Below, piece after piece: positions 1-64,000 of a stretch of 64,000 bases of DNA (the first letter of the stretch is position 1; the number at the start of each line of letters is the position of its first letter). Origin of the DNA: Amoebophrya sp. A120 (Eukaryota > Protista > Dinoflagellata); assembly GCA_905178155.1 (NCBI GenBank), contig CAJINV010000017.1, positions 488,722 through 552,721 on the forward strand. The letters are read 5' to 3'. A program made the position numbers and the translations under genes. The notes below the pieces were generated by a model. It was not told where the DNA came from. It worked only from the letters and a program-made list of their open reading frames with translations, and made no database searches.

Positions 1-60
1 CCTACATCGAAGGAACATGCCTGAAACCAATTCCCATTCCACACTTCTCCTTTCTCATAC

Positions 61-3000
61 CCTCTCACGAACCGGGACAAGCCTACCAACGCCGCATTGA
101 CGAAGGTGGAGAGCTGCAACTGGAAGGTCAAGTGCCCCGAGATCGTCAGTCTGGATGAGACCATCCCGAATGGCGGTTTGGATTTGGTGTTCGTCGACAT
201 CCCCGGAATCAACTGCCCCGACAAGGGCGAGGCGTACAAAACGTACGTAAGCGAGAATTTCTCCGACTTCGACTACTTTTTGATAATGGTGGACGGCGAA
301 AAGTTGATCGCGCAAAACAACGCCAGCGAAATGGGAAGTCCTGATGTGGATAAGGTGGGGAAGGTATAATTCTTGTGCGACGCCAGCATGATCACTACAA
401 GGTGCGCAGCAGCACTGATAAAGTTTGCAGTCATGCGGATGAACATGAACCAACAACTGGATGTTCATATAGAAATTTCCTATGCGAGGAAACGAGACTA
501 TGAGTATGATAATCATGAGCATTTTTCACAAAAAATCAAAATGATCAGCTCGCCGACGTGAAGATGCAGGTCGATCAGGACAATAGTAACAAACCGATGA
601 GAACAACTTCGTCGAAGAACAAGTCATCGAAAAACCGATCTGCTAATAACTCCTACCGCGAACCCCCGCAAACTACTCGGGAGCACCACTATAATGACAA
701 TAAGCAGCAGCAAGACGATTACAGCAGCGCCCCGTGGACCAGCGACTACGGCGAGCAGCAGTTCGCAGCGGTGGACCAGTCCCATGTCTATAACGCCGAT
801 GGCAGCAACAGCAGCAACTGGCACTCGGCGAACAACAGTGGCAATGAAAACAACAACAATTCAGGGTTTTTTGACTACCACGACCAAGACCCAAATTACA
901 ACTACATGCAGGAAGAACACTCCGCCGAGGAGTGGAAGGGCCAGAACGATCACGAGAGCGGTCTGCGGTACGGAAGCTCACTGAAAAGGAGTCGGGAAGA
1001 AGAGGAGTATCCGGTATACGCCAGTGTGAATTTTTTAGTAGTAACGGTAACCCGGCTGTCCCCACCATATGCCGGCTTGTGTATTTGTGGTGCTCTGTTC
1101 TTGTCTGCGCATTGAATTTTGAACTTGCAGTGTCGTCTGCTCATGTTGACCGCTAGTAAGCAGAAATAGAGCAGTAAAATCTTGTTAAACATTTCTTCGC
1201 AGTCCGCCGGTGCAGCCGCGCACGAAGTTAATGCCGCCAGTCCGTCTAGCTCCGACAGTGACCTGTCCCCGTCTTCCAGCGACAACCTTTCCTCGCCCGA
1301 GATTCAGCCACCGGAAGTACACGCACCCTTTCTCGGGGAGGACGACGCGAATCTCGTCCGGTGGTTCTCCAACCTCATGTTCGCGCAGGGACAGCATCTG
1401 GACATGCCGCCCTGCTGCATGTTGATCAACAAAATTGACGACACGATCGTAAAGGATCGGCGGGAGATTCAACAGACGATAAAACGCGTGAAGAACGCCA
1501 AGTGGTTCAGCTACGGAGACGAAGCCGTAAAGAGGGCAACAACCTTCCAGCACGTTTTCCCGATTTCGGCGATCGGGGCTTTAGGGGTCAGAATATCGAC
1601 CAGCCGAAATCTGAAGGAAACCGTGGCGACGGTATAGTGAATAGACTGAACAAGAAGATGTTTTTAACTATTCTGGAGTACTCGATGTAGTACTTCTTAC
1701 ATTTAGCTTCCCGATGTGGCCGTTGCGAGGTAGCTGCATCACCATCAGCTCGAAATTATGTGCCACCACTAGATATCTTAATGTTTGTAAAAATGCAAAA
1801 TCGCAATCCTTTTAGGTCGACCAAAACTGTCTAGTCAAGCTGGCCGAGAAGCACCTACCCATGTCCTACGAGGATTGGGCAGACCTGAAGGAGGACAAGC
1901 GACACGCGGAGATTATCCAGTATTTGAAGAAGCTCACGCCGGAGCAGCGAGAGGAAAAGCTGAAGAAGAACAACTTCCACATGTTCCTCCAGTTTCTCGA
2001 GTCGGAAGTGGGAAAGAAAAAGCAAAAAGAGTTGCTCATAAAAATGATCAAGCGGCAGATGAATCGCGTCGCCGTCGAAGGACTGCAATTCGCCGACCTC
2101 ATTAAATTTCACACCCGAAGCCGACAGCTCTGCGACGGGGTGGACATCGGCACGCGGTTCCGGGAGATTTTCGAAAAGTCCGGCGGGATCGGGTTGCAGC
2201 TGTTTCGCTACGCTCCGACGGAGGAAAACGCAACCAATCTGAAGTCGAAGATTTTCGACCTGTTGAACGACTACCTGAACTTCATCGACAACAACTCGAA
2301 GGTATGCACTGGAAAAATATCTGGGTCTTCTGGCTATCGCGTTGTGCTGCGCGTCTTGTCATGAAGACAACAAGATCTATGTAAATGCATGCATATGCTG
2401 CTGCGGAGCCAACAAAAAACTTGTGTGTCACCACGATCTTCTCCTGCCTGGCAGCACACCAATCTCGGATGCAGGATTCATAGAGACTACACGTACACAT
2501 CGCATCTAATTTGCCAGACCTAGAGATCTTCGCAGTGGATAGCTTAAGGACCAGGCGGACGTCTCCTTGAAGCATTTGGCGGAGGTAGAATTTGTGATTT
2601 TTTGTGCAAGAGGAAGAGCAACTACAAGTGGAGTACTTCGATCAATTTGTAATGCTGTTTACCATTTCAATTTCTTGCGCAACGCTACCGCAGGTCGAGA
2701 AGCAGGCCAACGATTTCCTCGAGCAGTGGCTGCACAACCTCACTGACAAAATCGGGTTCTGGTGCTTCGGCCTTGGTTCACACACCACGACCGTGACGCA
2801 CCAAACCCAATCGAACAACGAGCCGGGATCCTGGGGCACACTGGAGCCGCACGATTTTGCGTGCATCATGGAATCAGTGACGCTGGCTCTGGAACTAGGG
2901 GAGAGCTTCAAGCGAGCCGAGTTTTATCCACAGGAAATTTGACACCGCATCGTCGGCACAAGTGTTGAATCCACAGTGTTTTACGAGACTCTTTTCTTTG

Positions 3001-3749
3001 CATTTCATCTAGTTGAGCCAGTGGACAGCTGTTGGCTTTATTTAGCCATACAAAAGATTTCGGAAGATGTTTGTTGTAGACGCCTTCATTTCTACAGCTG
3101 CTTCTGCTCATCTTGCGCCGTGGTGTGGTAGTAATTTCTATTTCATACACTCCCAACAGACATGATAACGATTTGGAAGTGCTTCAAAGACCTAGGGATG
3201 AGCAAGATCGAAAGGTCAGGCGGCTCGAAAAACTGCCCGCCAAGCTCAGCAGGGAAGTACACGCAGTCAAAGCCGGTATAGCCACTGAGTAGTGTACTTC
3301 ACCACGACTTGTTGAGCGTTCTGCTCTTTTTCGTTTTCCCTTGAATGTCGCAACCGCGTCTGTAACAAGTCATGGGCGTCTGATTCACATGCGCAAGAAC
3401 TTCATTCTGTAGACGGAACAAAAAACACTGATTGAAGTACCATATCAAAAAACAGAAGCGCGACGCGGATCAGTGCACAAGTGGCAAGTTTGACTTCACA
3501 AAGATGAAGCAGACCCTCGCAAATGTACAACGCTTCCCGCAGTTTGTCCGCCTGCACAACAAGTTTCTTTTGCACGCGAAGGAAGTTCGGGAGCGCATCA
3601 GTGCGAAGAGCGGCAAAAATTTAAACGGGAAAGGAGGTGCGGAACTGCAAAAGATCAAGCGCGTGAACAGTTCCATCGACGAAGAAATCGAGGTGGAGCT
3701 GGAAGAAACCAGCGCAGAACCGGCCACAAAGCGGGTCCGGATCGGCTGA
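61..3749 (+). CDS. Dynamin-like (BDLP/mitofusin-type) GTPase, 5'-partial, multi-exon
   Basis: G3-like LVFVDIPGIN, G4-like LINKID and G5-like VFPISA in order; G1 not in window. Inferred frame-preserving GT-AG introns 364-548, 1026-1202, 1632-1815, 2302-2542, 2585-2693, 2921-3159, 3257-3437; stop 3747-3749. The 5' edge of the first exon is uncertain (61 or 82). Confidence 0.65.
2303..2541. mobile_element. Decayed introner (family A) forming GT-AG intron 2302-2542
   Basis: Left end TATGCACTGGAAAAATATCTGGGTC resembles the family-A TIR TATGCATTGCAAATATGTCTGGGTC. Right end GCCAGACCTAGAGATCTTCGCAGTGGATA is a degenerate inverted copy. No recognisable TSD. Confidence 0.6.
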
Positions 3750-5092
3750 GGGGATTTGTGGCAAGAAGGACATTATATCATGGTGGATAAGTTTTATGTC
3801 TACGTGCAACTCCGCCACAAGCAGGTATTGGTGAGCAGCAAAGGAGATGTCTTCGCCGATGCGCAGCAAGTTTCACGTCTCAAACCGAGACACTTTCTCG
3901 TCGAACCGAGAGGATTTTTATGTAAAACATCTTTTTCGTGCGATCTGCATGCTGCAAAGGGTACGGAACTCAATTTTTAAGAAGAACGTACATTTTCCTT
4001 TGTTGATTTCCTGGACAAGTGTTGTGGCACCTAGTGCTAGTGGGGGAAAACAGTCATTTTGCAATAGATGAGAAGCTTCGCCTCTACAAATATGTCGATT
4101 GAGTGTCTAATTTTCACTCCTGCTTGTACACTTCTCTTCAATCGGCAAGGGCCTCCTTATTCTGATTACTTTGAGTTGGATTTTCGTGAATATTGCGCTT
4201 TCCAGTCTACTTCCTGCCGCGCCCACCTCCAGCATTGTTTTTCTTTTATGGTGGTTATCATTTTTTCTGCTGCATCAAAACCACAGGACCCGCTATTTTC
4301 AGAGACTGCAAATGAAGACAGCTACTTATACTTCTATTCACTAACTGCAATTACCGGGCCAAAGATGTCTAGCTAAACAATCAAAAATGCGAATCTTATG
4401 TGTGCCGCCTGCTATTGTATATGAAGAAAAAACAAAAAAAAATTGGGAAAAAGAACCATCATTCATCGTCGCTGCAAATTGATGTATCGACGCATCATTA
4501 GAATTCCATAGAGAGCTCCCGATGTGAAATGTCTTCGCTCATCAGTAATGGTGCACCACTTGCTGCGAGGATGTCGATGTTGCTACTTACGAAAGATGAA
4601 CGAGCCCATTGTTCATGGAGATCTAGATCCATGTCATAAGTATGATCTTCAAGCGATTTCCGATATGTCCAAGGAGATATTTTTGCCGTTCACCCGAGAT
4701 CGCGACGATCCACAGGAAAACCCAACAAGATCTTGGTTTCCTGGGCCTCTCGCCCGAGGGGTCCGCGGATCGCTATTGCTGCGAAGCTTTTTGTGATCGT
4801 GACACTTTATTTGCCATTACCCTTCTTTACTCCCGAACTTGCACCAGGACCTCATATTTTTTCCAGTGTATATGGTCATGCCCATGGATGGCCCGTCTTA
4901 GTCTATGCGTAGATTATAGCTTGAGTTCGTAGTTGTACCAGTGTCAAGATGCTGCGCTTGTTTCAGAAGAACGTTGCATAAAGAACTTTGACCCCCGAAG
5001 TAATAGGTGTATTTTACATGAATTTATCTTCTTCCTTCTCGCTGAGTGATTTGAATTCTCACTTTTTACGACCCCCGAACACCGACTAAAAC

Positions 5093-6122
5093 ATGGTGTC
5101 CGTCCGGCCCGCCCGAACGGAAGACCTGCTGGGCATGCAGGCTTGCAACCTAAGTTGTCTCCCCGAGAACTACCAAATGAAGTATTACCTGCTCCACCTT
5201 CTTTCCTGGCCCCAGCTACTCTACGTCGCAGAGGAAAACTGCTCGAAGAAGATAGTGGGCTACGTACTCGCAAAAATCGACGAGGATAACGAGGGGGTAA
5301 TTATAGACTCATTGTTTCAGCCGGAAGATCCTTGCATAGTTTTTGTTTTCCATGTTGTCAACATCTTCATGCCAAAAGCTGTGTATATCAAGGCGGGTAT
5401 TGATGAAGCTTCAGCATTTTGACTAGAGCGCTAGTGCATTCATTTCATTGAAAAAACGGAACGCAAGAAAAAAAAAAACAGATCCACGGCCACATAACGT
5501 CCCTTTCCGTGCTTCGTTCGTACCGAAAGCTTGGGCTCGCCACGAAGCTGATGCGGTGCACCCTGGATGCGATGCAGGAGTGCTTCGACGCCGAATTTGT
5601 CTCGCTCCACGTCCGCGTCAGCAACCGAGCGGCGTTTACGCTTTACAGCACCGTCTTGGGCTTTCAGATACACGACGTGGAAAAAGCTTACTACGCCGAC
5701 AAGGAAGACGCGTACGACATGCGAAAGGAGCTGAAAGCCAACTCCAAGGTTGGACATAAAAAAGCACCGGGCGCGAGCAAGGATGACGTCAGTGGGCAAG
5801 GCAGCCTGGAGGATTTGCAGTATTTTTTTTCTTAGCCAGTTGTGATTTTTTTGCCCATCGTTTGAAGGAGGTTCTTGTCCGCTGCATTTTAATATGTGCA
5901 TGAGTGTGCTTCTGCTTGTATCAGCAATCACTATTACATTTAAATCCTTTTAATTGAAACAGGGAAAACAACTTTACGGATGGCGAGAAAAAGCCGGCGG
6001 AGGGAGATGTAGACCAGCTTGCAGAAGATAATGTGGATGAATCCAAACCCACAACTGCCGACACGACCGCATCTACAACAACTGCAGGGGGCGACGCAAA
6101 GAAAAAAAAGAAGAAAAAGTAG
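5093..6122 (+). CDS. NAA10: N-terminal acetyltransferase A catalytic subunit (ARD1/NAA10)
   Basis: [68 protein letters not shown]. Exons 5093-5296, 5482-5819, 5963-6122 with GT-AG introns. Confidence 0.95.
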
Positions 6123-6818
6123 ATGAATCCTCTGGAGTAGTCCGCCCGCGCTCCTATTCCCTTCTGAAGAAACAAGAAGAGGCTGCTGATTTGTTTCACA
6201 CACTGCTGCCACTAGAATGGAGGTGCAGGTACTTCTTCATCTGTGGGCTCAGATTATTCATCTAACTTCGGGTGGCAAACATATTTTTAACGAAGACCTA
6301 CGCGTTTAGCATGTACATGAATTCCGCGAAGAATTCTGCAGAAGTGGCAACTACAATATGTCGCAACATTAGACGCTGCTTCACCGCGGTTCTGATCTTC
6401 TTCGCCGTGGTGTTCTGCTTTCACATCATCAGCTGCACTAGAGAAATTTGGTGTATTTTTGACCATGGTTCACCTTCTGGTTTCGTTTTGGATGCGGAGA
6501 AGTTCTCGGACATGCGCTCTAGTATGTAAGAGCGTGGTCAGCCCTTCCGGCCCTCGTCGTGACTAGAGGGACAGAAAGAGAGATGCGTGAAGTGTCGGAC
6601 AGAAATATATGCGATGAAGCTACACGCACGTATGTGCACGGTGCGTGCGTTCACTTCAGGTTGGTTTCAAGCATCAGTTCTCGGACTATTTTTCTTTAGC
6701 TTCAGCAGTAGATGACCGGGAAGAGGTGCCGGTGCCGGAAGATAGAGATTCGATGTTGAAGACAAGATTTTTATTAACTCCCTGCAGCTAGCGACAAGCT
6801 AAGCGAGGTTGGAAAAAA

Positions 6819-9800
6819 ATGACGCGTCAGCACGGTAGTTCATCTTCCGGTCTGGATCTGCACCGCGAAGCGAGGGAGCACTCTGCGGGCTACGCCCCAT
6901 CGTCTTCCTCCTCGAGCGCGTTTTTCCATGCTAGCAGCCCACACGGAGGTGGATCACATGTGGAAAATGGTGGTCCAGGATTTATTGGTGTTCCTGCAAG
7001 CAGCAGCGCGTCTTCAACATCTTCTTCAAGTAGCGCTGCTCTGTACGGAGATCATCAACATGCTGCGATGAATCATTTCGGACATCTTCCTCATCACCAA
7101 CACCACCTCTCGCTGTCCCAACAGAGCGCCAGAGCGCATGCGCACCTGCATAATCATGCGCAACTCCACGGGACCGCCCATGCACTGGCCGAAGGACAGT
7201 CGTCATACGCTTGGGACCACATGCACGCCATTCACCACCACGCGAGAAGGTATAGGGGAATTTTTGTGGCGGTGATCTGTTTTCTAGATAGATATAAAAG
7301 TAGTAATTCGTACTACTTTCACACCATCTCCCTTCGGTGGTGACGGAGACACCGCGTTGATCTTGATGCTATCGCTATGGCATGAAACAGTATATGCTAT
7401 GCTTTAATTGTTCTGATGAAAATCATCGACCCATGATGATATTTCGTTCCCAGGTTGGTCGGCATGCCGGACTACAAGTACTCGCTTTTCGAGACGGAAG
7501 ATGTGACAGCGTGGCTCGCCTTCACGGGCTTTTTTTTCCTGCTCATCTTCTGCGACTTGTTTCTCATGAACCGCAAGAAGCAGCGGATGACGCTTTTTGC
7601 CGCGACCTGCCAAACGCTTTTTTGGATGTTCATGGCAAGTCTGTTTTGCGCGTTTCTCTACCAAAGATATGGGCGGAAAGACGCGTACCAGTGGGCGAGT
7701 GGGTACATTCTCGAGTGGATGCTTTCCTTCGACAACTTATTTGTCTTCCACTTGATTTTCCGAGTTTACCAAACGCCGGAAACATTGAAACATAAACCGC
7801 TGATCGTCGGCATTTGTGGCGCGGTGGTGCTGTATGGAAGCGGAAAGCTGCTGCGCTTCTATCAGTGAGATGTCAAGGAGAAATAAGGTCCCGCAACATG
7901 CATATATGTGCAACACTATTTCTTATTTGAGCTGTACACGAAAAGCAAAGACCACTCTGCGGTCTACATCATGAAGACTCATTTCCTAGGAATTAACTTT
8001 TGAGGCGTGGCGGGACTCTAGAAGCTGCATCGATAGATTCAGCGGCTTTTCGTTGCCACATGACGCGATTAGGGTTCATCGTCATTGGGGAGCTTCTGAT
8101 GCACGCCATATGGGCCGCACACCTCGTGTTCGGGATGTTTCTCGTGTATATTTCGTTTTTGAAGAACATAATTGTTTTTTACCAGCATGAGCTTTTGCCC
8201 TTGCATGGAAAGGAAGCAGCGATGTTTGGTAACCTCATTAGCAAAAGGTATTTCAAAAACAAATAACATGAAATCGATGTCGTAATTCCAACACAGATAC
8301 ACTGGCGTCCGCGCCATTGTCCAGGAGGAGGACGACGAGGATCCGACGCAGTTTTCTTCTGTGCGGTTCCTGCAGAAGCGGGTGCCCTTTGTCGGGATTT
8401 ATGACCAGGAGGGCAGCTTCTTCATCCAAGTCCCCATTTATGCAATAGAAAGAATTTGGTTTTAGATACAGCAGGAGCGTGCAGCACTAGACATAAAAAT
8501 TTTATTTCATGATCTTGCTCCTGCTGTTGCTGGTCGTGCTGAGTCATAACATAAGGAGCCGCAATATCCGTAGCAATTAAATCCGAAAACAAAAGATTCA
8601 AAATCATGCACATTGACATTTCACGCTCGTCTCCGTTTGGCGAGTCTGTGTGTGTGCCTGCGGTTAATGTACCACTTTTCTTTCTCCTCATACCACGGAC
8701 GCAAATGGGAACCTTATGAGCGTGGAGCACTTAAAGTACGACCCCACTCGAGATTCCAATTTGAAAGGAGAAAGTAGTATGGCTGCGCTTGCTGGTTCCT
8801 CTAAGAACGACGACCTCCAGCTGCACAACGCCGCCATAACAACTACGGCAGGAGCGAAGATTAACAGTTCAAGGAGTAGTTGTGATGCGGACGCAAACAG
8901 TTGCGCTGCAAATGGTGCGAGGCAAATCCTGATGTCACCGCCAACGTCCGTGGACGAGTTGAAACTGCTGCGGAATATGAGCAAACCAAACTCTTCTCCG
9001 CGGCAAGTTGCAAAGGGAGCAGGACCTAGTACAACAGCATCAAACGCGAACTCCTGCGAAATTGTGGTCAACAAGGAGCAAGACAGGGACCACGGGCAGT
9101 TAAGCACGACCACCGCAGCAACGAACAGTAACGCGAGCCTAGCGGCACACGACCTTTATTATGAAAGTGGCCACTTTAGTAGTCTCCCTGCCGATCCGCC
9201 GAAGAACGTCCATCATTACGAGACCCGGGCGACAATGCTGTTTTTGGTTGTGGTGTGTTTGGAGATCTGCGACCTGATCTTTGCCGTGGACAGCGTCTCC
9301 GCCATCGTAGCGCAGGTTTCGGACCTGTTTCTGGCATACACGAGTGCGGTGTTCGCGATGCTCGGGATACGATGCTTGTTCTTCATCGTCAACGCACTAG
9401 CAGACGTACTGATACTAGTGCTTTCTTGTTGTACTGAAGAAGAAAAGTCCAAGTCGCGAGTAGCATTTATCTGTTCATCGTGCTCCTGCTACTACTAGTA
9501 CGCATGATGAAAGTGACGACTGGGAAGATTGGAGATGCGAGCCGTATTTGCGCTAAACCTAAATTCGCACAGCGTCTACATAAAATTTTCAGGTTTTCGC
9601 CCTACTACAGTACGGCGTGTCGCTGATCCTGATTCTGCTTGGGCTGAAACTAGTCCTCTCGAAAGTGATCGAGATCAGCCCGGAGATAGTGTGCTTGTCT
9701 CTGTTCCTGATTCTAGTCGCCTCGATGGTCGCCTCAGTCGTCATGGACATGTGCGAACAGGAGAGGAGTAAGTCAAAAGACAGCTCATCTGTGGGCTTCG

Positions 9801-9964
9801 GTTCACCAGGGGGCGATATTGCGAGCCACCGGGAGGACGTAAGTCCTCAGCATGAGGTGGAACAGCAAAGAGAGTCACGGAGTACTCCGGCTCGAGGCCC
9901 AGGAGTGGAGGCAGGACCTGCTCATGAAGCAAAAGTTGTTGCCAGAGCGGCACCGGCGGTTTGA
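6819..9964 (+). CDS. TerC/Alx-family integral membrane protein with His-rich N-terminal extension
   Basis: GYILEWMLSFDNLFVF, GICGAVVLR, EICDLIFAVDSVSAI and YTSAVFAMLGIR are TerC motifs. Introns 7250-7453, 7832-8064 (GT-AC), 8146-8296, about 8438-8693 (non-canonical), 9406-9592. Confidence 0.88.
8439..8692. mobile_element. Degenerate TAT...ATA inverted-repeat introner in the TerC gene
   Basis: Left TATGCAATAGAAAGAATTTGGT vs reverse complement of right TATGAGGAGAAAGAAAAGTGGT. Flanks CCATT/CCACG (3/5 TSD). Removal rejoins QVP to TDANG in frame. Confidence 0.6.
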
Positions 9965-11170
9965 GAATCATGCGCTGGAAAGGGCCAGGATAAGGCCAGG
10001 CAAAATTGGTTTCAACACACGTAGACTTTTTCAGCCTCGGGCCGAACAATGTCGGCTTCAAAATAACAGCCCGAAATTGATGCAAAAAATGACATCACGA
10101 CGATTCCTTCGGCTGCAGCCTAGCCGCCGCATGAATGGATGGATGATGCAATGTCAGACAGATTTCGATTTTACTTCACTAGTTTGTTACGTTTAAGCAT
10201 CCCTACCCTTTTGGGTTCACTTCGGGTAGAAATTTGAATTAGACTGAGAATATAGGATCGACGTAGGCAGCCAAGAACAAAGCTAGAGTTCCGCCGAGTA
10301 GTTTGAGTAGAGACTACAGCTTCGCTTTTTACTTTTTTTTCACCAAGTGGAAGCAGAACAGCACGAAACAATGTTTGCCGAACACGTTTCCGTTTTGTTT
10401 TCAATGTAGAATGCAAATGTAACAAAACCAAGAGAATACTTTTTCTGAGAGGGTGGCTCGTTGTTCCCAGTGCCACCCTCTTGATCATCAATTTGATTGT
10501 ACACAACCAGTGGAACATGCTGAAATTTTTCACATTTCACAGACGAAATGCATACTCAACCGATGAGAACACGGAACGCCACGCCAGGGTGGCAGCCGAA
10601 CAGCGGTGAGACGCCACCGCGTAGATATGTTGGATGTTTTCTTCTTGCGGTAGTACATGTGATGTTTTGATGAATCCGTCGCGTCCTGCTTCCGGAGCGA
10701 CTGAAACGCACCATTTTGAGTAGGAAGCGAAGGACACTGAGAGCCGGGCTCAGACGACGTGCGTGACCGAATGAGGGCGTCGAGAAGAGAGCCTTACTGC
10801 AACTGCAATGGCACCTAAGAAATTGTATGATTTGTCTATCACTCTATACTGCAGTTGTTTTACCCGTTCCGTTCGTTTCTTTGTGTGTTTTGGTTTTCGA
10901 GGTCTCCGTCTCGTTGCCACGTCGCAACTACATCCATACACAGCTAGACAATGGCTGAAAGCTGCTGTGACGGGGATATCTGCCCGTGCCGTCTGTGAAT
11001 CTGTGAAGGAGGAACAGTTGCTTGGCGACGCGGGTCGAAAAACCGGTCATCGGCTGCGTGACGAGCCGGTCGTGTGCGAATAAAGCAGCTCCCCCGCTCC
11101 TCGCTTGCTGTGTGGATACGGCAATATTAAGTAGACCCCGCTCCGAGCAGCAGTCGCCACGAGGGTCAAC

Positions 11171-12748
11171 ATGTCGTCCATGGCGGCTACTACAACACTC
11201 CTCGCCGGGAAGATGTCCTCCTCCATGCAGCGCGGCTCGCTGATCCAGTGTTCCCGGATTTGCCGCGGCGGCATGATAACGGACGGGCCCTTTCCCGTCG
11301 TGAACCGAACCCCCCGAGCAGGCACGGTGAAGCAGGCACCCCCGAGGCCGCCGACGCACGGAAAGCACGTCACGATAAAATTGTCCGAGGAGGAGTGGCT
11401 GAAACAAACACCCGGGACCGGGTTGTCGCTCCTGTCGCCCTGGAGGCAACCGTATCGGCAGGTAGAAACTGCTTCTAGAGAAAATTTGTCATTTTTGAGG
11501 GAACGAAGCTAAAGATGTGATGCGTGGCTGTGTAGCATTGCTGTTCCTGTGGCATGAGAGTAGTAGGAAGACAACGACCGATGAGTACAAGAAGCAACAT
11601 ACGTTACCAGACCCACGGCGATTACACTCAATGCACCGTGGGAACGTTCGGCGAGATGAAGGGGTGCATGCCGAAGCCACGGCGATTTTTCCAGTGGCCG
11701 CCGCCCCCGAGGTTTATCGACCAAGCGCGGCTAATTCTCGTCCAAGACCAGCTTCGCGGAGAGCACGGAGAACTGTCCGCCTCAGCGCTGGCGAACGTCA
11801 CGAAATTTTCCGAAGGAGTAGCAGCGAGCAGAAAAGCCGATATCACCGTGAAAGATTTGGAGCTCGGGGTAAGTACTAAAAGTCGTGGTTGTGTTTGTGT
11901 TTGTCAGTTCTACTATGCGTGTGCGTGTGCAGTCCAAGCATGAAATGAATCATTGGCTGTGTGCATCATGTGCTGCCGACATGAGAATAGTAGAAGCCAT
12001 CTCAAAAAGACAAAACCATCTACCATTATCTATCAGGGTGCCGGCGGGTACACGGATGACTACGCACGGAAGCTGTTAGAGTGGCACAAAAAGCCGGACG
12101 GAAAAACCATTCCGATTCCAACGGACCAGGATGACATTCACACGTTTGTCATGGACGGTTTGCGTGACGAAATGACCGTGGAGGACGTCGCGTTGCACAG
12201 GATTAGGCAACAGGAGGTATTTCTGCTCGAACGCGGATCGACGCATGCGCCTTGCCTTCCTGCATGACACTGTGAGCCTTCCTTCATGACTGTCGTGCAT
12301 GAAATAATGATGTAGAAGAGTACTAAAATCCTATCAATTGATGAAAGTAACTTCAACGCCATTGAAATCAATAGGAATTCGACCTGATTAGCGCCATCAA
12401 CGTGGGCGGCGTGTTTGTCTTCCTGGGAATGTGCACCATGTAAGATTTTTATGATGTTTTCGTTTTTGAATTTCTTCAAAAAACAGACATGCAGTTGGAG
12501 TAAAGTTGAGCCAGCTCCTACGTACACGCGCATTTCTTGTTCCATGATGAAGTTGAAAATTTACCTACACGACCGTCCTGCACGGAAGCAATGAAAAAAT
12601 TGATTTTGAAAATCGTGTCTCCAGCCTCCTGATTCCGATTTGGTGCATTCCGATGTGGCGGCCGTTCATGAGCAGAATGTGGCACATCATCGACGATGAC
12701 GACTGGTGCATCCGACGCTACGGCCGCGGAAAACTCTACGCGTTCTAG
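11171..12748 (+). CDS. Hypothetical protein with one C-terminal hydrophobic segment and a possible mitochondrial presequence
   Basis: Frame-consistent GT-AG introns 11462-11610, 11869-12036, 12217-12374, 12440-12624. N-terminus is Ser/Thr/Arg-rich and acid-poor. Hydrophobic VGGVFVFLGMCTILLIPIWCIPMW spans a junction. Confidence 0.7.
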
Positions 12749-13674
12749 TAGAGGAGCAGAGTTTATTCTTCACGCAGCTCTACTTTCCCCCGAAGACATC
12801 AACTTTTAGTACGTAGAAGACGCCACGGAGACGGACGGGGAAGTTCGCTTGACGACTTTCAAAAGTTGCGTAAAGTCGACAAGTCAACATCACAATATTA
12901 CTCTGTGAGTAGAAAGACGGCGCGAGGAAACAGAATTGATGATGACAAGAGACGAGAAAGCATTGAACACCCGGAAGAGAAAAACTCCGCAGATCAGAGA
13001 ATGCACGAAGGACAAGATGAAAAAACTCACAATCAATACATACCGACGAAGGTGTTGAAAGTTCTTGGAAGCCCATTCTTGTCGCTGTGTGGGGAGCTCC
13101 TGGTGCTCTCGGACTGGAGTTCTTGTATGTGGAAAAGCTGATGTGCTATTTCCTCCAGGGCTTCCATCCCTGCTCCACCACCTGCGATTTCTTCATTTTG
13201 GGGGGGGGGGGCGACCGGGCCAGAAGTTGTCGGGGTGTCTTTTTTTCTCGAGAAACGGAGAATCTTCGCATCAAATTGGCAAAGCATTCTAGGGGAGATT
13301 GATAATGCACACATGAGTGAATCGTGTCTTTGAGTATGAGCGTACAGGGAAAGGTAACGTAAGAGGACTGAGAAGAGGCTGGTTGCCCTTTATTTTGCAA
13401 AAGTGCCAAAGTGTTTTTTTTGTCTTTGTGGTCTTGTTTCTCAGGCTGCAGCTGCGACCGAGGTCGCCCTCGCAAACGTGATGCCTTGACCTGCTTCCGG
13501 GCCGGCCCTAGAGGACCAGCTTCAGCTGTGGGAGCCCGGCACCGTGTCGCCTCCCCTCTGCCAACGGGAGAGGTGCTAGGCAGGGACGGATCTGCGGCCT
13601 CAAAACAAGAATGAGCTAAAGTGGTTGAAGAACGCCACACGAGGACAAGAACACTCCACGAGAAGCTGCCAGCA

Positions 13675-16600
13675 ATGACGGTCTCTCCGACGAAAGCTGG
13701 CAGCACCGGCAAGCCGATGAAGTCGTATTTCAATGCGGCGCAGTCGAAGGCCGAAACCGGGGGTGGGGCGGCACGGGAGCCAATATCGCTGCTGGAGCAG
13801 CTGCGGGACAAATTATCGTTCAATGGGATGGAATACCAAGGTAATGATGTACGAACGAATCAAGATTAAACGGCCAAGTTTTTGTAGTACTCCCCCGACC
13901 CCGTATTTTATTGCATGACCGAGGACGATGTAAAAATTCTTGATTCCCCAAAACTAAGTACTCCTATCTAAATCGTTAAAACCAGATTCTTACGAGCATG
14001 TGAAGCCGCTCGCGGACTTTTGGAAGATCCTTTCCCGGCGGTCCACGGGGACGAAGCGCCACGACTTGATCGAAAACCGACGGCTCCAGCTCCCCATGAA
14101 CATCCCCGACACGATTGTTTTCGACAACAATTTTCCCAAACCGCTCTGGCTGCACACCAACGAGGACGGGGGGTTGCTGCTCAAAAAGTGCGAGGATTTC
14201 GAGGTCGGGGACCTGTTCAAACACTTCGAGAAGAACCGCACCGCGGTGCTATGCATTGCAAATATGTCTGGGTCTGGAAAGAATGGGATTTGTGATGCTA
14301 CTGCTAGCTGTCGATCACTATCACACAGAAATCTGTATTGCATGAGAGGCAACAAGAGCCGGACAGATTGTTGCCACTCAAGGAGGGCATTTCTCATGCA
14401 GAATAGGCATGAGAAAACCTTTGCGAAAGCTGTGATGCTAGAGAATGCATCACAGGCATCGGAGGCCATATACAATTTGCATGACAAACTCTTCCAGACC
14501 AAGACATATTTGCATGTGATTGGTGCTGCGCACCTACCAAGACGACGTGGACACGAAAAAGAGCGTGAACATCCCCGTGGCCGTGATGAAGACGGCGCAG
14601 GGGCGGTGTAACTCGGTGAAGCTCATGTACGGCAACGATTTCCGGGACTTGATGGAGGAGTTTTTGAAGCAGCGCTACGACATGCCCACCACCGTGGTGC
14701 AGAAGTACGTGAAGGCCCGGGGCGGCTACAACCACATCATTCGGGTGGTGTGGCGCCGCGACATGCCGATTTTGAAATACATCATCCGGAACCAAATCCC
14801 CATGTCGCAGGGCTGCTTCTACGCGAAATTGTACTCGGGGAACAAAAACAAGAAGCAAGTGAAGGTGAAAGTCCCGGACCGGTCAAAGAAGGGGATTTTA
14901 CGTGCGAAGTCGCCCCCGAAGCCCAGAAGCGAGAAGAACGTCGACGAGAACGAAGAAGACGACGGAAAAAGGGCGGCGGAAGAGGCGGCGAAATTACTCG
15001 AGGAAGAGAAGAAAAAGCAGGAAGCCGCGGCGAAGCCGAAAAAACCCGAGTTCGACGAGGAGGGGGTAGTGGACGTGGTGCCGACACGGTCCGAAGCGTA
15101 CGCAAGTTTGGACCAGGTGGTCAGAAACACGCTGGTTTGGCTCGGAACTGAAGCGGGGCTGGAGTTTGACGAATTCGTCATCGATTTTATCGACGCGGAG
15201 GAGGATGAGATCGTGGAAACGATGCAGCTATGCAGTGCGATCAGGAATTTTCTTCATTAAACCGGACAGAGTACTAGAGCTTGCATCTTCAAAAATGCGT
15301 ATGATATTTAGGCATGGACAGCGAGAAACGTGTGATACAGCACTGGTTGAAGCAAGTAGAAGTTGAAGTACTAGAAGTCCGAACCCGAAGTGCAGATTAT
15401 ACTCTCTTGCAATGCATAGCAAAAGCGAGAGTCGCTGATTTTAGCCGGGGGAGGAGACGATGATGGAAACAACTCGGCAACGAGTTCCTCTGGAACACGA
15501 AAAAACAAGGCTGGACTCCAGCTCACGGGAGTATTTGGTCCCAAAGCGGCGAAAAAGAAGGCCAAGGTGGAGAATTTGCAGATGATTCAGGTCCGAGCGT
15601 TCAGAATACGACCCTCGAAGCGCTTTGGGTACACGATGAAGATAGAACGCCCGCTGGATTCCTTCAAATTCAAGGACAAATTGGTGCACTCAAAGGTATA
15701 TCAGCACAACGCGTAGAGGTAGATGAAATTGAAGTTCTTTTCTCGAAGATTCTGATTCGACGCAAGTATGCGATCTGATTTGGGTTTTTAGCACGCGGAA
15801 AAGAAAATCCAGGTGAGAGAAAGAGATGAACACGATACAAATATAAAACACCTCAGTGCGGCGTTTGCGGTTGCAGCTACCTTCCTTCCGAGCTCCCGCA
15901 CGAAGTCCACACCCTGACTATCCAAAACATGTTCGAGCAAGCCAATCGCTTAGGGCTTCACTTCTCCTGGAACGCAGCCACTCTGGCCGCGACGCAGCGG
16001 GACGCGAGCAACTACAGCCTGCATAAGGTCTCCCGGGGGTGTTACGCGCTAATCCAGCAACTGCGGCAGTTGTTTGAGAAAGGGGAGGAATACGCGCAAT
16101 ACTTCCAGGACAAGGAATTTGACGACAATGTGCGAAGTTGCGCGCAGTTGCCGAAGTACTACCCGAACATCAAAGTGAAGAAGGCCAACGAGGAGAACAC
16201 GCACGACATGCCGGAGACGTTTGAACTGGACCCAGATCTGGTCAGACTCTCCAGAACCAAACCCGTGGAGCCCGTCCACTTGCTCACGTTGCAAACGCTG
16301 AACAACGACTACAAACAGATCCGGAAAGTGTACGAGTTCCAGGACCCGATGTTGCGGTACAAAGTAGTGTTTTACTTCAAGCACTGCACGGGGATCCCGG
16401 CGCAGTACAAAAACTGCGAAATGGACCTGAAGTTCGACATTTTCGACCACGAGTGCACCGTTCCTTTGATTACCTGCAAAGACCCGTCCACGGGCATGAA
16501 TGATCCGGACTACAGTTACCTCCAGGACGAAAGTAAGACCAATCCGGAAAACCAGTTTCGGGCGCCGGAGGGGTCTTTGCTAGGCAGGGCGTTTGCGTTC

Positions 16601-19584
16601 AAAGCGTTTCACGTGCTCTGCAAAACGCCGAACGGACTTGTACAGTGGGCGAGGGAGCACCAAAAACTGAAGATTTTCCTCCGGGCGGACGGACAAAACG
16701 TCGCGACGGTAAGAAGCGTGGTCGTTGGTTGATATTCGCTAATAGAGATTAACTTGTGATCATCTAGTACAAAAATGCGGTGCGGAGAAAGTAAACGCGT
16801 TGTGGTGCCTGTGTTTGGCAGCGGTTCAACAGCACTCTTCCTGATGTTTGAAACCACCACCGACAGGTTCACGCCCCGATGCAGAAGCTCGCCCTAGAGA
16901 AGTCGTTGATGAAGAGCTTCAAGCTGCCCTTCAAGCAAGGCCCGATCGGCTACACACACTTGGATATCTCACTGGGGGTAGGAATTATGATTTATGAAAT
17001 TTTCTTTACATGACTGCCCCTGGGAGCACTTGGTACCTTTCTCCTGAGGATTGTATTACCGATGGGTATGTAAATGTATATGTTTGCACTTGCTTGAAGA
17101 AGCATGCACATAATATCTTGTGGGAATCAAACGTTGTTGTCCCAGATTATCGGCGGGGACGTGTTTGACGCAATCTACACGCCCAAGCGGAAATACGAGC
17201 GGTTTCTCTTCCTCCCCCCGAAGGAGTTTTCCGTACCAGAGCCCCTACCCGACGCTTGGCTGGAATTGTTACTCAATGATGTCGATCCGGGCACGAGGAG
17301 ACGAGCCGAAGCGCCGGCGCCAGATAGCTTGTCGAGACGGGTGATCGAAAAGATAAGGGTGGAAGACGAGAAGAAAGCCGGAAAACAGTATTTTAGGATT
17401 TAGGGCTAGCGAGCACGCGACTCAGTTTGACAACTTCTACTTCTGAATGGCTATGCTCGATGTAGCAATGCAGCAGGCCACTTGCGCCGTGGATTTGCTG
17501 TAGAATTGCATGACAGCAGACGAAGGTCCTACTTCTTTTAAACGAAGAAGCCGCAATTTTTAAGTATTTATTTCCCAGATCCGGCCCCGTGATTACCCCA
17601 ACCGAGGAGCTCGTGATGCCATCCGGTTCCTCGGAATTTGTCATCACCGACGAGGAGAACTTCTTTTCCATGTCCCGCCCCGCCTCCGCTAAAACCTCGT
17701 CACGCCCCGGCTCCAGCTCCCAGCCACGACCCGGCTCCGCGAAAGCGGCCTCGAGCTCTCGACCCGGGTCCGGCGTCGTCAAGAGCTCTTCCCGCCCACA
17801 GTCTGCCACGTCAAACCAGGCGGGGAATCAGCAGCAGCAGCAACCGAGCGCGATCCCAGACGAAGACGCACGAGTGGTCTATACGGGGACGAGCAGCAGC
17901 TCTTCTTCGACGAATAAGCGGAACTACCGTGGTCGATCCGGTTCGAACGCCAGCTCGGGTCGCGGGAGTAACTCCGTTCCCCGGAGACCCCAATCGGCCA
18001 ACACCATCGTGGAGCAGCAGCAGATGCGGTACTCTTCGATGGAATCCCCGGTCACCGCCGGCGGTTCGGGGGGAATCGGCATGGGAAACAGAAACAATTC
18101 TGGCAGAACCCCGGGAGGAGCGCGCAGGCCCGCGAGCGCGAGACCGCCGTCCGCAAGACCGGCGAGCGCCAGTGCCAGGGAGCAACAGGATTTCTTCTCG
18201 GCGAGAAGAGCCACGGGTGGTGAGCCAGGAGTAGAACAGGAACAGCAGATGGTCTCCTCGTTCGGAACAGCAGGAGGACAGCAGCAGCACATCCGCAGCT
18301 CCTCCGCAAAAACTAGTAACAAAGGCGGACATCATCAGCCTCCGAGTATGAGCATCTTGACCAGCACGGGAGTACCGCAAACCTCGGAGTCGAGGGTTCT
18401 CAGTCACTACGAAAACCTTATTTCCGCTTTGGATGAAGACGCACGAGATACGGAGATGCAGGACTTCGATCCCGATGAGGAAGAGGAAGAAGAGTTGGAC
18501 GACGCTACGCAAGAAAAAATCATCATACATGCATGAGGCGCACTAGACACAATATTCTTGAAGTTTTTCCAACTACCGATGAACGCATGGCTGAACAACT
18601 TGTCATGCTGACTTGAATGCGGTGGCGGTCCAGGGCGAAAAAAATTGTCATTCTCATTCAGTCGTGTTAGCATAATTCGTGCGTCTATGGTGAAAAATTG
18701 CTTACTTTGGATAGATGACGACGAAATCGTCCTCGGTGCGAATGACGAGATGGAAATTATCCACGCACATCATGCAAACAAATCCCCGCACGCGATGCAC
18801 CAGCACCCGCTGCCCCACGACACGAGCTACGCGCCGGCACCGGAACCCTTGTTCCTCGAGGGCCAATTACGCGCGCTGCACAACGTCGGCGCGATTGGGG
18901 AAAAATGGTACGTGAATCTGTCGATTTTGGACGGCATATTCCACCTGGAAAAGGAGACGGAGCTAGTGGTGGGCCCGCGGCTGCGCGAAACGTTCGCTAG
19001 ACAAGTGGTAGGGCCGCTGGACGACTTGAAGTTCTGCATCAAACTCGACGGGCTGGACACAGAGAGCTTGGCATACATGCGGAGGGTGCTGGTACAGAAA
19101 TTGAAAACTTTTGCACAATGTCCTCCTTCCCTCACCCTACCAATCTACACAGCTGCCTGATGTCGAATATTTGCCGCGTGGCCGCATGTAGTTCGCTCGC
19201 TTCTAGTACCTACTTACTTATTTCGCGGAAAAAATCAATACGACACCGAAAACTCAGCTCCGCGTGAAAGCTTACAAGCACCTCGAGGGAAGCACCAATG
19301 CAGCCGTCGGTGTCAAAAAGTCCGGCGAGTCGGAGGAGCTCCCGGTTTCGCTCGATATGGCCAACATTTCCGACGTTATCGTCGACAAACGCCACGCCTT
19401 CGGCAGCATCGAGTTCGCAGAGCTGAAGCACCACCAGGTCAAGTTCCCGAATGCGCACGTGTTCGGCGCGTTTTACCTGAAACGCAGACAGGAACTGGAC
19501 GCGCAGACGTTGCGGCGGATCAGTTGCAGCCTCACCTGGAACGCGGCGTACAAAAAATTCGAGTACACCGAGGCAAACCGGTGA
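13675..19584 (+). CDS. Large multi-exon hypothetical protein (could be more than one gene)
   Basis: Inferred introns 13841-13985, introner about 14250-14526, introner about 15228-15419, 15696-15856, 16709-16866, 16978-17145, 17388-17578, one unresolved within about 18494-18714, and 19092-19257. Contains a CGVC motif and an RPxSA-repeat region. Confidence 0.6.
14250..14521 (-). mobile_element. Introner/MITE family A, copy 1 (inverted relative to copies 2 and 3)
   Basis: TIR TGCAAATATGTCTGGGTCTGGAA (14257-14279) and TTCCAGACCAAGACATATTTGCA (14492-14514). TSD GGTGC at 14245-14249 and 14522-14526. Removal restores NRTAVL-RTYQDD. Confidence 0.92.
15229..15418. mobile_element. Degenerate introner (TATGCAGTGC...GCAATGCATA)
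   Basis: About 12-bp terminal inverted repeat resembling a family-A end. Flanks GCAGC/GCAAA. Removal rejoins the frame (ETMQ-KRESL). No GT donor at the element end. Confidence 0.7.
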
Positions 19585-20272
19585 GGGCGGCGGGGAGGTG
19601 GTATTTGCCGGATCGCGAACAAGGCAGGGGGAGGGAGTGCGGATAAGATTAGAAAGCTCTCAACATCTCATACAACAAGATCATGTAAAGCAAAGATGAA
19701 ATATCAAACCGTAGAAATATGCTTCATCCCAAGAAGTAAGTCGATCCATATTACATTCGACGGGACTGTGAAAAGTCACATGATTCTTTCCATACAGATG
19801 CAGGTGTAGCGACACCATGCCTGAGGCCACTTCATCATGGTGTTTTTTTATTGAAAAAACATCAAACACAGCGACAGAAACGAAATTGGCGAGTGCTTTT
19901 GACACAAGTAGAGTCGCATCGTCTTCAGCGACTTGCTTCGTTGTGTGAATGTTGGTGAATATTGAGAATTTGTAGAAACCGCGTATGTGTAGGGGTGACT
20001 ATTCCACCCCGACTTTCACGATCGGAGTCAAAGATCACGAACTTCACAAGAATCTGACTATAGGTTGCAGAAAGGACTTCCTTGCAGCATATTTGCTGTC
20101 GACAGCCCAATGAATTAGTCGTAGGCCTAGCGACTCGCATCTGTATTTTTTTGTTTGCTTTTTATATTCACCAAGTGAAAGATTGCAGCATCCATAGGCA
20201 TACCGACCTCTTAGCTAGCAAAATATTTTCAATTGAGAGCCCTATTCGGATAAACGAAAAGAATCAAAAAGA

Positions 20273-22375
20273 ATGTCGACTGGGAGTGCTAGCTCCTCCT
20301 CTTCCTCCTCGAGGCTCCCGCCCCCGCAATTCCGTCTGCCCTGGGCAAACAAAAACAGTTTCGGAACGCAGTCGTTGCAAGACTTCGCGGTCCCAGAAAC
20401 TCTAACTGAGCATCTCATCATGGAGCATGTTGCTGGCTTTGTGATAAAATACGGCGAAGCAGCAGAGTTCCGACTGAGGCTAGCAACGGAAAACAGTGCG
20501 AACGATGCTGCACGACTCAGCGCGTCGTCGAGAAGCAGTGGCAGTGGGAGCAGCTCAACATCTAATGGAAAGGTGGATCACACCGATACCAGCAAGACGA
20601 CCAGCGCGGCCAGCAACAAACACAGCCAGCTCGCGTTTCTGGAGCCCGAGCACCCCTTGCGGAAGTACTACGAATGGCTAAAGCGGACCAAGGCAACACT
20701 GGAGGAGCGCGCGCCGCACTTACTCCCTCGCGGTTGGAACCTTTGGCGGAAAGTTTTACCGTCAGAATCCATCGTGAATACGCACGTCGAGGTCGTGAAC
20801 AAAGAGGACCAATCCACTTCTTCGAGCGCTGACGACGCGGAAGATGGGAACATATCGGCGTTTCTCGGAGCTATGATGGGAGAAGAAAACACGAAGAGAA
20901 AGAACAAGCGGCACCGTCGTGCCAGCGCTGGGGAAGATGATGAGAGCCACAGCGAAATGAACGGTCGGGATAGAAGCGGTCGCCGCTCGAACAAACGTGC
21001 GAAAACTTTGTCCGCGAGTAAAGCTTCTCGCCCAGCATCGCCCTCGCCGCCAGAAGCGGAAGACGTCGGCTCCATGTTCTTTGAGGACTACGAAGATGAA
21101 AACAGCCAGGACTGGCACAGTGCGGCGCTGATTTGCGGCGCGCACAAACTGACACCGGAATTGGAGAAGGCGATTCAGGGCATTGGATGTGCGCTACTCG
21201 AGAAGAAAGATCGTCGCTTCGCAGACACGGCGTTGCGACTGAAACTGGACGAATCCGCTGTTCTCGTGCGAGATGAGAGCGGCGTTTTTATCTCTCTGAG
21301 CACAGCAGCGCAAGCAACCCGTGCAGCTGCGAAAGCATATTTTGATCATGTCATTGGCGTTGTTGCGAAAAAACTCGAAGCCGCGGCGCAACAAGGGTCA
21401 TTGTCGTCACTAGGAGGACCAGAGGACAACTACATGGACAGAGGACCAGAGGACAACTCCACCCAGAGCGCACAAGAACTCGAAAACGAGTCCTACCACC
21501 TGAGTGCACAGACCGCTCATTTTCTCGCTAGGGTCGCCCGTAAAATTTTCGAGGAAGACGAGAAACGCGCGAAACGGGCGGAAGCCGTAGAGGATCCGTT
21601 TAAGCTGTTTTTGGCCGAGATAGAAGAGGAAGACGAAGAGCGGGCAGTTTCATTCGCGGAAGAGGATGTTCCCGACATACATTTCAACATTCCTGTCGTG
21701 GACGAGCAAGAGCCGATCGGACATGTAGAAGATGCCGCCGTAGTACTGCCAGAGGAACACGCTCTGGAAACTGAAGGAAGTCCACCAGCTGTCATCTCTC
21801 AGAATCTGGTGGTATCGGAGAACTTGATTGACGGCCTCCAGGACGAAGATGAAGAGCCGGGCGGGGCCTTCTGCTCAATCGAAAACGAAGAACTACGGAG
21901 CGCAAACGTGGTAGACACGTCCGAAGATAACGGCGCCGCTAAGTTTGGCGACACCAATTCTGTAGACGCGCAGAGCGTGAGCGCGCCAGGCAACAGTTTG
22001 CACAGCGAAGAACTTCATGTGGGGCAGGCTGTGGAGGAGATACAGCAGGCTGCAGCCGTTTCCAGCGTACGAAACACGGCCGTGCTGGCGCATTCATCTG
22101 CCAGTGTAGTTGCTTCGATTCGTGATGGAGGAGACTCAGTTCCTCATGTGTTGCCGCACGACCGGCAATTGCATCAACATGAGGGCGAGCAGATAGGGAT
22201 CAACCAGAAAGAGCTGCCCAGTACCCGGCTTCATCGGCGTTTGACAGCTACAGGCAGTAAAGGGACCGCACCTGTTCTAAAGAGCGAAAAAAAAACATCG
22301 GGTATGTTCGATTACGACAGTGGCAGCTCAGACGAAGACGGCGATGACGCGCTGGCCAAATTTGAAAAGCGATAA
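20273..22375 (+). CDS. SURP/SWAP-domain protein (SFSWAP-like splicing factor), intronless
   Basis: EHLIMEHVAGFVIKYGEAAEFRL...SQLAFLEPEHPLRKYYEWLK fits the SURP module, split by a Ser-rich insertion. 700-aa ORF. Confidence 0.7.
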   Translation: MSTGSASSSSSSSRLPPPQFRLPWANKNSFGTQSLQDFAVPETLTEHLIMEHVAGFVIKYGEAAEFRLRLATENSANDAARLSASSRSSGSGSSSTSNGKVDHTDTSKTTSAASNKHSQLAFLEPEHPLRKYYEWLKRTKATLEERAPHLLPRGWNLWRKVLPSESIVNTHVEVVNKEDQSTSSSADDAEDGNISAFLGAMMGEENTKRKNKRHRRASAGEDDESHSEMNGRDRSGRRSNKRAKTLSASKASRPASPSPPEAEDVGSMFFEDYEDENSQDWHSAALICGAHKLTPELEKAIQGIGCALLEKKDRRFADTALRLKLDESAVLVRDESGVFISLSTAAQATRAAAKAYFDHVIGVVAKKLEAAAQQGSLSSLGGPEDNYMDRGPEDNSTQSAQELENESYHLSAQTAHFLARVARKIFEEDEKRAKRAEAVEDPFKLFLAEIEEEDEERAVSFAEEDVPDIHFNIPVVDEQEPIGHVEDAAVVLPEEHALETEGSPPAVISQNLVVSENLIDGLQDEDEEPGGAFCSIENEELRSANVVDTSEDNGAAKFGDTNSVDAQSVSAPGNSLHSEELHVGQAVEEIQQAAAVSSVRNTAVLAHSSASVVASIRDGGDSVPHVLPHDRQLHQHEGEQIGINQKELPSTRLHRRLTATGSKGTAPVLKSEKKTSGMFDYDSGSSDEDGDDALAKFEKR
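21413..21458 (+). repeat. 27-bp-period coding tandem duplication (GPEDN twice)
   Basis: GAGGACCAGAGGACAACT occurs twice, 27 nt apart. Confidence 0.8.
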
Positions 22376-23174
22376 ACGAATGCGTGGAGCACTCTTTCGT
22401 CTCGAAGGCTTCCCAGGTTTACTTTTCCACATTTGGGCTGTAGTGAAAAACAACATCGCAACTGTCGTCCTCGCGTATCACCCTGGTGCCGTAGAGGCAC
22501 TGTAGTGTTCCGGTTCAGATACTTGTAGACTAGGGGGAATGCTTCGCAATGGCCCCGTTGTAGTCCCAGTTGGTCAACATGAACATGGTTATTTATTCAG
22601 TTTGATAAACCAATTTCACGCCTCCCAACCGAGCCCGAGCTGCCAACGAAAGATCCTACTAAGATCGTAACACTTAGACAATGTTGGCAGAATGATCTTC
22701 ACTGTGCTGGATTTTGGATCCTGATACCCAAAGTTCTTCTGCAGCGTAGGCATCACCGACACGACGACATGCAAAGGATCCATGTAGGACGCTGAAGGCA
22801 AAGGAGTTAATTCTGATTTTCCCTATGCGCCGTGAAGATTGTAGATTTTGAAGTCGAGCGAGATCCGTGATTGTTTTCTGAAGTTATTCGATTCTCATTC
22901 CCGTCTCTGAAGATCTTCAGCCCTTTTTTTTGCAGAGCTGCGTTTTATTCAGCCTTTATTATCCACCACAAGCCTTTCCTTGGCTACTTGATCCTTCCGA
23001 CGACGCATTGCAAAATAAAGTTTGATTTTCCACCTCCCAATTCCAATTCGTACTCGTAGTCCTAGTTCGTAGGATTTTTAGAAGTTTTTGTTCTGGTCGT
23101 TGTATTCTAGTTTCGTATTTTCACGAACAAGAACATCACCAGACGAGTATTCAGAAAAAACTATCTCCTCGAAG

Positions 23175-23858
23175 ATGAGTTGCGCGGGTGTGGTGAAGTT
23201 TTTCAACGTGACGAAGGGCTACGGCTTCATCACGACGGAGCGTGGGGATGTGTTCGTGCATGCCAACGACGTGTCCGGAAACCCGTTGCAGGAGGGCGAC
23301 GAGGTCTTCTTCGACGAGGTTTTCGATGAGATGAAGCAGAAGATGCGCGCCTCACAGGTTCAGGGCGGCACCGGCTCGCACATGATGAACAAGGGCAAAT
23401 TTGGCGGTGGCGGTGGCAAGTTCGGTGGCGGCGGCAAGTTCGGCGGAAAGGGCGGTAAAGAAATTGACGTTGTTGATGTTTCTTACTTGGTCCGATAGAG
23501 ATTTCTTTATCCAACGATTCTGACTCCAGCTTTAGAACCGTGGTAGCTTTCCCATCGTGTAGATGAATTTCAGCTGGGTTGAGCTTTAGTCCGGATAGAT
23601 CATCGAGATCTACTACAACCTTTCGTTCCGCACACTATGTTACCCTTTCCTTGTTTTCAATTCCATCCCGAACGCAACCAAGAAAAATTTCTACACACTT
23701 CTTGTTGACCATGGCGAAACAATCCAAAAACAGGATACGACGGTGGATATGGCGGAGGTTTCGGCGGCGGTAAGTTCGGGTTTGACAAGGGCTTCGGTGG
23801 CAAGGGGTTCGATGACTTCGGCGGCAAGGGCGGGTTCGGCGGCGGCCCGATGTGGTAA
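23175..23858 (+). CDS. Cold-shock-domain protein with Gly/Lys/Phe-rich tail
   Basis: GVVKFFNVTKGYGFI (RNP1) and DVFVH (RNP2). GT-AG intron 23455-23733. Exon 2 reads YDGGYGGGFGGGKFGFDKG...PMW-stop. Confidence 0.92.
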
Positions 23859-25671
23859 AGAGATTTGTTGACGTCGCTGACGTCGGTGAAATGCTGCTCT
23901 TACCAAGTATACTAGGTGCAGAAGTTGTTGCTGTGTATTGGGTGGTGCTGATCTCCACCCGATGCCTTAGCCAGCTCGTGATATGAGCTTGAGAACAAGT
24001 ATAATCGCCCCCAGAAGTAGTATTTCTTGAGTCGTTTTTATCGGCACTTACGATCTTTCACTCAACTTTACACTTTACACGTCACATCAAATTTGCTACA
24101 CTTGTACTTTAGAAAATCACCGTATTCGAACAAAATTTCTTCTTCATGCTTTGTAGTTCAATACTCAGAATGACGAAATAAGACTTCTTTCAACGACTGC
24201 GAATTCAAGAAATAAACTTAGAGCAGTAGACTATGTTGAATATGCCTATACCTGGAACAATAGAGGAGTTTAGAACTGGTTTCAACATGAACGAAGTTGT
24301 ACTATATCACTGTCAGTCGAGCTTCATGCACTATTTTTGAATCCATCTGCTTCTGACCAAATTCGATATAACTACTCACACGCGAAAGTCTATTTCTACT
24401 AAAGCATTTTCTTCTAGATGCTCTTGCTCGGGGACCATCATATGGAGGAAACTACAAAACAAAAACGTAGAGGATGCGGATGGAATTCGAAGATACAAAA
24501 CTGTATTGCTACACAGCGTTTTTTACGTGGACTGCCTACTCCTCTGGTAGTCCAGCGCAGTCCGTTCTGGATACCAGGTGAGGATGACATTCTCACTTCT
24601 ACATACTAATGCCCAGTCTCCAGCAATTTGAACGAGGCGTGATCGTGAATGTCACGAGCATCACTCTGGTGATCTCATCGCAAGGAACGCAGTAAGTAGT
24701 TGTTACAGCTCTACTCTATCTCTAGACTCTATCTGATCAGGCTCTCTGTCAGCCTTGGAAGCGCCTTCAGGGACGTCGAAACACTTGTACTTTCGGCTGC
24801 TCTGGCGTGAAGATGTGCTGGCTCAGAGACAATGTAGAAAAGGCTAGATCTATCATGATGAGTTGAAGAAAAGTTCTGCGCCACCGAGTATCGTTACCAA
24901 ATGCCGAATAGCACCATCTACCTGCTCTCCTGGTCTGAGAGTGAAATGTTGTTTTTCACGGAGGACAGGGAGTAGCGGGATCTTTTATGTTGCCATTGCT
25001 TTCCTGAAAAATGTAGTCAATGACTGAGACGGCGCCAAGGCAGCACGAGGCGCCGTGTGTGCCGCGAGCGCTCCTGGCAGAACTGCGCTGGAATAGCGAT
25101 CGTGTTCTCTGTTGAGTGAAAGAAACAACTCGGTCGCTATGCTATTTCTTCGTGTTCGAAATGGCTTTTCGAAAATCGAAGTCCCGGAGGAAGATCGTGA
25201 GTATTTGTACCGACGTCGACTACACTCGAATGCATGATGTCTGAGAACATCATATTGAGATGACGTTTAGAGCATTTCTTTGAATTTTTCATGCTTCGCA
25301 GTACTCGATCAGCGAGGGACAAATTTTTGAGAAAACGAATTTGAGCTGAGATCGATCGAAGTGCGCGCTCCTGCGGTTTCCCGCGTTCAATGGTTGATTG
25401 TGCTGGAAAGCGCATGTGCATCTATTGGAAACGTGAATCGGAAGATATCTGCGATGCGACAGGACCTCATGCTATTTCTAGTGCCTATTCAATTTTCGTG
25501 GAGACTTTGTTCAGATAACTTCGACAAAAACGCTTTGTTCGTCATTGCAGTCATAACTGATTTTTTTGTCAAGTGGTAAGGGTCGTGAAGTGACGCGAGT
25601 GCGGGTTTATTTCCCAGCAGAGCGTGTCTTTGCGACAACGAGATCGTGCCCTGCAAGTTCCGCAGAAGACA

Positions 25672-27692
25672 ATGAACCACTCGCGGCGAGCGCTCTTCGC
25701 TCGCGTACCGCCGCGGCTTCAGGCATCACACCCGAGACCGCGAGTCCCGACGGCGATATGGTCTCCCGCCGCAGGACCGGTACGGAACAAAGAGGGTACT
25801 TCTGCCAGTTCTAGTTCAGGCAGAACCACTTCCCCCTTCGCGGCAACCCCGTCAGCCTCCTCCACAGCGAAACGCTGGTTCGCCGCAGTGTCCGCGGTGC
25901 CGCAGCCCAGCAGTGACATTTCCTGGGCCGACATCGGTTTCGGGCTAAACCACAAGGAAAAGACGAAAATGATTGTCGTCACGGCGAAACTATCGGATAA
26001 CGGGTGGGAGAAGAGCAAGATCGAGGTAAAGCCGTACGGTCCGCTGTCCCTGGAGCCCTCCGCGACAATCATCAATTACGGGCAAGGACTGTTTGAAGGC
26101 GTGAAAGCGTACCGAACCGTGAACGACCGCATCGTGGTTTTCCGCCCCGAGAAAAACTCAGACAGACTGGCGAGTGGGGCGAGAGCGTATTGAATTGATG
26201 CACATGATAATATTAGACCTTGCTTTGACGTCTGCCTCTGGGTAAACTCCTTGTCGCGGATTTGAGTAGTAGTTCTTGTCGTTGTCTGGATGTGTATTGT
26301 GATTATTCTGTGTTACATGAACATGATCGAATGATTCCGGTGAGTTTCCAAACTTCACCACAGACTTTCCATGCCGCCGGTCCCGACGGAGTTGTTTCTC
26401 GAAGCGGTTGCCGCCTCGGTGACCGAAAACGCGGCGCTTGTCCCCCCACTGGGCAAAGGGTCCCTCTACCTCCGCCCGATTCTCTTTGGGAGCGGGCCGG
26501 GGTTGGGCGTGTCACCGTCGACGGAGTATCACTTTTTGATCTACGTTTCCCCGGTCGGCGAGTACTTTAGCGGACCCGCAGCAACGCAAGGGGCGAGAAT
26601 GAAAATCGAGCGGGATCACTCCAGAGCGGCACATAACGGTACTTTCTCTTCGTGGTGTTTCTTTGCTTTTGCGGTTTTGCCTATCATACAGCGTATGTAG
26701 TTTCATGGGGGTCAGCATATCATGAACATGGGTGACTCGTCCCGTAAAAGAAATGCACGAGGAATTTGTTGAGAGGAAGCTACTAACTGTAACTTACAGG
26801 GAACGGCGGCACAAAGGCAGCGGGCAACTACGCACCGTGTTTCAAATATCAGAAGCAAGCCAAGGAGGAGGGCTACACCGACATTATTTACATGGACAAC
26901 TGCAACGGCCAAACCGCAGAAGAGGTCGCGTGCGCAAATCTTTTCGTTGTCACGAAGGACAAGATCTGCACTCCGCCGCTGGGACGGATACTGCCCGGAG
27001 TCACGCGGATGACGGTATCGTTTCTGCTATGCTGGATTATTATGAGCTTCGCGACTTCCTTTGTGTAAAGTCATGCGTAATACTATGCATGGATCTGCTC
27101 CACGATTCAGATTATGGGCACGGTGCCTATCCTAAAACAAACGATTCCTGTTTTTCGCAAATCATTCGTGTTTTAAAGCGAGACAGAAATAATCCGTCGA
27201 ATGAATCAACACACGACAGATCATGCAGCTCATTCGGGAGATGAAGGACCAACTTAACGGTCGCGAGCTGGTTGAGGGCGACGTCACAATGAAGCACTTT
27301 GCAGAGGCCGAAGAGGTGTTTTGCAGCGGCACCGCTGCGGTCATCAGTCCCATTTGCCACGTTGGGGAGAGCGTCGAAGGGAGTAAGCACCAGTACAACT
27401 ACAAGCCAATGGTAAGAGCCCGACATTCCATCTTGTCATGCTTGATATAACCTGCATCTGCCGTGAAGAAAGTTTATTCGATTGCAACTATCACAATTTT
27501 TTTAATTTTTGTTTCCTGCGTCTTCGTCCTTTGGCTTTTCCCAATGTTGAAAGAAGTAACGAACACAATCAAAAGGGCCCCGTCACCACGCTGCTCCGAG
27601 AGACGCTAACGGGAATCCAAGCTGAACGACTACCAGATGCGCATAATTGGCTTCGCAACCCCTTCGACTTGGACGCTTTCCGGCGCGTGTGA
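25672..27692 (+). CDS. BCAT: Branched-chain amino-acid aminotransferase, probable mitochondrial presequence
   Basis: NYGQGLFEGVKAY, LYLRP, GGTKAAGNY (PLP-binding Lys), ILPGVTR, EVFCSGTAAVISP. GT-AG introns 26187-26363, 26639-26799, 27015-27219, 27412-27575. Confidence 0.95.
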
Positions 27693-29935
27693 GATATTAA
27701 TTCTGCATTTGTCGTGTTTACTACGTCGCGTCTTCCAATGTTGTCAACTGTAAACTTTTTCATAAAGAGCGAAAAACTTTTCGCGGCTACAAAGTGACCA
27801 TTTGACACCTCGCTTTTTGGAATGTAGTGTGACCCTAGAGTTTTTCAAATTCAACTGTGGATCGTGCATTTTTCATACCCTTTATTAAGTAGCGTGGACC
27901 AGCACTATTTGGTTTCTGTTGATTTTGAGTTGCGCCATCCACTTGTTTCGTGTACGATTAATTTTTTCAACTTTCTCGATCTTCGGTACTCATCGAAGCG
28001 CAGTTTATTTACAAGAACCAACTTGATGTCGCTGTATAAAACAAGTAGTTGCTTGCCGACTCATCTCGACAGGCTTGCTACTTCTTGTGTAAAGTGTAAT
28101 ATATTCATACATTTTATTTCAACACTGAGACTGATCCGTTCTTGTGCAATCATTCATTTTATTCTGCAGTTTTTTACTCACACATGTGGTCTTGGTCTCC
28201 TCTCCATTCTCATTCATAGGCAGTTTAGGCTCGACTTCTGCCTGGCCAAGGCATGTTGTAGTGGGCGAAACCTTTCCTACCAGACGAGGCAAGAAGAGCG
28301 GTGCGCACTACGCGCGGAAATGACAAAAACTGCAAAACTCTCATCTACGGAAGTGTATGCGTTTGGAATCTGTCGGCATGGGCAAGGATGTTTATCTTCT
28401 ACGATTCTTGTTGTGTTGTAAACAGAGAGACATCAGTTACAAAGAAGATTCATGCATCACTAGTCCACACAAGCGGAAGCGCCGAGCGGGCAGCGACAAC
28501 GAACCAACTCGCTATTGTGGCTCTCGGCACGGCCGCTTCCAGAAGTACACATTGAAGATATGTATCCTTGCCGTGCTGCCTCCGCATTTTCCGTGCATAG
28601 GACACTCTCCAGGGATGCTAGCGGCAGGAACCCTTCCCTACCCGAGCGAACCGACGACAAGGACATACTCTCACTGCTGGCGCAGCAGAAGGCCCAGGAG
28701 AAACAGGCTGCCGCTGCGGACCAACGGGCAGAGGACAAAAAACCAGCGGCGGTGAAGAAGGAACCCGTGTCGGCTTCAAGCTAGAAACGGTCCTCCCGTC
28801 GGTGGAAAAGTCGTGCTATATCTCGCACTCCATGTTGTTGATGTAAGTATCTTGCGCTTGCGCAGCACATCAGCCTAATAGAGTAGCAGTACATTAGTCC
28901 GTTCGAAATCGAGTCGAAGACACCAAGTTTTGAATTTGAGAAGTTTTGTCATAGATCTGATCAGTACAACAACTCCGCTTCAGTGCCACTGGGTAGTGAC
29001 CGCCACATCCACTGCGCCACGCATCAAGTACATAACTACCTACCTACAGAGCCACAAATCAAAGAATGTAAAAACAAAACTCTGTTGTCCCTATCACGGG
29101 ATGCAGATTGATCCATCGTATAAGTTTTACCCGCCCTATTGACGATGTGTATTAAATCCTTCCTCTACAACAACGCCATCAGACCGCGTATTGATTTTCT
29201 ATGTGTGACTGGGACAGAAGACGCAGTACCCCCCTGGGCCAGGCCGTTTTTACCGTTTCGTCGGGTAAAACTCAACTCCATACCACAAAGATTCGTTTCG
29301 AATTTCCACTTACTTACATCGCTTCTAGTAGCTCAATCGGCCAACAACAACGTAGGAAGAGGAACCATTGCTATAAAAATGAAAACAACGTACTTACATC
29401 TTTACTAAACGGGCTCACTCCCTCGATGAAAGCAAGAATCCTCAAAGAACTTTACTTTAGCTTTCCCTTCCACTTCGTATTAGCCTTTCTTTGGCTGCAC
29501 TACAGCCACGGTCAATTTACACGAACTGAATGTCGCAGATGAAAGAAACAAGAATGATGAGCTTCCTTTGAAAAAGTGCTTCCCTGCTGTAGATATGCTT
29601 GGGAACGTAAAAATATAGTGCTTTGTTAATGTCGCGCTTGGCCGCTTCGGCACCAACGCGTTCCTTACGGGATAGATTCCAAGTTCTTCCCTACGTGTCT
29701 TCGTTTTTTTGTGGCAAGTGCTTCAGGAGGTCCGTTTTTTCATGTCGCTCCGCATGCAGGTGGGCCGACGTTTTCTTTTTGCGGAGAGATCTGTAGCGAT
29801 GAAGAGAGCCTGGAGGCAAAAAAAGAGAGATAGCATGTTTATGCTCCGTTTTGAATTATATAGCGCGATTGTTATAAAGATAAACGGTGGAGTGAAATTG
29901 TTTTCGTTAACGATTAAGCCCAATTCAGTACTATC

Positions 29936-32083
29936 ATGTTGGAGTTCATCAAGCCAGCCGGGTGCTTCGGGTCGTCATCTCCCCTAGTGGAGAGCACTTC
30001 GTCCGACGACCAGCAGGCGAGCAAAACTTCTCCTGGAATCAACACTTCGAGTCGTGCAAACGAGCATTACAAGGTGTATTCCCTCCCGCCGATCGACGCG
30101 GAGAAGGGTTTGTCCGCGTATGTCGGCATCTGCAACTGGTACAAGGCAGAAGATCTACAGCCGATTTTCTCCACGACCGGCGCTGGTGCTGATGGAAATT
30201 ATGCTAGTGGTGATAGTACAACTCCCTTGATCAGTGCCGTCAAGCAGGCGACGAAGGATCTGATAACGCGCTACCCCACGTTGGCAGGCCGGATACGGAA
30301 GAAGCGAGTTAATTCATCTTCATCTGCTCCAGCTGCGGGTCAATCTCAATCGCAATCCTCAAAAACCTTTTTTCCAAGTCTCAGCACCTATTTGAAGCAG
30401 AACGTTCTGAAAACGGAAAATTTGGAATTGGTTCTAGACGAGAAGACCGCGTCCGTGGGATTTCTCGCGTTTCTACAGATCGACAAAGCGGTGATCAATG
30501 AGGAAACTTTGAAGGACTGCTTGAGCACAAACACCGGCATCACGCGCGACGCTTTCCTGAAAGCGACGGCGACGAAGCGAGATCCAGGCGGGTTTTTTCC
30601 CTACATGAGCAACGACGTTGTGGATCGAGAGGACATTCCGCTGGTTTACGTCGTTGTGGGCAAAACCGAAGACAGAAAGTTTTTTGGAATTACCTTGCTG
30701 GTACGATAAAAAAATCTACCTTCACTGCTTCTGCTGTTCGTGCCGAGAAGCTCTTTGTCATTGTAATTCCGGTGGCGCAGCCTTCCAGCATTAGAGATCT
30801 TGTTATTTCTGTTTGAAATTATCATGCAGTACTTTCACGAGCAGGACATGATGCAAACGGAAACGCGCATGATCTTAGGCAACACCATACTGCTCATCAA
30901 ATGAATATGTAACACTGTTTCATAATGACCCCCCTAGGTCAACCACTACATTTGCGACGGCAGTAGCTATTTCCGCCTGTTAAAAGAGTTCGACGAGCTG
31001 CTCTGGACGACCACAAGCAGGAGCCAAACCGCAGCAAAAAGTGCCACGCCGGCTACAAGCACTGTCCCCCGACTCCACTTCTTCAGCTGCCATCCGGTGG
31101 GGAATCTTTTGCTGGACAAGTGCATAGCATCGGAAGACCACGACGGCGAAACAGCAACTCCAACGAAAGACAAGCCTGGCTCTTTACGTTCTTCTTCTTG
31201 CAGCCTGGCCCCGAAACTCCCGGCCGGCTTGGATTTTCTGTGCGATTTTGCGTTGGCGCAGGTCCGCGACCCGGAGGACTACCGGTGTGTGCTGATCAAG
31301 CTGGACGACCAAGATTTGGCGAAATTCAAAAAGCTCGCGGAGGCGTCGAAAAGCGATCCGAAGACGATTATCTCCACCAACGATGCCTTGTTCGCGCTCT
31401 CGTTGGAGGAGGACACGAACCCGGCGGAAACGGTCGCGATCGCGTTCCCCATGGACCAACGAGGCGTCTACCCCGAACTGTCCGACATGCTCGGGAACGC
31501 GACGCGCACGGTACGAAAAAATCTGAGGAAGGGCGACTTGAAAACCGTCGAATCGATCCGGGCCGCGGTGAAAAACCGCCCCAGTGACCCGTTGTACGTG
31601 TTTCAAGATTTGCTGAAGCCGCTGCTTTTCACCGCCGGTGCGGGGTTACTGCAGAAAATTTCCCGGCTGCTCATGTGCGGCAAGGCGAACAACGGAGAGA
31701 GGTCTGCCTCCCCGACTCCGACGGGACGTAGTACCTCCTCGTCCACCTCCTCATCTTGCTGCAAATTGCCAGTCACTCTGCAGCATGTTTCCTGGGTGAA
31801 AGTGCAGTATTTCCCGAAGAATTGCCTGTGTCAAAAGCCCATCCAGCTAGACAACGACCCGAGGCTGGTGCTCAGGAAGGTGCACCACCACGGATCCTTG
31901 TTCACCCAGTTTCAGCAGAAAAAATTATCCGGAGAGAAAACAAGCGCAGAAAACTTGTACACGCTACGGTTCTGCCACAGGAAGGAAGTGGTAGACAAAT
32001 TGCTGCGGAAGCTGGAAAAGATCAAGGACGTTCGTGGTGGTAGTGGTGGTGAGAAAAATGAGTGGTATGTCGATATCAACTGA
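29936..32083 (+). CDS. BAHD/transferase-family (HxxxD) CoA-dependent acyltransferase
   Basis: YPTLAGRI; catalytic NHYICDG just after GT-AG intron 30701-30937; ISTNDALFAL; DQRG...GNA. No DFGWG motif. Confidence 0.75.
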
Positions 32084-33075
32084 AGATCTTATTGTGCAGG
32101 AACAGTATGAGAAGCAGCTCTAGTATATTTTGCGTTTCGATGGTTGTGTATATGAATTGATGTCTTCTTCATGTTCATAGTCGCAATGGATGATCTTCTA
32201 CAACATGATCACGCAGAAGTTTTCACGCTCACTGCAAGGGTACAACAGCTACTATCGGGTGAGTATGAGCTTCTTGCACGATCGAACATAAGAATAGTTT
32301 GCAGAAACAAACTGCAGATCATTGAAAGTTCAAGCGACAACAAGCAGCCGCGCAGACGAAATTTCGCCTGTGCTTGTTCGTCGTAAAAATTTCGCTGCTA
32401 TTGCTTAGCACTCTCCGTGTGTGTCTTTGTAGGCTCAATAGAGTTCCCTTCTTCCACCTTGTCGTTTCACGAAACATCGGTATCAGCTTGGTCGTTCGCA
32501 TTTTGTGCCCGCATTAAGTAAACGTCATATCAGGCACATCATCTTCGCCATCGGTGAATCGTCCTTCGTGCAGGTGTAGCCTTATTTTCACCAGTCGGTG
32601 TCGTGTGCTACACTCGTTCGCACCGTCACTAGGTACTGTGTCACTCGTTCAACCGTATTGTCAATCGCCGTAGCCGCGTGAATGTTCGTCCGTGTTTAGT
32701 GTTTCCTCGTAGGACAGAACGACCTGGAAGCTATGGTGTACTGGTTTCATCTATGTCTTCGCGCTAACTTGTTTTTACGATTTCCAGTTGTGCAGTTCTT
32801 TGAACTTCAAAAACACGACGTCAGGTTTCCCCTGCCTACGATTATCCGTCTATTTCCCACCTCCTCTGAGTCTCGAAGTTATGGACTTGAGTCTTGATGT
32901 TAAATAGACACAACACCACCAATTGTTAGTCACCCTCACGACCCCTGCAGTTCCAATGAAGATGATGAATTAACCTGCAAAATCTTCATCTATCACCAAC
33001 AACACACCCCGCAACACCGGGCGTCCAAGAACGTCAACCCCATTTATTATACCCATCCAAAAAATATAATTAAAA

Positions 33076-36000
33076 ATGCACCCCACCGCTTGGCCCCAGT
33101 TTCTCCGCAAGTCCCAGGTGGCCGGGAACGACATCAATACGAACGGCAACGGGCCCCCCAATTCTGCTTCCTCCTCGGGCACTGACCAAGCGGGATGGCA
33201 GAAGGAACGACTGGAAGTCCCAAAGCGGAAAACCGGGCCGAGCATGCTGGAACTGCAGGGCCGCAAACCGCGGAGTTCCAGCGTGGAGGTGCGGTCCGCT
33301 CTGTTTCCCGAGGACAACAGCGAGATGAACGTGCGGCGGAAAAGTGCGACGGCACAACGCCGTCGAAGATCTGGCGATTTGCTTTCTGGGATCATGGAGT
33401 ATGATCCAAATGAAGTAGATCTTTACGAGAAGGCGAAGACTTTGCAGATGAATCAAAATCCAGGACAAAAGAAGCCAAAGAAGCAAGCCGTCGTGGTCCA
33501 GCCGGAGGGGGAGACGAAGTACTACTTCCCGGATTGGTTTGCCGGACAGAGCAGCTCCAATTCGAGTGGGGAAGAGGTGGTTCTTGCTGCGAATAGAAAC
33601 ACCGCTACTCCTGTGGGGCTCAACAGTCCACCTCTCGTTGTCGAACCAGCCTTGGCAGCGGACAGAACTCCCCCGCCGCCTCTCAGCCCGGACAACACGA
33701 ACGCTTTCCGCAGCGCGAAAGAGATCATCCGAGAGAAGGAAAACAAGATGAAATCTGTGTTGCAGCAGCAGAAAGTTCTGTCCGCTTTTCAAACATCAAA
33801 GTCCACAGCCTTAGACAAGGAGAAAAAGCAGAAGGAAGTCGCCGAGAAGCTCGCGAAGAAAGCCGCGCAATCCGCAGTTTTGTCGGCGCGCAAGAGCTTC
33901 GGCGGGATGGCAGCAGCCGTCGCAGAGCAAGCGAAGAAGCGTGTTCAGGAGGCCGCACAAACTTCTGCGACGGGAGCAGTCGTTGGGAACAGAAGTACAG
34001 GAACGTCAAACAATATTGACAATACCTTCGGTCAATACGCATCTGAGGCTATGGTGACAGCTGCTGTGGTGCCGACAGCGCGAGACGAGAAAAATGAGCT
34101 CAAGCAGAGGGAAAGCCAAAGTTTTGAAGAGTTTGCGGGTCGAATCAGGAAGAACAAAGGGTGGAACACCGTTCGAAAGGAGGTTCTGCCCGCGACGTCA
34201 ATGTTGGCAAGATTGAGGAACCTCAAAAGCGACCGGAAGTTGACAAAACTTTTGTCTGAAGAGCGCGACCTCCAGGACCGCGACCATGGCGGGGACTACG
34301 AGTCTCTTCCTGGACAGCTGTATCCTAGCGCTGGCATCGGAGTGGCTGGCGTTCCCGTTCAGCCGAGGCTGTCTGCCGCGGAAAATAGTGCTGAAAATAG
34401 CCAGTTTCAAACCTATGGGGAGCCACAAGCTGTTCGCCAGAGCCACAACAGAATCATCAGAGACGCTTCTATTCGAGAAGAGGAAAATAGTAGTCCTACG
34501 GCGGAAACGAGAACCGCAGCTCGTATGTCCGGCAGCGCTGTCGGGCAGAAAACGCGACTGTCAAATAAGCTGCAGCCCGCATCTGCCCGCGCTAGCTTGG
34601 ATTATACGGGAAATATCGCGGTAACAGACCGTCAAATAAGGGGCGCGTCAGTACGCAGCAGTGACTTTGACTTTCCTGTGAGCCCCCGCTCTTCGAACAG
34701 AGCCACTCAAGTTACGGACGACCCGGTTTTCCAGGTGAGCTTTTGGGAGGGCATCCGGGAGAAGTTACGCACGGGAAATTTGAGCAAAGAGTTGAAACGC
34801 ACGATGACGCCGCCGTTAAGCCCGGATGTTGCTACAAGGGCTAGTGCTGCGGAGAGAGCGGCTGGGACGTCATTTCGGGGCGAGGTAGTACGAAATCGAG
34901 GGAGTGGAAGGAGCATGAATGGCGCAAGTGGGCCTATGCCTATGGCGGGACAAGATGAATCTACTTCCGGTAAGAAGGCAAGGAGAAGCAGTAGAATCAG
35001 TCGTGATGGAGGTGCATCAGCTGCACCGCATGAGCGAGAAGCTCAGCCATCAAACAAGAAGATCTCCACGACATCTTGCGTTTCAGACACGGTGTCTGCA
35101 GCTTTGCTCCCTCCGAAAGCCAAGCAGGCGCACGGTGGAAAAAGGGGCAGCAGAACCGCGAGGGAAAGACCTGTCAAAAAGGATAGAAGGCGAGAAGATG
35201 ATGTTCTTGAGAACTTTGACAGCGCGTCCGCCTCCTCCGCATCGTCGTCCTCGTTTGCTGCAAGTGGCTCTAGTACCACGTCAATTCCCGTCGCACGGCC
35301 CGGAGATGTTGCTGAAACGACATGGCGACAGAAGATTTCGAACGAGATCACCAAAGACGCCAAGATGCTCTATGAGTGGACAAGCAAGGCCATGCAGAAC
35401 GTCACCGCGAAAGTGGCGGTGATTCACGAAGAAAGGAGGTCGAAGGAATCAACAAGCGCGGCGAATGAGTTGCAAGTTGCGGTTGATAGGGATGACGCAG
35501 TCGCAGAGGTAGAGGTGGAAAATTCCGTCGCGAATAATAACGCAGGAACGAAAGCCAAAAATACAGCAGCTGATCATGATGTTGCACCGCGAAGCGGAGC
35601 GGCCACTTCGGCTCTGCAGGCCTTGATGAACAAATATTTGACCACTCCTGCTGCAACAGTAACAGAACAAAAGCAAAACGAAAACACTGTCGTGGAAGAG
35701 GAAAACAAGCCAAGGCGAAGCACTGCTTGGACGGCGGCAAAGGCGAAAGCCATGGGCGCGGTGGACACGCTGCCCGGGTTGCGAGATTCTGCAAGCAATT
35801 TGACCTCGGTGGAGAAACTCCGAGGTGGACCCAAGCGCGCTAGTGCGGCACAACTTCCAGTGGAAAGAAGTAGTGCGAATTCGAATGGAACCGCTCCTGG
35901 TCGTAGCAGTTCTCCATCCCGCACTGATGTGTCCCCTTCCAAAATGCGCGCAATGATGCTTCTGTCCAAAATAGCCTCGTCCTCGAGGATGGACGTAGAG

Positions 36001-38061
36001 AAGAACGACAACGAGGTTATTGTTGATAATGATGCTCCACAAGAAGAAAAACGACTCACCTCTTCTCCTGGTGCATCCGGCGAGCGTGTTTCGCGAAATG
36101 AGAGGACATCACAGGAGCAGGTGGAGAGGTTGTTGCCATCAAACGCGAGAACTTCTCAAGCAAGCGAGATAGTTGCCGGGATGAACAATGAAGATGATCA
36201 AGACGTCGACCGCGTCTCCGAAGAGCCGCTGGACCAACAAGTCAACCCACTGCAGGCTTTGATGCAGAAGTACAAGGTCGCGAGGGCAGCCTCGGCGATA
36301 CCGGGGTCCTTGCCCGCAACAACAGTGCCAGTATCATCTTCTGCACAACAAGAAACATCCCCACAGGACCCCGACATCGACCCGAGCGCAGCGCCCTTCC
36401 ACAGCCCGAAGAACTCGTCATATCCTGCGGACAACGAGGAGAACCTGTACGACCTGGAGGTGGGCAGTCTCCCCAGCAGACGTCTCGGGACTAGTCTCGT
36501 GACCTCTGAATCTGTCCTGGTAGACATCCAGCCGAAGGACAACGAGGATTTTGTCCTTGTGAAGAAACGCCTCGCGCCGGACTGGGTCTCGAGCAACGGC
36601 ACCACGGCGGCAGAAGTGAACCGAATTCTCGATTTGGCCGACGAAAAGGAAGAGCGGGAGGCCATAGAAGCGGCGAAAGAACTGCTTTTACTGAAAAAAA
36701 ACACCACCGCCTACAACATTCTTGCAGCAGCAAGTGCTGGTGCTGCGGAAAATAAGAGCACGACGCCGAAGAAAAAACACCGCTCGCGAGAAGATTTCTC
36801 CCCTTTCAAGCGCACGGGAGTCGTCGCTGTTGTGGGAGATGATGAAAGAGGAGAAGGCACCACGGAAGCTGCTCCTGAAGACCAAACTGATCCAGAGGCA
36901 GAGGCAGATGAAAATATCGTAGCAGCAAAGACATGGCAAGGCAAGAGCTACGGCAAAAATGTTTACCCGACGAACCAGCCACTGGTCCAGCCCGCCGGCT
37001 TTGAGTACAATCTGACTGCTGCCCGAGCGAAGCAAAAGGACTTTCAGCGTAAGGTCGTGTATGAAAATCTCTTATCCACCACCTCATCGGACGACGCAGC
37101 TGAAGGCAGTGCTAGCAATTCCAGCAGCACGTCAGCTACGGATCACGACAGACAAAGAGAAAAAGCAGGGGTTTCTGTCGCTAGGTACTACGACAATCAA
37201 TCTTACCCGATCATTTATAACGGAGATCCGAAAAATTCTAACAATTCTACACGAGGTCGAGGCCGCAGCGTGGAAAGCAAACGGTCCCGTTCGCCTGAGC
37301 AAGAACGTGCGAAAGAGGATTATTTCTTGCGGAAACTGAAAGAAGTAGAAGACCAGTACGAACGAACGCACTCGCCCTTCTCCCGCATGGTGCCCGGGAA
37401 GTCGCCGAAAAACCTGCACCGAAAACTGAATGCGGACCGGAGAACGCACGTAGAAAACCTGCTGTATCCGGGTTTCGATGTGCATGGGAAAAAGAAGAAG
37501 AACAATTCCGCTGACGGCGCAGAAAGCCCTAATATCAAAAGCAGGTTCTTTGAATCAGAAAGTGGGAGCCTAAATCTTTTCGGTAGGACGCCGGGAGCAT
37601 GGTCGTACGAAGAAGAGGGTCGTGAAGCCGGTGTGCTCCAGAACGCAGTAGACGGGATTACCCTTACCGGGAAGATCACGGACAGGAAGACGACGAGGAG
37701 GAGCCTGATGAAGAAAAAGCAGGACAATAGGAATAGCAGCCTGTATGATGACGGTGAAATAAAAGCCGGCCGTCAGAGCAGTGCCACTTCGGTGGACACA
37801 ACAGTACTACAGCGGCAAGGGACAGCACAGATCGCGAAAAGCGACTCTCTGAACGTCATTGCGGGGATTCTTGGAACTGAGAATGGGAATGACGAGGAAG
37901 AGCACGATTGGGAAAAGCACATCCCGGAGTTAGAAAACCTCGTATCCAGCTTGTCCGAAGATGACCCAGCACTGCAAGTGGTTTTGTCAATGCTGCAAAA
38001 CGCGCGGGCTGTGGTGGCGGAGGAGGAGGAAGTGGAGGAAGATATGGACGACGAGGGCTGA
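33076..38061 (+). CDS. Intronless 1661-aa low-complexity, probably disordered hypothetical protein
   Basis: 4,986-nt uninterrupted ORF from ATG, rich in S/A/E/K/R. No recognisable domain. Confidence 0.75.
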   Translation: MHPTAWPQFLRKSQVAGNDINTNGNGPPNSASSSGTDQAGWQKERLEVPKRKTGPSMLELQGRKPRSSSVEVRSALFPEDNSEMNVRRKSATAQRRRRSGDLLSGIMEYDPNEVDLYEKAKTLQMNQNPGQKKPKKQAVVVQPEGETKYYFPDWFAGQSSSNSSGEEVVLAANRNTATPVGLNSPPLVVEPALAADRTPPPPLSPDNTNAFRSAKEIIREKENKMKSVLQQQKVLSAFQTSKSTALDKEKKQKEVAEKLAKKAAQSAVLSARKSFGGMAAAVAEQAKKRVQEAAQTSATGAVVGNRSTGTSNNIDNTFGQYASEAMVTAAVVPTARDEKNELKQRESQSFEEFAGRIRKNKGWNTVRKEVLPATSMLARLRNLKSDRKLTKLLSEERDLQDRDHGGDYESLPGQLYPSAGIGVAGVPVQPRLSAAENSAENSQFQTYGEPQAVRQSHNRIIRDASIREEENSSPTAETRTAARMSGSAVGQKTRLSNKLQPASARASLDYTGNIAVTDRQIRGASVRSSDFDFPVSPRSSNRATQVTDDPVFQVSFWEGIREKLRTGNLSKELKRTMTPPLSPDVATRASAAERAAGTSFRGEVVRNRGSGRSMNGASGPMPMAGQDESTSGKKARRSSRISRDGGASAAPHEREAQPSNKKISTTSCVSDTVSAALLPPKAKQAHGGKRGSRTARERPVKKDRRREDDVLENFDSASASSASSSSFAASGSSTTSIPVARPGDVAETTWRQKISNEITKDAKMLYEWTSKAMQNVTAKVAVIHEERRSKESTSAANELQVAVDRDDAVAEVEVENSVANNNAGTKAKNTAADHDVAPRSGAATSALQALMNKYLTTPAATVTEQKQNENTVVEEENKPRRSTAWTAAKAKAMGAVDTLPGLRDSASNLTSVEKLRGGPKRASAAQLPVERSSANSNGTAPGRSSSPSRTDVSPSKMRAMMLLSKIASSSRMDVEKNDNEVIVDNDAPQEEKRLTSSPGASGERVSRNERTSQEQVERLLPSNARTSQASEIVAGMNNEDDQDVDRVSEEPLDQQVNPLQALMQKYKVARAASAIPGSLPATTVPVSSSAQQETSPQDPDIDPSAAPFHSPKNSSYPADNEENLYDLEVGSLPSRRLGTSLVTSESVLVDIQPKDNEDFVLVKKRLAPDWVSSNGTTAAEVNRILDLADEKEEREAIEAAKELLLLKKNTTAYNILAAASAGAAENKSTTPKKKHRSREDFSPFKRTGVVAVVGDDERGEGTTEAAPEDQTDPEAEADENIVAAKTWQGKSYGKNVYPTNQPLVQPAGFEYNLTAARAKQKDFQRKVVYENLLSTTSSDDAAEGSASNSSSTSATDHDRQREKAGVSVARYYDNQSYPIIYNGDPKNSNNSTRGRGRSVESKRSRSPEQERAKEDYFLRKLKEVEDQYERTHSPFSRMVPGKSPKNLHRKLNADRRTHVENLLYPGFDVHGKKKKNNSADGAESPNIKSRFFESESGSLNLFGRTPGAWSYEEEGREAGVLQNAVDGITLTGKITDRKTTRRSLMKKKQDNRNSSLYDDGEIKAGRQSSATSVDTTVLQRQGTAQIAKSDSLNVIAGILGTENGNDEEEHDWEKHIPELENLVSSLSEDDPALQVVLSMLQNARAVVAEEEEVEEDMDDEG

Positions 38062-38218
38062 AAATAGTCCTGCAACTGCAAGGCAAGAAAGCTCTAGACG
38101 ACCGCGGGACAGCTGATGAATTCTACTTTCGGGTCGGTGTGGCTCTTCGAGAAAAGAAAGAAGGTAGGAAGTGATTGATGTGTGCCGTGGCTGTCAACGA
38201 CCAGGTTCTTGAGTTTCT

Positions 38219-39547
38219 TTGAGTATGTACAACCATGTAGCCCCTCGTACGAACATGAATCCATATTTTTTTGAGCACAACTTGCTGGATTGGCACCGTA
38301 GAAGAAGTTTTTGCTGGCGTTGTCAGTACGAAATTCAACTTGATTTGCCGGCTCAGAGGGCACTTTCGCGGACAATGCCATGCGTGTTTCGTGCTGCTTT
38401 GTTCGATGTTCTCTTCGTCTCGGCAGTCAACACGACCGCTTTGCTCATTTTTTCCTCCTGTGGATGTGGAAATGCAACTAATTATGTCGCCGGTGGAAGC
38501 TTCAAGCATACCAAGATTGTGAATCCGGCCGCAGATGTCGCTGTTGGTGTTGGAGTAAGCAAGAAGCAGATGGAGGCGATGATAGCGAAGGCGGTGGAAA
38601 ATGTGTACGAGAACAAGGTCAAGACGGAGATCCAGAAAGCGGAGCAGCGGGCTACCAATGTTGCAATTGGCCTGGTTCAGGATGTCGATTCGAGACGCCG
38701 CAAGGACAAGGCGGAAGTCGGGGGGCGCATGAAAAAAATGCATGACAAGCTCAAAACGACGAAGGCCGAGATTCGCAGCGCGATCGACAAGAAAGACCTG
38801 AAGGACGACGACCGCTTTAATCAGATGATGGCGATGATGCAGGGCATGCGGGTCAGTGGAAATGAAAGCGCTCCCGCCACCACGGGTGGAACTAGCAGCG
38901 GGGCGGCTACCATGGAGCCAGGTGCGGCGGCGTTGACGGGCACTGCGGCCACCGACACGACGGTGGTCGCCCCTGTGGTCGATGACGAACCCGAGCAGAA
39001 AACCTCCAACACCGAGGGCCTGAAGAGTTCGAATTTTTACCGCGCTGGCGAATTCAGTGGTGACGAAGACAGCGACGATTTTTCCGACATCAACCAGTCC
39101 GATGATGAGGGTTTCCAGGCCCGGGTCGAAGAGATCATCTCGTCTTCAACTGGGTTGAAAACTCGCAGTGGGGAGCAGCATACTGAAGGCGATGGTGAAG
39201 AAAATGATGAGGAGTGCGTTGACGGCCCGGCGGCGAAAAAGAACAAGCCCAGCAACGTCGGCAAGTCGGAAAGTGCAGCGAAACACCTCGAGGGGCGGTC
39301 GGGGGTAGAGGTAAATCACCTAGAGTTACATGCGCAGCTGTTTACTTTAGATGGTGAGGTGGGCGAGCATAATGACTGGGTTCAAAATGATTTCATGGTA
39401 GCGGCCAGCCCCGGCAGGCACTACTCCGACTTCATTGCGAACACAAATGAAAAGAAAACTCAAAAAAGGAAAAAAATAATGGAAAAAAAACAAAAGAAAA
39501 ATCAATTACAAACAGGCACAGCCCGCTACTGCCTAGGGAGACGGTAA
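38219..39547 (+). CDS. ORF1-like coiled-coil protein of retrotransposon 1
   Basis: GVSKKQMEAMIAKAVENV (38552) resembles GITEEQVRRIVALEVVKV of element 2, followed by a coiled coil and an acidic tail. Stop overlaps the ORF2 ATG (TAATG 39545-39549). True start uncertain. Confidence 0.65.
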   Translation: MSMYNHVAPRTNMNPYFFEHNLLDWHRRRSFCWRCQYEIQLDLPAQRALSRTMPCVFRAALFDVLFVSAVNTTALLIFSSCGCGNATNYVAGGSFKHTKIVNPAADVAVGVGVSKKQMEAMIAKAVENVYENKVKTEIQKAEQRATNVAIGLVQDVDSRRRKDKAEVGGRMKKMHDKLKTTKAEIRSAIDKKDLKDDDRFNQMMAMMQGMRVSGNESAPATTGGTSSGAATMEPGAAALTGTAATDTTVVAPVVDDEPEQKTSNTEGLKSSNFYRAGEFSGDEDSDDFSDINQSDDEGFQARVEEIISSSTGLKTRSGEQHTEGDGEENDEECVDGPAAKKNKPSNVGKSESAAKHLEGRSGVEVNHLELHAQLFTLDGEVGEHNDWVQNDFMVAASPGRHYSDFIANTNEKKTQKRKKIMEKKQKKNQLQTGTARYCLGRR

Positions 39548-42500
39548 TGACACACTTCATGCGGATGCGCGACTGTGGATCTGGGAACGGAGGCAGAAAG
39601 ACGAAGCTCAAAAACAAGAAGTTGCAGGCTCTACCAGTTTACAGACGATGGGAAATTCTACAGCATCAACTACCAGTACGAAACCATAAACAAGAATGCA
39701 GCAAAATCAAAACTATTCACAAGCGGATGAGCGTCGGATGCTCCACTTCTTCTTCTTCCTCTTCAAACGAGACACAGCTACAGCTTGTTGCTGATGCACA
39801 GGCAAAAAGAGACGTAACTGCTTATAATTACGCAACCAAGCAGCTGGTGACGTGGGTGGACGATTACAGTGGGGAAGATAATACTTCGGTGAGCAAAATG
39901 AAAAAAATAAAAAAAAGCAAAAAATCTACAAGCACAAAAAAAATGAAGAACTATCAAGAAGCACCTGCATCAACAACGATTCTACGGAGCAGCAACTACA
40001 ATCGCGAGGCATCTTCAGCAGCAACTACTCCAGAGCGGAAGGACTGCAATGGCACCGCGTTCACAGCACAAACCGGCTCGCCGGGTAGTCACGTCTTCCT
40101 CGATGGTGGTTCACAAATGAAGACAAATGATCACCCCGCCGACCGGAAAAACGTCTTACGACCGGGTCTTGCGACTCGGGCTGCGGATGTTAGACCGATG
40201 GTGGTGGCGATCGCGGCGGCTATGTGGGTGTTGCAGCTATTACACACGCTAAGGTCAACGCTACTAATCCTTCTTGCGCAGATCGAACATAATCACGCAG
40301 TATGGTCGGGATCAAAGAGCAACGGACGCAGCCGAAGGAGTAGTGTTGGTGTTCGCAGAAATAACGAAGACGGTCGGTGCGTGTTGGTTGAGCCAAGTAA
40401 ACATGACCCCAAATGGATGAGGAGTAGTGAGATAAGATCAACACGGGCGAAACAGATACGATTTCAGATCAAATCACAACAGCGTGCGTGGGTGGGTCAT
40501 TACTTCTTCTCGGTGGTGGTGCGGCCGTGTTTGCGTTTGGTAAATAAGATAAATTTTGGTTACTCGCACTCACTTTCTTCTGTAATCAGGCATGCTATCT
40601 CCTCGGTTGATGTTGTTGCGAAAAACCTAGAACAGATCTACTGGCATCGGCTGCCGTCGCTGGAAACGGGCGGACGGGAGAAATTCGTCAGTTCTCACAG
40701 TACCGGGGGGCGCGTCGCGAACTCGTCGCTAAGGCGGAAGTTGCTATTGGTCGTCTTGTTTCTACCTTTGTGGTCAGCAACCGCTGCGGGCTGGATGATG
40801 TCGCACGTGCCCGGACTCCAGGTGATGACCGGCTGCAAGATACACAGACATGGAGCGGTGCGCGCGTCTAGATCATGGTGTCGGATTGGGGTGGAGACAT
40901 GCAATGAGTCTTGCGCTGCACTTGCAGCACGAGACGAAATGCTCAAAACCCTCTGTGTGAACGTGTGTAGGACTTGTTCCTTCGGCACGATAGGATATCG
41001 AAAAAAAATGAAAAAAAATGAAAAAAAAAGAAGACGCAGTAAGAAAATAGCGCAGCGATGTCGTGACGAAGCTCGCGCACTCTCTCGGGAGTGGGGCGAG
41101 CTCAACAGGGTGACCGTTCTCGGTCGATACGAAATGAAGGAGGAAAAAAATCAAAAAATAAAAGAAAATCAAAAAACCAAATCTTGTGATTACGAAGAGG
41201 ATAACGTAGCCTCAGGTCTTGTGGGGGTCACCCACTCGCACGGCAACCCCAAGTGCAGAGCAGCATCCTCTTGTTGGTATGCGGCAGCAGATTCGCGACA
41301 GGAAGAAGCGCTGACAGCGCCCTCCTTCGGCCCTTGCGAGCAAAGTACTTCAGTGCCGCCGGGGAAACAAGAACTTGGCCTACACTTCGACTCGGATATG
41401 GCGGGGGCAGACGATAGCGGCGGCGCGACGGCAGATCAAAAACCGATTGGAAACTCGACAGCGTCACCTTACGGCCGTAGCAGTCAATTCGCCGCAGTAT
41501 CATCGGGGGAGCCAGTAAAAAAACGACACTTCGAGCGGGTCACCATGGGGAGAGCCGAAACTCGGGATGCCACAGCAGATGTGATTATCGAAACGCCGTC
41601 GGAAGATCAGGAAGCACAATCGCTTCGGACTACTGCTACTACGGGGGGAGAGACGCGACAGCCTGCTTTTGCGGGGGCAAACGATACAGCTCATCCCTGC
41701 GCCGCCGCTTCTAATGCGATTTCCGTAATGCCGCCGTGGGGGCAAACTATTGAAGTACACCAAGCCACAGCTACTGCGGGTAGACAGCTTGCTTTTGCGG
41801 AGACAGATCACGCGGGCCTGCTCCATTCAGCCACTTTTCGAACTAGCACCAAGGGAGGTAGTGGCGCGCATTCAGATGCAAGCACACAGTACGCCAGCGG
41901 CAGCGACTTTGACTCGGACAGCGACGACGGCGAGCAACCTGGCATGGAGGGCCGCGACCCTCTGCCACCGGTCGTGCATTTGGGAGGCGCAATCAGCGTG
42001 CCGGGCGCTTTCGATGCCAATGGTATGGAGCATACGTCCGATGAAGAAGAAGACGGACATAGTGGGAAGCGCGGCGACAGTCCTAACCAGCCGGGGGGCA
42101 GCAGCGATGGAGGTAACGAAGGAGAGGGTGGCCATGGAAATGACGAAGATGACGCTCCTCCAGACCCGGACCCTTTTGCGGGGCTACCAATTCGGGAAGA
42201 TTTGCTGTCTTACGCGGGGCACCAGCGTCTTCGGATCGGTCTGGTCAACATGAGGTCGTCAAGATTAGGTACGAAGCGATTCGCTTGGGCCCTCCGGGTT
42301 GCTTCTTGGAGAAAATGGGGAGTGATGTTGCTGGACGAATTCCAGTACGAGAAGTCCTCGATAGATGGCGAGTCGGGCAAAGGAGACGATCCCGAGCCGG
42401 CGGAGGCTGCCGCGGAGCTGCTTGGGCACAACTCCGATGGGGAAGGCGAGAACCTGCAGGGCGGCGACTACATGCAGGATGACGACGAGCTGGAGAGCAT

Positions 42501-45500
42501 CCCAGACGCACCAGAGACCGGCCCAGATGCGGTTTGGGAGCGCATGGAAAAATTCGACATCGTGTACACAAATGGCGTTGCCATCGTGGTAATTGTGCCG
42601 GCGCTGCGGAAGCAGCTGGCGAAGGCGATGGAAAACCGCAAGGAGTGCGTCCGCGCACGACCCAGGATGCTTTCCATATACTTAAACGAGTTAGTTCTTT
42701 GTGCTTTCTATGCTCCAACAAGTTCGGCTTCCAAAGAGATGCGACAGCGTTTTGACATGAATTTTATCGCTAACATGCTGGAAATGAAAAGAAGAAAGGA
42801 GCACAAATGGAAGCTCCGCATTATAGGGGGGGACCTAAACGCGCAAATAGGTCATGAAGAATGGGGGATGTCGGGCATTCATGGTGGGGAGGGGCTTCCC
42901 CACACGAACCCGCGCGGGAACGAGGTGGGGGGCTGGCTCAGGGGGAGCAACGCAGTACTGGTTGGCACCCATTACCCGTCAGAAAATAGCGCTACAAGGG
43001 GCGAAAATGAGTTAGATCATATCATAACAGATGGACGCTTTTTGCATTGCTTTCGCACCTACGGAAGGATAGACATGAACGGCGGGGGGGGGCCAGGAAA
43101 GGAAAAATCGCCCAAAAGGTTTGACCATATGGGCATCGAGTGCGATTTAGACGTAAAAACGCACGAGAAGCTCAAGATGGAAGGCATTGAAAGACGCGCG
43201 GCTGCCATGGTAATTGAGTCAAACCCATCGCCCAAAAAGCTAAAAAAGTTCAATCGTCGGCTGGGCAACAAGATCAGGGAGCAGGGAGACAGTTTTGGAG
43301 TCCCAGAATTCCAAGACTACCTGATCGAGTCGCTCCCGATGTTTCTGACCAAAAAGTCAAAGAGCCCAAAAAAATTGCCGGAGGTGGAAGAGTTAGCCGA
43401 CAACCCGCAGTCGAGAAATGAGGTTTGGGCGCTCTTTCGGGAGCAGCTCGCCAACAAAACGGACCGGACGGTGGGAATTACGGCTGAACAGTCCAAGAAG
43501 CAGCTCGAAAAGGTGGGGTCCACGCCATTACATCCAGGTTTGCATGAAGTACCTGCGGCCCCGGCGGTGTCCGGGGTTGTGGAAAGGCTGTCCGCGGAGG
43601 ACTTGGAGGAACTGGATAAAGAGGTGGACTTCGAAGAGTTGGAGGAGGCGGTAAAGAGCCTGAACAGAGGGGGCAAGGCGAAGGACATTTATGGGCTTAC
43701 AGCGGATATCTTGAAGCATCTCGACTCGGACCGGACCTCCCTGCTTTGTCATGTGCTAAATAGAGAGCTGAAGGGCAAGAAGCTAAGTGACATCGACAAA
43801 AGGATTCATCGCTGTCGAAATATGCCACTTTTTAAAAAAGGCAAGCGTGACGACCCGGACTGTTATAGATTCTTGTGCGTGAGCCCTTTAGTGTTGAAAA
43901 CTATAGTAAAAATCTACACAGACCGGCTCTATTTCTTGCTCGAACAGAAGGGATTTTTTCCGAGCACGCAGTTTGGCTTTCGAAGGGGTATGGGGTGTCT
44001 CGACTCCCTTACCATTTTCGCACGTCTGCGGGAGGACCTGGAACACTATGGAGAAGAAGAGTTTTTTAGAATCATCGCAATCTTAGTCGATTTGCGGAAA
44101 GCGTTTCCATCGCTCGACTCTAGGATGATGGAAAAAGTAGCAGAAGACATGGGCCTGTCAGGAACAATTTGCTGGGAGGTGCTAACAGCAAGCCACAGGA
44201 GTGCCCAGCACAACTTTACGAGTGAAGTTGAAAAAGAGTTCACACTGCCGCATGGATGTAAAGAAGGCTGTGTATCAAGCCCGCTATTGTTCTTATTAAC
44301 GTACACGGTAGTAGTGCGCCTATACATGAAAAAAGTGGAAGAGGAGAGGCCATTAGACTGCGGGGGGGTGGCTCTTCGTTGCCTTCCTGCGGAGTTCCAC
44401 GAGAAACGCCGCGACAAAATTTTCAGCATCTTGACCCAGGACCTAGGCAGCACAGCCCTGAAAAAGTTAGAGCTGGCCGCCCTTTTGTTTGCAGATGACA
44501 CCACGCTACTTTACATTGCATCGCGCGCAGAACTCGAAGAAATGCGGCAAAAAGACAAAGAAAGGAGGGAGGCGAAGCCAGAGCCCCTTCCTCCGTCTGA
44601 CTGCCCAGCGACAGAGATCTTGACGGAGATTTTGCATGCGTGTGGGATGAGAGAAAACGACTCCAAAAGGGTGCAGGAAGACGTGACAGAAATCATGACT
44701 CGAAATCTAGGCATGAACACGAATAACAGTGAAGACATTCGCATCAAAATAAACAAAGCGTGGCGGGCTTATTTTGGCCTCCGGTCTAAGCTCGCCACGG
44801 TGCAAGGTTTAAGCAACAAACGCAGGGGCGAACTAGTAGCGGTAATGATCAGGACGGTGCTCACCTACGGCTTACAGTGCCGTAAGGTGGAGCCGTACGA
44901 GATCAGGCAATTAGAGTTGGTAGAAATGCAAATAGCGATGAGGTTGCTAGACATTCCCTGGTGGATGCGCACAGCGGGGGAGGTTCGTAGCTCTCAGCTG
45001 CGCAAGAGCATGCGGCTTCCGCCTTTGGGGGCGTATATTAACTTTATCCAGGCCAAGCATTTCGGGCACGTAATGAGGAAGCCGAAGGGCGACATAGTGC
45101 GGATGGCGATGACAGGGCATTTCTTTCCCCCAGTGACCCAGGAATTCGACGCGCGGGGCTACATGCGTAGCGATGCGGACATCGAGGAGCTGGATGCCAA
45201 AAAGCGCGCAGCCAAAAAAACCTCCTACGTGGAGCACCTGGTAGGGCGCTTGCGCGACAAGTGTTTCATCCCAGTGAACATGCAGCATCTGTTATTCGAG
45301 TCGGTGGAAGAATGTCGGGCGCGGCGTCCTGAACTGGAAGGAGCGCAGTCCCTGTATCTGCAAAACAAACGGGCCTACTACGCTGCAACGCGCTGGCGGT
45401 TCATTGTGGAAACGCTAGAGGACTGGGACAAAGCATCTACGCCAGAAGAAGCGGAGGAATCGGCGGACTGGCTGGCGACAAAATACTTTGGCAGCAGCAC

Positions 45501-46398
45501 GAACTGCACTAGAGCAGAACTACGGAAGCGCGCGATCGACGCGGGGAAAAGCGTCGAGGAGGCGGTGCGGGGGTATGAGACAAAAACGGGCGGCGTCCAA
45601 GGCATTCAGCTGGCTGAAAAATGTCTGTGGTGTAACATGAAGCTCCTCGAGAAGGAGGAGGCGGAGCACTTCGAACCCACGCACCCGAAGAAGCCGCCGC
45701 CGCTGCACCTGCAGATGCATCTACGCGAGCGGCATCAGGTAGAGTATCACTTGGTGAACGAGGTGCAGAGCGAAGCAATGCGGCAAAACGCCGCGGACGA
45801 TGTAGAGCGGGCGACATCTTTGCGGCGGGATATCCTAGAGGAAAATAGCGACCTACTATGCGAAAAGGCAAACAATGGCGGGCGGTACTTGATGGGCCGC
45901 CGGTGTTTCGTGCCGCAGATTCACTGCAAGGCCTGCGGCAAGAATTTTACCTCAACAGCGGGCGCCATGGCAAAGCATGCGCAGGACCACCGGGAAAACA
46001 AGTATGTCCGCTTGGCGCAATTAATACGGCCGCAGGCGGCGAACGGGCTGGCACCCGGCGAATTCCGGCCGGTATATCATCTGTGGGACAGCGCGAACGG
46101 GCGGCACATTCCGGGCCCGGATGCTAGGATGACGAGCATACACATTCCTGCCGATCGCATTTGGAAAAACCGCAATGATGAGACTTTTCTCCGCTGCAAA
46201 ATCTGCAAGAGCAAATACAAGAAGCAGATCGCCGAAAGCGGGCAGCCGATTTGTTACGACTCCCACTCCCTCGCGAAGAAGATCGGCATGATGGAAAAAC
46301 ATGAGGAGCGTTGTGCCAAGAAAAAAATGAAAAAAGAGAAAGAGCTGCTCATTGATCAAGCGCAATCAGATAGCGACAGCGCACCACAGGAACACTGA
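39547..46398 (+). CDS. ORF2 of retrotransposon 1: long N-terminal extension, APE endonuclease, reverse transcriptase, Zn fingers
   Basis: APE: LRIGLVNMRS (42229), FYAPT, GGDLNAQIG, ELDHII, FDH. RT: PLFKKGK, QFGFRRG, DLRKAFPSL, GCKEGCVSSP, FADD (44488-44499). C-terminal CLWC, CKAC...HAQDH, CKIC...HEERC. Confidence 0.95.
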   Translation: MTHFMRMRDCGSGNGGRKTKLKNKKLQALPVYRRWEILQHQLPVRNHKQECSKIKTIHKRMSVGCSTSSSSSSNETQLQLVADAQAKRDVTAYNYATKQLVTWVDDYSGEDNTSVSKMKKIKKSKKSTSTKKMKNYQEAPASTTILRSSNYNREASSAATTPERKDCNGTAFTAQTGSPGSHVFLDGGSQMKTNDHPADRKNVLRPGLATRAADVRPMVVAIAAAMWVLQLLHTLRSTLLILLAQIEHNHAVWSGSKSNGRSRRSSVGVRRNNEDGRCVLVEPSKHDPKWMRSSEIRSTRAKQIRFQIKSQQRAWVGHYFFSVVVRPCLRLVNKINFGYSHSLSSVIRHAISSVDVVAKNLEQIYWHRLPSLETGGREKFVSSHSTGGRVANSSLRRKLLLVVLFLPLWSATAAGWMMSHVPGLQVMTGCKIHRHGAVRASRSWCRIGVETCNESCAALAARDEMLKTLCVNVCRTCSFGTIGYRKKMKKNEKKRRRSKKIAQRCRDEARALSREWGELNRVTVLGRYEMKEEKNQKIKENQKTKSCDYEEDNVASGLVGVTHSHGNPKCRAASSCWYAAADSRQEEALTAPSFGPCEQSTSVPPGKQELGLHFDSDMAGADDSGGATADQKPIGNSTASPYGRSSQFAAVSSGEPVKKRHFERVTMGRAETRDATADVIIETPSEDQEAQSLRTTATTGGETRQPAFAGANDTAHPCAAASNAISVMPPWGQTIEVHQATATAGRQLAFAETDHAGLLHSATFRTSTKGGSGAHSDASTQYASGSDFDSDSDDGEQPGMEGRDPLPPVVHLGGAISVPGAFDANGMEHTSDEEEDGHSGKRGDSPNQPGGSSDGGNEGEGGHGNDEDDAPPDPDPFAGLPIREDLLSYAGHQRLRIGLVNMRSSRLGTKRFAWALRVASWRKWGVMLLDEFQYEKSSIDGESGKGDDPEPAEAAAELLGHNSDGEGENLQGGDYMQDDDELESIPDAPETGPDAVWERMEKFDIVYTNGVAIVVIVPALRKQLAKAMENRKECVRARPRMLSIYLNELVLCAFYAPTSSASKEMRQRFDMNFIANMLEMKRRKEHKWKLRIIGGDLNAQIGHEEWGMSGIHGGEGLPHTNPRGNEVGGWLRGSNAVLVGTHYPSENSATRGENELDHIITDGRFLHCFRTYGRIDMNGGGGPGKEKSPKRFDHMGIECDLDVKTHEKLKMEGIERRAAAMVIESNPSPKKLKKFNRRLGNKIREQGDSFGVPEFQDYLIESLPMFLTKKSKSPKKLPEVEELADNPQSRNEVWALFREQLANKTDRTVGITAEQSKKQLEKVGSTPLHPGLHEVPAAPAVSGVVERLSAEDLEELDKEVDFEELEEAVKSLNRGGKAKDIYGLTADILKHLDSDRTSLLCHVLNRELKGKKLSDIDKRIHRCRNMPLFKKGKRDDPDCYRFLCVSPLVLKTIVKIYTDRLYFLLEQKGFFPSTQFGFRRGMGCLDSLTIFARLREDLEHYGEEEFFRIIAILVDLRKAFPSLDSRMMEKVAEDMGLSGTICWEVLTASHRSAQHNFTSEVEKEFTLPHGCKEGCVSSPLLFLLTYTVVVRLYMKKVEEERPLDCGGVALRCLPAEFHEKRRDKIFSILTQDLGSTALKKLELAALLFADDTTLLYIASRAELEEMRQKDKERREAKPEPLPPSDCPATEILTEILHACGMRENDSKRVQEDVTEIMTRNLGMNTNNSEDIRIKINKAWRAYFGLRSKLATVQGLSNKRRGELVAVMIRTVLTYGLQCRKVEPYEIRQLELVEMQIAMRLLDIPWWMRTAGEVRSSQLRKSMRLPPLGAYINFIQAKHFGHVMRKPKGDIVRMAMTGHFFPPVTQEFDARGYMRSDADIEELDAKKRAAKKTSYVEHLVGRLRDKCFIPVNMQHLLFESVEECRARRPELEGAQSLYLQNKRAYYAATRWRFIVETLEDWDKASTPEEAEESADWLATKYFGSSTNCTRAELRKRAIDAGKSVEEAVRGYETKTGGVQGIQLAEKCLWCNMKLLEKEEAEHFEPTHPKKPPPLHLQMHLRERHQVEYHLVNEVQSEAMRQNAADDVERATSLRRDILEENSDLLCEKANNGGRYLMGRRCFVPQIHCKACGKNFTSTAGAMAKHAQDHRENKYVRLAQLIRPQAANGLAPGEFRPVYHLWDSANGRHIPGPDARMTSIHIPADRIWKNRNDETFLRCKICKSKYKKQIAESGQPICYDSHSLAKKIGMMEKHEERCAKKKMKKEKELLIDQAQSDSDSAPQEH

Positions 46399-46514
46399 TA
46401 ATTTTTAATTACAGTATAGACCCCGCAGCTGGGTACATCATCATCATCATTGAACAATTTCTGCCCTGGCTTTAGTACAGTACCTTCGAAGTTCCTGCCG
46501 CCGTATGGCGGATC

Positions 46515-47753
46515 ATGAGTCTTTTTCGAACGACGAGCAAATCCAAGTCTTTTGTTGATCCCGTATATGTCCTCAAGAAGCGGCAAATCGGTTATTTCCC
46601 TCGGGTCTGGTCGACATTCTGGAGGTTTCATGTTCGAACTTCAGCAAGCTCTGCTTGTGGATCTGGAAACGAGGAACAACATCATGGCAATCGAAATTCT
46701 TCCCCAACTACAGTTCCCACGTTCATCGACCATTACGCCGTCCTCGGTTTACCCGGCCCCTTTCCGAGAGAAACGTCACAGAAAACCGCTGACACCGCGA
46801 TCAAAACGGCGTACTTTCGAAAGGCGAAGCAGTGCCACCCAGATGCGAAAGGAAATAGAGAAGGCGACGCAGCCGGGGCATCCGCACGATCAGTCCCTTC
46901 GGCTAGTGCGACACCCCAGGAGAATCAACACGTCGACGACCACTCGCAGAGTGGAGGGAGCAGGAGTGCGCAACTACAGGAAGAGCAGCTTCAAGCTACT
47001 TTAAGCAGCTCGAACGGTGCAGCCTCCTTCCTGGCTTTGAACCAGGCGTACCGAGCTCTAAAAAATGCCGGCGCGAGACTTCTGTACGACCGGGCCTGGA
47101 GAGGCAATTTTCAACCAGAGGAGGTCTCTGTGGCGTTTGAGGAGAAGCGAAACACGGACAATGTCGCGGAGACGAGGTGGAAGGGGCCAGCGGCCGCTGC
47201 GTCAACCGCTCGCACACTTCCTTCAGAAGGTGATGAACCAAATAGGATGCGTCAAGCCCCCTACCCGAAGAGCACCACTGCCTGTGCCTCAACGTCGGCT
47301 CCACCAAAAGTGAACAAGCGGCACCACGCAAATCATGTTCCCGCGGCAGCAAGTACAGTTTCGTCGTCGTCGTCAAGAGGGAACAAAAGTCCTGCGAATC
47401 GCGCTTTCAACCTGAATCTAGGGTCCTCGGCTTCCCCAGAAAAGGCCGATGGGAGCACTGCCGCGCCACCGAGAAGTACCAGCCGAGGAGAGGCGGGGCG
47501 AGATGGGCAAAAATCAAAACAAGCTGCGCAAAAAGAGCAGCCCATCAGCCTACAGTACTCGCCAGCCATGTCGCACGCGCAGGCGAGGGCGCTGTGGGCT
47601 AAAAGCAAAACGGGAAGGGAATACGCAGAGGAATCTGACGTGAGAAGAAGAAAAAACCGAGAAAGAGACGCGATTTTGAAAAGCAATCCTGACTTGCTGT
47701 TCCAACAAATTGTAAACACGTCGGGGGTCTTGAAAAAAAGAAACTTTAAGTGA
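46515..47753 (+). CDS. DnaJ (J-domain) protein, intronless
   Basis: DHYAVLGL...IKTAYFRKAKQCHPD...FLALNQAYRALKNAGARLLYD with an intact HPD motif. Confidence 0.85.
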   Translation: MSLFRTTSKSKSFVDPVYVLKKRQIGYFPRVWSTFWRFHVRTSASSACGSGNEEQHHGNRNSSPTTVPTFIDHYAVLGLPGPFPRETSQKTADTAIKTAYFRKAKQCHPDAKGNREGDAAGASARSVPSASATPQENQHVDDHSQSGGSRSAQLQEEQLQATLSSSNGAASFLALNQAYRALKNAGARLLYDRAWRGNFQPEEVSVAFEEKRNTDNVAETRWKGPAAAASTARTLPSEGDEPNRMRQAPYPKSTTACASTSAPPKVNKRHHANHVPAAASTVSSSSSRGNKSPANRAFNLNLGSSASPEKADGSTAAPPRSTSRGEAGRDGQKSKQAAQKEQPISLQYSPAMSHAQARALWAKSKTGREYAEESDVRRRKNRERDAILKSNPDLLFQQIVNTSGVLKKRNFK

Positions 47754-48556
47754 CGCACTTGTAGATCGAACGCCAGTTGTGAATTTCTATTGTAGTAGAT
47801 CTATCCCTACGGTGACGTTTAGCTGCCTTTGATTCCACAGTGAAGAAAGATGATGTTCATGACATAGACATACTCATGCACTTTTCGTGTGCCTTATCTC
47901 ATTCTCAGCTCTACGTGGTCCCTCGGTCATTTCTATCTTTTCTTTGGAGCCACTCCGACTCAATAGCTTCTGTCATATCTGAGCTACTTATCCCGCACTG
48001 CGGGCAAAATCGGTTTGAATGAGGCATGTCACTTCTGATTCTGTACTTGTTGACGGTAGCACTATGTATTGTCTGTGCCAGTGAAGTCCGTCGAGTTGTG
48101 GTGCTAGAAAGAAGTCGGTCGCTCGCTTTCTTGGTGCAGCTTGGACTCGCAATCGTGAAGAGGTGTTGATCTTGATCAGCATTCGTTTTCTACCGGATTA
48201 ATGAATGTTGAACGCAGGGCTCCCATTCTTGAAACCTTTTGCTACCCCATTGATTTTGCTGACCACCCAATTTTTCGCAAAAACACGCCCACCCTTGATA
48301 GATACATTTATCTTTGCCCCCCACTCTATCTAGCGATCATTCCTGCGCACATCTAAATCATTCTCGATTTTTGAAGTTGTTTTGATGCTAAGAAGCTACA
48401 GCGTTCTCTTGCTCGTAGTAAGTACGTACTACCCTCTTTATCCATTTTTTTCATCATCTCTTTTTTACATTACAGCACTCACCTCCATACCCGTCATCAC
48501 CCTCCCATGTTGCGTTAACAGCACGTGACGAAAGTTATAATCCTCACGGCATCAAA

Positions 48557-51500
48557 ATGGAGAAAGTAAAGGTGGTGGTGCGATGTCGGCCGGAGTCCGA
48601 CGAGGAGGTCAACAAACGGTACGGGGTCGCGGTCAGGTTCGACGATGCGTACCAGATTGGGATCACGGACCACACGTTCCGCTTCGACAAGGTGTACGAC
48701 ATGAACTGCAAACAGAACGAGCTCTACGACGACAACGTGCAAAACATCATCGACGGCGCGCTCACCGGGTACAACGGAACCGTCTTCGCCTACGGGCAAA
48801 CGGGCTCGGGGAAAACGCACACAATGAGCGGCACGCTCGCGCAGCCGGGCGTAATTCCAAGGTCCTTTGCTCACATCTTCGCGCGGATTCAGGCCGACAA
48901 CGAGGAAAGGTCGTTCGCGGTGCGCGTGTCCTTCGTGGAAATCTACATGGAGGTATGAATTCTTTGTACTCTGTTCAGGTTGTTGATGAATGAGGATGAG
49001 GTGATATTAGAGGTTGGCTTCTCGTCTTCCAGAACTACTAGCATCTTCTTTCGAGAAGTATTCTTGCTTGTACAATGGAGCGAAATCTTTCGCAAGCTCG
49101 ATTGAAATCCTCGAACCGATGTCAAACCACAGGGCATCCGCGACCTGCTCTCCCCTCTTTCCGGGACCGCGCAAAATTCGAATCTGCAACTCCGCGAATC
49201 GTTAGAGCACGGCGTGTACGTGGAGGGGCTGTCCTTTTTTATCTGCAGAAGAGAAGAGGACATGCATCACCGTTTGAACCAGGGGAACGCGAAGCGCACG
49301 ACCGCCTCCACCGCGATGAACCTGACCTCCTCCCGCTCCCACGCCATTTTCTCCGTGTACCTCGAAGCGACCCAGCAGGTCAAGGGCAACAGCGAAGTGA
49401 CGCGGTCCACCCGCGGAAAGCTGCACCTGGTGGACCTCGCGGGGTCGGAACGCCAGAGCAAGTCCGAGGCCCAGGGCCTCACCCTGAAGGAGGCCGCGAA
49501 GATTAATTTGTCGCTGCTCACGCTGGGCTCGGTCATCTCCGCCCTGGCCTCGACGCCCCGGCCGAACCACATTCCCTACCGAGACAGTAAGTTGACGCGG
49601 TTGCTGGAGGATTCGCTGGGTGGAAACGCAAAGACCGTGATGATCGCCACCGTCGGCCCCTCCAACTACAACATCGACGAGACGGTGCAAACGCTCCGGT
49701 ACGCCAACCGGGTGAAATCCATTGTAAACAAGCCCACGGTGAACGCGGACGTGAAGGACAGACTGATCAACGAGCTGCAGCGCGAACTCGACCAGGTGCG
49801 CGCGCAGGCGGTGCTGCCCCCGGACTTGGAGCAGCTCCCGCTCGTCAAGATGCTCCGGTCCGATTTGTCGAAGATGAAGGCACTGCTGAAGTCCGCGGAG
49901 CGGGCGGCCATCGAGGCGGAGATCAAATCCGAAAAGCTGGAGAGAGAAAAGCTGGAACTGCAAAAACAGTTCGAGGCCTTGGCCGCGGAGAATCGCAGTT
50001 ATGAATCAGAAGTATTGAACTCCGTGGAACAGTTGAAGGTGCTTGAAACAGCAACCGGCGTCGCGGTGAACATTTCCGGCGCTGGAGGAAAAACAACTTC
50101 AAGAGCCGCGGCAACTTCGACGACGGGGGTAGGCACGTCGGGACCAACGACCACAGAAACCGGTACTACGGGACCACCTTCCAAAATGAATACAGATGCA
50201 GCGACCGGCACAGCACAACAAGGTGGCTCACCGCTGGACCAGAGCCAAAGTAATCTGAACCCAAATCAATTTGCGCTGGTTCCGTATGATGAGGAGAAGG
50301 CGAACAGGATCACGAGGGAGAAGGAGTTAATGCAAAAAGACGCGGATGCTTTACGGGAGGAAAACGAGGAGCTGATGAAGGCCCTCGCCACGGTGGTCAC
50401 AGACCAGGAGGAGCTGATGGACCTACGGGACAAAGAGCAGTATTTATTGCGCCAGGAGGCGGAACTGATCGTGGACAAACACGACCTGTTGCAGTTGAAG
50501 GACAACCTCGCGCACTCCGAAAAGATGAACGCGGAGTTGCTCGTGAAGCAAGAGGAGCTGTTGGAACTGGTCGAGCGACTCTCCTATCAAATGCAAATAT
50601 GTCTGGGTCTGGAAGAGTGCCAGACTTGTCATGCAGGTTTTCCATGACCCATGAGCTCTGGTATGTAGGACATAGCATGACAGACTCTGTGAGCGTTCTA
50701 TCATGCGTACTCTGCATGAGAAACTGCCTCTCGATTAGGTCAAAAGTGGGCAGCTTTTGGTAATCACGCAACACAGATTTTTGCACTATCCAGAATTAGC
50801 ATGACAAGTTACATCCTTCCAGACCCAGACATATTTGCAATGCATATCTCCAAACGCGAGGAAATCGCGGAGGAGTCGTGGCGCGCGGTGTCCGAGTTGC
50901 GCGCGCGGGATATCAAATGTAAAAATGTCTGGGTCTGGAAACGTGTGATGCTGGGTGGCGTCTCATGATGAGGCTACAGATGCTGGCTCAGCATGACAAG
51001 TTTCTGAGCTTCTAGGTGTTGCCTATTCTGCATGACAATCTGCGCTTCTGCATCACAGAAAAACGGAGCTCTTGCGTAACGTGCATGACAGATTTAAGAG
51101 TCATGCCAGACAAGCATGACAAACATACACTCTTCCAGACCCAGACACCTTTACACTTGATACGGGACACGCACGAGCAACTGTCCCAACAAAACCGGGC
51201 GACTAACCAGCATTACCTCGCCACGGCCAGCCAGTTCGGGGCAAACAACTACAACATGAACACCGCCGCGCCCCCCGGCGGCGCGGACGAACTGTACCGG
51301 TACCCGGAAACCGCGACGGGCGGCAACCAGTACCGCAGTTTTCAATCCCCGGGCGTGGATCTGAACACCGGGGGGGTGAACAGCTTTTCCTTAACGCCGA
51401 ACACGCAACAGCAAGTGTCCTTCCGACACGCAGACACCATGTTGCGTGCGACAGAGAACAATAATTTCGATAATAGTGGTGCTGCTGGTGGTGGCGGTGG

Positions 51501-52581
51501 CCAATCTAGTGCTGCACAAGCACAGTATGGAGGTCAACAAGAACAGAACAGCAATCTCTTTCCTCAGCCGAGTTCAACAACTGCCTCGAATAGTACCGGG
51601 CAAGTCCAAGTGAACTTGGATATTTTGGAGCTGGTCCCCACCAGCTCCGTCTACCCCATTCCCCTCCCCGAGGCGTTGCGCTGCGCGGAGCTGCTGTCCG
51701 CGATAGCCCTGCAGCAACATCAGTACGCGGTGGACCAGCAACAGTCGGCGACCCGGGCGTTCGGCGGCACGTCCTCCGCTTCTCTCTCCGCCAAGGAGAT
51801 CGCGAAAACGGCACAGGAAACGCTCCGGGACGCGGAAAAGTTGGAGTTCAAGTTGCGGGGCTCCACGAACTTGGTGGGCCGGGCCGCGGCGGTGATCGGG
51901 TGGCGCAAGAAGCCGGTATGGGGTTCTCAAACGTTCTTACATTCTCAACTGTTACATGAATTTGTCATGCAAGAATGGCAAAAGTCAAAGCAGGGAGGTT
52001 GCACCTGTAGCATTACAAATTTCGCACAGATTTAGGCGCTGTTTAGCCTTTCAAAAATTTGTCATGCGAAGTAGCTTCACCTTGTGGATGTTGATGGTCG
52101 TTTTGCATGACAAATCATGTAACAGTTGAGAGTGTAACGCTTGAGAGTCCCATAGCCGGTGGACCAGAAGTCAGGGGACGTGCCGAAGGAGACCATGCTG
52201 CAGCTGATTCAGGTGCTGGACCGCGTGTTGAAGATGCGGATCCAGTTCTTGTTCGATACGGACTTGAACAGCTCCAACCAGCCGGCCGGCTACCAAAATC
52301 CTATCATCGTGAACGACCGACAGACGTGCAAAAAGGTCTTCTCCTGCGCGGAAATTCTCGGCGTCACGGTGAAGCGGTCGGGCTCGTTCTCAGCGGGGGG
52401 AAGTGGTCCGCAATCGACCACCTTCCCGAAGGACAACCACCGGTTTTCTGAGGAACGGGGGCAGCCGAACGTGCGGCCCGGCGGGGCGATTGGCTCGCCC
52501 TCGTCGGCATCAAGCTCGGGAGTGACCAGCACCACCGCAGCAACGATGCTCCCACAAGTGCATGGAGCGACGCCTAGGTGA
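48557..52581 (+). CDS. Kinesin motor protein (kinesin-2/KIF3-like) with coiled-coil stalk
   Basis: GQTGSGKT, SSRSH, DLAGSE, HIPYRDSKLTRLL. Exons about 48557-48952, 49133-50584, 50852-50910, 51168-51915, 52156-52581. Three of four introns are introners. Subfamily call tentative. Confidence 0.88.
50585..50846 (+). mobile_element. Introner/MITE family A, copy 2
   Basis: TIRs TATCAAATGCAAATATGTCTGGGTCTGGAAG and CTTCCAGACCCAGACATATTTGCAATGCATA. TSD TCTCC at 50580-50584 and 50847-50851. Confidence 0.93.
50911..51162 (+). mobile_element. Introner/MITE family A, copy 3
   Basis: 30-bp TIR with 27/30 match. TSD CGGGA at 50906-50910 and 51163-51167. Confidence 0.93.
51917..52154. mobile_element. Introner/MITE family B (long TIR), forming GT-AG intron 51916-52155
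   Basis: Imperfect TIR of about 52-56 bp (51917-51972 and 52103-52154) with TATGGG...CCCATA ends. TSD GCCGG at 51912-51916 and 52155-52159. Confidence 0.92.
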
Positions 52582-53265
52582 TAGAGGGCGTGATAGGTGG
52601 CAATCAACCTCATAATCGCCGCTATCATGCTGATGCTGTTCTTTCTTTTTGTAGAGGAGCAGCACGAGAGCTCTTTCTCCGCATGCCTCTAGTGTTCTGG
52701 TTTCTTTGCGCTGAACAAGTGTCGTGGGAAATTGGAACGGTAATTTGCTGTACTTAATTTGCTTATGTTTTTCTCGCCGAAAAAATGTCGTGCAGCAACC
52801 TGCTGTACGTAGTAACCGAAGCAATTTCATTTGCTCGTCCTTTGGGCGCTGGCCCCACCGTGTTCTTTGCAGGTGTAAGCATTTGATTGTTGGAGAGAGC
52901 AGAATCAATGACAATGCAAGAGTGATATCGATTCGCTACGGGTCGTCTGAGAGTTTGCGTAACACACTAGCACGAGTGGAAATCGTTTTCTCGCTTCAAC
53001 TGTGACGAATCGCTGGTAGCTACGACTGCAAGGGACGGCTTAACTCGAACTGTAACAGGAACCATAACTCGTTGAAACTATTGCCCGACAACTGTTGATT
53101 ACCCTATCGTCGATTCTTCCACGCTGCAAGCCAATGAAAGTTAGTACCGTCTAGGTCTAGCAGTAGAACATATCTTCAGAAGATAATGCTACCGACTTGA
53201 TAATTCCCCTTCCCGCCACGAGCCGTTGCTGTTGTACTATCAGAGCAGCCCGCCGAGCTTGAACA

Positions 53266-53732
53266 ATGACTGGCGCAAACGTGTTACCACCGACGGTGCC
53301 GCCGCTGGTGGTGTTTGTCATCAACGCAAAGACGGGGGCGACGGTATGGGCGGAAATAAGCACCAGGGTCCCCGTCAAGAGGCTGAAGCGGTATCTATGG
53401 ATTATGCTTTTTCTTTATTTTTTTGCAACGGGTCAATGTAGTTCATTCGATTTCGTCGAACAGCTCAAACCGAACGTATGCGTAAAAATTTGATCTACTA
53501 GTATGAAAACGAGCGTGATGGTCCTTACCTTCTTGTTTCTTCCAGGGTCGTGGAGCTCCAGACGGGTATTCCAGTGAAGGACATGATGCTGGTTAACAAG
53601 GGTGATGCGTTGATCGACGACAAAATGATTGGGGACTCGAAAATTGACCCGTTTTCCACGATCATGATGCTGGACGGACGGGACATCCCGGAGAATCCCG
53701 AGGGAGACGAGGAGGAGGGGGAGCAGAACTGA
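53266..53732 (+). CDS. Small ubiquitin-like-domain protein
   Basis: GT-AG intron 53391-53545. VKRLKRVVELQTGIPVKDMMLVNKGDALIDDKMIGDSKI has the Ubl pattern. No C-terminal GG. Confidence 0.75.
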
Positions 53733-54536
53733 ATGTGACAACTTTCTGATGTAGAACTTTAGCCACGACAGAGCGACGTTGTAACGAATTTGATTTCCTG
53801 CGTGTAGCTTGATTTTTCACGACGAAGAAACCGATACACAAAAATTGAAAATATCTTCGCAAAAGATATCGTTGGTAAGGTGGAAAACGGCCGCGCAACT
53901 GCTCTGGAAAAACTTATAAGTGATTCAAGTTGACATTACCGAAGAGAATGTACAACGGCGCGCTGGATGTTTTAAAGCCGATGGTGATCGTGTTTGTCTT
54001 CGTGATTTTTATTTATTTCATCTCTCGTAAACTAAAACTCATCCATTCGTCGTGCTGGTCGTCCTCGTTTATGAACTTCGGCTCTGCCTCTGTAGTCTGT
54101 GCTAGGCGTGGTCCTCGTGTACATTCATAGTCAGTGCGAGAAGACGGTTGTGCCGAGAGGGTATCTGAGACTGAGAGGCAGTACAATTACGTTGTTGCCT
54201 CGTGCAGAGTTCACGCTTGCTGATAGAACTCTCATCGAAAAAGTCGACGAGGTTGGTTGCAAACTTGAGCTGCCATTTGCTTTGTGCTCATCCTATCGCC
54301 TCTTCAGGATTACATCGCATCGCGTGATTTGGTCCTGCTTTGCAGTGACGTGAGAAAAAATTCAAGTATCCGATACTTTTTTCAGAAACGAAAATAGAGA
54401 AACTAGCTACCTGAAGTGCTACCTAGTTGGATTTGACAAATAAAACAACGAACATTATATATATCAACCCGTACCAACAACTCCTGAAACGTGGTCAGCG
54501 CCGTGAGTGCTACCGCGTGTCCCCGCTTCTACTGCT

Positions 54537-56920
54537 ATGTTTCCCTGTCCGTGGGAAGTCGCTGAGGAGTGCGTCGAGGAAGTTGTCGGTGAGATCGTCC
54601 AGGAGGGTGGCGAGCGCATTCACTACCACCGACTCGCGGAAAAATCTACTCCCTTCGCAGCGCAGGCGGCCTCGAAAACAATACTGTCGCAGCTCGGCAT
54701 CGCCTTTGTGCGTCACGAGTCTCTGGAAAACGACGATTTCCACTTGGAAAAAATCCCAAACATACAACCCAACCCCGCGGATTACTGGGGCAGGATGCTA
54801 CGACCCATCATGCCCATGGACGAGCATGAGAGAAGAGTAAAAGCACAGGAGGACGCCGCGGCAGCGATGGCATCGCCAAGTGGGGGCGGGGGAAAAACGT
54901 CACCAGGTGCGATATTAATTTTTTTTTGTGCTTTTCGAGTGGTACTTAGAAGCGCTCCTCAGATGGCCACGCGGAGGACGGGAATGATTGTGATTCGTTA
55001 TCGACTTTCCAGCAATGAGAATGAAGTTGAGCATGATTTTTTTATTCTAGGAAGATCAAGATTCATGTAGCAGTAGGAGCGAGTAGCGCTTGCTCTGCCA
55101 TGCGAAAAGTAAAACAAACCTGACCAGGTGGTCGCAGCAAGAAAGGTGGCGCAGCCAGTTCCGACGCGGGAAAAACCGATTCCAGAATGGACGACCTGGC
55201 GAATAGAAAAACGAAATTACAGGAGGACATCCAGGAGGACGAGGAGGAAAACAAGTACCGCCAGGTCAAGGAGCGCGAGGAGAAAACCAAGCAAGAGGCA
55301 ATTGCAAAGGCGGAGAGCGACAAGAAAGCGGGGGAAGAACAGAAGAGAAGGGCGGACAAGTTGCTCGAACAGATGGCGCAACAAACCTGGACCTTTGATA
55401 CAGCGGGGAAACTGATGTGGGTCGACCCAGCAGACGGAAACAAGTATTTTTTAGCGGTTCCGGTCCTACTGTTGGAGATGCACGACTAGTCCTGTTCGTA
55501 TGCATGATAATTGTGGCGCAGCATCTGTATCTGATGTATGCATGGCGATGTGAACGTTGAGTTACGAAAACGAAAACAAAAACAATTCATTGTTTCAGGT
55601 TGCCCAAAGTAATATCGGAGATCACATCAAAGGGAGAAGCGGTCGGGAAGAAGACGAGCAAGAAACAGGGAGACAGCCCCTCACCAGAAAAGTCACCGAA
55701 GTCCAGGTCAAGGTCACCCGGAGCGAAAAAGAAACCGAAGGGCGTACTGACTTACTACTATTACTAGAACACAAATTTGTGATGCATGCTTGCGATTCTA
55801 TGTCTATCATGGTGATGGATTCTTTTGTACTAAGTAACGCAAAGGTACAATAACTTTATACGACAGCCACAATTCACCGATGGTTTCACGCGGCTACAAT
55901 CCGAGCAACCGCCGATTACAGAAACGATGAACGTAAAATCCGGCGTGACTTTGATGTCAAAGGGGCAGGTGAAAAAAGGTGGCCCATCCGACGACACAAG
56001 GATGAGCCGAACGAAATATCAGCAGTTTCTCGAGGCAGAACAGTCTGGGTAAGTGCAGCTGCGTTGGAACTTCAATCATGTGTTTTCCATATCCTTTTTG
56101 CATGAGTTTTGTAAGCATGGATTCTCGTAGTTGTATGTTCATCACCTACCTACTGCTTTTTGAGTTGATGTCTGTTTTGGTCGAGCGCGAACTCTTGGAT
56201 GCTCGTCAGCACAGTCAACTCAAAATCAAAAACAGGCAAGCAACAAGCGCAACCTTCTACACGGCGACTCAGAAGACCGAGCCTGCAGCGGCTCCAGAGT
56301 TGCCACCACTAGACGTACAACTTGTTTTGAATCTGTGATTTTCATGAAGGGACTCAATGTGTATAGGGCATGACCATTATATTGATGATTTGTATTGCAC
56401 ATGCTTCTTCTTGGTCGCATGACGAAATAGAGAGTATCAAAGCGAAAGCGACATATAGATAATCACCGACCTAATCCAAAATCAAAACTTAAACTAGGTC
56501 TCCCAAGCGTCCCCCGGCCCGAAATCCGGTGCCGGCAGTGCCGCAGGTTCCGCGCGCGGTAGCGCCGCGGGATCGCTGGACCAAGACCGTCCGGGCGGCT
56601 CCATGTTCGGCCCGCTCTCCGCACCCTCGACCACAAAAGACTGGCGGCTCAAGCGGGACGCAATCGGGAATCTCGGCCGGTTTCCCCGGCACCACGTGGG
56701 CCTGCTGGGAACCACGGCTTCCGCTGGGTTCGCCAGGTGTCTACCGCAGCCGATGCTCGGAGCCACCATGGGCCACGGCTTGAAGAAGAACGAATCCTTT
56801 TTCTTCCCCGACACGCTAACTACGAACGAGTTTGAAAGAAGCATGAGCCGCGCGAGCACGACCGGGAAGTCATTGTATCAATTCAGAACATTTTATTCTT
56901 TGTGTCTTACTTTTTTCTAG
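54537..56920 (+). CDS. Multi-exon hypothetical protein (tentatively C2orf81/DUF4639-like N-terminus)
   Basis: Frame-consistent GT-AG introns 54907-55127, 55444-55598, 55744-55866, 56049-56235, 56315-56497. QPNPADYWGR motif. 3' end uncertain; family call weak. Confidence 0.65.
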
Positions 56921-57155
56921 GTTTTATATAAACACGGTTGAAATAATTGCACCGTGCCCACGGCGTGTGGGAGTCCTCGTTTGGACTTTTTTCTGAGAGA
57001 TGTAAGTCTTGTTTTTGTTGATTCACACACACTGATCATAATGGCTGCTCGTTGTGTGCTCTGTGTCTTCTAAAACCATTCGCACGCTGCTACACCTGCG
57101 CAAGCCTCCTACTTCGCGTTGTGTCGGGCCGTCGCCGGCAGCGGATGCGCTGGCC

Positions 57156-58998
57156 ATGAGCGGCGGCGAAGGAATGGATACTAGCTCTCACGGCGAGGAA
57201 TGCAATACTGCCGTCGCGCCGATGGAGGGCACCGGCGACGACTTAACTCCTGAAGAACAACCTACGGCGTCCATGGTTCAGCCGGACAAGCGTGCTGCTT
57301 CATCTGCGGGCAACTTTTCCTTCGACGCGTTCAAACATGGCAAGTTGCAAGGCAACTTTGCAACCAACGGACCTACTGACAGTAGCATGTTCAAGAGCGA
57401 CGGATTCCAGGGCCTCAAAAAACCGTACAGCACCACTTTGGACCTCGATCATTGCATGCCGCTGGAGATGAAGCTGGAGCCGGGGGGTTACGTTGTCGGT
57501 CAAGTTTTGAACTTAGGCAAATGCAGCAAGACCGGAAATCGCACCGACGGCTACTTCTTCGTCCAGCCCATTGGATACACGAGCATCGGCGACTGGGTAG
57601 CAACCAAAAACGAATACGGAAACTACAAAGGCATCTACACGACTTTCAACTCCACGAGGGAACAGAAGCCCGGTCTCTACCAGAAGGGGACCTACTGCCG
57701 TTTCATCATCGACATTTACACTAGAGGCTGGATCGCCAAGGACCTCCACGTCATTCCATCCCCGAACTCGCCATACCACATGAGGCTCCAGGCGGGCGAG
57801 ATTTTACCTCCTAGCGGCTACACGAGCCAGCCGACGCCTGCCCCCTGGGCAGCCAGCGCCAAGACAACGGAGAACCCGCTAACTGGTGACATTATCGAAC
57901 ACTTCCCGGCGTTAGAGCAGCGCGCAACAAGTTCGTCCTCGACTACCTCCTTCGCCAACAAGACAACCACAACGGGCATCACCGAGGAGCAGGTGAGGCG
58001 AATTGTTGCCCTCGAAGTGGTGAAGGTTACTGACGTGAAGAACAAGGAAATCGCCGAGCTGAAGGGGAGATTTGAGCAGCTTGACCGGGAGCTGACTACG
58101 GTGGCTGATAACTCCGTGAGCCATCTCTGTATTCATCGCGACGATATTGACGACCTCTACGATCGCGTCGGGCGTGCGGAGGATGTGCTCTGCACGCAGC
58201 AGGACGTCATCGAATCCCACGGGAGCAGAATCACGGCGCAGGAGGAGAAGCTGGACAAATGTGAGAAACACATCTACACCAAGCTATCGAAGTCGGTCAA
58301 AGCCCTCGTGGATGATATTGATGAGGTATTGCATCGCTCTGCTTCTTCTTCTTCTTCTTCACCTTCAGTCGAGCTACAGCTTGCGCCAGAACGCCAAGAG
58401 CTGATACGCATCACACCGCCTGACCCGTCCTTCGTGCGCGTGAGTGCGCGGCGGGCCCTTTGTGGTCAACGTGGTCATGCACAGCAGGCAAGAGCGATGA
58501 TGTTGCAGCAAGAAGTAGATGTCTCTGTCGGTCCACAGTATTTTCCTCTCTCTTTCAATATTGACACTTCTGACTTCTCTCCAGATGCAGCAGCAGATGA
58601 TGGCCGTGAAGCTAACGAACGGAAAGGACCCGACAGCACCAGCACCGACGGCGCAGGCACTGTCATCGAAGACTGCAGTGCAGGGCATGGAGACGGTTGT
58701 TCCGGACTCGGAGGCACCGACGTTGCTCAGTGCCGCGTCGGAAAATCTGCATGTTTCCGCGGTCGATGCATTGCGGAAAGGAATGGTGCGGCGCAAACGA
58801 CCCGAGCGGGGCGAGATTTTGGATTTTCGCGTGACACAGGGCGAGCAAAAACGGGCGAGGGAGGTGGAAGCGCCAGGAGCCGACGACGTGGAGGAGGAGG
58901 ACCCGGTGTCGCCCATGACCAAGAGCAAGAAGACCAAGACGGACAGCAAACCAGCGGCGCCCCAGCCTCCTGCTGCTGGGAGTATGGTCGGCGCTTGA
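57156..58998 (+). CDS. Predicted spliced ORF1p of retrotransposon 2 (exons 57156-58325 and 58585-58998; 527 aa)
   Basis: GAG|GTATTG donor; pyrimidine tract, CTGAC and CAG|ATG acceptor. Junction reads VKALVDDIDE|MQQQMMAVKL and continues the coiled coil. Confidence 0.6.
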
Positions 58999-61900
58999 GC
59001 ACCCTCGTGTTTTCGAATTTTGTCGCACTTCTTGGTGTTGGGTTTTTGATTATGACCTTGTTTCTGTACTTGATGATGAACATCTCCTTGTTGCTGATTT
59101 TGGACTACCTTCCCATCGTTCTGGAATTGCTGCTGACTTTACTGCCCACACGTGCCGCGCGGTTGTTCTCGGCACCTGCAGCTTGTCCCTACGAATTGTT
59201 ATTGACCCTGATGCTGTACGTGTTGTTAAATTTCTGGACTTCGACAATCACGTTCCGCGATAAGACGGGCGCACTCGGCAGAACTTGGAGATGGTGGACA
59301 AAGAGCCGCCGGAAGCCTGGAGAGGAAGACTGTGAAACGAGGACAAAGTGCCTCGGCGTTTTCCCTGTCGAATGTGTTGGCTTCGATTCGATTTCAAGAT
59401 CTGCGAAAAACTTTGACTTACTGCTGGTTGGATTTTGGAAAGGACTTGTACTCTCTGTGCGCTCAACTCTGCGAACTGCAACCTGTCGGAAAAAGAAGAA
59501 GCGGCGTTTTGCCGCCGCTGGCTCGGTCTCATTGCGTGTTCTCCGCTCTGTCTTTTTGCTCTTCGAAGCTCTACCTGTTGCCTTTGCTGGGGGGCAGGGT
59601 GAGGATGACTCGTGTTTCAAAATCGCGAAGTACCGCCTCCGCAATACCGCGGAACGGGTTGGCCGTGCGGACGAGTATGCGGCGCTTGTTCGCCCATCCT
59701 ACTACCAGACGGTCGCGAAAGCTGCGGCGGAACGGAAGGCGGAGAAAGCTCGACGCGGCGAAGCCGCAACCGGTGGCGCGGAAACCGGCGGCACTGGGAA
59801 ACCGAATGGGGCGACATCATCTTCAGCTTCATCATCATCGTCTTCGGCATCGTCGTCATCTTCTTCTTCATCTAGCTCATCAGCACTTCCTTCCTCACGT
59901 CAGATTCCGACTGCTGCTGCGGCCTGCGACTACACCTGCTTCAACCGGGGCCCATGTGAGTACGGGGCTTTCTCCTCTTCGCGGTCCTACACGAGCAAGG
60001 TCATCACGATCACAACCCAGAACTGTCGCGAGGCCCTGATTGGAGGGAAAGCCCGCGACAAGATCCTCCGTTGCGCCCCGAAGAACACCGACAAATACGA
60101 AATTTTGGCGCTGACCGAATGCCGCTGGGGGAAGAGCGGCACGGGGCTACAGGGGGTGAGGCGGATAAATGGCGAAGTCGTGGGCGAGGTCGCTCCCGAC
60201 CTTGACAGCGACTCCGATTGTGGCGGACCACAGCCATTAGAGACTTCCGATTTTCTGTGTCGTGGCTCGGGCTTTATCTCGGTGTTAGGACCAGGCGCGG
60301 GTATAGTTTTGCGGGGTGGACCGATATACCAGGAGCTTGCGAAGCTCAGCGACCCGGACCTTGCGGCTCATTTTGTTGTACGCGAGCGCGTCGTAGTTGG
60401 ACTGTTTCGGGGCTTCACGCTTTTCTCGGTATACGCGCCAGCCTCTGGGGATAAATACGCAGTTGCCCGATTTTTCCGCGATTTGAACCGTTTTGGGCAG
60501 GAGTTGTTGCGGAAAACCGGTCGGCGGGACCTTCCCTACTTCTACGCTGGGGATTTCAATGCGCATGTCGGCAGCGACCAGTCCGGATTTGCGATCGGGG
60601 AGTTTGCCTCCTCCAAGGCTTCTAGTCCCAAAGGGGTGCAGCTGGCGCGGACTCTGGCTGCGGGGAACTTGCGGCTGGCCGACACCTTCTTCGACTTTGC
60701 CACCCAGGACTCGCGTGCAACTTTTCTGCGACGGGGCTGCGATCCAACGGAAATTGACGGGTTTGTAACGGCCGGAAGGTGGTTGGGACGGGTCTCGAGT
60801 GTCGAGCTTTGTCGCGAGCTGCGGGACGTTGTGGTGGGGAAGGAGGAGGCTGACGGCGATTATGTACTGGACCATTACGGTAAGACGCTGCGTTTCACGT
60901 GCACGCAGCCTCCACCAGAAGATGCTCCAGACGACGACAAGCGGACGGCCTTCAACTACGTGGGAGTGGTGCCCTTGACCCCGGACGTCTGTGCTTCCTT
61001 CTCGTCGAATGTGTCGGAAGTTCTTGGTGAAACTTTGCGGAAACCGGATCGGAGCTCGCCAAAGCCAACACTTCAGGAGGTTTTATCTGCTATCACGGCG
61101 AGTGAGCATCTTGTACTCGAAACCGGACCAGAGCGGCTTTTACGACAACAGGCATGCGAGAAGCACAAGAAGAAGGCTGCTGCCGAGTTGCCGCCCGTCC
61201 TCGCCGCGGACCCTAGCAAGCCCGCTAAAGTTCAGGCGGTTTGGAAGCACCTCGGCATTGCAAAGCGGCGGAAGGGGAACAGCACGGCGCCGACGGGATG
61301 GGCGAAGCACTATCTCGAGAACGTTATCCGAAAAGAAAGCAGTTCGTCGACTTTCCCTGCTGCGGATTTTGTCGAACATGTTACGGCGGCCAGTGTTGCA
61401 AGCCTCGACGCCCCGATCACAGTGGTGGAGTGGAAGCAGGCGGTGAAAGACGTGAAGGCCGGCAATGACGTACAGGTTTGGTCCAAGGAAATTTTTTCTG
61501 CACTGGATGACGCGACGACGCAGGTCCTCTTGGACGCGATCGAGGGCGACTTGCGACGGGGTGTGGGGTTGCGGGAAATTGACGAGAAATACAGGACAAC
61601 AAAAATCTCTTTGCTCCACAAAAGCGGAAGTAGGGAGGATTTGAATAATTTCCGTGGAATTAGCGGGGTGCCTACCCTCTCCAAGATTCTTGCTCATCTC
61701 TTCACGAAGCGGCTGCAGGACGTTTTGATCCGCGAGAATCTGTACGACGAGGAAAACTACGGGTTTGTGTTTGGTCGAAATGCTTCGGATGCGCTTGTGC
61801 TAGTTCGGCGCCTTGTCGAGTGCAGCCGGGATTATTCCGACTTCGAACAATTCCAGGATGTATGGGCCGCTTTTATCGATTTGAGGAAAGCTTTTCCATC

Positions 61901-63815
61901 GTTGTGTTGGAATGTTACAACGGAAATCGTGGAGCATATGGGGATAGCCTCTACCCTCGGGTGGAGAGCTCTCGCCGCTTGTCACCGTGACATCAAGTGC
62001 CGTGAAGAGCGCGAGCGGGTGAGTTTTGACTTACCATTAGGATTGCAGGAGGGCTGTCCGTCCAGTCCTTGCATCTTCGTCATGGTGTTCAGCGTGATCG
62101 GCCGGGCACTACGCCAGGCGCGTGCCTTGCTTCCTTCGCCGGGAGGTAACGTAGACCGCAGAGGGGTGCAGCTTCGCTGCGCCACGGGCACGCACGTAGC
62201 AACCGAAAAAGAGAAATTGGAGGTCTTGCTGCGGCCGTCCCAGCAGGCTTCGGTCTCCACGTCGCGCGTGGGTTCCACGAAGTTTGCGGACGACTCAAAT
62301 TTTTGGGGAGAGTCGAAAAACGGAACACCAGACTCGCACGTTCTGGATGCCACGCTGCGTGTCCTGGCTTCGGCCAGGATGGAGGAGAATTTGAAGAAGC
62401 GGGTAGTGGGCAAATTGGCAGACGTAGTGGTGAAGTTTTTAGGCATTTGGCTGTCAGACGAAAAAGACACCTCCGAGCGGATAAACCGTGCCTGGAAGGC
62501 ATTCCACGGGGCGCAGCGGCTTCTCGTCGGTTTTGGGGAGCTAAACAGGACACACCGGCGTGCCATCGTCGTGGCGCTTGTGCGGGGGACTATGCTTTAC
62601 GGTGCAAATGGTCGCTCGTTCTCGTCGAAAGAGCTCGAGGAACTGAACACCGCCGAAAGCAGTATTTTGCGCCGCCTTTTCAACACCTCGATGCGGCAGA
62701 TGGATGCGGCGCAGATTTCCCATGCTGATCTTCGTTGTCACCTCGAGATACCGCCTCTGGCTGTGGAGATCGCCTATTCAAGGCTGTCGCACGGGGGCCA
62801 CCTTCTTCGTCGGGGCCAGTCCTATCCGCCGCGGCAGGCCTTTCTTGGTCGCTTTGTTATCAGCGCCGCCGATCCTGCGATCACACCGGAATCGAAGCCG
62901 GAATTTTTCCTGCTGCCGCCAAGCTCTTCCCGCGTGCCGTCTGTCTACGAATCCTTCGTCGATGCATGTGCGTCGGCGAAGATCCCGGTCTCGGATTTTT
63001 CTTCCTACCTGGGGCAGGACTCCAGGAGAGAGTGGTACGTGAGGACGAGATCTTGGCACATTGATGCCACGATGCAGCATTGGTTTTTTCCGTCCTGGTC
63101 CTCGGCCACTTCTGACGAACGTGTTGCTGCTGCATTTGACAAGCTGCTGAAGAAGTACGGAATCACGGACCAGGAGTACGACGCTGCGTATGGTGATCGG
63201 CCGCGGGTGGCGAAGAAGCGAGCGGTCTTGAAGGCCACTCGCAGTCTGGCTGATTTACGGTCGCGGCAGATTGCCCTCGATGGGTCGATCACGGATAACC
63301 AGACGCAGGAGCTTGTTGCTTCTTCCGCTGGCGTTTACACTACTGCAAGAGGCGACGTCGGGGCCGTGCACTGTGAGGAGTGCAGTTGCGACCTGAAGGG
63401 GAGTAGACGGGCGCTCCGAGCACATTTGCGACTACACCAGCAGGACGAGTTTGTGCGACTTGTCCAGGAGCAGGATGGTGCGACTTGCACTCCGGTCGAA
63501 GAATTTATCTACGGGAGGTCGGGGCAGTCCATCATTCCACCGGCGTACAAGCAGACCGCGCGTGCTGTGTTGCCGCCTCGACGTTTTCTACCTGACGGGG
63601 CCGACAAATGGACTACTAGACAACTTACCTGCCCGTGCTGCTCGGTCCACGCCATTGATTGGCCCAGCTCCTTTCAGAAGAAGGTCGGTGCTGCGAGTCG
63701 TATAAAAACGCACGAGCGGAAGTGCGCCAACTCCAAGAAACTCGACCTTACGGCTGACCTCGATCCTATTCCGGAGTGTGCCGACGTTGAGCGACGAGGC
63801 GATGATGAGAAATGA
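57156..63815 (+). CDS. Single polyprotein (2219 aa from first ATG): CSD/OB-like, coiled coil, hydrophobic segments, APE, RT, Zn fingers
   Basis: APE: ITTQNCR, LALTECR, SVYAP, AGDFNAHVG, EIDGF, LDH. RT: LLHKSG, NYGF, DLRKAFPSL, GLQEGCPSSP, FADD (62283-62294). CEEC...HLRLH and CPCC...HERKC. Confidence 0.93.
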   Translation: MSGGEGMDTSSHGEECNTAVAPMEGTGDDLTPEEQPTASMVQPDKRAASSAGNFSFDAFKHGKLQGNFATNGPTDSSMFKSDGFQGLKKPYSTTLDLDHCMPLEMKLEPGGYVVGQVLNLGKCSKTGNRTDGYFFVQPIGYTSIGDWVATKNEYGNYKGIYTTFNSTREQKPGLYQKGTYCRFIIDIYTRGWIAKDLHVIPSPNSPYHMRLQAGEILPPSGYTSQPTPAPWAASAKTTENPLTGDIIEHFPALEQRATSSSSTTSFANKTTTTGITEEQVRRIVALEVVKVTDVKNKEIAELKGRFEQLDRELTTVADNSVSHLCIHRDDIDDLYDRVGRAEDVLCTQQDVIESHGSRITAQEEKLDKCEKHIYTKLSKSVKALVDDIDEVLHRSASSSSSSPSVELQLAPERQELIRITPPDPSFVRVSARRALCGQRGHAQQARAMMLQQEVDVSVGPQYFPLSFNIDTSDFSPDAAADDGREANERKGPDSTSTDGAGTVIEDCSAGHGDGCSGLGGTDVAQCRVGKSACFRGRCIAERNGAAQTTRAGRDFGFSRDTGRAKTGEGGGSARSRRRGGGGPGVAHDQEQEDQDGQQTSGAPASCCWEYGRRLSTLVFSNFVALLGVGFLIMTLFLYLMMNISLLLILDYLPIVLELLLTLLPTRAARLFSAPAACPYELLLTLMLYVLLNFWTSTITFRDKTGALGRTWRWWTKSRRKPGEEDCETRTKCLGVFPVECVGFDSISRSAKNFDLLLVGFWKGLVLSVRSTLRTATCRKKKKRRFAAAGSVSLRVLRSVFLLFEALPVAFAGGQGEDDSCFKIAKYRLRNTAERVGRADEYAALVRPSYYQTVAKAAAERKAEKARRGEAATGGAETGGTGKPNGATSSSASSSSSSASSSSSSSSSSSALPSSRQIPTAAAACDYTCFNRGPCEYGAFSSSRSYTSKVITITTQNCREALIGGKARDKILRCAPKNTDKYEILALTECRWGKSGTGLQGVRRINGEVVGEVAPDLDSDSDCGGPQPLETSDFLCRGSGFISVLGPGAGIVLRGGPIYQELAKLSDPDLAAHFVVRERVVVGLFRGFTLFSVYAPASGDKYAVARFFRDLNRFGQELLRKTGRRDLPYFYAGDFNAHVGSDQSGFAIGEFASSKASSPKGVQLARTLAAGNLRLADTFFDFATQDSRATFLRRGCDPTEIDGFVTAGRWLGRVSSVELCRELRDVVVGKEEADGDYVLDHYGKTLRFTCTQPPPEDAPDDDKRTAFNYVGVVPLTPDVCASFSSNVSEVLGETLRKPDRSSPKPTLQEVLSAITASEHLVLETGPERLLRQQACEKHKKKAAAELPPVLAADPSKPAKVQAVWKHLGIAKRRKGNSTAPTGWAKHYLENVIRKESSSSTFPAADFVEHVTAASVASLDAPITVVEWKQAVKDVKAGNDVQVWSKEIFSALDDATTQVLLDAIEGDLRRGVGLREIDEKYRTTKISLLHKSGSREDLNNFRGISGVPTLSKILAHLFTKRLQDVLIRENLYDEENYGFVFGRNASDALVLVRRLVECSRDYSDFEQFQDVWAAFIDLRKAFPSLCWNVTTEIVEHMGIASTLGWRALAACHRDIKCREERERVSFDLPLGLQEGCPSSPCIFVMVFSVIGRALRQARALLPSPGGNVDRRGVQLRCATGTHVATEKEKLEVLLRPSQQASVSTSRVGSTKFADDSNFWGESKNGTPDSHVLDATLRVLASARMEENLKKRVVGKLADVVVKFLGIWLSDEKDTSERINRAWKAFHGAQRLLVGFGELNRTHRRAIVVALVRGTMLYGANGRSFSSKELEELNTAESSILRRLFNTSMRQMDAAQISHADLRCHLEIPPLAVEIAYSRLSHGGHLLRRGQSYPPRQAFLGRFVISAADPAITPESKPEFFLLPPSSSRVPSVYESFVDACASAKIPVSDFSSYLGQDSRREWYVRTRSWHIDATMQHWFFPSWSSATSDERVAAAFDKLLKKYGITDQEYDAAYGDRPRVAKKRAVLKATRSLADLRSRQIALDGSITDNQTQELVASSAGVYTTARGDVGAVHCEECSCDLKGSRRALRAHLRLHQQDEFVRLVQEQDGATCTPVEEFIYGRSGQSIIPPAYKQTARAVLPPRRFLPDGADKWTTRQLTCPCCSVHAIDWPSSFQKKVGAASRIKTHERKCANSKKLDLTADLDPIPECADVERRGDDEK

Positions 63816-64000
63816 TGAATGGCGTTGCTATTCGATCTCGACCACAGCATTCTGCACTACCCATTTTTCGAATGCTGCGCTAAACGATAACGAGGACACG
63901 TCCCAAAACCCCTAGCAATCCTCCCCTATGCTAGCAAGATGATGATGATGATTTGTGCATGAAAGAAAAGGACTGACCACATTTTGAGCAGAGCGGACAC

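Follow-up and report, generated by a model that had tools for sequence, protein, structure and literature searches.

Element 2 of Amoebophrya sp. A120, a non-LTR retrotransposon in the window (the whole stretch of 64,000 nt that was analysed, C17:488722-552721), contains within its ORF1 a 259-nt segment with the ends of a GT-AG intron. Comparison with its relatives in the same genome indicates that this segment is real and conserved in the family. A facultative, frame-switching GT-AG intron in ORF1, followed by an exon coded in two frames, is probably the best explanation for it. According to this model, unspliced RNA would be read as one ORF, comprising the N-terminal part of ORF1, an intron-encoded linker, an overprinted linker, hydrophobic segments, an endonuclease-like region, the reverse transcriptase (RT) and a Cys/His-rich region. 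This RNA would be both the sole mRNA for RT and the template from which new copies are made. Splicing would move the ribosome to the +1 frame, where a selected tail of 87-137 amino acids with a bipartite basic motif is predicted to end before the hydrophobic segment. Since this +1-frame stop lies ahead of the hydrophobic segment, spliced RNA would give ORF1p only, and the efficiency of splicing would set the ratio of ORF1p to ORF2p. We infer that the segment is removed from RNA, and only partially, and that cis preference explains the inheritance of the intron. On a broader proposition our judgement is evenly poised: a LINE lineage may have recruited a spliceosomal intron to serve as an obligatory switch of expression, with one exon read in two frames and RT made from intron-retaining RNA only, and the intron would thus have been carried through many retrotransposition cycles (RT identity down to 54%).

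The frame of the polyprotein (f0) is open without interruption from 57054 to 63815 (2253 amino acids), with a first ATG at 57156. By its LINE-type RT domain and its 5'-truncated copies, element 2 is a LINE. The best matches of the RT in the PDB, which are weak, are human L1 ORF2p and another RT. Truncated relatives at C1:6571260 and C9:459166 start within ORF2 or the linker; 5'-truncated copies are the expected outcome of target-primed reverse transcription. The 5' end of the element was inferred from its 70-nt leader, because this leader is common to other loci; the sequence downstream of the leader copies is unlike from locus to locus. The 3' end is approximate, with a (TGA)n run at about 63938-63953, and no direct repeat of at least 25 nt was found in 56000-64000, the window ending about 50 nt past the presumed 3' end. 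ORF1 exon 1, which also matches its own genome, aligns with the two intact relatives described below (C4 and C21) at 29-33% identity. In both of these, hydrophobic f0 segments likewise extend from the stop of the alternative frame onward. The endonuclease-like region has no Pfam match, reaches APE2 in a profile search at E=0.54 only, and gives an AlphaFold model of low confidence (pLDDT 47).

Table 1. Coordinates of element 2 and of its observed and candidate features in the window. f0, polyprotein frame; f1, alternative frame; C21, an intact relative.
Feature	Position	Strand	Basis or remark
Element 2, non-LTR (LINE) retrotransposon, full-length	56931..63955	+	RVT_1; weak L1 ORF2p structure matches; 5'-truncated relatives
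70-nt 5' leader	56931..57000	+	5 other loci match at 97-100%; 80% upstream of C21 relative
ORF1 exon 1	57156..58325	+	N-terminal region with conserved GGYV.GQ.LNLG...F.VQP domain, then coiled-coil-like region
Candidate 5' splice site GAG/GTATTGC, phase 0	58323..58332	+	AGGTAWT at homologous position in relatives
Candidate facultative intron, 259 nt (3n+1), f0-translatable	58326..58584	+	Relatives also 3n+1 and f0 stop-free
Candidate branch point CTGAC (58570-58574), pyrimidine tract, CAG acceptor	58570..58584	+	Sequence
Dual-coding stretch	58585..58998	+	f1, predicted ORF1p C-terminal tail; f0, Gly/Arg/Cys-rich polyprotein linker
Hydrophobic, membrane-like f0 polyprotein segments	58992..59588	+	Hydropathy scan; begin at f1 stop
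Endonuclease-like region, possibly APE type	60003..60881	+	ITTQN...LTE...GDFNAH...LDHY; by-eye motifs, kept in five copies
Reverse transcriptase domain	61626..62316	+	Pfam RVT_1, E=3.9e-11
Cys/His-rich C-terminal region (CEECSC ... CPCCSV)	63372..63647	+	Translation

The first-pass annotation had delimited the segment by its GTATTG start, its CTGAC, its pyrimidine tract and its terminal CAG, and had described it as free of stops in the polyprotein frame and followed by a stretch open in two frames. Reading of the sequence showed that all these coordinates and the length are correct, that the segment contains 0 f0 stops, and that both f0 and f1 are open downstream. The CTGAC is followed by TTCTCTCCAG, which ends at 58584 directly ahead of an ATG; 13 of the 15 nucleotides before the CAG are pyrimidines. 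When the 259 nt are removed in silico, the reading passes into f1 and stops at 58998. This f1 frame encodes 137 amino acids (MQQQMMAVKL...SMVGA) and is closed by the TGA at 58996-58998. The host-like size ascribed to the segment also agrees with the genome, in which the median intron is 247 nt long, and the corresponding segments of all four copies (244-298 nt) fall within the range of host introns (PMC7789003). In A120, GT-AG introns make up 30% of the total and non-canonical ones two thirds, and a search of the genome reported no U1 snRNA (PMC7789003), which makes this host of added interest. The GC content of the candidate intron (52-53%) is not below that of the exons, while the host means are 46.5% for introns and 56.3% for exons (PMC7789003); an intron whose GC is not lowered would be the expectation for a segment that also undergoes translation.

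Not all features proposed for the segment were retained. The 9-bp stem between 58332-58340 and 58491-58499 exists as an inverted repeat (CATCGCTCT and AGAGCGATG), but lies within chance, about 0.1 such pairs being expected per 259 nt by our estimate. Comparison of RNA folding with shuffled sequences gave no signal, either for the element 2 intron (z = -0.5) or for the introns of relatives (z = +0.7 and -0.5). The f1 tail had also been thought to resemble the ORF1 tail of element 1, another element of the same window; this likeness is not significant (BLASTP E=91, on a QMMA stretch; best local match E=12). An alternative donor, GTGAGT at 58440, which is also at a distance of 3n+1 from the acceptor, was discarded as it is not conserved among relatives. 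The segment does not correspond to an Amoebophrya introner, a non-canonical TAT...ATA hairpin with short direct repeats: its ends are GTATTG...CTCCAG and it shows no fold beyond that of shuffled sequences.

Protein searches identified three further ORF1-bearing relatives in the same genome: C4, with an intact ORF of 2148 amino acids, C21, with an intact ORF of 2068 amino acids, and the degraded C1d on contig C1. On this basis element 2 (hereafter W) belongs to a small clade of A120 LINEs; four of its copies carry ORF1, one of them degraded, and together these form our comparison set. The intact relatives are located at C4:1,485,800-1,492,300 and C21:637,200-643,700. The intact copies are 30-37% identical in ORF1 and 54-60% in RT. 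Despite this divergence, a phase-0 donor is found right after the coiled coil in all four copies (GAG/GTATTG, CAG/GTAATA, CAG/GTATTT and CAG/GTAATT, consensus AG/GTAWT), and a CAG acceptor is likewise present in each. The segments measure 259, 292, 244 and 298 nt; all are of length 3n+1 and all are stop-free in f0. The alternative frame f1 is closed within the segment; from the acceptor onward it has no stop until the start of the hydrophobic f0 segment, where it ends, again in 4/4 copies. The motif AGGTAWT occurs once in the whole ORF of W and of C4 (6.4-6.8 kb) and twice in that of C21, the homologous position being included each time, and GTA accounts for only 11-12% of valine codons. In W, C4 and C21, a TGAC motif precedes the CAG by 12-21 nt. 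Only W has a good pyrimidine tract (13/15, compared with 11/15 in C21 and 9/15 in C4).

The possible failings named at the outset, namely loss of GT/AG among copies, stops in the alternative frame and intron-less copies, were not observed: GT/AG, phase and 3n+1 length are kept in 4/4 copies, no copy has a stop in the f1 tail, and the ORF1-bearing copies found include none without the segment. A bipartite basic motif resembling a nuclear localization signal is present in all four f1 tails. Among W and its relatives, the f1 tails share no significant sequence similarity, C4 against C21 alone reaching z=3.3. A generic scan of the other LINE lineages of the genome for GT...AG pairs with alternative-frame tails was noisy, and no analogous AG/GT site was prominent among them.

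Frame usage was analysed by codon-position and dN/dS tests on one pair, C4 and C1d, which is itself a mosaic: the two copies are about 96% identical up to position 2680 of the C4 locus and 60-80% identical beyond. We considered whether this drop marks a splice feature at the donor and rejected it, as identity already falls some 90 nt ahead of the donor, and this fall is the mosaic breakpoint. In exon 1, differences at the three codon positions of f0 number 17/4/32 (p=1.5e-5). They are flat in f0 over the first 210 nt of the intron (17/20/20, p=0.84) and are again in excess at third positions over its last 80 nt (5/5/15, p=0.02). In the tail, the excess is found in f1 (19/20/45, p=4e-4). For the same pair, dN/dS is 0.14 for exon 1 in f0, 0.40 for the intron in f0, and 0.32 and 1.61 for the tail in f1 and f0, respectively. 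Indels within the segment are of 9 and 3 nt. By these measures, selection in this pair passes from f0 before the acceptor to f1 after it. The codon-position counts and dN/dS values thus point to a tail that is a protein in f1 and to a segment translated in f0 under weaker constraint.

The polyprotein frame leaves a further trace in the codon usage of the tail. We define an f1 codon as at risk when the next codon begins with AA, AG or GA, such that a final T would create an f0 stop. None of the 82 at-risk codons of the tail ends in T, as against 41 of the 246 others (p=3e-6). Synonymous resampling of the tail yields f0 openness with P=0.0007 for W, 0.055 for C4 and 0.014 for C21; for the segment itself, shuffled sequences have an open f0 with a probability of 0.054, 0.021 and 0.032. 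Judged by codon choice, f0 is actively kept open across the tail. The dual-frame constraint anticipated for 58585-58998 is therefore borne out on both sides, by purifying selection in f1 and by avoidance of stops in f0.

RNA reads and searches outside the genome were also examined, the exons serving as separate queries. Three RNA sequencing runs gave 0 reads on 56400-62300, and a fourth covers only a neighbouring host exon (56498-56874) and the 70-nt repeat; element 2 appears silent in these data. A search of other species with ORF1 exon 1 found 0 relatives, and two metagenome scans found 0 relatives of the family. A profile search against 1.84 billion representatives returned one 79-aa fragment of this genome's family and two chance matches to coiled coils. 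With RT as the query, nothing was found at E<=1e-20, and a further protein search returned only A120's own C9 copy.

Frameshifting, reinitiation and initiation at an acceptor ATG are weaker explanations than a facultative intron. If the segment were ordinary coding sequence that is never spliced, programmed +1 (or -2) frameshifting of the ribosome around 58516-58600 could give access to the f1 tail, ORF1p being the shifted and the polyprotein the unshifted product. There is room for such a shift, since in W, C4 and C21 the 70-166 nt that precede the proposed acceptor are open in f1; the segment is under some constraint in f0, and the RNA runs show no splicing. This mechanism leaves unexplained, however, the conserved AG/GTAWT that is unique within the W and C4 ORFs, the rare GTA valine codon in all copies, and the conserved in-phase CAG with its constant 3n+1 length despite indels. 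No conserved shifty motif or homopolymer occurs near the junction, and the shift would need a very high efficiency to supply structural protein in excess. We consider it improbable. We give as little credence to an ordinary, efficiently removed intron, with ORF2 made from spliced RNA through a -1 frameshift in the 414-nt overlap or through reinitiation, the f0 openness of the intron being incidental and unspliced nuclear RNA just happening to be the template. In spliced RNA, ORF2 would indeed be in the -1 frame relative to the ORF1 tail and overlap it extensively, an arrangement found in many retroelements; the ORF2 of element 1 is likewise at -1 to its ORF1, and the selection that keeps f0 open across the tail is compatible with this model too. 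Yet the tails of W, C4 and C1d contain no in-phase X XXY YYZ heptamer, and the first f0 ATG past the f1 stop is found at 54, 444 and 678 nt, a position that is not conserved, so there is no conserved reinitiation start. The stop-free f0 of the intron in 4/4 copies, its in-frame indels, its dN/dS and the third-position excess in its last 80 nt point instead to a translated, intron-retaining RNA, and the intron is kept in all copies.

Two other explanations seem to us very unlikely. The f1 frame could be a separate small protein, started by internal initiation or after trans-splicing of a spliced leader at the AG acceptor. Dinoflagellates do trans-splice a leader onto AG acceptors (PMC7789003), and in W the junction reads CAG/ATG, with the ATG exactly at 58585. 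In C4, C1d and C21, by contrast, there is no junction ATG and the first f1 methionine comes 13-20 codons in; the residues ahead of it are conserved between C4 and C1d (ISL[F/Y]GKKGA), and the conserved donor motif would be left unexplained. Equally doubtful is the idea that the arrangement has no present function, the single ORF being the sole product and GT/AG and the open f1 being due to chance or a relic of a two-ORF layout. The apparent silence of element 2 in the RNA data is compatible with it, as is the fact that generic scans of these GC-rich ORFs give many GT...AG pairs with alternative-frame tails of at least 60 aa. Against it, the f1 codon-position signal postdates the split of C4 and C1d, in both of which the segment was already present, the donor motif occupies the homologous position in three diverged lineages, and in every copy the f1 stop coincides with the same landmark.

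The facultative intron proposed here has its closest analogue in BARE1, a Ty1/copia LTR retrotransposon of barley that carries a facultative 104-nt intron with the junctions CAG/GTAT and CAG/GA (Chang et al. 2013, PMC3735527). Its splicing was shown by RT-PCR and shifts the frame, so that translation ends 3 residues beyond Gag (PMC3735527). In both elements, as far as can be read from sequence alone for element 2, unspliced RNA has a single ORF, the short GT-AG intron with its CAG/GTAT-type donor encodes protein if it is kept, splicing it out changes the frame and leaves the structural protein as the only product, and genomic copies keep it. BARE1 differs in being an LTR element with virus-like particles. 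Its shifted frame adds 3 residues, whereas in the element 2 family a tail of 87-137 aa appears to be under purifying selection while overlapping the polyprotein frame. Alternative splicing likewise gives a Gag-only subgenomic RNA in Arabidopsis EVD, in other Ty1/copia elements and in Drosophila copia, with experimental proof for the Ty1/copia elements of Arabidopsis (Oberlin et al. 2017, PMC5580714). As in the element 2 family, the positions of donor and acceptor are conserved across diverged members of that group. Spliced and unspliced RNAs coexist there and the structural protein is in excess, which for element 2 is what we propose. The intron of EVD and copia is long, spans the protease or pol region and is AU-rich like host introns, and its splicing is coupled to premature termination; that of element 2 would be short, GC-neutral and inside ORF1 of a LINE. 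With an RT of LINE type and no LTRs seen in 56000-64000, element 2 is by its sequence an analogue, not a member, of the Ty1/copia facultative-intron group.

The ratio of ORF1p to ORF2p in LINEs is usually described as translational, through reinitiation or frameshifting, and LINEs would be expected to lose introns, their template being spliced RNA. Arkhipova and colleagues are said to have reported in 2003 that genomic copies of Penelope-like elements retain a spliceosomal intron, as copies of the element 2 family retain their candidate intron. Penelope-like elements are a different class of retroelements with a GIY-YIG endonuclease, and we know of no case in which their intron switches between two protein products. 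Nor, to our knowledge, has L1 splicing been reported as a conserved expression switch. Human L1 has usable splice donors and acceptors, and spliced integrated retrotransposed elements (SpIREs) are reported (Larson et al. 2018, PMC5860796). Splicing of L1 yields defective copies without the removed part. Our literature search for a conserved functional intron in LINE ORF1 found no report, the only related case being the non-conserved splicing of L1 into defective SpIREs (PMC5860796). In the element 2 family, unlike in SpIREs, the segment is present in all the copies found, and the frame read after splicing appears to be under selection.

If the facultative intron is confirmed, the use of splicing to balance structural against catalytic protein would have arisen independently outside LTR elements, and element 2 would be the first LINE known to us with an equivalent of the copia/BARE strategy. 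It would show that a retroelement can keep an intron through long divergence, and would be a natural case of cis preference shielding an intron from erasure by retroposition. Because only intron-retaining RNA would encode RT, the family would also provide a natural and testable system for cis preference.

At the DNA level, element 2 is single-copy in the 115.5-Mb genome. It sits in an intron of the neighbouring host gene, whose exon at 56498-56874 is bounded by AG on one side and GTATCA on the other, GTATCA being the host donor that adjoins the element.

Contigs of the RNA run X6 define a host exon at 56498-56874 with the borders AG|...|GTATCA, and the exons adjoining it fall outside the examined region 56400-62300. 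The LINE designated element 2 begins 56 nt past the donor of this exon and lies on the same strand (interval 56498-56930), which places it within an intron of the host gene.

At its 5' end, element 2 carries a 70-nt leader that had no match when compared with Rfam. Five further loci carry this leader with 97-100% identity, and a copy with 80% identity is found upstream of the intact C21 relative (L010). The leader is always preceded by TTTTATTT or TTTTATATA, and past ...GAGAGA the loci that bear it are entirely unlike one another in sequence. It could be a common 5' module or a product of template switching. The 5' UTR of element 2 also contains a short upstream ORF, MAARCVLCVF followed by a stop codon (57041-57073), ahead of the ORF1 ATG (57156).

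Features of element 2 and its ORF1-bearing relatives (window positions, or positions within the cut loci L009, the intact C4 relative, and L010)
Feature	Window	Other loci	Location
70-nt leader (AACACGGTTGAAATAATTG...CTGAGAGA)	56931-57000	L045-L051	5' end of element 2
Bipartite basic motif	58780-58870 (f1)	L009 3220-3300; L010 7480-7560	alternative-frame (f1) tails
Hydrophobic, membrane-like segments	58992-59588		between ORF1 tail stop and endonuclease region

All four tails read in the alternative frame share a bipartite basic motif, composed of KRxR and, 11-16 residues on, [KR]A[KR]R or KRAR, which resembles a nuclear localisation signal. Hydrophobic, membrane-like segments are likewise present in the C4 and C21 relatives, and the alternative-frame stop is always located at the start of these segments.

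When L009 1826-4700, from C4, is compared with L011, the degraded copy on C1, identity is about 96% in roughly the first 850 nt of the ORF and 60-80% past L009 position 2680. This pattern looks like a mosaic, of the kind that subfamilies would be expected to produce by recombining or by template switching. At two other loci (L006 1492-1644 and L007 1008-1160), nothing but 153 nt of the C4-type ORF1 domain is present, with 95% identity; the annotated 79-aa protein P0001 seems to correspond to one of them.

Genome-wide, many other LINE lineages (L018-L041, L052-L059) carry single open frames of 2000-3800 aa, with 27-31% RT identity to element 2. In contrast to these single-frame lineages, element 1, also in the window, has its ORF2 in the -1 frame with respect to ORF1, and the stop and start codons overlap as TAATG.
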